Shown in pieces: positions 1-64,000 of a stretch of DNA of 64,000 nt; position 1 is the first letter of the stretch; every line of letters starts with the position of its first letter. The DNA comes from Geosiphon pyriformis uo1 (lineage: Eukaryota; Fungi; Glomeromycota). A program made the position numbers and the translations under genes. The stretch covers positions 1 through 64,000 of the forward strand of contig JAAOMT010000040.1 in the NCBI GenBank assembly GCA_016748015.1. Direction: 5' to 3'. The notes below the pieces were generated by a model, which was not told the DNA's origin, ran no database searches, and saw only the letters and a program-made list of their open reading frames with translations.

Positions 1-125
1 TACAATATTAGACACAAAAAAGTTTTATTAAATATCTTTCCGTAATATGCTAGATAGTGTAAATAAACTACGTTGGGAAATTCGTATATTAGGTTCAAAG
101 TTTGAACACATTTCCTTTTATTAAA

Positions 126-1220
126 TTATAAAGCTCTTTCAAAAAGATTCTCCCCAATAATGTTTTCTAGCCCTTTAAATGGTACGCTACATAAAAAATT
201 TCTTACTATTTCTGTAGTTATTCCCGCGATTTTGATAATTACGCCAAATGGAGTAAAAGTTTCACAGAGACCTGATAATCCAGAAGCTGACCATATCAAT
301 TCTGGAGGCTTTATCATTTTGTGCACTATAATATTGTCGAATTCTTTAAGAACATGAAGGGTTAATTCTTCAACTTTTGGCCCACAGATTACTAAAGTCG
401 CAAAGCATTCATATGGGTCTAATCGATCTTTTAAGTTATTATGCGTTTTGTCTAGATCAATTGATAATATATTATTTATTGAATTTTTTCTATCGGAATA
501 GCGATTATTTGAAAGCAAGACCACATCACGAAAGATTAATCGCTCTCCAAGTAAAATGTCGATGCCTGACTCATACCCAGAAAACTCCCATTTTTCCCCT
601 CGTGACATTCTACCACTAGTGAACCAATCTAAAACCACAAGAGAGGAATTTTTGTCTTCTAGCACAAACCTTTGGCGTTGTTTGAACTCAGCGCTACGAA
701 AACATGTCGTTGGTTCTGGTAGTTGAAGCAACAATGAATTTTGGTGAATTCGAGCATGAAGCGATTGCTGTGTTGTTGTTAATTTCGTTAAAAATGTGGG
801 CGATTCTTTCTGATTCAAGTCGGGAGAAGCAGAAATATAAAACTCAAAATCATTGGTGATAGTTCCTAAAGTATTGTTCCCAGTTGATGCTTCATTTTGT
901 GAATTATGAGCATAGTCATTAGTCAATCCCTGAGCTCTTGGACGACTCTTATATACTTTTGTCGAACCTTGAGTAAGTAGCAGTAAGTTTACGCCTTCCT
1001 TACAGTCGATCTTTACTGATACACTATCACCAGACACTAAGCCTCCTCCATATGTCAAAATATATAAAGCGGCCAAAGAAGGACTGTGAGTGCGTGGTGA
1101 AAGAAATTTTAACGGATACGAAGCGTGTAAAGTAGAGAATACCGGTCGAATTTTGCTGCTGAGTGGAATTTCACAAACAACCTCTCCCTGACCAGGTTTC
1201 AACTTTTGTTGATTTTTCAT
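126..1220 (-). CDS. ureD: Urease accessory protein UreD (fungal Ure4-like), single exon, ~364 aa from the first ATG
   Basis: UreD motifs: YPLKFLSP, YILTYGGGLVSGD, LLTQGSTKVYK, LPEPTTCFRSAEFKQ, DWFTSGRMSRGEKWEF. The ORF track starts at a TTG (1241); the first ATG is at 1220. Confidence 0.92.
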   Translation of the reverse strand: MKNQQKLKPGQGEVVCEIPLSSKIRPVFSTLHASYPLKFLSPRTHSPSLAALYILTYGGGLVSGDSVSVKIDCKEGVNLLLLTQGSTKVYKSRPRAQGLTNDYAHNSQNEASTGNNTLGTITNDFEFYISASPDLNQKESPTFLTKLTTTQQSLHARIHQNSLLLQLPEPTTCFRSAEFKQRQRFVLEDKNSSLVVLDWFTSGRMSRGEKWEFSGYESGIDILLGERLIFRDVVLLSNNRYSDRKNSINNILSIDLDKTHNNLKDRLDPYECFATLVICGPKVEELTLHVLKEFDNIIVHKMIKPPELIWSASGLSGLCETFTPFGVIIKIAGITTEIVRNFLCSVPFKGLENIIGENLFERAL

Positions 1221-1328
1221 GAAAGGCAAATGTTTGTACAATGATCAAAAAATTGCACATTGAAATTGTAAAGATCGGCCAATTGGAAACGCGTCGCAAC
1301 TTCGAAACGCTCTTGAATAATTACAAAA
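1221..1328. promoter_or_regulatory. 108-bp bidirectional promoter between ureD and MCMBP, with an MCB-like ACGCGT and a CCAATTGG palindrome
   Basis: Divergent ATGs at 1220 (-) and 1329 (+). ACGCGT at 1289-1294; CCAATTGG at 1279-1286. Confidence 0.55.
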
Positions 1329-4148
1329 ATGTATACTATTAAAGATTATGTAGAAAGACCTCTCGACGTAGTCAAGAAACTTTTTGGTAAAGCTAAATGA
1401 TACTCAGAAGTTCAATTTAATAATCAGGTTTTAACATAAAATACTTGGCTTTAGAGGCCAATTGGAGCCCGATAATACCCGCCAGTGGTAGCCACTTTGG
1501 CATTCCTACGAACTTCAAGCAAGTATTCGATACCGAGGAAGCTATTCAACAGGTTTTATACTCTAAGATTGAAGCTGAATTAGTTGTTTCAAAATGAAAA
1601 CCAGAAAGTCAAACATGCATCCTAGATTCCCTCACTAAATGACATAGCAGCGCGAGACATCCCTTCAAATACACTTGTAAGGTTTCGCGCCATGATCCAA
1701 AATTCTGGGTTAGGTCACGAGATTTATGTAAGCGTATTTGAATCGTTGTGTACTAATGGCAATCAGGTATTTCATTCTTTAATCTATTAGCTGTCAGGCT
1801 ATACCTTGCGAAAAGCGAGTGTAATAACTGATCTTTAATTTTAAGCAATGGAATTTGCACAAATACAGCGACGATATTGATCAGGTAATACCATTTTCTG
1901 CCGATATTTATTTTCAAGAATCTTCATATCTTATCTAAATTCTAGGCGAGCCTCCTTAGTCCAGTTTATGATTCTGCAGAGAGCGTATTCGACGAGCGTC
2001 ATCTGTATTATTGTGTATCAGTACCGGGTGAAACTAACTGGGTGAAAGAAATATCCTTAATGAATATATACCACGATTTCTAAGGAAATTTATTTTTATG
2101 ATCCATTCAAAGTTTTCTTGATTCTCTTATACGGATATACAGATATAAATTTATCTCGGCCAAAGAAAAACATATTGAATGTTCGAGGTCTGAACTCTAA
2201 TAAATTATATATATATGTATATATTTTACATTAATATTGATATTTTTTTGTAGACCTTGAACTTTTAACTTCCAATCTATCTATCGATGAAGAGTACCAT
2301 GACGAACACATAATGTCGAAATTTCCATTTCCCAATGAAACTCATGTTTCCGCGATTGTGAAGGTCCAATAACATCCACTTCTGCTACATAACCCAATTT
2401 AGTCTTTTTTTTCTGTTTTATGGTTAAAATGAATACATTTTCAGGTTTACGAAAAAGACGAGTCTTTGAAAGTGTGTGATGTGGTGGAGTTCATTGGCGT
2501 GATTGATCATCCTAGGTTTCCTTTTTTTTTTAAAGTTTCTTTGGATTTAAATCTTTATTGCGTCTTATATGATATTTTTTTATTAGCCAATATCAAGAAG
2601 TATTGGATAATGGTGATTTCATTGAGCCAATCTCGCTTCTACCGGCTCCCCGCATCCACGCAATCTTTTACAGAAAACTACACCATTCCAACAATCCATT
2701 GATCTCATTTTCAAATCTGGATGCCAGTTTGTATTCAAAAGAATGGCAACTCATTTATTGAATCTGAATTATGCTAAATATTATATTTGAATATTGATCA
2801 GCAATCCATCAGGTCAAACAGGCAGCGAAGCTCACCAGAATTGCATTGATAAAGTATATTGCTTCAGCCTTCAAAGAGGACTTGCTAGTAGCTGAGTTTG
2901 TCTTACTTCAACTTCTTTCCCGAACGTAAGAATGGTTTCCCAATGACTTTGTATCAACATATTTCGGACATTTTCATGATTTTTTACTCGACATTACAGT
3001 TATAATCGCCGAGAGGATATAACACTAGGAAAATTTGGCTTAAATATTACAAATATACCACCAGCTAAATTCTCAAATAATGACAGCTTGTCCTCTCGTC
3101 CAATATCATTGACCCACAGTAATCCATTCGCTAGAAATATTGGCACTCTACTTTCTTCACTTTTACCAAAATACCATGATCTTCCCCTAAATCTTTCTAC
3201 GCTTAACAATATTTTTTTCTATCCACAATGCGAGGACGTTTTGCAATCTGGAGTATTCCAAGTCAGTGAAGGAACTTGTTTTTCTATAGATGAGACTGTA
3301 TTAAATGAAGGAAAATTAGGTGATCAGGGTAAGTTCATATTAGAATGGATAATTTACTTCCGATAAGTTATTAAAAAGCTCCACATTTTTTGATTTCCTC
3401 TAGGTGTGCGAAATGCTCAGGTTTTGGCACAAGTTTTAAGGAATCAAAAGTTAAATTACGTGTTTCCATTCAGCAATTTTGAATTCAATATTGATATCGG
3501 GTTAATTATATTGTCGAACGCTAAAAGCCTTTTCCCCGTAAATATTCTAATATTTTCGTTTTTATCGATGTCAAAGATTATATGTTCAACGATCGTAATA
3601 ACTTTGCTTACCTTCTAGGCTGACTGTGCCATTCCTCTTGATCATTCAATGGGAATAAATACAACGCCGTCTCCAAGCCCAGACACTATGAATAACTTTA
3701 GGAAATATTTGAGTATCATGCGTCATTCAGAGTATTTAATTCCTGAGAATATCGCTGAGGCAATGATCATTTTCTTAATTTTGAAATTTCAAAGAAAACT
3801 CGCTCCCAATAATTTTCCCAAAATTTTTTGCAGTTTATTCAACGTCAATTTGTTAGTCAACGACAAGAAGCATCTCGGGAAGGTACCCCTTTAATGACTC
3901 CTGAGGATTTATTTTTCCGAATGAACCTAGCAAGGCACGTAAATCATTATTGTAAATCCTCGAATGACATTGACATGGTATTTTATAATCACTCATTTAC
4001 TGATTTGGTTTATCGAATTGCTCACAGATTGGTTACTTTAAGCTTCGGTGAAGTAGAACTAACAACGGAGTTGTGGAATTATACCCAAAAGTTGGATCGA
4101 GCCCGTCAACAGCGAATTGAACAGATTGGGCTAGCACCTACGGAATAA
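1329..4148 (+). CDS. MCMBP: Mini-chromosome maintenance complex-binding protein (MCMBP/Mcb1 family), ~15 exons
   Basis: Hand-spliced exons read MYTIKDYVERPLDVVKKLF..IPSLND..LVRFRAMIQ..YYCVSVPGETNWVKE|GY..FPFPNETHVSAIVKVY..LKVCDVVEFIGVI..DLLVAEFVLLQLLSR..LQSGVFQVSEGT..IDETVLNEGKLGDQGVRN..QKLNYVFPF..FVSQRQ..LARLVTLSFG, matching the family. There are 14 introns: 11 GT-AG, 2 GC-AG and 1 AT-AC. Confidence 0.9.
2051..2132 (+). other. U12-type (minor spliceosome) AT-AC intron in MCMBP
   Basis: 5' end ATATCCTT; branch-like TTTCTTGAT at 2114-2122; ends ...TTATAC. Removal joins WVKE|GYT in frame, while retention gives an in-frame TAA. Confidence 0.88.
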
Positions 4149-4471
4149 AGTAGCAAAACTTTTGTCCATTTTGTCTGAAATTCTAAATCAAGCATAAAAG
4201 TACAAATTAAGCTTAACTGAAACAGTTTAAAGATCCAAATAGTTAATTAAAGTAATGCAAAAGTGCTATTATCGGCTAATACAAAGTGCAAATTGATATG
4301 GATAATTTATCATGGTTGCAGGTCGCCGTTTAGTTGAGAAAATTTCTGTCGGCAGTTGAATATAGCATAGGCCTGCTAATATTTAATAGATACCGATGGG
4401 GGCTAAACTATCTAGGCGTTTTTCAAAGTAGTTCTCAAACAAAAATCGTCCTCCATTTTTAGGAATTATTT

Positions 4472-6860
4472 TCAAGCTTTCCATAATTTTATAGACAGAA
4501 TTCCTGCAATCAATGCCATTAACCCTCCAAATCTGAGCACAAACCCAATAGCATCCTTATTCGAATTTACATCAACTTCATCAACAAGACTTTTTTCAGA
4601 TCCAGGTTCTATTATGGCAAACACAACGCTACTGAAAAAAGTAACCAAAAATTGAGGTAGCACTATATAAATGTTGTGTATACCCAGTAATGTGCCAGCA
4701 TCGCATGAGATTTGACTTGAATCGTAATCTCCTGTGAATGATACTAAATGTTCTTCACTTTGTATATTAGTTGTTTCGACTAATCCATAAGAAATCTCAT
4801 CAGGTTCCACAACTTCGTTGTTGCATTGCAGTGATCCAGTCCCCAACTGGCGAGAATTTTTAGCTATAAATTCACCTAAAAGGGAAAAAGGTGCCCACAT
4901 TGCAGTTGCCCATGATATTCCCAGAATCCCATATAAGAATGTTGCTTCGGCAACTGTGTTCGTAAACCATGTTCCTAACATTACAAATGCTACAATAAAG
5001 TGAGAAAGGGTCCACATCTTTGGTAAAGTGAGAAAAGGCAGCGGTAATCTTAGATTCTCCCAATTAAAGTGTGAACGATTGGTACAAGTGAACTTTGTGT
5101 CCCCCGATGGACTGATGATGAAAGGTAACAGAAAGGATGCCATCAAACTGACCAAAGAATGAACTAATAGCGCAAAAGAGCCCGCTCGAGTTCCTACTTC
5201 TGAAGATGGTTTTCCTACAGTACGAGTGTAAACTTCAGCGACCCAAGTTGTAGAGTAAATTAGAAAAGGAAACCATCCAATCCATGCAAAAAATTGTACA
5301 TTGCAGATGTTTTGCACGGGTTCTGGAAGGTTTCGAATGGATTTTACAACAGAAGTTATTGTTTCAAATGTGTAAGAAAGGACGCTGATCGACTCCTTTT
5401 GACTGAGAAAATAAACTTATTGTTATTTAATCGCAAAATGATATATATATCAAATTGGAATATTTTAATTTCAAACCTGCCATCATAATTCACTTTTTCC
5501 TTGACGGCCCACCAAGTGAGCGCGTTACAAGATAGTAAAACAAGAGAGGCGAGAATGCATAAAACTTTCAAATTTGTATTGCCAAAAAATGGAAAGATTG
5601 CCGGTAATTCGACAAAGCCCCTTTTTTAATTGAATTTGCACCAAAAATTATTAAGATCTTCATAATAGGTAAAATACAAAGTCCTTTCCTCACATGAAAT
5701 ATCCCATAGCACTTCCAATTACACCCATTTTTCCAGCCCAAGCTGTCCCCTCTTCCTGTTGTGATGGCGGCAAACAGTCGACAATTAAAGCACGAGAGGT
5801 TGCTTGAACTTTGAATGTATTTTATGAGTGATATATTCATCCTGATATATTTGAAGGAGAATTTATTAAATACCTATGTTGATCGCGAAATCCAAGACGT
5901 AGATAGATATTACGGCCAACCAAATTGTCAATGTGCTCTAAAATCAGAAGTATTAATATAAAAACAATTTGAGAAGCTAGTTGAAATCGTATTTCTTACC
6001 GCAAAAGAATTTTCTCCGAAAATTCCAAAAATAATTTCTTTGGTCCAACCAATCAATATGAGTATAAATGCTACCACCAGACTACCGACAATCATGAAAG
6101 GCCGCCGACGACCATATTGCGAATTAGATTTATCTGAAAGCACCCCCACTATTGGCTGCATTATTAGACCTTTGATAAATCAATATAAATATCAAAGATT
6201 TTTATATAAATATCAAACCCAAAGTAGAAATTGAGAATATTTACCTGAAAGCGGTCCAGCAAGCCATACCAAAGAAGTTAGAGCTTTTGATAGGCCTAAG
6301 CTAAGTAGGTAAGGCGTACCTAGTTTTCAGGAGGATTACTGATTATGGTGGGAGAACTATGAGAAAGATATGGAAAAATAAAACTTTCGGACAGACCATA
6401 AGCTAATTCTACGGACCCTAATAGTATTCAATTATGAATTTTGATCAGGAATTCGAAAGAACCATGAAATCAACGAACTTTAAAATGATAAACTTACAAG
6501 TAAACGACACACTAGATGAAAAAAAAATTATTTATATAAAATATATACCTCAATGTGATTTTTTGTAAATGGCACAATGTTTAGTTGAAAAATAGGAACC
6601 CAAACTTTGAAGATCTTTCAGCCCAACATAGTCTCATAAACTCACCCCAGTAGGAACGACGTCAATAAAATCAATTTTACAGTTTTATTGTTTCCTTTTA
6701 TTGAGCCAAGGGGGCTTTTTCCTTCTAGTTGTTGGAAATGAGTATTGGCGCTTTCTTGAGCGTTGAGATTAATATGCTCTTGATCCAGACCAGCTATATC
6801 ATTGTAGGAAAGTTTAGCAGAATTAGAAGAAATGGAGGAACGTGGTGAAAGACTTTGCAT
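4472..6860 (-). CDS. MFS sucrose/general alpha-glucoside:H+ symporter (SUT1/SUC/SLC45-like), multi-exon
   Basis: Spliced motifs GVSFTWSVELAYGTPYLLSLGLSK..VWLAGPLSG..QPIVGVLSD..YGRRRPFM..YVLDFAINIVQATSRALIVD..CNVQFFAWIGWFPFLIYSTTWV..AGTLLGIHNIYIVLPQF. Introns are GT-AG, with microexons of 14 and 21 nt. Confidence 0.88.
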
Positions 6861-7059
6861 CGCACGGATTTATGGTTAAAAAGGTGAGAATTTCGTTTTT
6901 AGCAATTTGAATGGTTCAGCCATTTTACTCGAATCAACTTTCAGATCAACCAAACATATGCCTAAATTTATCTAATACCATTGTGTCGATATTTGGGTCA
7001 ATCCTAAACCCTATTTTAGCACCACACACTCTTAAAAACGATTCGCTTATTACTCTCAG

Positions 7060-10000
7060 ATGGACGAACCACCACCTGTGAATAACACCATGTATGATGA
7101 AGGGGGAGCTCTTTACACTATTGCTGTGTTCATCTTCGCTACTTTGCCTACTTGGTTTCTTTCTTTTGTGTCCTTCACCACCATAACCTTGCCAACTTGG
7201 ATATTCACAATACTTTCGTGGTCCTTCACTTTGCAATTAAATTTTACAACCTTGGTCCTATTCTTTGGGGCTGTTTTCACTGTTGTTTATTTGATAGTTC
7301 GTTATCTTCTGTTGACTACGTATTCGCGTCTTCCAGCCGAGGCACCTCAACCAACAGGTCCTTCCTATGATTTACATCCTGACGTTGTTGGAAATAACGA
7401 AGAATTATTAAAGAATTATCCTGACGAGCTTCTAAGCAGATTTTTGGAGGCCATAAAAGTATTTGGTTATCTTGAAAAACCTGTTTTTCATGAATTAGCT
7501 CGACATTTACAAACCCGAAAATTATTGGCAGGGGATACTTTAGTCTTGGAAAAAGAAAGATCATTCTACATTGTTGTTGATGGCTACGTTCAAGTCTTTG
7601 TCAAGACAGCGAATAAAGAGGATATTGTTCCTGATCCATTTGAAAGTGATGAATACAATAAGGGCTATCAACTTTTAAATGAAGTTGGAGAGGGTGGCAC
7701 ATTATCTAGTCTTTTTACAATTTTGTCTTTATTTACCGATGATATTGAACTACGATATGATGAGAATGAGCCAGAACATACAAATAAAGAAAAAGAGGGG
7801 GAAGATATCCAGCCTCCTAATAAATCTTCGTCTAAGATAAATGTGAATAATGGATCTTATGGAATCCCTACAGACCAAAAGGACTGGCCAATAGCCTTTA
7901 CAGATTTAGACGAATCTGATAATCCTGATCGCGTTGATGGAAAAAATAAAAAAGGGACAACAAGGAATCCCGAAACTCCATCAACTCGCCTAAGGTGGGA
8001 CGACTCTGAAATTAGGCCAAAATTAGCAAGAAGATTATCCATGAAAGAAAATATTACATCTGTGCATCCGAATATTGTTGCCAGATCTACTGTAGACACT
8101 ACGTTAGCTGTTATTCCAGCAGAAGCCTTTCATAAACTAACCGAGAAGTTTCCCAATTCTGTAGCTCACATTGTTCAAGTTATTTTGACGCGATTTCAGC
8201 GTCTTACATTTTGGACTGGCTACAAATATCTCGGGCTTACCAAAGACCTTTTGAGAACTGAAAAGCTGATGAACGAAATAGCTAGTTATGGGCTCCCATC
8301 AAACTTTTTTAGGCCAGGGAGTATGGAACGACTTCGTCGTAGATTTGTAGGTGGCACCAAAAAATACTCCAGAGAAAATCCCAATGATGATTTGGAGATG
8401 AGTGACAGTGGGCTGATATTCAAAAATAAAAAATCAAAAACAAGCTTGCGGCCGGGAAAACCTTTTTTCTACGAAAATCCAACTATTTCAGAATCGGCTG
8501 TTCCTTTAGCTAGTAATTTCCCAAAGGATTCACGTATTTATTCAAATGAGAAATATCTCCAAATTCCTACTCGATCACACGTTCTTCCTACAACGAAATC
8601 TACATTTGATAGTCGAGATTACGATGCCCAGGATGATATGTACCTTCGGGAATCTGTCTTGGAAGGTATCTCAAAAAGCATTGGTCTCATTCAGCCGGTT
8701 ATGAATTCCATAAAGAATAGAGGTACTTTCTCTGATCAAAGCTCTCTACAAAATTCCCTCGACTCTACCAATGGAGGCTTATCTCAGCTCACTGGATTTA
8801 ATCCTTTAAGCAGCATGTCCTCCCTTATGGAGATTCCTGATGATGATTCGATTGCGGAAACCATATCCTCAATTACTAGCAAGTTTGATAATGATGTGGA
8901 AATTCTTTTTTATCCGAAAGGCACTTCCCTTGTTAAAGAAGGAGAAAGAAATGTGGGATTATTCTTTGTAATTGATGGACTTTTGGACGTGTCTGTAAGC
9001 TCTAATGAAAAAGATTTCCTTGGTAGCTCTTTATCACCGGCACCCTTGGAAGCTTTAAGCGGCTCAACCTCTGAGCATAAAAGAAAAGAATATACTGCTA
9101 ACACGTCATCAAATACAGATAAAAGCTTATTTATGATAAAACCTGGTGGTCTCGCTGGATATCTGGCAGCATTAACAGGATTTCCGTCTTTCGTTAACAT
9201 TCGAGCTAGCACGGATACTTATGTTGGATTTTTGTCAAAGAATTCCCTCCACCGTCTTATGGAAAAAAATCCTAATGCATTATTAACTCTTGCTAAGCGA
9301 TTAATCAGTTTATTATCACCTTTGGGTATGTGGCTTCCGAAGTTTTTTAAAAAAAGTCAAGATTAAAACAATACTTATTAAATACAGCATCTTCCATTTA
9401 TAGTCCTTCAGATTGATTTTGCGCTGGACTGGATACAGGTTAATGCTGGCCAAGTTTTATATTCTAAAGGGGATTCAAGTGATTCTATTTATATTGTCCT
9501 TAACGGCCGTGTTCGAGCTATTAATGAAGGTGAAAAGGGCGCTATTGATATTTTGGGTGAATATGGCCAGGGCCAGAGTATTGGGGAGCTAGAAGTCATG
9601 AGTAAGCAAATCCTTTTTTTAGAGAAGTTAGTTATATCGAATTTCCAATCCTAAAGTTTTATCAATTGAAAAGTTGGAACACCACGTCCTTACACCCTAC
9701 ATGCTATCCGTGACACCGAACTTGCACGAATGCCAAAAACATTATTTAATGCTCTTTCCTCACGTCACCCCGAAATTACCCTTCAAATATCTCGAATAAT
9801 TGCTTCCAGAGCGCGTTTGCAACAAGAACGGGAATTCAATCTTAGCCATGGTAACACGAGTGCCGAATTGGGTAAAAACAATACGAATCTTAAAACTGTT
9901 GGAATACTACCTGTAGACGGTCGTGTTCCAGTTATTGAATTCGCACATAAAGTGAAGAATGCATTGGCACGAAATAATACAAGAGCAACCTTACTCAATC

Positions 10001-11925
10001 AAGCGACCGTTGTTGGTATACTTGAAAAACATGCCTTCAGTAGAATGGGAAGGCTAAAACTAGTAAGTTGGCTAGCGGAGCAGGAAGAAGACGTGCAAAT
10101 CGTCTTATATTTAGCCGATGGTGGACCCAACTCTTCTTGGACACAAACTTGTATTCGCCAAGTAAGATAAGATTTTACGTTATTGAATATCACTATTTAT
10201 TTCTAACATTAATGTTGCTCATGCCATTTGAAGGCTGACTGTATTTTATTAGTTGGCTTAGGTGATAGCAATCCTGGAATTGGTGAGTATGAGCGTTTTT
10301 TAATTGGAGCGAAAACGACAGCTCGCAAGGAGTTGGTTTTATTGCATGCCGAACGACATTGTTCGCCAGGAACTACCCGTCAATGGTTGAAGGTAATTAA
10401 GGCGTTTCAAGATTTCCAACATACTTCATGTCTATTAATAGTTCAATTTGCAATTAGAATCGTCTATGGATACATGCACATCATCATGTTCAAATGACCT
10501 TAGTTGAAAAGCCAACTATGCTCGGTGAACAATCACGTAAAAATACCTTAATGAACCTCCGAGATCATATATCCAGGTATTATCCCAGAAGAATCTCGAA
10601 ACGCTCCCCTACCACTTATACTGGTAATCGAAGTGATTTTGCCAGGTTTGTAATAAATTCTGAAGCTTACGCATTAACAATTTTTACTTTCAATAATTAA
10701 ATTTCAATTCTCGGTTTCCGTAATCCATTCTCAGACTGGCACGTCGCCTTTGCGGGAAGTCGGTAGGACTTGTCCTTGGAGGTGGGGGCGCACGGGGAAT
10801 AGCACATATAGGTGTCATCCGTGCTTTAGAAGAAGCTGGTATTCCAATTGATATGGTTGGGGGTACTAGCATTGGTGCTTTTATGGGTGGCCTATACGCG
10901 CGTGATTCAGACAATGTAGCTATTTTTGGACGTGCAAAAGCTTTTTCAGGACGAATGAGCTCTAAATGGAGACAAGTTATGGATTTGACATACCCCGTCA
11001 CTGCTTGGTTTACAGGTAGCATTCATGATGAATTTTTGTAGGTATCAATTGTTTATTTTGTTGGTTAATTAGAATTGCTTCTTATTGTCTCATTTTGACA
11101 CAGGACATGAATTTAATCGAACAATATGGAAATCGTTTTTTGATACACAAATTGAGGACTTTTGGCTTTCCTATTACTGTATAACTACTAATATTACATG
11201 GTCTCGTATGGAGGTTCATCAAAGTGGATATGCGTGGCGTTATGTACGAGCTTCCATGTCCCTCGCTGCTTATCTTCCTCCCCTGTGCGATAACGGGCAT
11301 TTACTTTTAGATGGCGGATATATGGATAATCTCCCGGTTTGCATGGTTTTCTCGCATTTTTCAATTTAATGTGCAACAAGAGATAATAAAAAGAATGGTA
11401 ATATTAATAGGTTAGTGTAATGAAATCTATGGGAGCTGACACCATATTCGCGGTTGACGTTGCCAGTCATGATGACACTTCACCTGTATTTTATGGCGAC
11501 TCGATATCTGGCTGGTGGGTTCTTCTCAATCGGTTTAACCCATTCAGACGTCAAGCCAAAATTCCCACAATGGCAGATATACAGTCGCGTCTTGCTTATG
11601 TTTCAAGCGTAAAGACCCTGGAGGATGCCAAATCAATACCTGGATGCTTATATATGCCGATTCCAGTACAACAGTACGTATGATTCTGATCAATTTCTGA
11701 ATTTTGAGTCTTTAGTGAATATGACTAATAATTCAGATGACTGCCTGTTCGGACAGATATGCTACTTTGGAATTCTCGAAATTTTCTGAAATCTTTGAAG
11801 TAGGCTATAAAGCGGGGAAGGAGATGCTAAAACAGTTTCAGGAAGAGGGCAAACTGAAATCTGTTTTGGACGAAAAGCCGACAGGATCAAAGAGAGGACG
11901 TATTCGAAGAAGAAACAGTGTCTAA
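7060..11925 (+). CDS. NTE1: Lysophospholipase NTE1 (neuropathy target esterase / PNPLA6 homologue), multi-exon
   Basis: N-terminal TM segment, cNMP-binding domains ([27 protein letters not shown]; [12 protein letters not shown]), and a patatin domain with GGGGARG, catalytic GTSIG and DGG motifs. The C-terminus is RRNSV. Confidence 0.95.
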
Positions 11926-12639
11926 TACTTTAATATTGAAGAACAAAATACGTAATAAAAAACCAAATTCAATAAACTTTTTCATGAAATTCTTGGAAGA
12001 GAAAGCTCTTTTATACAAATTTAAAGTAATATTATTGTTTTAAAACTGTTTTAGTGAATTTTTAAAAATATTTTTTTTCATTAATGATGGCCCTGCAATT
12101 AATATTTGTTACTTTAATATTTTCAATGTATTTAGCATTTATAATATTTATTTTTTAGTTAATTTAGATTATCGTTTTTAATAATATTTTGAGAACAATT
12201 TAAAGTTAATTTTGGTAATAAAATTAATAATTATTTTTAATTTGTTGTTTATAAAGTATGTAAATTGTATAACAAAATAGTTTATATTAAGAAAATTCTG
12301 GTTCTTCAAATTTAATTTTATATTTTTTAACAAAATATTATTTATTTTTCTTTGGTTTTTAAATTAACTTGTTAAAAAAGAAATATTGCTAAACATATAT
12401 TATTATAGATAGCCTAATAAAAAATACATACTATAAATATAAGCTTAATTTATTAAAGTTAAATAGCTTATTACAATATTAAAGATAAAAAACACCAAAA
12501 TAAATCTGTTAAAAAATACAAAAAAAAATTAAACAAAAAATTGTTACAAATTGTTAAACTCTTAATATTTTTTATAAAACTCAATTTTAAATTAATAAAT
12601 TGTTATTTAGTTAATATTATAAATTTGTTTGTAAATTTT

Positions 12640-14700
12640 TTATTTTATTTTATTTTATTTTTATTTTAGTTTAATAAATAAGACCTAATCACTATCTAGG
12701 AGCATACAACATATGCATGTCATAAACTAAATACAATTTATATGCTTATTATATATGACCAGCTACTCAGACCAATTAAGATAATCCTATATTAGCCATT
12801 ACTACTATGTTACTACCTAAACCAGAAAAAACAAATATTTAGAATATGTACTAAAATATACATCTTTAATCTCTTTCAAAGTTAACAATATAACTGTTTT
12901 ATTACTTAATTTACTTATATTACTATTTTTACAAGACACTATACTATTATTAACTATTACCAAACCAGTTCTTTCTAAACCAGCTTTGTATTTAAATTTG
13001 TAATACTATATTTTAGATCTGTAAATTAATGCCAAATTTTTTACAAAAAATATAATAAGTTTACTAACAGATTTAATATTACCAAAAACTATTAAAGCTT
13101 TATTGTACCAGTTTTTAGATATAAAATTTTTTACCAAAAAAGAATACAAACTGATGTTATATATACAAGAAGCAATATTAACTAATAATATTTATTATTT
13201 TTCAAACTTATATAGAATCATATTATAAGCAATTTTTTTTAAAAAACATCCAAAAGCATAATCCAAAGTCTTAATATTATTACAAAATACATAGTACTTA
13301 AATATAATACATTATACAAACATTTCTTAATAATTACCAACAAATATTTATGCAGAGCTTTTATGAAGTAAGTATATAAAACAGCTAATAAATAGCTTGT
13401 AAAGTCAAAAGCCATATAGTTATTAAGATGTTAAACTTTAGAAGTTTTTTTTTAATTTATTTTATTGATATTACAATCTTTTGTCACTTTAGATTCAAAC
13501 TTATTTTTCCACTTGACATAATATAAAATTTCATAAAAATTCTTAATATAATAATAAATATTATAAGACAATGCTTTATTATCTAATTAAATAAAAAACT
13601 TGCAAATTACAGTAGAAAAAACTGAACCAAAAAAGCAGACATCAGTAACAAGTTTGTTAACATGTTTATTTTTCATATTACTAACATAATTTTTGATTTT
13701 AATCCAAAAAACTAATAAAATTTTCTCTTTAATAAAATCAATTATCTGTTATTGTTTTATCTACAAACTTTTCTTAAAATCAAATAAAGCCAATTTTAAC
13801 TTATTAATGTAAGTGCAAATGGTTGTTTAACTGTCTAAATTAATAACCATATTACTTTTTACAGAAACACAAACAAATACAAAAGAAATGATCTTAAATT
13901 TAGCCAAAGTTAAAAACATAATGACATATATCTTAATCTTAATATTTAAGTTAACATAAAAAAAAAGACAACAGTTTCCCTAACAATTAAAAATGAACTA
14001 AAATTCTTTATAAATCTATTCAAGTATATATTAAAAAAACTCAGACTAGATTTTAAAAATTCAATTTTAATGTGATCAATCAGGTTAATAATATTAAGTT
14101 TAATAAAACATCTACCACAAAAAATACTAATTAAACCAGATAAAATCTTATGAAATTTAAAACCAATTATTATTATTAAAACCAGCATATTATAAAACTA
14201 AAATTTGTTATAAATATAATTAAAACATATGAAAAAAAAGCAAAAAATAAAAATAATAAATAAAATATATACAATAACATAATAGTTATTTTAAATATTA
14301 AAAACAAAAAACTTAAACATAGAAATAATAATTAACAAATAAAAAATTTACTATAAAAACATTCAAAAAAACAAAACAATTAAAAAAACTTTATACAACA
14401 AAATACAAAAACAAAAAAATAACTATATAGAAAAACTTATTAGAAAAGTGAAAAAACTTTTAAAAATCCAATAACAAGTGTTTAATCAAAAGTGCTAATA
14501 AAAAAAACTAAGGAATTTGAAAAGAACAGTTTCCAATAGCATACTATTATTATTACTTGGAACAATAGCTGAATATCCAAACACTATATATTAATAGCTC
14601 TAAATAAGTATTTAACAAATAAATAATACAACAAATAAAATACTTTATTGGAAAAAACAATTTAATAATTCATGTAAAATAATTTACTAACTATATACAA
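12640..14700 (-). mobile_element. Heavily eroded 3' portion of a LINE (RNase H to 3'UTR, (TAAAA)n tail)
   Basis: The 3'UTR at ~12675-12790 aligns with the other LINE 3'UTRs. FNIYLNRFIKNF (~14000-14035) corresponds to the RNase H motif YTDGS after G>A/C>T changes. The right boundary is approximate. Confidence 0.65.
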
Positions 14701-15254
14701 TTTTCTATAAATACAAAAAAATACTATTACATTTAGTTATAGAAAATATAACAGCAAACCAATTAAAAAAAATAATTAATTTACAATTTAAAATACTAAA
14801 AACAGAAGTTTTCAAGACAATAATAAAAAAAAGTATACAAATTTATTTAATAAAAAAACTTAAAAGATTTTAATAGAGCTTAATATTAAAAAAAAGAAAT
14901 AATATTATTCATAAAAAATAATAATAATATAAATAACCAATAGTAAAATAAAGATTATTAAAATACATAATACTAAGAATTTCAAAAATTTTAAAAATTA
15001 CAGAAATATTGGCAAAAATACTAGGAATTTTAGCAATAATTTAAAAAAATTGTAAGAATTTCAGGAATTTTGTATTATGAAAATTTATGTATATATATTA
15101 ATTAATAAGTCAAGAAAAAAAAGAACAAACTCAACTTTAAGATAAGTTCAATTTTAAGATTAATTTAGCTATTTTTAATTTTATTAACAATTACAAATTT
15201 ATTAACTTATTAATAAACTTTTATCATATTTATTACTTAAATAATTTCAAGATT

Positions 15255-18200
15255 TTTTTTTTTTTATTACATTTAATGAGTGAAATTCAAACGCTACCTA
15301 GAACTATACATCATACAAATAATTTAAACTAGGTATGAATCATGCATTTTTTACATGTGACCAGCCATTCAAGCCAATCAGAACAACACTATACATTTAT
15401 ATAAACAGAAACTATATCACTTATACCAGAAAAAAACTGACAATATTTACAAAACCCAAAACTAACACCAAAAGCATTAGTGATATCTAATAACTTAACC
15501 ATACTATCTGAAAGTAGCTTAGGGGGGCCTACCACTAAAAGAAATAGAGAACTATTACATGGAATTGAACCATTTCCCTCCATAAGAGACCTGTGTTTGG
15601 CACAAACCAATTAAACCTCTTTCCGAAAAGTGAGACAAAATTTTCACACAAAGTTCATGATGGTCAGAGCTGCCACCTTGGAATCTTTAAAAACAGAAAG
15701 TGACTCATGATACCAATCATTAAAAACAAAACCTTTATAAAGAGCTGTGCTAATCACTACATCAGAAACACATATTGACAACAACTGTAAGACACATAAG
15801 AAGGAATGAGATAAACCAGTGTAATTTTCCCAAGCAGAAACATCAGATGGGCAGGAAAACATGTGGTCGGAAACCTTAACATTACCACAATAAAGACATA
15901 TTATGCTGGGATAGCACCTATTATACAACCGTTTCCATACAGCTATAGGAAGCTGATAATGCAGTGTCTTCATAAAATATGTCTAATTGTTAGCAGTACA
16001 CTTACTAGTGAAACCAACAGCCAAATGAGAATCCGGATGTTACACCAAAGAAGACCTGAACCAATCAATATCCAAACGCAAGCTTCCCATTATAACCTGA
16101 AAGCCTAAACTCATCTCCCAATGTGCATGATGAACTGATTGGAAAATGTCATGGACAAAATGTCTAGAATTACCAGATACCACAGTACCACCAGCCACTA
16201 AAACCCGCTCACTGATTGAAGGAGGTAGGTGAAAGTCAGAAAAAGCAGCAACTTTAGCTAAAGCATCAGCACGCTTATTGTCCAACATGCCAAAATAATC
16301 TTTGACTTTAACCCAATTTACATCCAATCTTTTATGACAAATAACATTAGCAATGTGGCAGTGTTTGATCCAACACTGATTCCTGAAATCCAGACAAAGC
16401 AAAACAGATTCTGAAACACACGCATCCAAAGCAGTCTGACTGTCAGAGAACAGGTCAACAGAACTAAGAGAAGGGACACATTTTAGAGCCAAAGCAATGG
16501 CTTGTAATTTGGCTAATGTAGAAGAGACCAAGCCAGACACATTCACACCCAAACCTAAATTAAGGTCTTCAAAAAACACTGCCGCACCAGCTTTCATATC
16601 AAGAGTTCCCAGCCCACACAAGGAACTATTTGTATACACAGAAAGATGAGAAGATGTAGTATTCAACAGATTGGAACTGACCACACCAAACTCACAGGAC
16701 TGAAGAACGTCATGATGCATACAGCCATCCAAGAATAGGAAACCAACAGAAGAAGAGGCCATATTAGCAATAAAGTGAATGGCAATACCATACCAAATGG
16801 AACAGGACTGCAGGGGTCCAATCTTTTTCACCATTTGAAGGTTGACCAACTAAAAACAGCACTATTATGATCTTGAAGCTGTTCCACAAATGCAACACCA
16901 TACCAGTGGAGTGAGGAAACACACCTGAAAAATGTCTTATTACCAAGCACAAAAGAAAAAGGAGTACCAGACTGAAGGTGAAATGTACTGGCCACCGAGC
17001 TGCCTAAGGACAAATTGTAATCAGAAAAAACACGGACCACACCAGCCAAAAAATTATTTGAAGAGTCAACTCTAATACAAGATGGGAATACCAATAGATG
17101 GCAAGGGCACCAGCTGAGAACCTGAAGATTGTGGCATTGGTGTGCAAACAACTGACCCAAAACACCAACTGAATTCGCAAAAAAAACAATGGAAGCCAAC
17201 TTACTCTCAGCCTGAACCTGTTCAAATGTTTTCAAACTGTACAAAGAAGGGTAGTACAGTGCATCATTGAGAAAATTAAGTGGCAGACCAGACTTAGATT
17301 TCAAACCCTTGTGAATGAGAGCATTCTATTTGTTACACACACTGATAGAAACAAAACTGAACTGAGTCCTGTAACTGATGATGAAAACAAAAACTGCTGA
17401 CACCAAATATGCAAATTGTTTATCTGAAATCACTTTTCTTAAGACAATATTGGTAAAAAACCAAATATCTGAATGCGCCTTAACCAAGCTAGGCCTAGAT
17501 AAACCTTTAGAAGATAGGAAGATTCCCAAATAGCAATGAGGTTCCCCCTTTTTAGCAACAGAGATAGGCAAACCACTGATATTAAGAGCAGGATTCGCTA
17601 CCCGGCAGTTAATAGGGATGACCACAGTCTTCTCATTATTTATCGAAATGTCATTAATTCTAAAGAAATCACTAGCAATATTAAGGATGTGTTGAGTAGC
17701 TGACTGGCTATTGCCAACCCAAATCGTATTATCAACAAAAGCACCAGCAGCCAGAAATGATGTCAGTCCAGCTTAAGATTCTATTTGGCCAGCTTTGGAA
17801 ACAAAATGAAAATTCAATCTATAGCCACACACAGACTCTTGTTTTTTGACTTCACAAAGAAGCGGATCATAAAATATGTACCAAAAAAGTGGAGAGAAAA
17901 CCTCCTCTTGGTCCAAGCCATCATGCATGTAATACCCATCTGTCAAACTGAAATTTGTCATCACCCTGTTAGTGTGATCATTGTGAATGGAGCCAAAAAA
18001 CCTAATAAAGCTGTCACACATCTTGATTCTAACTAAACTCCCTCTAAGATGCTCCCAACCAACAGAATTATAGGCTTTGTGCATGTCCTGCAAAACCAAT
18101 CATAGTTCTCAATTTTTCTCCAAGGCATCCTTAATTACAGAACCAATAGCAAAGATCGAAGACTGTGTAGTTGTACTTTTCAAAACAGAAAAATTGTTCC

Positions 18201-21200
18201 CACGCAAGATGTCAAACTCACTACAAGCCAATGAAATCTTATCTAAAAGAATTTTGAAAAAAACCTTGCAGGCTGTCTCAATCAAAGCAATAGGACAGGT
18301 ATTCATAAGAACACCTTCTCATTCATAGGATTTAAGAATCATGGAAACCCAAGCTTCCCTTCAAGGCCCAGGGACCAACTCACAGACCAAACAACAATTC
18401 AGAAACACCAAAACCATATCCAAAACTAATTTATTGCAGTGTTTCCACAACTCATTAGATATATCAGAAAGACCAGCCGCCTTCCCATCAGGTAAATTTA
18501 AAATGACCACCAACATCTCATCGAAATCAATTGGACTCATTACACTGGCAAAAGCTTCATCAAAAACGTAATCCAGAGGCTGATATTAGTGAACCCAATC
18601 ACTAGAGATATCAGAAATCACCTCATGCTTCTGCATTCAGCCCTCCATAATCTCATCTACCTTAGACTTAACCAACATGGGTTCCAAGACCAATTCGTCA
18701 CTAACCATAATATAGTCCAATACAACTTTGTGAAAAGGATGCTTTAATACACTTCTGATTGTATAATCTTTGTCTGACTCAAAACTTTCCATTCGCCTGG
18801 TAATAGCCTGTTTGATCTGAGACTCCTCCGCATGCTTGGATTCCATAAGCTTGAAAGAATGATAAGACTTTTTCACCTTAGCCAGCAAAAAATAAATGAC
18901 ATCAAAACTAGCACCTGAGAAAAAGATTGATTTTGTTGCTGCAGCACTGATTGGGTTGAGACTGTCCCACACACTTAAAAGCAAAGCAAATTCATTACTA
19001 GACACCGAACGAGAAGCCTTCACCAGCTTGGAAACCAGCAGTTCCAACTTATGAAACCTAGAAGACTCTTTAGTATAAACACTATCATAATCTTTGAACC
19101 ACTTTTTTTTGAATGTACCACCAGCAGAAAGAACCACAACCTTACGAATAACATCCCACATTGAATCTAGATCTGAAGAGCTCTTAGCTGCAGCAAACTT
19201 ATTTGAAAACACAGACACATTAGCAGTTGTCAAAATTTTGAAATCCAGCCACTTCAAATCAGTAATGTTCCTGACATTGAATTTCCAACAATTTTTGTTT
19301 GCCTGCTTGCACAAAGAGGAGAGCTGCATATTCAACAAGCCACCCAAATCTGCGGAAATTGATACAGCTTTGTAATCAGTATCAAAGAATTCATCAACAT
19401 TAACCATGCTACGATCCACTATTGCATTGACCAAACCAGAAGAGACAAACATGTAATCGATCATTTTAGAGACATCATAAGAATTGCACCATATAGACAA
19501 ATTTGTAAACAAGCTCCCATTCAAAGCATTGACCAAGCCCAGATTGAAACACTTTCTGAAACTAGCACACCTATGAGAACTATCCTCATTAAAATTGCCA
19601 CCAAGAATAACAAAAAATGATTTGTTCACAGCTCTTGCTATAAAAGAATTGACATCAGCAGCCTGAAAAAACTGTGTTGCCGAAGAAGCACCAGCATACA
19701 GACCCAAAACAGACACAGAGATTTTATTCCTAAAAAGTAGTTTGATGGATATAAGCCAATCAGGGATCTCAGAAACCTTATACACATGCTTTGACAAAGA
19801 TTCATTTAGAACAATTGCCACACCCGAGCCAAGATGACCAGAGTCCACACCAGAAATGAACACATGAACACCAGGAAATTTGTTGGCTATTCAAGGGTAA
19901 ACCCGCCTCTTAAGTTTAGTCTCAGTACAAATAGAAATCGAATTGTTCACACTCCTGTGCCAGCATATAATGTCTTCTTGCTTCACTGAATTGTTCATGC
20001 CTCTAACATTACACATGGCTATATTCCATACTAAATCATTCATTGAGATACAGAAAAGACTGCAGAACCTGAGCCAGCACACATCTGATCTAACTTCTCC
20101 AATACTGAACAAACCGAAGCTTTAAGAGCCATCAACTTCAACTCCAAACAGCCCACTTTTGAAGTCAAAATTTTTGAACTACTTGGACCCAAACTCGAGA
20201 CACCAGAGGAAACCAAAGAGGGAGGAAGAACCACAGACTTAGGTTCATCCAGAACCATATCCAAACCAAATTCCATATTTGCTGTAATAGAGACAACCAA
20301 GGACTGAGAAGAGGAGACAAGAGCCAAGGGCACCAGGTTTAAATTGTTAAGTTTGTCTATAATACCAGACACCTTATTCATGAGAAGTTCCAAAGAATGC
20401 TCCAAAGAAGTGAGACAAGTTTTCAAAAGTGAATTAACAGGACCTGCAGGAGACAAGTGACCAACCACATCTGAGGCACCAGAAAAAGAGCCAAAACCAG
20501 GACCAAAACCAAAATGAGGACTATTAGACAAAGATACTAGAGAGACAACTTGGGTCCATGATTTGCTGTCAAATGCAGCTGGTCTAAAAATAGGCATATT
20601 CTTTTTTACATACAGCTTGGCCAACTGGAGGTGGTTCTCATCAGAGACAACCCTTTTAAATGACTTAGAAAGTTTAGGAGAAGTTGAGGTCTCAGCATCA
20701 CACTCTAAAACAGAATGATCAAGTTTCCCACACTGTTCACACCAAACCATGTCCAATCTAGCCCAAGACAGTTTCACCCCACCAAAAATAGGCTCTGTAC
20801 AAAACACAGATTCCAATACCTTGTCATTCTCAAAACAAACCACAGCACAATAAACCCTATTGCCAGTGTCTAAGGATCAATTTATGACACAAGTTTTCTC
20901 ACCAGCTCCTGCCAAAAGATCACCAAGATTATGAGCCATTGTTTCTACTGGCAACGTAAACAAAAGCGCCCTATACCAATCTTTAGATGCCCATGTCTTA
21001 TGATCCCTCACAGCTTTGGCCATGCACACTAAATTTTTCCCGATTAAGAATGACCACTTAGCTGCCAACTAATTTGTCTGACTCAATTCAGCAAACTCCA
21101 CCACAGCCTTCTGCCACAGCCCAATGAGTTGTAATCAGATTGACACCACTTGACCAAACTCAGATACTGCGGCGATGATCATTTCTTTTGGCATATCCAT

Positions 21201-22020
21201 GGGAATTTCTTTGATCACTATGGCCTGATCTGAGTGAATTCCTTGTCTTCTAAGATCGCTGTTTACTATAATGTTATTTTTCCTGGCCAGTGATACGGTC
21301 TTTTTTATGCTTTCTGATGAAGTAAATGTCAATCAGATAATCCCTTCAAATTTTGAGGGGGTGGTAGCTCCTCCAAAACCATTGATTCCAGAAAATAATT
21401 TTCTTATAACTTGAGTTTTGGCTATTGCCGATTTCCCTTCTACAGCTGAAAGATTGATGTCCAAAGCAAAAGATTTCTTCACAGCTACTTCCACTTAAGT
21501 TTTAATGATTTTGGAATCAATCCACGCCTTATCCAAAGAGAAGGACATATGGAGGGGGAAAAAAAACCTCTTCTTCCTCCTCCATGTCGTAAATAATAGA
21601 GCCAATAACTGCACCATTATTGAAACACTTGGCTTGAGGTGTATTTATCTTGGAATCAGATACTCTTCCGCCATTGGAAGCTTCCCCATCAGTATCCATG
21701 CTAATAAACTGCCTGACCACCTAACCAGACCCACTACTTTTGAGAATCGCACCATTACTTGAGAGCTTAGCACCACCGGGAGCTTTCTTGGTTGTATGAC
21801 TTGAATCACTACCAACTGAACCAGAAGTTGGAACTCTGGTCGACCTTCTTTTAGCACCAGTACCACTCATGGGAGCAGCCAGATCAACAACAAAAGGATT
21901 AGGTTCTTGTAAAGTGTTAGAAGACAGTATGAAATAACAGAAAAAAACTTCTTTCGAAATATGACTCTTTTTCAGGAATTTAGAACAAAGAAGAGAAAGA
22001 AGTTTTTTATTAATTTAGAT
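15255..22020 (-). mobile_element. Full-length inactivated non-LTR retrotransposon (LINE; ORF1 with CCHC knuckle, ORF2 APE-RT-RNase H-zinc finger)
   Basis: 10-bp TSD TTTCAAGATT at 15245-15254 and 22021-22030, plus an A-tail. ORF1 has CEQCGKLDHSVLEC and stops at 20040. ORF2 starts at ATG 20043 with NVRG/TETK/GGNFN/IDY (APE), LQDMHKAYNSV/YDPLL/AFVD (RT), SDSQ (RNase H) and CLYC..HMFSC. Many stop codons and one frameshift near 16830. Confidence 0.93.
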
Positions 22021-22902
22021 TTTCAAGATTATCAAAGTTAAAATTAACATTATAATTAGATTAATATTATTCAAATTTATTATAGTTACTTGAACAAAAT
22101 TAAAACAATAGTTTTTGATTATAATTACTAATAGAAAATTAATTAGTTATTATATTAATTTGTTAATTGTGTTTATTGAAATTACTAACTAATTATATAA
22201 AAGCACTAAGATTATAATATTAAAAATTGCTTGGTAAAGATATTAGAAAAAAGTATAAATATAATTAAAGAACTAAAATTGCTTATTAAAAAAATGTAAA
22301 TACCAGAATAAACTAATTATCAAGCCAAAAAAATTATCAAAGTTATTATTAACTATTATTAAGTAAATATTTGTTTATTATACAAAAAATTTCAATACAA
22401 AATCTTCAAAATACTTTTAGAATATACTTTAACTAATTTGAGTACTAAATTTTAAAAATTACCAACATCTACTCAAAAAATCTATTTATAATACTAAAAT
22501 CTCATATTTGTTTATTAATATTAGTTTTAATTACATAGACTACATTCTTTTCAATAAAGATAGACTATTTAAATACCAAAAAATTAGCCTGTTTTTAATT
22601 ATTTAATTCTATAATTACTTTCTATTACAGTTTTATTAATTGTATTTTGATTAACTTAATAATATTAAAGTTGGTAAGTACAGCTTATATAATCTCTATA
22701 AACATTTTCATCAGAATTTATTTTATAACAATAATTTGATTTGTTTAATTGTTTATTAAATGCTTAAAATTAGTATTTATTATAATATTATAATCAATTA
22801 TCAGATTAGCTGTAGTTAATATTGTTTTTTTTAAAGTAAAAAATATCTGAATAATTCTACCAAATTTTGAAAAAGTAAAAGCTCTTTCAAAACCATTTAT
22901 AT

Positions 22903-23569
22903 TGTTATGGGTTGGAGTAACAAGCTAATGGATAGTAAAAGAGAACAGAATTGTAGAGTAATAAAAGAGATCAAAGAAAATTCAACTTCAAAGAGCAAAT
23001 TGAATAAGTATGAATTCAATGTGCAAGATCAGTTTTATAAAATATCTCAGTCACTATACTTTTCAAGAATAACCAGGGAATTTGAAGGTAAAGAGATAGT
23101 CCATACTGTTAACAAATAATCACACACTGGTATAATTCTATGCCTCATATTGGCACTTTTAAAATTCAATATCAGATATTAAGTATACTCTTCAGTCATG
23201 TTTTATTCAATAATCTTCAAATGCTACAATTACATGTTTTAGGAAAAGAGTAAGAAATAACCAACAAATGATCTTTTATTCTAAGATGTTCAGATACTTA
23301 AAGGTAGAGAAAGAGAAATTAGCAATAAGAGAAAGATTAAGATAAAAGTTGTTATTTTATTTATTTAATTTCCTTGATTTCTACATGCTTTTCTACAGCT
23401 AAGAGATTTATTATTTATATAGCTATCAAAAGTGGTCAATGATTAAATCAACAACTAGGTTAATGATTAGGTCAATGATCACTTTCTAAAAATAGAGTGG
23501 CTAATTTATATGATATCAATGGCTAATACATGTGATAATTAATAAGAAGTATAAGTTTCAATCATAACA
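22903..23569. mobile_element. Solo LTR, family A (667 bp)
   Basis: Termini TGTTATG...CATAACA; 4-bp TSD ATAT on both sides (22899-22902 and 23570-23573). Confidence 0.8.
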
Positions 23570-23804
23570 ATATTAACAAATATATTTCTAACAATTTTCA
23601 ATTTATTCTGAGTTGATTTTTAAGTAATAATTAAAAGATTAATATCTAAAACAAATAATTTGTAAACTAAAATATGTACCAAAGACTTAAAAAAAAGGAA
23701 AAAAAAAGAGATTTATTCAAAACATTATTTTTATTATTATTACTAATATTGAAATTAATTTGTCTAAAAAACTTTTTAAGAACATACTTAATAATTTTGC
23801 TTAA

Positions 23805-24769
23805 TATTATTAGCCAAAATTTGATATATTATTTAATATAAAATTATTTTTATAATTTTTATTATTAATTAACATATATTATTATTTTAATTTATTACTT
23901 ATTATTTTATTAAATTATTTGAATTATTATTTAATTAATAATTTAATTTGTACAGAACACAAATAAAACCAAATTGCAATAATCAAATTATGCAATACAT
24001 CAAACTATATAATATTTAAATTTTGCCAAAATAGTCAACAATTTATTAAAATAATTTATAGTTTGCAAAATAACTTGAAGTTTTATAAAATATATTTTTA
24101 ATTTACCAAAATATTAAGAAAAAAAAATGCTAGATTATAGAATAATACTACAATAAATTGTATAAAAAAAAGCTTTTTTTTAAAAAAAATATATCTTACT
24201 CAAAATTATCTTTTCTTAGATATCTTTTTTATAAATTAACTCAAATAAAACTTATTTAAAAACATAAATTCTTTAATTGTTTTTATTTTAAAATTAATTA
24301 TTTTATACTTATATTTTGAAATTGATTAGTTACTAATTTTAGTAATTATTAGTAATTTCCAAACTTAGATTCAAAATGATTTTTTTAACAAATTTTTTTA
24401 TTTCTTTTTTTAATTTATTTTCTTTTATTTTTTTTTATATTTTTTTTATATTATTGGATAGCTTACAATCAAGATTTTTTGTAAAAAAGTTGACTTTTAT
24501 AACAAAATAACTATAAATATTTTAAAAAATTTACAAACAAAATTTTTTTGTAAAAGAATTAATTTTTACTACAAAATAACTATACAAATAATTGGCACAA
24601 AATTAATTATTCTATTATAAGCCCAATAGTATACATATTTCAAAGTATAAAAAGATACTTTAAAAAAAAAATTAGCTTATTAAAAATTACTGATTTCTAT
24701 TAAACAGCAGAATTAATAGCAAATAATATTAACAATTTTAAAAAAAAAGTAGAAAAACTTTTGATAACA
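23805..24769. mobile_element. Solo LTR, family B (eroded copy)
   Basis: Collinear with 48266-49326 and ends TGATAACA. The flanks TTAA and CCAG are compatible with a CCAG TSD after transitions. Confidence 0.7.
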
Positions 24770-25457
24770 CCAGTTTTTTAGGAGTTAAGTTAATATTTTA
24801 TGTTCTAATTTATTACTGCTATCAAGCTAAAAACTGGTTTTTTTAACAAAAAACTTTTTTTTATATCTATATTTTCTATATTAGTAGTATTGTTAATAGT
24901 TAAACTATTTATCTTATTAGTCTTAAATAATTTTCAAAAAATACCAATATTAATTTTAGCAGTAAAATTTTTTAAAATATCTTTTTTATGCTTTTTTTTA
25001 ATAAACAACTCTAAAATTATAAAATTAATACCAAACTTTTTTTGAATTTTTTATATTTAAACTATTATTAACATTGTCAAATTTGTAGTTAAAAAAAGTT
25101 TTAAGATATTTAATTAAATAGTAAAAAATAATCAAAGATAAAAAAACTTTTTTTAAAAATATAGTTTTTTTTCAGAAATTTGGAATGTAAAAGAGAAAAA
25201 AGTTTTTTATAATTAATTATTATAAATTTTTTTATTAATTTTAAAGCTTAAAAAACAAATTTCATATAAAAAAGTCTTATGTTGTTTTTAAATACAGATT
25301 TATTATTAATAAAACTATATATATACTAAAATACAGTTTTAATAAAAGTCAATTTAATCTTGAAAATAGTATTAAATATTAAAATAAAAGCTATTTATTT
25401 AATAAATTTTTAATAATTAATAATTGTTTTTTAAATACTATTAAAGATAATACTATT

Positions 25458-27041
25458 TCTGTCTGGTTTGATCTTTCAGTTGCTTTTCTTAATATGATGG
25501 CTCTTATCTTTGTTCCATCTTCTCCTGTTGGTGGGGTTGCCCCTTAAAATGTCTTGAACTTGATTGAATTTAATACGATTCGTGGTCATCTGCTTGATGT
25601 CAGTTCCAATAGTATTTCAGTATTTACTGATGGTTCTTTGGCTGGTTTGGATACTGTTGGCATGTGGATTGGTGTGGCTGTTTTTTTTTATGGTGTTGAT
25701 TTGGGTTTAGGTGTTGTGGTTTCTGGTTTGGTGTCTTCTATTATAGTGGAATTGCATGCTATTGCTTTGGCTCTTAAATATGTTCTTCTTTCCAGTTCTG
25801 TTCATTTGTTCTCTGACAGTCAAGCAGCTTTGGATGCATGCAGATCTGAGCTGAGTTTGGTCATTCTGGACTTTTGAAATTGATACTGGTTAGAATGCTG
25901 TCACATTTCCAACTTGATTCATAATAAGAATTTGAACATCTGTTGGTTTAAAGTCAAAGAACATTCTGGTGTTGCGGGTAATGAGCAAGCAGATGCTCTT
26001 GCTGTGGCTGCTTTTATGTCTGACCTTTTTTTTCTTTTATGTTTGAATGAGTGCTATATTTTGACAGGTGGTGTGGCCATTTCTGGGAATTCTAGACATT
26101 TTGTTTGTGATATTTTCTATTGTGTACATCATGCTAGATGGGAGGTTGGCTCTGGTTCTAAAGTCTTAGTCACTAGTTTGCATGGTGACATAGACTGGCG
26201 TAGGTCTTTGCTTGTGTGGCATCCTGATATGCACATGGCCGCTGGTTTCACTGGTAAATATTCTGCTAGTACTCATACTTATTTTATAAAAGCTTTATAT
26301 TATCGGCTGCCTATGGCTGTTTGTAAACGTCTTTATAGCAGGTTTTATCCCAGCATTTTGTGCTTGTTTTGTGGTAAAGTCGAATTTTCCGATCACATTT
26401 TTTCATGTGGCTTTAATGCTGTTATCTGCATCCAGCTGTTGACCATGCACGCAGCTATCTAGGGCTTCCTTTCTGGTTTATTTCAGTCATCGTCACGTGT
26501 TATGCAGCTTTTGCTCTCTAGTGCCTTTGACGCCTTGGTGTGTTCGGCATTGTGTAAGGGTTTTATGTTCAAACTTTGTTTTCAGGAAGTGGTCTCGGTT
26601 TTTGGTAACTCCAAAATTGCTTGTCATAATGTGGTAGAATTTGTGTGAAATTTCTGTCTTGTTTTTAGAAATGAAATTTGGTTGGTTTGTGTAAGTTATC
26701 ATGCTTTGATGGAGAAACATGGCCTGATTTTTAGTGATGGTTCAGTTTCTGTTCTGGTGTATGGCCTTTCTTCGATTTTTTCAGCTGGGGTAATAAAACT
26801 GTTGGGTATTGCGGAGGCTTTTGGAATTTGCTTTGGCTTTCGTACACCTTGTTTATTTTTTTCGGACATTGGGGATTCTGTGTCAATTATTATAGATGCT
26901 TATTGTTGTCCTGATCAGCTTGAGTGGCTGGTTATGTGTAGAAAATACATGATTCACGCCTAGTTTAGATCTTTTATAATGTATTGTTCTAGATAGTGTT
27001 TGGACCTCACTCATTAAAAAAATAAAAATAAAAATAAAAAA
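25458..27041 (+). mobile_element. 5'-truncated LINE (RNase H, C-terminal zinc finger, 3'UTR, A-rich tail)
   Basis: VFTDGS, VELHAI, FSDSQAA, WFKVKEHSGVAGNEQAD, CLFC..HIFSC; conserved 3'UTR at 26900-27012, followed by (A5T)n. Confidence 0.9.
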
Positions 27042-29160
27042 AATATTATTATTAAAAAACAAAAAAAACAAAATAATTTAGTTTTTATTTAATTAATTTA
27101 ATTTTAAAATCAAGTAATTTAATAAATTAATTAATTAAAAAAATATGTAAAAATACATTTTGTTTTACTTTAAAATTAATAAAAATTGACCAAAAATAGA
27201 TATATTAAAAAATATAATCAAAATTTAATTTAAATTAAAATTAACTAATGTGTTTTTATTATTGTTGTTTAAAATAAAATATTTATAGTCATAATAAAAC
27301 TAAATACTATAATTAATATAAATAATACAAAATTAACAAAAAAACCAAAAAACAAAAGAAATCAAAACTTTATTTTTTATAAAAAACTGGGTTTAAAAAA
27401 CTAAAACTAATATTAAAAATACCAAAATTTTTTTTTTAACATTTTAAAAGAGTTATTATTAAACATAACAAAAATTAGAAAAGATTGTTTTTTGGCTGTT
27501 TTGGTTTTTTTGGTCATTTAAGTAGCAATAAAATAAAAAATAAAAAATAATAATTTAGTTATTAGCTTTTTATTAAACACTTTAAAATTTTTAAAGAAAA
27601 CAAAAACCATATCAGAATTATTTTAGATATACTTTTAATCAAAATAAAAAATGTTTTTATTAACAAAAAATTATTTTATCCAAAAAAATACATCTACAAA
27701 ATATTATTAAGTAGTTTTTACAATTGTAAATACTTATTATTAAAAATACCATTAATTGCTTTAAATAATAAAAATACAAAAGAAAAAAAGTTTATTATTA
27801 TTATTATTATTATTAATACAAAAATATTTTTTTTTAATCTTTAAATAAAATTTTTGATTTTATATATATATATATGTATCTATAATATTTAATTTGAAAT
27901 TTTAAAATTTTATTAAATAAATTATTTTAAAAAGTTCAATTAATTATATTTGTAAAATTTAAGATATGAATTGGATTATGTTAAAAAATTCACAAATGTA
28001 TATAAAATTCAAAATAAATCAACTTTTAAATAATTTTTATAATTAATACATCAAAATTGTAACATCTAAATTATATAACTTATATTTAAATATTTTCTTA
28101 TGTAAAGAAAACTTTTAATTACTTTTACACTCTGATTAATAACTAAAAAAATTAATAAACAGACTATAAAAAAGATACTAATGTGAAATCAGGCAATTTC
28201 TTGATAAATTATTAATTATTAAGCGAGGATAAAGAATTAGACAAAAGTAGCTATAAAACGTAGATGATCAAATAATGGTTTACATGGAAAAATGTTGGGA
28301 TCAGAACCAGAAATGTAAATGGCACCCGAGAAATCTTCGGAAGAGGTCTTTTTTTCCTTGAAAAAGATTTCCCAAGCTGGTCTTGATGAGAGCTTTGGTC
28401 GATGGGGTTGCATAAAATGCATGGAGTAAAGACTAGCGTTGACTGGATCCCATCCGGATTCGCGAACTGGTCAAGCACTTTCCGTGATCGCTACTCATGC
28501 ATGACAAAGGTCGAATCGATATCGATTATTAATCTTCCTTTGTGTTCTCAATATCTAAATTGGAAAATAGAAGGAAAGTGAGTCGTGAGAAAAAGAAATG
28601 GGAAGCATAAATGTGGGTGAAAAAAATATCAAAGAATAATTCTGGCAATACTTTTAGTGTGTGTGTGTGTATCTATATTTACCCATGTTAGATGATTCTA
28701 GTGTTTACTTTTTACCGCGGTAACTCTTGTCCTCCTAACTCTAAATGACTTTCCGCCTCTCCCCCTAAACTGAATTATTATTTTTGCTAATTGGGTCAAA
28801 AAAAGTTTGCTGTAACAAGTGATAGTGACTAGCCGTAGTTATATTGTGGCAATTATTATAAATAAGATTAAAGCAATACTAATACTATTATGTAGTAATA
28901 AGAATGTATAATTTGAGAGCAGGTAAAAAATCCAGAGGTAATAAGATTGAAAGGTTTTAACGTGAACAACCTTTATTTATTAAAGCCCATAACCCAAATA
29001 AATGGTCGCTTTTTTTTTTGAAAAAAGTTCGATTGTTCAATTCATCCTGAATCAACATTTTTAAACTGAATATCCTCTTCCCACCCTCAAAATTTTTAAA
29101 TGGGCGGGGGCGGAAATCCGTGCCTTAACCCGTTCAAGATTTTCACTCACCCGGTGAATA

Positions 29161-35712
<6,552 letters not shown>

Positions 35713-36539
35713 AGTTTCTTTTTCTTCTTGTTTATCAGTAGAAAGAATAGTAGTAATACTGGTAAAGGGAATAGCGATGGTGATAGAATTATTAGTAGTA
35801 ATAGTGGGAATGGAAGGAGTTGATTTAGATATAGTTTTTGATGTATCTGTTCCAAGATCTGTATTTATAGGCTCGAAATTGTTTTTATTAAATCGATTAC
35901 TAATATTGTACAGGTTTCTCTTTGAGAATAATACTTTTTTTATATTGTCTTTCCTATTAGATTTGATAACCGTATGCAAAAATGTAATGATAATGAGTCA
36001 GTGATAAAGATTAAAAAAGAGATGGTTTCAAATATTTCTTGAAGCAATTGAAAAAATTCTGGTTTCCAAACCACACACACACAAAAACACATTCACATTC
36101 ACGAAGAGAGATATCTTCCTAAAAAGCACCCACAAAATAAACTGACAGGTGCAAAAGGCGTACATAACACGGTAGCAAGAAGACAAGAAAAATTGATAAA
36201 ATACCAGCGAGAAAGCTTTGACTTTGATTGATTTTTCTGTTTGTGTTGTTGCTGGTGTGACAGTGGTGGTTTTTTATTATTGATAATAGTTTTGGTAATT
36301 GAGGTAGATACTAGAGTGGTACTGTGGTTCGTTTCTTCCCGTTCTTCCACTAGAGTGTCCAGTTTCGACTATTTTCTGGAGGGTAGTAATAGGTTTGGTG
36401 TTTTTGTCAAAAGTATATCAAAATAGGGAAAGAATTTGAGTAAGAGAGGCGAAGGAGAAAGGGAGTGGATAAAGAGCTTCTTTTGGGAATATCGAGAAAT
36501 TTAGATATCGGAGGTATTTTACATAAGAACTCTTTGTAT

Positions 36540-36755
36540 TGCTCTTTGTATTGCTTTTGCTTTTGCTTTTGCTTTTGCTCCCTCCCTCTCCGTCTCTTTT
36601 CCCTTCAACAACAACAACAACTGGTGGAGAGAAAAGCAAAAAGGGAAACTTTTGGTGTTATAAAAAAATTTTTTTTTGTGGTAATATTCAGTATCTCGCG
36701 TGCGCTTTGCCTTGATATCTCTTTTTTGTATAATTAATAATATTTCTTGAGGTTT

Positions 36756-36786
<31 letters not shown>

Positions 36787-37123
36787 CAAATAGTTTGCAA
36801 TCGCGAAATAACTAGTAAAGACGAAAAATGAGGTATAGAAAAAAAAATACGAGCACACACCTATATATAAAACCGCTTTTGATAACCTAAGTTTTTTCTT
36901 AAAAAGAAAAAAAGGATACGAGGATGGTTTATGGGAGGGTGGTTTATGATAATATTTGCTTTTTTCTTTCTTTCTTTCTTTCTTTCTTTCTTTCGATTCT
37001 TTTTTACTTTATTTCACTTTCAACTTTACTCGCGAACGACAGTTATTTTTACAAGTATAAAATTCAAAAGTTACGAAAGGAAGTAGGAGTAGTAATAGTA
37101 GTAGTAATAGTAGTAGTGGTAGT

Positions 37124-37171
<48 letters not shown>

Positions 37172-37988
37172 GAAATATGGTGTCAGTTCTGTTTTGGTTA
37201 ACCAAAGGTCAGAAGTTTTTTGCTGACCTATTTAGCAGCAAGTCAAGAGTACCTTGTAATTTTTAGCCCAAAGAATAGCAATATAAAAAAAATCCAGTCA
37301 AAAATTACTCGAGGGAAGACAGTATAAAATGTTTCCAATTTAAACTATTTGGGGGTATTTAGAACGATGCAATAGATTAAATTTATTTGTATTTATTTAT
37401 ATATTATAATAATATATCAAATGATGATGATGATGATGATGATGATGTAAATCTTTTTTTATTTTTTTTTCGAAAATCTTTTTTTTTTTTTTTTTTTCAA
37501 AAAAAAAAAAAAATTTTAAANNNNNNNNNNNNNNNNNNNNNNNNNNNNNNNNNNNNNNNNNNNNNNNNNNNNNNNNNNNNNNNNNNNNNNNNNNNNNNNN
37601 NNNNNNNNNNNNNNNNNNNNNNNNNNNNNNNNNNNNNNNNNNNNNNNNNNNNNNNNNNNNNNNNNNNNNNNNNNNNNNNNNNNNNNNNNNNNNNNNNNNN
37701 NNNAACTTCATATATATATATATATATATGAAGATAGGTATCATGTTTAAAAAAAAATACCCAGAGAACTTGGAGAGCTGATACCAAAATACACACACAC
37801 ACATACATGGCACAATTATTATGCCAGATGGTGATGATACATACTATATCATTGTGCATACAATATGAAGTAAAAGTAGGGATTTCCTTTTTAATGCTGC
37901 TGGAAAAAGAACCAAAAAAAGTATAGTTTTTGAGTAAAAGGGAATTAAAAAAAAAAGGGGATATAATTTTACTCTTTTACACATATAA

Positions 37989-38028
<40 letters not shown>

Positions 38029-38395
38029 TAAAATAAATAATTTCCTTTTTTCAGCACACACATTCACATTCATTCGATAATATTAAATTTCACCACCTTT
38101 TTAATAATGGAAATAATAAAAAGATAAAAAATTTTTTTTAAAAACGAAAATAACACAAGGAGGCGTTATGATATCATCGTAACCCATTTAATCATATTAA
38201 AAAGATTTAAATTATTCAGGTTCAATTAAGCCTGCTGCCGATGTCTGCTTCTCAAGTTATAAATAAATGAATAAAGTTAATTAATAAACGTCTTTTTTTC
38301 GAAATCTTTTGTTTTTAGAATTAAACAATTTTTATCTCAATAATAATAATAATAATAAAAAGCCCCCTGGTTTTTTTTTCGTTAAAATTAGATTC

Positions 38396-38451
<56 letters not shown>

Positions 38452-38801
38452 CTGTCTTTCTCTATCTCTGTCTCTTTTTAATTTTTAATGCGGCAAATGC
38501 AAATGGAAATGCAAAAAAAAAATTAATTTAAATATATAAAATAATATGTTTAACATAAATACTCATTTGTTAGTCTATCAAAAAATTTAAGAATAATGTT
38601 GTCATTTCTTTTTGAAATTCAAATATAAATAGATTTGTAAAAGCCTCGAGATACTTCTTTGGCGTCCGAATCGGAGACAAAAGTCGAGAAGAGATAGTCT
38701 GTAAGACGCAACACTAAAAGAATTTCAAAATTTATGACACATTAAATTTTACTCGACCACGGAAAGAAGTGGGATGGTTCATCATTTTAATTGGTAAAAA
38801 A

Positions 38802-38849
<48 letters not shown>

Positions 38850-39173
38850 TACCAACGAGCCCCAAGAAAATATGACCAAAAGCCACAATATTAATAATAT
38901 GATGGATGGTTCGATTTTTTTTTTTGATCTATATGTTAAAAATTTTCTTATCTGGGAAATATGCACCAGTTTTTCTTAACAAAAAAAACAACAGTAACAA
39001 CAATAACAATAACAATAACAACAACAACAGAAATAAAAAAAACCAAGCCAAATGGTTTGTGTCACATGTCGCTGTTGTCAGCCTTAAAAGTTTGGGTGAT
39101 AAAAAATTGGCTTTTGGTTAATTGTGTACAACAGGGTGTTCATCCCATTATACAAAAGAAAAAGCCCTAGTGA

Positions 39174-39210
<37 letters not shown>

Positions 39211-41507
39211 GTAAGGGAGGTTTCAATCAGAGATTAGCCTCTTTTAAAATAATGCAAAAATTCCCACTCAGTCATCGGCACAATCATCAAACATTATTAT
39301 GAATAGGAAAAGGTTAAACGAATTCAATTAATAATGGAACAAAAATATGCATGATGCGTGAGGCTTTTTTAAGCATGTATATCGATGGGGGTTTTTTAGA
39401 AACAAATTTTCTGGGAAATATCCGAATAAATGCCGAATGTAAAAAAACATATTTTCCCAATCTTCTCTCTATCTTTCTTGCTTGCTTTGCTTCGTAAAAT
39501 TAAAAATTATGTATATATCTTTAACGAGGAAAAATATATGGTCAATTAAAAGATCATTAGTAATAACCCCCAATGTAGAAATGTAATTCATCATTTGCCA
39601 TCTTTGTTTTTTTTATAAAAAAAAAATTATTAATAAGTTGGTAGAACAATGGTGAACTCAATCATTTTACCGGAAAAAAAAACGGCAAAAGCCAAAAAAG
39701 TTTAGCAAAGATTACCACGCATTCATTGTGCCAAATTTGGAATGTTGATATACGTAATTGTGGGTGACACGCATACAAAAAAATAAATCAAAAATTAGTT
39801 AGTTAATTTGGTATCTATATTTAATAATGGCAAATGAAAATTTTAAAATTGACGATTTTACCGAAATCAAATCATCCCTTACTTCTTTATTCTCTACACT
39901 TCTCTACTTCTCTACTTCTCTACACTTCTCTACACTTCTCTACACTTCTCTACTTCTCTACTTACTTACTTTCTTCTTCACAAATAATTGAGTTTTACAT
40001 TTTTTGTTCTACCCTCTCTAACCCTCAAACTGCTTTTACGTGACATCATGTGAATTAAAAAAAAAGTCATGATTGACCATCATGAGATTTGAAACTTTTT
40101 ACAAAAAAATACCTCAAACACTGCCTGCTTTTCATTTTTATGCTGCTTTCTCCTGTTTCTTTGAAAGTTTTGCTCGTTCCAAACTTGTTGTTATTGTTGT
40201 TTAACGTAAAATTATGATGCGGGTTAAGATTGCTTGATTAATGTACAGCCGCTTTTTTTTTGTCCTTCCTTCCTTCTAACTTGCATCTTGTAAAACGATA
40301 CCAGCATTTTTTTTTTGTGTGGCACGTTTACATTTGTCTTTATCGGAATCTCCTTGAATCGTTCATTGCCGCCGCCACCACCATCATCATCATCACTAAT
40401 CTAATTCTTGTGTAAGTGAGTTATAAAAAAACTAAAGATTTTGAGTAGCACTTTCTTTTCTTTTCTTTTCTTTTCTTTTCTTTCTTTCTTTCTTTCTTTC
40501 TTTCTTTTCTTTCTTTTCTTCTTTCTTTCTTTACCTTCTCAATTCATTCATCCTAATTCACTAAAACCCACTTTTCATCAAATCACTACTATACAGCGCT
40601 GACATTTTCGTACCCTTAAAAAAAAATTTATTTATATCCACTCGAATCACTATAATCATAATAATAATAATAATAATAATAATAATAGACGAATCCACGC
40701 GATAATATTAAAAATCACACACAATTTTAATAATAAAAAAGACAATAAATGATATCATTCATTGATAAAATACCTGACTCTTGTAGCACACGTCAAAAAA
40801 AAAGTTCCCGAGTTTACAAGATGCTAAAAAGATGATCAGAAATTTAAAAAAAAAAAAAGAAAAAGAAAAAAGAAAAGAAAAAGGGAATTAGATTGAAAAT
40901 CATTTTAAATTAGGAATTCCCTGGGAAGCCAATGACATGCTCAGGATTTTTTCAGTCATTATCATCCAAAAAAAGAAATCCCTGTTCATTTCTCCCCGTT
41001 TTAAGGATTTTTAAAATTTGTCACACATACTCGTTTCCAATAAATATTCATTCCACGATCGAATATTTCTCAAGTCCAAAATTTGGGTAAAAATGATGTG
41101 ATTTCACGTCTACTGTAAGACAAAAAAAGTTTTTTTGATTTTGATTTACATTTGGTGTTCCCCAATTTCAAAATAGGTTTTTACACAAATACTCCCTTTT
41201 GTACTAATTTACGTCATTGTTTGGATACTTTGAACCTGCGCATGATACAAAGATCGCCACTGACGTTACACCTTACATAATTATAGATTAGAATTATGAC
41301 GACGATGTTCCATGAATGAAGGAAGTTTTTTACAAATAGACAGATAGACATTTATAACACAAATAATAAAAAGATAAACAACAGATGCATGCGAGGTTTT
41401 TCCGATCACACACCATGTTTGGATTTTTTTAAATATGCGGATGATCATAAATGATATGATTGGGAAGTTTCTAAAATTAATTTGAAATCAGTCAACATCA
41501 TACATAC

Positions 41508-41541
<34 letters not shown>

Positions 41542-43230
41542 TACTGCGCCAGGTTAAGTACACATTTCCTCTTGAATTTTTTAACAAGACGTTCAGATCA
41601 AAAAATTTTGTTAAAATTTAGAACCAGTTAAAGTATATGAAGATATAGTAATAAAGAACCTTTTTTACATTTTAAAAATCTTAATTAATTAAATAGTATA
41701 AAAAAAAATCTGCTGATTGAATAGAGTTTTGTTTGAAAGATATGGAACGGATGAATCAATGAATGAACGGGTTGATTGATTGATTGATTGATTGATTGAT
41801 GGATGGATGGATGGATGGATGGATGGATGGATGAATGGGAAAGATATAAAAATAAATAAACATAATATAAAGTCTAATTTTATCAAATGGATCAATTATT
41901 AAACTGATAAATTTTTTATTTTTTCAATATTTATCTTTGAAAAGCCCCCACCCACCCACTCGCTCCCTCACTCATTCACTCATTCACTCATCCATTCATC
42001 CTTCCCTCCCCCCCTTCCCCAATAAAGCAATTTTAATAAATTAAATGCATGAATGAAATATTTGTTGTTTCATACGTTTAATGATGATAATGACGCAAGA
42101 TTAATGGCATTACGACATACTTGACACCCAATACCCAACCACGAACGGAATTTTTTTTTTATAATAAAAAATTAAAAATATCTTTGAACCTATATATCTG
42201 TAATGCAAATCTTTTTTTTTTTTTGAAAATTGAAAGCGAACAAACTCTAATTTGCAAAAAAGATTATGACATCATTTTATCTAATCATATGATATTAATA
42301 TATTATGATTTTCTTTGTTCTGTCATGTTCAAAGATTTTCAAAGAAAAAAGATTTCTAAAGTTGTTTTTTACATCATAAAAACTCGATATTTATGTAATT
42401 ATGTATGTATGTATGTATGTATGTATATATGTATGTATGTATGTATATATGTATGTATGTATGTATGTATGTGTGTATGTATGTATGTATTTATCTATGT
42501 ATGTATGTATGTATGTATGTATATATATTACTTCAATTGAAAAATCTTTTTTAACTTTTTCTTCAAAAGAAAAAGCATTTTATAGTGAAACGCTTGCGTC
42601 ATTGTAGAGAACCTCAAAAGGTTGACTAGCAAACAAATACGCAAATTTCATGCAATTTAGATTTCTGTTTACTTTGATTGATTGATAGAGTTCAGGGTTC
42701 ATTTTTTCTTTCTCAGACCAAACAAAAGACCAAATAAAACAAGACCAAACAAAATCAACCCACGAACTATTTAGGGGAAACTGAAGCCAAAGTTTCGGTA
42801 AATTTCGTCATATTAGAAAGACGCATCATTCAGAATTGAACTTTTTTAGTTTAGACTCGGTCTAACCGTCGTACAATATTTTGCGTCATTAATTTCTTGA
42901 TAAAAAAAACCCTTTGTAAATCGGGAATAAAGGAAATTTTACAACATTACATAATATTATTTCCATTTCTGTTTTTTACAATACAAATACCCAACTCTAA
43001 ATGGTTTTTTTCGTGTGTTTTTGATGTACATCACGTCCATCATTATTTAAATAATAAAAAAGAATTCAACCTGGTTTTTTGTATTTAAATTCCTTTCTGT
43101 CGCGATCGAAAAAGAATTATAAAGATTGAAAATTTTTTTGAAGAATGACAAGCAAAAAATGAGCGTTATGTGTGGAAGCTAAGGTTTTTAGTCTAGATTT
43201 TGATTAAATGACCAGTGTGTGTGTGTATGT

Positions 43231-43268
<38 letters not shown>

Positions 43269-43736
43269 AATACAATTTATAAAAAATGAAATTGAAATTG
43301 AAATTGAAATTGAAATTTGAAAAAGGAATAGCAAGAAATTAGAAATTTTCTAGGATATCGCGGGTTTCTAAGAAATCTGAATCAAAAAAAGTTTCATATT
43401 CAGCAAACAATCGAAGTGGAAGGCGTAAAAAAACTCTTAAAATCAAAGCATACAGTTATCATTACATTACATCACATTACATCATATATATCCTTATCCT
43501 GCTACCAAAATTACCCCCCAAACTTTGAATTACCGTGTTTACAGCTGCAAATTGAAAAGTAAAAGAAGAGCTCATACCTCAATGAATCGTTAAAAGACTA
43601 GTACAAAACCTGGTAACACGAATTTGATACCCGTTGTGAGTTCTAAATTGTTCCAAATCGTTCCATAAGTTTTTCATAGGTTTCATCTTTGTGTCTCATT
43701 TCTTTTTCCTGAAAAAGTGGAAAACAACAACGCGTC

Positions 43737-43787
<51 letters not shown>

Positions 43788-45190
43788 TTGATATCTCAAT
43801 TAAGAACCCAACTTCTTGACGCGTTTTCATCTGTATTTGTCAAAAATTTTGACTAAAGTCTATTAGTGTTTTTTGTTTTTCATCCCTTCTAGACCGAAGG
43901 AATTTCAACAAAGTTTTGTTTCAAATCGAGAATTTTAGCTCATGTCTCTCAAACTGATATACAAAAGCTTACCAAATGGCCCTGACTATCCAATAAATGA
44001 AATTTAGTTATTTAGCTAAATGTAATGTTTGGAAAAGATCAGGGATTTAAAATCAGTGTTAAACATATTTTTTTGTTGTTGACAGAATTATTAATTACAT
44101 CATCAAAAAATGAAAAATGATACCATTGTGCCCATCTTTTTTTCGTAGTATTTTTCTAAGGCTTAAGTGATCATCCATCAACTTAGGGAGGAAGAGGAGG
44201 GAGAGGAGACATCACGTACGTATTTCAATTTGTGATTTCTGCTCTCTCTCAAAATTAATTTTCATTTAAGAAAACTTCTGAAACTTTCTTTTACTTGCAA
44301 AGCAATACGTCATGGGATAGGATCAGAGATAATGAATAGATTTGATTGTCTCTACCCTGTGTAAATATCAAAGATTTTTGGATCGTGTGGATAAAACAAA
44401 TAATAATAATAATAATAAGTTATTTTTTTTGGATGAATGGGAAATTTGTTTATTAACCTTTTAGTCCAGTAAAAGTTTTAGTTTATTTTATTTTTCCCCA
44501 CGATCCTTGTAGCCCTGGTTTTCATTCACAAGGAAGGAAAGAAGAAGGAAGAAAGGAAGGAAGGAAGGTAGGAAGGAAGGAAGGAAGGAATGATTGATTG
44601 ATTGATTGAGAATAGGGGATAGGGAATTATGTTTTGAAAAAAAAAACAAAAAAATCTAATGATCAAAATAAAACTGTCTTATTATTTTCGAACCCATTTA
44701 TCAATTCAAAATATGAATACATCATTATAAATATTACATATTTTTTTTTATTCTATTAATTTTTCTTTTTATGGACTAAATTCTTTTTTTACGTATTTTT
44801 TTACGAAAATTAATTTTTTTAACTTATTTAAAAAAATATATATATAATTTTAACATTTTTTGGTGTATTTTGGTGTATTTTAATAAATATTAATTCAAAA
44901 AATTATATTATTATTATTATTATTATTATTATTGTTATTATTATATTTTATATCACATTTTTTGCAATTTTATCATGTTCTTGTTTTATTAATATTGATT
45001 TAATTCTAATATAAAAATCAAAAAAATCAATTTAATTTTTTATTATTTATTATTTATTTATGAATGATATATTACAATGATTTAAATTTTATTTATTTGT
45101 TTATTTGTTTATTTGTTTATATTATAATAAATCGGTTTTTTTTAAAGTTATGATTGTTTAATTAAATTTTTCAATTAAATTAAAATTAAA

Positions 45191-45225
<35 letters not shown>

Positions 45226-45411
45226 AATTATTAAAATTATTAAAATTATTAAAATTATTAAAATTATTATTATTATTATTAAAATTATTAAAATTAAAAT
45301 TATTATTATTATTATTTATTATTTATTATTTATTATTATTTAAATTTAAATTTAAATTTTCTGATTTAATTATAATTTTTTAAATGTTAATAAAAAAATC
45401 CAAGTATGAAA

Positions 45412-45480
<69 letters not shown>

Positions 45481-46167
45481 GTATTTTTTGTTTAAACTTG
45501 CCAAATATTACAATATGTATTCAAATCTAGAACTTGCCATTCAAATCTAAAACTTTCCCATTCAAATCTAAAACTTCAAGTTTAGAACTTGCCAAGTAGA
45601 AATCCTTTTCCCAAAATTGATCACACAGATATTAATCTCAAAGATTAGTTACTTTCGGTTCCGCACGGCATACATAAATGATTTATCCTTTCTTTTTATT
45701 AACAAAACTCAAATGTTGTAGCACAAGAAAAATTATCCTATTTTTATCATTAGCCAGAATTGGTGAAAAGAAATCAAAACCCCCCAAAAAAAAAATTTAC
45801 TCACGAGATAGCTTTTACTCCGATTGTCCGAATATTTTAATTAGAATGATTTTGAAATTTGTTTGGTCGCTAAAAACAAAGATTTGTGTCTCTTTCCAAA
45901 ATGGATAAAACCCTAACCCTAACGCCCAGCCATTGAAAAAATTCTGTCATTACACTACTTATTACACATTATTACACATTATCACACATTATTACATATT
46001 ATTTACATTCATTCTATTTACCCAAAAATAAAAAAATAATCCATCTAAAAAAGGTTTATCATACGATCTCTCATATGACGATGTTTTTTTTCATCAAGTT
46101 TCCCACAAGTTTTTCTTTAATTGTTAAGAAAGGGGGATGCTAGCGTGTTATGTTGTTGATGTTGATG

Positions 46168-46203
<36 letters not shown>

Positions 46204-46980
46204 GTTGTTGTTGTTGTTGTTGTTAATGATGATGATGATTATAATGATGATGATTATTATAATGATAATGATAGTGATTATGGTGTTTAAAAATTATTTA
46301 ATCATTAAAGAGTCTCAACATCAAAAACTGTTAATATACAGATTTCATCTTTTACATCGGCCTTAAAATCGTCATGCGTATTCAAACCACTTTTTTTTCA
46401 AAGATTTCTTTAAAAATAATTTCTTTTTTTTAAATCATTCCCCATATCTACTATTTTACACCATTTTTACTCGAAATCGGTTAAACACGTACTTAAAAAT
46501 AATTTTTTTTTTGATATCGTCCTATTAAATCTTTTTTTTTAAAAAAAAAATGTTATCCAATTTTTATTTTAATCCTATTTTTATAACAGAAATTAAACTT
46601 CCATTTAAAAATATATTTTAAATAAATAAATAAAATATATAACATAATTCATTATTAATACTTTAAAAAAAAATAATAATAATGAAATTTTACTTGTTTC
46701 ATTCGATAAGATATATATATATATATATATTCCTTTAAATCCATCGAAATTCTAAAAAATGAAATCATACCATTTTAAATAAAACTTTTTAAAACCAATA
46801 TAATTAAAGATTTTCCTTAAAAACTAAAATATAAAGTTTAAGATTTAAACTTGCTAGTAAGATTTCACTGTTAACCAATGATTAATATTGAATAAATGTT
46901 CTTATTCACAAAATTATTATTATTAATTTGTGAATAAGTTTATAACAACTTGGTTAAAATGAAATATTTTTAATAAAATG

Positions 46981-47032
<52 letters not shown>

Positions 47033-47035
47033 TCT
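36540..47035. repeat. Microsatellite-dense non-coding region: (TA)n, (AGT)n, (GAT)n, (AAGT)n, (CT)n, (AAT)n, (CA/GT)n, (GATT/GATG)n, (ATGT)n, (GGAA)n, (TTCTCTAC[AC])n
   Basis: Tracts read directly, e.g. 36759-36786, 37082-37170, 37990-38027, 38398-38438, 39890-39961, 41515-41540, 41772-41832, 42401-42528, 43738-43787, 45414-45480, 46982-47031. Confidence 0.9.
37521..37703. other. Assembly gap (183 N)
   Basis: Run of N flanked by homopolymer and (TA)n tracts. Confidence 0.99.
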
Positions 47036-48265
47036 TTTTCTTAAAATTAAATTACAATATTTTTTATATTTTTAACAATAATATAATTTAATAAATTTGC
47101 TAAATTATTGTATTTTTAAACTTAAAGTTTTAATATTATTATTAATTAACAAATATAGTTCAATTACTACTTATAATAATACAATTAAACAAAATTTTAA
47201 AATAAGTATGACTTATGCTCTTTCTATATATCATTAATTATTCAAACTAAACAAAATTACATAATGTTTTAAAATTGTGAATAATATAAATGCCATTATA
47301 AATTCCAAAAAACATTAATAACAAAAAAAAATCAACACTAAAATTAACTAAAATCTATTTTTTGAATGTTTTTATTTAAAACAAACTGCTAACATCAGAA
47401 AATACCATAATATTTAAAGACAACAAATTTTTGATTTTATAAAATCTTTTTAAAATAATATTAAAAACCCATATAGTTAACCAATAATGAACAGCAATAT
47501 TTTTTATCAAGTTAATAATCATAATAATTATATTTGATTTAATCTTACATAATTTAAAGACTTTTTATACCAATTTTTAAAACAAAATTTTTAACAACAA
47601 TTATATACAGCTGGTTTTCAAATCTTATCTTATTTTACAAATAAACAATCATAAAATTTTTAACTAATAAATTAGTAAAAACAAGTTAATTACTTAAAAC
47701 AATATTAATAATTTTATTATAAATAGCAAAATCTAAAGCACATACAAAAATATAATTAAAATTTTTTTAATAAATTACATTAGATATAAACAAAACTTAA
47801 ATACAAAATATTATATAGTTTTTTTAATACAGTTAACAAATACTTATATAATATTTTTATAAAATAAAAATAAAAAATAACAAAAACCAAATTAATTAAA
47901 TCAATATACAAATAATTATCTGAATACTAAATCTTAAATATTGTCAAAAAATTAATATTATATATTAATAATTTATTCACATATTTTTTAATATATCTGA
48001 TTTTTTATTTAGCATAATTTATCAAATTATATAAATTTTTTATAAAACATTAAGCATTTTTAAAAACAAAAATATTATTCATAATTAAATTTTTTTTTCT
48101 AATTTTATAAACAAAATACAGCAAAAACATAATAATTTATCAGCAATTATGTTTACAAAGTTATTAATTACAATTCCAAAATAGTTTTTTATTTTATTTT
48201 AATAAATTAACAAATTTTTTTTCTCAATATTTATTATAAAAATTTGGTTTATTATCAGTAAATAT

Positions 48266-49326
48266 TGTTACCAACTGAAATTTAAGATATTATTTAATAT
48301 AAAATTTTTTTTATAATTTTTGTTATTAATTAGCATATATTATTATGTGATTAAGCTTTACTCATTAAATTGTTAATAAAAAAATATATTATTATTTTAA
48401 TTTATTACTTATTATTTTATCAAATTATTTAAATTATCAGTTAATTAATAACTCGATTTGTACAAAACACAAATATAACCAAATTATAATAATTAGATCA
48501 TGTAATATACTGAATTATATAATATTTAAAAATTTGCCAAAATATTTAATAATTTAACAAAATATTTAACAGTTTAGTAAAATAATTTATAGTTTGCAGA
48601 AATAATTTGTAGTTTAATAAAATATATATTTATTTTGCTGAAATATTAAAAAAAAAAGTGTTAAATTATAGAATAATATTATAACAAATTGTATAAAAGA
48701 AGAGTTTTTCTCTTTAAAAAAATATATTTTAATTTAGAATTATTACTTTTTAAATATTTTTTCTTATAATAATTTTTTTTACAAATCAACTCCAATAAAA
48801 CTTACTTGAAAAACATAAAATTTTTTATTAATTATTGCTTTAAAATTAACTATTTTATATTAATATTTCGAAATTGATTAATTACCAATTTTAATAAACT
48901 ATTAATAACTTTTAGATCTGGATCTAAAACAACTTTTCCAATATATTTTCTTATTTTTTCTTTAGTTTATTTTATTTTATTTTATTTTATTTTATTTATT
49001 TTATATTATTAAGTAGTTCATAGTTAAGATTTCATATAAAAAAGTTAACTTTTATAACAAAGTAATTACACACACTTTTGAAAAACTTACAGACGAAATT
49101 TTTTATAAAAGAGTTAACTTTTATCACAAAATAATTATACAAATAATTGGCATAGAATTGGCTATTTTATTATAAATTTAATAATACATACAGTCCAAAA
49201 TATAAAAAAATACTTTAAAAAAAAAATTAGCTTATTAAAGATTTATCAATTTTTATTAACAATAAAATTAATAGTAAAATAATATTAATAATATTAAAAA
49301 AAAAAATAGAAAAACTTTTAATAACA
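48266..49326. mobile_element. Solo LTR, family B (1061 bp)
   Basis: Termini TGTTACCA...TAATAACA; TSD ATAT at 48262-48265 and 49327-49330; collinear with 23805-24769. Confidence 0.78.
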
Positions 49327-50055
49327 ATATAAACATATTATTCAATATAACTTAACTATTTAAGTTAATTACTACTGTATTTTTCACAATAATATAAGTA
49401 AAAACAAGAATAATTACTATCAGCTTAATAAAAATTAATAATAAAATACCATAAATGTCTAAACTAATTTTAATATTAAAATCTAAAAAATAAGCAAATA
49501 TACTAGTTAAAGCATTTTAAAAATTCAAATTTTTAACAGATTCATTAGTAAATTATTCTTAAATTAGTTTTAATTAAGTATTTTTCAACTATTTTTAAAT
49601 TATTATATTTAAATAAATCAAAAAATAGACTTAATTAAAAAAATAAAAAATAAAAACTATTAAAATTACTATTAAAAATAAATCTAACAAACAAAATAAA
49701 TCAGACAAAAGTTAGATCTTTAAAATATAAATTTTTTTAATAATAAAAATTTTTTCAAGTAAAACAAGAACTGTATTAACTTAAAAATTAATTAATAAAA
49801 GCAATACCAAATTTTTTTAGAAAACAAACCAAACCAAAATAGATTAAAATATTTAAAACATCTAACAATAAAACTTTATTTTTTAGCCAAAACCATGTTA
49901 GTTATATTAACCAAAAAATTGTTTAATAAATTAATAGATAGTTTTATAAAAAATTAAAATAGATATTATAAAGTTTAGAATATAATTTACAAATTTATTA
50001 TATAATAATTAAAAAACCATTAAACTATATAATAAAAAATACTAAATAATATTAG

Positions 50056-53000
50056 GAAAAAACTTCTTTTTCTCCTTCATCTAAAATTCCCAAAAAAGAG
50101 TCAAAAGTTTTTTCAAAAAGAAGTTTTTTTACTATTCAGTACAATAAATCAAAACCATTCTTCAATTATGAGACCACTGTTGGCTCTGTTATTGCTGTTA
50201 TAAAAAAGACTATTAAAGTTTCTGGTTCTGAGAGTGGTTTCAAGGCAGTTGTATCGAGGAAAAAGAGGAAGGAAAGTGTGTTGGCAGAGGGTGTTGATAA
50301 TAGAGGGATTGCTGCTAAAGCTCTTAATGTTTGTTTATGAGGTTTAGAGACTGGAGACACTATTAAGTCTAAGAGTGTTAATATAAAAAAAAAGTGTCTG
50401 GTGGAGGAGACCAGCTTTGATTATGGTAAAAGTGATGCTCTGGCTGGTAGGGATCATAATCAGACACCCATGAGTTTAAAAGTTAAAACTAAGAAGACAT
50501 TGGGCAAGCCGTTGGGAAAGATTGATTTCTCAAAGAGTAGTGATGATAATGGTGTTCTCTCGGATGCTCCTCTTGAGCTCCCCCCTCCTATGAAAAACTT
50601 GGTCAATGTTCCAATCAGGAAGTTATTCGTATTGAATATTGGCTTGGATAAGGTGGCCGGCAAATTTTCTTAGGAAAAGCTTGTGGTGGTGAGGAAATTA
50701 TTTTCTGGAATCAATGGTTTTGGGGAGGTGTCTACCCCCTCAAAATTCTCAGAGATCATCAGAACAACGTTTACTTCCAAATCGAGTCTAATAAAAGCTA
50801 TTGATAAGGCTGCAAGTGTGAAGATCTTAGTAAACACCAATCTCAAAAAATCTTCTAGGTGGTCAGATCAGGCTGTGGTCATAAAAAAAATTCCAATTGA
50901 AACGTCAGCTGAGGCTGTGCACGTTGCGCTATCTGAGTTTGGAGTTTTTAAGGCAATCAAGATACAATTAATTGGGCTGTGGCAGAAGGCAGTGGTAGAT
51001 TTCGAGCAATCAGATTAGGCTGATTTGGTTGCAGCTGAGTGGTCCATTCTGATCGGAAAAGATGCTGTACACGTGGCTAGGACTAATTCAGACAAAGAGG
51101 CATGAGACGCAAGGGATTGACATAGAGCACTACTCTACATATTGCCAATGGAGACTAATGCTCATAATATCTGGGACTTTGTTAGATCTGTGAGTAGGAA
51201 AACATGCATCATTAATCGTCATCCCATTACGTATGCTCGGGCCAGGTGTGCTGTTGTTTGCTTCGACTCTGCTGAATCATTGAATGCTGCTGTGTGAACT
51301 ATGCCAGTACTTAAAAATGCCAATCTCCACTGGTCTTGTCTTATTTCTGCTAAATGCACCAAGTGTGAAAAGTTGGGTCATACATTATTGGGTTGTGTAG
51401 TTGGTGGGAAATTTTCTTCTGGTAATTCATCGCGTAGGGCTTTCTCAGACACAGATAAAAGCAGGTTGGCAGCCATCTATGCCAAACACTTGGCTCCAGT
51501 TGCTCATCCGGTCTCTTTTGGTGGTCTATCTTGGGCAAAGATTGTTTGTGAGTCTTCTTCTCTCCCCTTTTCTAGTCAGGATGTTTTGTTGAATGATGGC
51601 TTCTTTTCGGAGATAAAGCCATCCCTACCAGTTACAATAAAGATCAACAATAGGTTCACCACTCTTGAGCGCAGTCTCACCAGCCTTGCAGAACAAGTTA
51701 GTAAGCTGGCTAAGAGGTTGGATGCACTTGGGCCAATGGTTCTCCAGCCTAGCCCTGGATGTCAGCCATTGGTGACCCCTTCATCACAGGATCAAGGAGT
51801 GGATGTAGTGATGAATGAAAGCTTGGGTGTGTCCACTAGTGGTGGGACTGTCATGGAAGCAGTGTCTTTTGATATGTCTTCAGTATCTAAGCTGGAAAAC
51901 AGCATGAAATGTTTAATGGAAATGGTTTTGGGCCTTTCAGCCAAAATAGATAGTATAGGTGTGCATTCGGTGTCCCTACCCCTCACTCAATGAGCAGTTT
52001 GGTCTGGAAATTTGCTATGTGCAACATCAGGGGCATGAACAATTCTGCTAAGCAGGAGAACATTATTAGGTGGCATAAGGAAATAAACAATTTGGTCTTT
52101 ATCGTTACTGAAACAAAATTAAGAAGTAAGGTTTGGCTGTGGATCGCAGATAAGTTTGATGGTGTTCAAGTGTTCACTTCTGGTTTAGACTCTGGTCATT
52201 TGAGTGTGGATGTTGCTGTTATCATGGACATTTCTTTGGCTCATCACATGTACAAGGTTTCTGAGGTGCCTGGTCGGCTCTTGTCCATTAAATTACTTTT
52301 CAAGAGTAAACTTTCTGTGTTGATTCTGGGGCTTTATGCTGGTGCTTTTCCGGCAGTTTGGTTCTCTCAGGCTGGTGAAGTCAACTCTCTTATTGCAAAG
52401 GCTGTCAATGAATCCTTTTTCATTGTTCTTGGTGGTGATTTCAATGAAGATGGTTCTTGTAAGTGTGCAAGTTTTAGGAAGTGCCTTGATTTGGGTCTGG
52501 CAAATTCTTTGGTCAGAAGCCCAGCTGTAAAATTGCCCACTTGGACAAACTCTAGGGGTGTTAGGAAAACAATTGACTATGTGATGGTTTTTTCAAATTT
52601 GGTTAATGCAATAGTACACCACAGTGTCTCAGATGTTGGTGAGCATTTCGAAATGGACCATCAGGCTGTTTCTGTGTCTTTGGGTTTGGGTGGTTTATTG
52701 GATATGCAGTTGAACTCTCTTCGCAAACAGGCGAATAGAGATCATTGGAAGTTTAATTTTAAGGGTGCTGATGATGCGAAATAGAACAAGTTCAAGAGTG
52801 CTACAGCTGCTAATGCCACCATGTTCTCTGATGATTTTATTGCCTCCCAGCAATTCTCAGATTTGGATGCGATATGAGACATTGTTCGCAAGATAATGGT
52901 TCTTTTAGCTGATGAGGTGTTCAAGAAGAAATGGTTTAAGGACTATAATAGTGTTTTCACTAAGGAATCATCCAAATTTTATAAGTTAGAACTTTTGATA

Positions 53001-56000
53001 TCGAAGCTGGTTAAAGCTTCTCGGTCGATTTGTCATGACAAATTCATTTCACTGTTGGATGTCTGGGGTTCTCTTGATAATGATAACGTCTCTGTGATCA
53101 GATCTCTTTTTCTCTCCAGTTCTCCTCTTAATACTGTTCGGTCAGCCCTTTCCAAGGTCAGAAAAACCTATTACTTACTTAAAATGGCAGAATTGAAACA
53201 CATAGAGGAATCTCATATTAAATCGGCAATCAATAAGAGGATGGAAAGTTTCAAGCTAAACAAAAGTTACACTATTCGGAGTGTTCTGGAGTGCCCTTTC
53301 CATAAAGTCGTTTTGGATCACTTAGTTGTGGATGATGAGCTAATTTTGAAACCTGGTCCTGTGAGATCAAGGGTGGATGAAATCATAGAAGGATGGACTA
53401 AGAAGCATAGGGTGGTTTCCAATGTTCCTGATGTGTGATACTGTCAGTATTGGCTATTGGATTACATTTTTGATGAGGCTTTTTCTGGTGTAATGCAGCC
53501 AATTGAGTTTTTGGAATTGTTCGGCATGGTTTCTGATCTGCCTATTGGCAAGGCTGCTGGTCTTTCGGGTATTTCAAATGAGCTGTGGATGCATAGTGAT
53601 AGGTCTGTTTTGGATATGCTCTTGGTGCTTCTGAATTCTTGTCTGTTTTATAAGTCTGTGTCTGGTCCTTGGAGGGAAGCTTGGATTTCGATGATCCCTA
53701 AATTATACGAGTGGGAAGGTGTCTTCACAAATACCCAACCTATAGCCTTGATCGAGACAGCTTGCAAGATTCTCTCCAAGATTCTCTCTGATAGGATATT
53801 GCTGGCATGCAGTGCTCATGACATTTTTCATGGAGATAATTTTTCAGTTTTGAAGAGTACAACTACCCAAACTCTTATTTTTGCTATTGGTTTGGTTGTT
53901 GAGGATGCTTTGGAGAAGAACAGGAAGCTCTGGCTGGTATTGCAAGACATGCAAAAAGTGTACAACTCTGTTGGATGGGAGCATCTCGAAAAGTGTTTGG
54001 TCAGGATCAAAATGTGTGGCAAATTTATTCGCTTTTTCGGTAATATTCATAGGAATCAGACCAATCGGGTTATGACGGATTTTGGTTTAACTGATAATTA
54101 TAGTGTACATGATGGATTGGACTAAGGAGAAGTTTTTTTCCCCTTTCTTTGGCGCATATTTTATGATCCTCTTTTGTGTAAAGTCAAGCATCAGAAGAGT
54201 GTGTGTGGGTATAGACTTAATTCTCATTTTGTTTTTAAGAGTGGTCGCGCTGAATCTCATGCTGGGTTTTCTACTTTTTTTGCTACTGGGGCCTTTGTTG
54301 ATAACACGATTTGGGTTGGCAGCAGTCAGGCTGCTACTCAACATATTTTCAATGTTGCTAGTGAATTTTTTCGGATAAATGACATTTCAATCAATAATAA
54401 CAAAACTGTGGCTATTCCTATTAATAGCAGGATCAGCAATCCGTCTCTTTTTATCAGTGGTTCACCTATTTCCATAGCCAAAAAAGGTGAATCTCATCGG
54501 TATTTTGGTATCTTTCTCTCAACTGATGGTCTTTTTAAGCCTAGTTTGGCTAAAGTGCATTCAAACGTTCATTTTTTCAGTAATTTGGTTCTAAAGAAAG
54601 TGGTTTCAGATAAGCAGTTTTTGTACCTGGTGTTGGTAGTTCTCTAACCTATAGTCAGTTATAGGATGCAGTTCAGCTTTGTCCCTGTTAGTGTGTGCAA
54701 CAAGTGGAATGCTCTGATTTACAAGGGTTTGAAACTTAAGTCTGGTCTTCTTTTTGATTTTCTTAGTGACACGATTCATCATTTTTTCTTTTATGATTTG
54801 AGGTTCTTCTCACAATGTCAGTCTGAAAGCAAGGTTGCTTCACTTATTAGTTTTGCGAACTCCTGCGGGGTTCTGGGTTAATTGTTTAGTCACAGGTCTC
54901 ATGACTTGCAGGTTCTGTGTTGACATTCTATTCATCCATTGAATTCACCAGCTCGTATCCATGTCTGTGTTTCCAATAATTTCTTGTCAGATTTGGTATG
55001 CATTCTTCTTGAATACAATTTGTCTTTAGGTGGCTCTTTGGCCAGCTCTTTTTGGTTTTATGATGGGGTGCCTATATCTGCTGTTCTGGACAAATCCTTG
55101 TTTTTCAAATACTTGCCTTCTCTCCAGCGTTATGGCATTGTCTTTGTGGATTAGCTTCAGAATCATCATGGGAATATCTTCGATTGGTACATTTTTAAGC
55201 AGTAGAAGAAACTGGATTCTCGTGGCCCAGTTCTTGAGTAGTTTGGATGCTCTGTTGCATTTTTCAGTGGTGCGCCTCCCTCTCCTTTGGCTTTGAGTGG
55301 TGTTGGCCCTGTGGACATTTGTGGTTCTAATGATTTTGTGTCTGTATGTGATCATCTTTCTTAGGTTGGCGCTGATAGTTTGTCTGTATATACAGATGGG
55401 TCAGTAAAAAATTTGGGCATAACTGATTGTAGGACCAGGGCTGCTGCCTTTTTTGAGGACATTAACTTGGATTTGGGTGTCTGTGTTCAGAGTTTGATGT
55501 TGTCTACTTTGGCGGAGTTGTAGGCTATAGTGTTGGCTCTAAAGTGCATACCTGTGGATCATTCTGTTTGCCTGTTTTCAGATAGCCAGGCAGCTTTGGA
55601 TGCTTGCAAGTCGGAGGTTAACTTGGTGTATCCTGACTTTTACAATCAGTGTTGGGTTAAGCACTGGCATATTGGAAATATTATCTGCAAAAAAAAGTTG
55701 AGGGTTAGCTAACACAAGGTCAAGAGCCACTCTGGTGTGTTAAGAAATGATTGCGCTGATAGCATTGCTGACGCTACAGCTTTCTCTGATTGGTTTCTCC
55801 CTTCTCGTGTTGCTGAATGGTTTTTGTTGGCAGATAGTGGTATTGTTTTTGGTAATTCTAGGCACTTTGTTTGAAATGTTTTTTGTGCTGTCTGTTGGGC
55901 ATGCTGGGAGGTCGGTTCTGGTTCTAGGTTTCTAGCTGGTAATTTGCACTCAAATGTCAATTGGCTTATCTCTTCTGGAGTTTGGCACCCAGATTTGCAT

Positions 56001-56803
56001 ATGGCAACTGGTTTTACTAGCAGGCGCACTGCTGATATCTGTACTTACCTTATGAAGACTTTGCACTGTCAGCTTTCTATTGCTGTACGAAAGTGCGTTT
56101 ATCATAAAAGTTACCCTAGTGTTTTGTGTCTGTATTGTGATGAGGTGGAGGTGTCTGATCATGTGTTTTCTTATGTGATTGATGATGTGGCTCGTCATTG
56201 GGTTTTGGAATCCTGTATGTCTTCTTAGAAGGTGCTTTCTGGTCTCTTCCTCTCTTTTTCAAGCATTTTACAGATGCTGTCAACCTGTGCTTCAGATTTC
56301 CTGGTATTCTCGGCCCTTTGTAAGGGTTTTGTTTTCAAAGGATGGCTTCAAGAGGCTGTTTCTATTTTCCATGATCCCAGAGTTGCTGGCATTAAAATTG
56401 CTGATTTTGTACGCTCTATTTGTGTCACTTTCAGGAATGACATTTGGTTGGTCTATGCTAAGCATCATGCATATATGGAAAAGAATGGCCTGATCCTAGT
56501 GGATGGCTCAGTTTCCATCTCAGTTTCTGGTTTGGCTTCAAGATTCTCGAATGGTGTGATTAAACTGCTTGGTGTTACTAAAGCTTTTGGCATTCGTTTT
56601 GGCTTTCGCAAATTTTGCTCTTTTTTTTCAGGTATTGGTGACCCAGTTACAGTTAATATAATTGCATAGTGTTGTCCTGACTGGCTCAAGTGGCTGGTCA
56701 CGTGTGGAAAGTGCATGATTCACGCCTAGTTTAGATCATTTCTTTGATGTATAGTTCTAGATAGTGTTTGGACTTTACTTGTTAAATAATAATAATAAAA
56801 AAT
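50056..56803 (+). mobile_element. Full-length inactivated LINE (ORF1 ~50200-51993; ORF2 51990-56669, APE-RT-RNase H-CCHC)
   Basis: 11-bp TSD AATAATATTAG at 50045-50055 and 56804-56814. Motifs: CTKCEKLGHTLLGC knuckle; NIRG, TETK, GGDFNE, TIDY, MDH; LQDMQKVYNSV, AFVDNT; YTDGS, SDSQ, HSG; CLYC..HVFS. All ORF2 segments are in one frame. Confidence 0.95.
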
Positions 56804-56959
56804 AATAATATTAGTAAAAAATTTTTAAATAAATTAGTCTTAGATTTTGGTTTTTTTTAATAATCAAGTTTTACTTGGCACAAACATATTTAGTCACAAA
56901 ATCAAATTGAATATAATAATTTATAAAATTTTTCTCTTGTTAATCTTTTAATCATGACA

Positions 56960-58625
56960 AGAATAAAGAATTATCAAAAAAATAGCTCTTCTTTTCTCTT
57001 TTTTCCCTTTGTTTTTCTTAATTATTTCTTTTAACTTACTTTTTTTTGTTGTAATAGAACCAATAGACTCTTTTGTTGATGATTTTGATTTGGAATTAGC
57101 TGGTTTAAAAACACACTCAAGCACCAAAAAAAAGTAAATAAAAAGTATATATTCTTGCAGTATGTTTTATAAAAGCCAAAAAAGCCTGATATAAGTGTTA
57201 GTGTAATTGACTTATATGCTGGTTTTTTAAGCCTTAAAGATATTAATGTCTCTAATAAAAAGTCTGTAGTGTTTTGAGATATCAAAGTTGACAATAAAGC
57301 CAGTAATATTAGTAGTTTATTAAATGTAAAATATATGAAAAACACAGTTGTTAAAAAGACTAGCTATATAAATTTAGATACTTTAATAGTTAATAAGAAT
57401 ATAAATAATACTATGCTACAAAAAACTCATACTTAAACATATATGTTGGGTCAATTACCAAAAACTTTTTCATTTATGAATTTAAGTAATAATAAAGATG
57501 TTTTAATGCTTCTGCTATTTAAGTTTAATAGCTTTAAGCAATTTTTATTAGTCAGATTATATGTTTCAAAAACATAAAGCTTTAGTTTGACAAAATTTTT
57601 TGCATTAAAAATTGAGCTTTCTGCTGTATCTGAAAAATTATCTGGTAATAAGTTGATGTCAAAAAATTTTTTTTATTGTATTAATAATTTTGGAAAAACA
57701 TTAACTCTTTTAAAATTTCTTGGTATAATTAGATTATTTTTTACATCTGAGTTTAATTTTAAAAAAACTAAGAAGTTGGCAATTAATAAAAATATTTTAG
57801 TTAATAATAATATTAAAATGGCAAACAAATATATGAATCAAGAAGTAATAATCAAAAAAATTTCTGTTAATTTTTCAATATTAGCTGTGGAATCAGTTTT
57901 TTTCAAATTTAATAAGATTATGTCTATTAAAATACAGTTAATTAGTCTTTGACAAAAAGCTTTGATGGAATTTAAGTCAGCTAAAATTGCCAATTTGGTT
58001 GTAGCCAAATGGTCTGTTCTCATAAAAAAAGATTCTGTTTATGTTATAAAAACTGTTGATAATAAACAAACATTGGTATTTAAAGATTGATATTAAACTT
58101 TGCAATATAAAAAGTATTAAGAGAAGCTATAATATAATTTGCCAATATAATATTTTTTAGATATTAGTATAATAAATATAATTGCTTAAAAAACAAACAA
58201 ACATCAAAATTTCTTAGGTTAGATCTGCTTATTGCTAAGATTATAAAAAAATAGAATTTTAAAGATCTGTTGAAATTTGATCATCTTGTTAAAGTTTAGT
58301 TAACTATTAATAATGTAAAAATGTCTAAGATTGCCAATATGATTCAAGATAATATAAAATTGACAAAAATTATTAAATATTTGTTAATAGTTAGGAAAAG
58401 ATATCAAAAATCCAAGTATTATAAATCATAGACATCTGAAAACATGATTATTCAGAAAGCAATTAAATAATATATGGAGAATTTTTGCTCTGATAAAAGG
58501 CAGATAATAAAAAATATTCTAAAATAACTTTTCCACAAAGTTGTTTTAGATCACTTAGTAATTAAAAATAAATTAGTTGTAAAGTCTAAAAAAGTAAAGC
58601 TTAGAATTGATAAGATCATAGAAAA
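56960..58625 (+). mobile_element. Eroded, internally deleted LINE (ORF1 portion joined to an ORF2 portion)
   Basis: INNFGKTLTLLKFLGIIR and IKIQLISL match ORF1 motifs; FHKVVLDHLV..VKLRIDKII matches the ORF2 linker of the intact copies. Confidence 0.75.
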
Positions 58626-61600
58626 TAGAGTTCTAATGTTTAGTCTAATTTGGTTCAAGTTTAATCAAACTACCAAACTAAACTGAACTCAAACAGAAAA
58701 TTTGGCAAAATTTCTAACTTAAACTTGAACCAAACTTGAACCAAACTTAAAATTACTAAACTTAAACTAAACCTAAACACATACAACAAGTTTGGTTCAA
58801 GTTTGGTTTGAAATTCATAAATATGTTCAGGTTTGACTATTAAAAATATTATATTATATTATATTATTATTTAATTTTTTTTTTAATAGTCTTTTTATTC
58901 ATAATTGAAAACACTGTATTGTTTTTATAGTTTTAGGCACTAAACAAGACCTTATATTTGTAATTATATTTCTATCTATAAAAAAAGTGTGTTTAGAAGC
59001 AATAAATAATCTTTGGATTGCCAAATAATTACAAGTTATATATGTAAAACAAGAAAATTGTGTTTAATATATCTAAATATTGAATTATTAATAAAATATT
59101 AATTTAGATAAATATTTTTTGTAATATATCTTTTATCATACTATTATATCTATTTTTTTATTGGCCATTTTTTTAGAGATATAATAATTAATTTTGTCAA
59201 GTTTTTTTTTCTTATTATCATCAAAGTTTGTCTTTAATATAGATTATATAATTAATGCTATAATATTATTAAAATTGTTATTTAACAAAAAACTGTTATT
59301 AGATGTTAATATAATATTTAGTGTATACTCCATTTTAAAGAAAGTATGTATTCTAAAGATTTATTTATTGTGTAAAAATTGGAAAACAAAATTATTTGAA
59401 TAAATTAATAATTTATAATTCTTTTATTTTATTATTATTATTATTATCCAAAAATTTTTTTTTTGTAAAATAATGAAATTTTTTTCTTAGATCTAATACA
59501 GTATAGAGCATTACAGTTGTATTTGTTTTAGAGTAATATTCAACCAATTTTTTTCTTGCTGTTTTAGCCATTGTAATAAGTAATTAATCTAATATTAAAT
59601 ATATTAAATAAATAACTAAATAAATACAATTAAGATTATAATACTTTACCAGATTCATTATTATTAACTGTATTTTTGATGTGATTAAGAATGATATTAA
59701 AAAGAGGAATAATCAAGAAAGCAGTATTATTTAAACTGGCTAATATTTTAACTGTAATATTTTTAAATGATTTAAAAAATTTAGCAATTTTATCAAAAAC
59801 AATTAACTGATCATGTAAAATAGCATATTAATAAAAGTTAATATGAATGTTAATAAAAATGTTTAATGTCTATAAATTTATAGTTAGAATTTTTGTATTC
59901 AAAATATATAGAATCAAAAATAAATGACTTGCTAATTTAAGAAATAACTTATTTCTAATCATATTGTAAGTAAAATTCTATTGGGTAGAACAATTCAAAA
60001 TAAATTTATAGTATTTAATTTGATATGTATTATAGGTATATTTAAAAAACTCAAAACATTAGAGTAAAGTATGAATTGCAAAGTTAAGTTTTTTAATCTT
60101 TAATTTATACAAAGTTTATATTAAAAAAATTTTAAGTAAATATATTTGGTTTGAGTTTTTAACAAATATCTTAGAAACATTACCTTTTATTTTATCTAGA
60201 GTTATTTATATTGCCAAGTTTAAAATATAATCAAAACATCAAAATTAAAAGTTCTCCAAGTTTTATTAAATGTTTTTCTTTTCTAATTTTTTTACTAAAT
60301 CTTTTACAAAAGTACCATTATTTGCAGTATTATTAAAAGTAATAGTAAGAAGCTGTTAAAAAAAAATTAAGTTATAACTAATAAAATTAATAATAAATTT
60401 GTATAAAAAAAAAGTGAATATAACTCTTTTTTAAACTTTTTTTTAATTTTTTTGGCTGAAAATTTGGCTTAAGACAATAATAAAAACCACTTAAGTTAAT
60501 ATTAAGAAAATACAGTTTTCAATATTATAAATACTGTGGTAACTCTAAGTCTTAGATAATACTAATGCCAAAAATTCAGCTCTGGAGCAATTATGAAAAC
60601 CAATTTAAGCCAATATTAAAAAAATGTAATTTTTAATAATATGAACACTGTAGTAATTTTAAGCCTTAAATAATACTAATGTCGAAAATTTAGCTTTAGG
60701 ACAATAATAAAAACCAATTTAAGCCAATATTGAAAAAATACAATTTTTGATAATATGAATACTATGGTAATTTTGAGCTTCAGATAATACTAATATGCTG
60801 TATAGTATGCCAATTTTATTATTGGCTATTGACTAACTCAAATTCATGCAAAAATATATATATGTATCTTTGATGTAATTTTATAATCTTTTAATATTTT
60901 AAAAAATTTATTTGCAATATTTATTCTATTATGTTATCTACTTATTAATCCAAAATCAATTATTGTTTGTTAAAAGTTCTAATTGTTATTGATATAATAA
61001 ACAATAGTAAAGACAAAGTCTTTGATTATTAAAAAATATTTAAAGATCTGATGTAAAAAAAATTTTAGATTTAATAGTATCTAAGTATATCTATTGTATT
61101 ATAAGTATAAGTAAAAAAAGAGATATTTTATAATAAAGATAGTACTTACTCTTAATTTTTGTTTACCCAAAACATAAAGTTTCATGATTTTATTTTTAAT
61201 TGTATTAACACAAACAAGTTGAGAAGTAAGGTTTAAATATTAGAATATTTTAATTAATTCAAAGTTTTCTATTATAAGAAGTGATTGTTAATAGTTAATA
61301 AGCCAAATAATAATTATGTTACAAAGTTTTTTATTATCAATGTCAATAGCAATTATTACAAAAAACTAAAGCAGTTTTCTAGTTAGATTGGCCAAAAATT
61401 ATAAAAAAAATAGCAATCTTATTTATTGAAATTTTTTTTTTAATTGACTTGCAATTTTTCTAAACATTTTGTTTTTTCTTATAATATTTTTCTGTTATAA
61501 CATATACTGTCTGATAAAAAGTTTCTAAATAGTGTCATAAGAATTTGGTAGTATTTGTAGTTCCACAAAAAAATGATTTATGTATATATTTTAAGACTAT

Positions 61601-62047
61601 ATATTTAGCTGTTTTTTTTTGTTTACTCAAACTTATCAAAATAGTTTTATATTTTATTTTAAAAACTACATTTTCTAAATATATTAATATTTGGAGTATT
61701 TGGATTATCAAATTCTATTATTTTAAATTTTAAATCTTTAGTAACATTAGATAATATTAACAATAAATTTATTTTAATAAGTTGAAAAATAAAGTTGTTA
61801 TACATACATAGTTTTATATATCTCTTTAACTGATTATAATAATTAAACAAAGTAATAATTAATAAACAAATAATATAAGTTATATTTTTTTTAATTTCAT
61901 CAAACTTGAACAAGCTCATAAACTTTGAATTAGACTTGAATTGAATTCAAACTTGTCAAAAAAGTTCAATGACAAATTTGAACTAAATTTATTTTAAAAA
62001 ATTGGTTTGGTTCAAGTTCAGTTCAGTTTAATTTAATTAGAACTTTA
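58626..62047 (-). mobile_element. Decayed hAT-superfamily DNA transposon with TIRs, subterminal repeats and a pseudogenised transposase
   Basis: TIR TAGAGTTCTAAT / ATTAGAACTTTA; arrays of AAAC(T/C)(G/T)AA-type subterminal repeats. Minus-strand relics: ITFNNTANN (TxDNAxN), CFDYILNLA (CxxHxLNL), STQ*NFTYNM (TRWNST), CNYLAIQ..ASKHTFF (RDYLAI..SERAFS, dimerisation domain). Confidence 0.88.
60455..60795. repeat. ~114-bp tandem repeat, 3 copies, inside the hAT element
   Basis: The (G/A)ATAATACTAAT anchor recurs at about 60555, 60669 and 60783; the copies differ mainly by transitions. Confidence 0.8.
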
Positions 62048-64000
62048 ATACAATATTTTTTTTTAACAAAACTATTTTTTTTTCCAACTTACCAACAATT
62101 TTGTTAAAAAAACCCAAATAAATTATAAGTTTATTAATTTTGAGACTAAAAACACTGCTTAAAACCAAATTATCTTTAACAAACTGTTTAAATATATTAA
62201 CCAGAAAGCTAACAGGCTTAACAATCAACTCAACTAATACAGAAAGTTTGGCCAGATCAAATTCCAAAGAAAACAACCAAAACAATACCAAAGAGTTACT
62301 AATAATAACTAAAGAGAAAACAAAAAGTATTAAAGATAAAAACTCAAAAAAGCTTAAAGAAGCAAAAGCTTTAATATAAAATTTAAAACTTACAAAATAA
62401 GAGATAAACATCTTGAAAGGAAAAGATAGAAACACCTTATAATTTACAGCCAAATAGCTTATTTTTTAATATCTAAAACAGTACCAATTTTCAAAAGTTT
62501 TCTATTAGATATGGTATTTTTTAGTATATCAGTCTTGATAATTACAGCATCCAAATCAATTTAAGATTCAAACATAATCAGAGCAAACTGAAAATAATAA
62601 CCAGAATCAGAAAAGCAAAAAATAAAACACATTTAATTACCAACTTAAAAAATCATATTATTAAGAACAACCAAAAGAAAGATTAACTAACTTGGTCTTA
62701 AACCTATCACAAGACAGAATAATCTCATTTTGATTTACCAAAAAAAAAATTTTAACGTTATTTTTATTTATTAAAACTAATCAATGATTCAAAACAAATA
62801 CAACAGAGTCCAGTTTTTTAATATAAACAATTACATATTGCCAAATATCAGCAGATTTTAGCACAACACAAATAATTTTACCAAACACACCAAGAACTGT
62901 TTTGATATTAGTAATAAATATACCCAAAAGCATATTATATAGTGCAACAGTAGCAGAAAAAGAACCAGACTCAGAAACCACCAAAAACTTGGCAATTTTA
63001 AGAGTTGTTAAACAAACAAAGCTTGTAAACACAACTAAAAAAACAGCTTTCAAAAACTCTTAAAAAGCAAACTTTACATAAAAAAACTTTATATTGTCTT
63101 TTAATACCAATTTTGCATCCAAAAAATCATGTACAGATTGGAAAACAGTCTTAATATAAGTTAATTTGATCTTAAAAATAGTACTAAACACCAGAATAAA
63201 GACTATTTACTTAGCAAATTTTTGATAACTAATAATAGTTTTCCAAACATTATTAATAGCAATACCAAAAACCAGCAGAGAAAATGATTCAGTTTCTATC
63301 TGGTTAGTTCAGTTTTCAAGAACAGGTGACCTTATAAAAGATAGTTGTATTGCTTTTATAATTGGCAAAGATCTACTGGAAAACATCACATTTGGCAATA
63401 TAGTTAGTAATTAATCTTGGCTTATCTTAGATAATATGTCAAATAATATAACAGAAATCTCATTTAAGATCTTATTAACAACCACAAAAAAATTTAGTAT
63501 AATAATAGCAAAAACAAATAACCATTTCCACTTTTTTAAACTTTTGGTTTTTTTGATCATTTTTTTTAAAGAAGAGATATTAGTAGTACTTAGTATAAAA
63601 ACTATGAAAAAAAAACCAATTTGTTAATTAGTCTGTTATTAAAAATTTTTGGCCTCTTTAAAAAGATAGAGACAACATTAGAACTAATTTAAATGTGTTT
63701 CTTTAAGAGAATTTTGACTGATGAAAAACCAGTCAAAGATAAAGAAAATGCTTTAGTAATTACTAAAAGCAGTTTTTCATAATTATTGAATAAAAAAAAG
63801 GCTTCTAAAATGTTTTGTCTAGCTGTATCTACAACAAAAAAAACTTTTCTGGTTGAAACTTTGTAAAATACCAAAGAAAAAAATACTAGTTATAGTTTTT
63901 TTACTCTTTGCTTTGGTTGTAGTCATAAAATTAAAAAAACAAAGAGTTTTTTTAAGTTTTTTTCTTTATTTTTGTTATAGTAAAAAAATCTATAAGAGAA
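62048..64000 (-). mobile_element. Eroded LINE ORF1 of another subfamily, truncated at the hAT boundary
   Basis: ATG at 63926 (MTTTKAKSKK). Relics such as IKTVLGVFGKIICVVLKSADIWQY resemble ORF1 RRM-like segments (compare ALSEFG..IKIQLIGLWQK). Very AT-eroded. Confidence 0.6.

Follow-up and report, generated by a model that had tools for sequence, protein, structure and literature searches.

The window (the whole 64,000-nucleotide stretch of DNA that was analysed) comes from a glomeromycotan-type fungus and carries its single MCMBP gene, which is almost certainly interrupted by a genuine U12-type AT-AC intron, in phase 0, at positions 2051-2132. The gene and the features which bear on this reading are as follows.

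1329-4148, plus strand: gene for MCMBP (MCM-binding protein, PF09739), 15 coding exons, 1767 nt, 588 codons
1329-1386, 1455-1552, 1626-1766, 1846-1884, 1946-2050, plus strand: MCMBP exons 1-5
2133-2187, 2254-2363, 2445-2515, 2587-2726, 2802-2925, plus strand: MCMBP exons 6-10
3000-3328, 3404-3537, 3619-3759, 3834-3934, 4028-4148, plus strand: MCMBP exons 11-15
1946-2050, plus strand: exon 5, which ends ...PGETNWVKE, the last conserved block preceding the AT-AC intron
2051-2132, plus strand: AT-AC intron assigned to the U12 type, 82 nt, phase 0; cDNA joint 2050->2133
2051-2058, plus strand: U12-type 5' splice site ATATCCTT, by direct reading; full RTATCCTT consensus
2115-2122, plus strand: branch-point sequence TTCTTGAT, differing from TCCTTRAY at one position; presumed branch A at 2121
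2133-2187, plus strand: exon 6 (GYTDINLSRPKKNILNVR), a variable linker; 55-nt piece obtained by arithmetic on the cDNA-contig record, with the frame checked
1519-1604, plus strand: alternative GC-AG intron; joint 1518->1605 in the cDNA contig
3760-3833, plus strand: GC-AG intron 13; joint 3757->3832 with 2 nt of ambiguity, canonical ends only at the +2 reading
3935-4027, plus strand: GC-AG intron 14; joint 3932->4026 (2-nt ambiguity), in frame only when read at +2, GC..AG
4149-4217, plus strand: 3' UTR to the poly(A) addition site; 25 A's as a loose end after 4217 in the cDNA contig

For the Pfam search of the gene the exons were queried singly, not joined, and continuity of the frame was followed by phase arithmetic. 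Eleven exon pieces match PF09739 (MCM_bind) colinearly, from profile positions 14-58 through 548-577 of 577; the segments are, in order, 14-58, 81-108, 203-223, 255-273, 285-321, 323-417, 421-463, 466-516 and 548-577. Positions 1626-1766 correspond to segment 14-58, 3001-3327 to 323-417 and 4029-4145 to 548-577. In exon 5, segment 81-108 aligns with residues 8-35, reaching the final residue of the exon. By the same arithmetic the 15-exon model has zero internal stops. Searched without a profile, exon 11 recovers 93 family members, full-length ones among them, and the length of 588 codons matches the relatives of 576-602 aa found in this way. Over exon 11, identity with the R. clarus cluster is just 53%. 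Representative MCMBP proteins show the family motif YC.S.PGE..W... Most junctions of the model are supported by the cDNA contig described below; introns 2, 11 and 12 come from homology. Intron 2 is a GT-AG intron at 1553-1625, where the homologues require FKQVFDTEEAIQQ/IPSLND (here and below, a slash in a protein reading marks the position of the intron). The two constitutive GC-AG introns and the alternative one, which has a GCAAGT donor, represent an unusually high GC-AG share for one gene.

Positions 1-6154 of the window are 100% identical to G000:C679:43527-49680 (6154 nt, an overlap of contig ends). A second or processed copy of MCMBP is ruled out, as the identity includes the introns; C679:43527-49680 is assembly redundancy and not a paralogue. 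Long ORFs flank the gene on the minus strand at 126-1241 (371 aa) and 4472-5317 (281 aa). The latter converges on the 3' end of MCMBP and has the look of a membrane protein. Further along the window, at approximately 15170-20000, lies a dispersed repeat of about 4.8 kb, which has at least 25 copies in the genome at 70-88% identity and is probably a transposable element.

The signals of the intron can be read directly. The original prediction, which had been made from the letters of the window, had exon 5 ending in TGG GTG AAA GAA, and the exon does read ...AAC TGG GTG AAA GAA, ending at 2050. The predicted U12 donor is present at 2051, the branch A (2121) sits 11 nt before the terminal AC (2131-2132) as had been proposed, and the following exon was found to start with GGA TAT at 2133. 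It had also been claimed that the frame is restored as WVKE/GY; the 82 nt of the intron (1 mod 3) supply just the offset that separates the frames of the two exons. Read-through meets the expected stop, a TAA, after 10 codons. The alternative GT(2042)..AG(2142) is out of frame, as stated in the prediction. There are further U2-type (GT/GC..AG) choices that keep the frame, such as a donor at 2028 or 2042 with an acceptor at 2084 or 2165; each would remove or exchange conserved residues, and the cDNA contradicts them.

The donor motif alone is not enriched: RTATCCTT is not above chance in the window (4 observed against 6.1 expected). The case therefore rests on context, namely the Pfam match up to the exon end, the frame, the cDNA joint and the recurrence in other genomes. 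The other RTATCCTT sites, at 34610 (plus), 36919 (minus) and 43488 (plus), were rejected as introns; they lack a nearby branch box plus AC or AG, and they lack a coding context. A search of the window against Rfam matched no RNA family.

Transcript evidence comes from one small public run (X1), which is automatically labelled 'RNA? (probably DNA)', and from one contig assembled from it. This contig was treated as cDNA because it has a poly(A) tail and joints. It is 1733 nt long and 100% identical to the window save for one SNP, it has 25 A's after 4217, and it contains 12 joints. The check proposed for the 2050/2133 junction could be carried out on this single contig, which joins 2050 directly to 2133 and skips the 82 nt between them, AT..AC. 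No letters are shared by the two sides of the joint (both=0, side 53), so there is no ambiguity of the boundary, and contig depth within 2051-2132 is zero (bin values being exon fraction x contig depth). Nine further introns of the model agree with the contig; the intron at 2188-2253 was derived by arithmetic on the record, its row having been dropped at a repeat. At position 1991 the genome has G and the contig has T (GAC Asp to TAC Tyr); this could reflect variation between alleles or nuclei, or else be an error.

The same contig has irregular parts. The alternative intron at 1519-1604 shifts the frame and leads to a premature stop at 1636-1638. The contig also skips 3296-3611 (316 nt), a non-canonical joint with ends CT..AC, equivalent to GT..AG on the minus strand. 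This skip takes out the conserved exon 12 (3404-3537), and positions 3380-3607 are covered by no X1 contig; sense and antisense transcripts may have been fused into a chimera here, or the skip may be artefactual. The contig proves the 2050/2133 splice, but it is not a clean, fully productive mRNA.

Such irregularities lend something to the suggestion that the 2050/2133 joint was itself created artificially, by reverse transcription or in assembly, and that the cell uses an in-frame GT/GC-AG alternative. In-frame U2-type solutions are available, and public gene models of relatives use solutions of this kind. However, the two sides of the joint show no microhomology, and its position coincides exactly with consensus U12 signals, whereas the alternatives lose the conserved GETNWVKE block or translate the intron. 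The signals are moreover conserved in three other fungi and in 38 metagenome contigs, while the remainder of the intron diverges. An artefact is thus scarcely credible, and the AT-AC intron is retained as the reading of this site.

The position, phase and signals of the AT-AC intron are conserved in four Glomeromycotina genomes; the body of the intron and its length differ. The corresponding sites in the three other genomes read as follows.

L007 (GCA_910591945.1), 2372-2480: WAKK/ATATCCTT...CTCTTGAT, 14 nt, AC/AYKENN; intron of 109 nt
L008 (GCA_003203555.1), 2291-2352: WAKQ/ATATCCTT...TCCTTGAC, 12 nt, AC/VYRQKN; intron of 62 nt
L009 (GCA_910592205.1), 1437-1511: WARK/ATATCCTT...TTCTTAGC, 12-13 nt, AC/GFRSEY; intron of 75 nt

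The second of these assemblies, GCA_003203555.1, is Rhizophagus clarus (PMC8298701). In all three loci the AT-AC model rejoins the downstream annotated frame. It had been anticipated that gene callers would mis-model this exon, and public annotation bears this out. The three closest full-length proteins depart from the PGE..W... motif exactly at the intron boundary, where they read VSVP/ENNSN (P0001), PGET/QKNRF (P0002) and GESSW/NLHE (P0006); P0006 and P0017 are suspected of being mis-modelled as well. P0005, the public model of L009, translates the donor as protein (ISFSIEEI). P0001, P0002 and P0005 are wrong at the AT-AC site: two of them lack conserved residues, and in the third the first part of the intron is translated. 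Affected protein sequences carry local errors, and surveys which use annotated introns may undercount minor introns in these fungi.

The original prediction also held that this organism has a working minor spliceosome. The snRNAs were sought in the window's own 128-Mb assembly, with Rfam cut-offs of 53 for U12, 33 for U6atac, 39 for U11 and 53 for U4atac. U11 (80.9 bits), U6atac (70.9) and U12 (55.1) are present in one copy each, all above these cut-offs. U4atac is present as one full-length copy with 43.7 bits, under its gathering cut-off of 53. Two minor-spliceosome-specific markers were also found, a homologue of PDCD7/59K (35.6 bits) and an SNRNP25-type Ubiquitin_4 domain (44.3 bits). The claim of a minor-spliceosome system is thereby upheld, with three of the snRNAs above cut-off, U4atac full-length below it, and both proteins. 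The recognition boxes are intact in the alignments: the 5' end of U11 (AAAAGGG), the U12 box GUAAGGAU and the U6atac box AAGGAGAGA. The donor ATATCCTT is complementary to both the U11 5' end and the U6atac box of the same genome. As read from the alignment, possible pairing of UUCUUGAU in the intron with the U12 box comprises 4 Watson-Crick and 3 G-U pairs and leaves the A bulged. The weak points of the branch sequence TTCTTGAT are its one consensus mismatch and its reliance on G-U pairs.

An AT-AC intron may be real and yet be removed by the major (U2-type) spliceosome, like the rare U2-type AT-AC introns. It should be noted that AT-AC termini do not suffice to assign an intron to its class, and that dependence on U11/U12 is deduced here from the sequences. 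U2-type AT-AC introns carry ATAAGT-like donors; the donor in this gene, unlike ATAAGT, is the full U12 consensus. It is accompanied by a U12-type branch box 11 nt from the 3' end, both donor and box are conserved in every relative, and the minor snRNAs are present in the genome. Removal by the major spliceosome is accordingly considered exceedingly improbable. We infer that 2051-2132 is removed by the minor rather than the major spliceosome. The U11/U12 di-snRNP would engage the 5' splice site via U11, while U12 would pair with the branch sequence, bulging A2121, 11 nt from the 3' AC. U4atac/U6atac.U5 would enter next, and U6atac would displace U11 at the 5' site. Two transesterifications would then ligate 2050 to 2133, giving ...NWVKE/GYTD...

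Conservation beyond fungi was examined by scanning metagenomes with a degenerate DNA pattern, C-x3-PGE-x2-W-x3 followed by RTATCCTT. As this pattern required a U12 donor, the scan addresses presence of the intron and not its frequency. There are 38 metagenome contigs which carry RTATCCTT exactly at this boundary, with 27 distinct exon ends. All 38 are true MCMBP exons, with homology extending well outside the letters of the pattern. In about 20 of the 38 the AT-AC intron is complete; it measures 312-1371 nt, and CTTAAC lies 11-12 nt before AC. The following exon in these begins AY, TY or VY (e.g. WVKR/AYAEMS), and WVK(R/T)/AY is the reading across the boundary. Those multi-exon contigs that were compared gave their highest scores with the sponge protein P0073 and low ones with glomeromycotan proteins; they are therefore regarded as animal-like. 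Other forms are L025, which reads GTATCCTT...AG followed by AF, L026, an AT-AC form of 80 nt, and L027, which is Rhizophagus-like. A locus search of metagenomes with exon 11 found no relatives, and a word search with the same exon gave no match within the length range covered.

In the sponge Sycon ciliatum (GCA_964019385.1, named as such in PMC12419799) there is an intron at the same codon boundary and in the same phase, WAKQ/AFASQ (L013, 4043-4461). It is U2-type, with the form GTGAGT...polypyrimidine...TAG and a length of 419 nt, and none of the exon boundaries of the Sycon MCMBP gene has a U12-like donor. Four further lineages which were examined (L010, L011, L012 and L014) have no intron at this codon boundary.

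The prediction that the intron occupies an ancient position shared with animals is borne out by the identical boundary in Sycon (U2-type there), the 38 contigs with RTATCCTT and the animal-like scores. The intron is old, shared as an AT-AC intron at one codon boundary by four Glomeromycotina genomes and many animal-like MCMBP genes; a sponge has turned it into a U2-type intron, and several further lineages have lost it. The rival to common descent is that the intron is U12-type but was gained independently at the same site in Glomeromycotina and in animals, to which the four intronless lineages and the U2-type intron of the sponge might point. Loss and U12-to-U2 conversion are, however, the common routes known for minor introns. 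The phase, the codon boundary, the AT-AC subtype and the x[YF] with which the next exon begins are all identical. Minor introns are considered to be gained very rarely and to be mostly ancient (PMC10639083). Independent gain is therefore judged improbable, and an old, shared intron is the preferred reading.

Why such an intron should persist invites speculation. Conceivably, though we hold it to be quite unlikely, the AT-AC intron has been kept for more than 1 billion years, in Glomeromycotina and animals alike, since slow minor splicing limits MCMBP dosage, the unproductive cDNA isoforms being part of the control. If this were true, the supply of an MCM-helicase chaperone, and hence replication licensing, would be coupled to the activity of the minor spliceosome.

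Literature searches on this intron gave little: the position of an MCMBP intron is absent from the supplements of PMC7612377 and PMC10639083, and a search on C10orf119 with U12 found no paper. Minor introns as such are established in this fungal group. Larue & Roy (Nucleic Acids Res 2023, PMC10639083) reported that Rhizophagus irregularis has 205 minor introns, along with the full set of four minor snRNAs. Some of its minor-intron positions are common to animals, and the system has been lost in Ascomycota and Basidiomycota; the survey was built on annotated introns (PMC10639083). The surprise implied in the original prediction was thus overrated, Glomeromycota minor introns and snRNAs having already been published (PMC10639083), and the picture of Larue & Roy 2023 is unchanged by the present finding. 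What the finding provides, outside R. irregularis, is a transcript-backed minor intron from a fungus of the arbuscular-mycorrhiza type. Its added value lies in the conservation of this AT-AC intron between fungus and animal and in the documented annotation errors.

One close comparison is with the minor introns of R. irregularis. They belong to the same fungal group and share the RTATCCTT donor, a TCCTTRAY-like branch box near the 3' end and a genome with four minor snRNAs. The genome is a different one, and the MCMBP intron is in phase 0, which is under-represented in that survey and is the least common phase among minor introns (PMC10639083). Human MCMBP is reported to hold one or more U12-type introns, retained in RNPC3 patients (PMC7612377). 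Here the gene family and the intron class are the same; equivalence of position is suggested by the animal-like contigs with WVK(R/T)/AY. With the MCMBP intron of Sycon ciliatum the codon boundary and phase are identical, whereas the sponge intron is U2-type and measures 419 nt.
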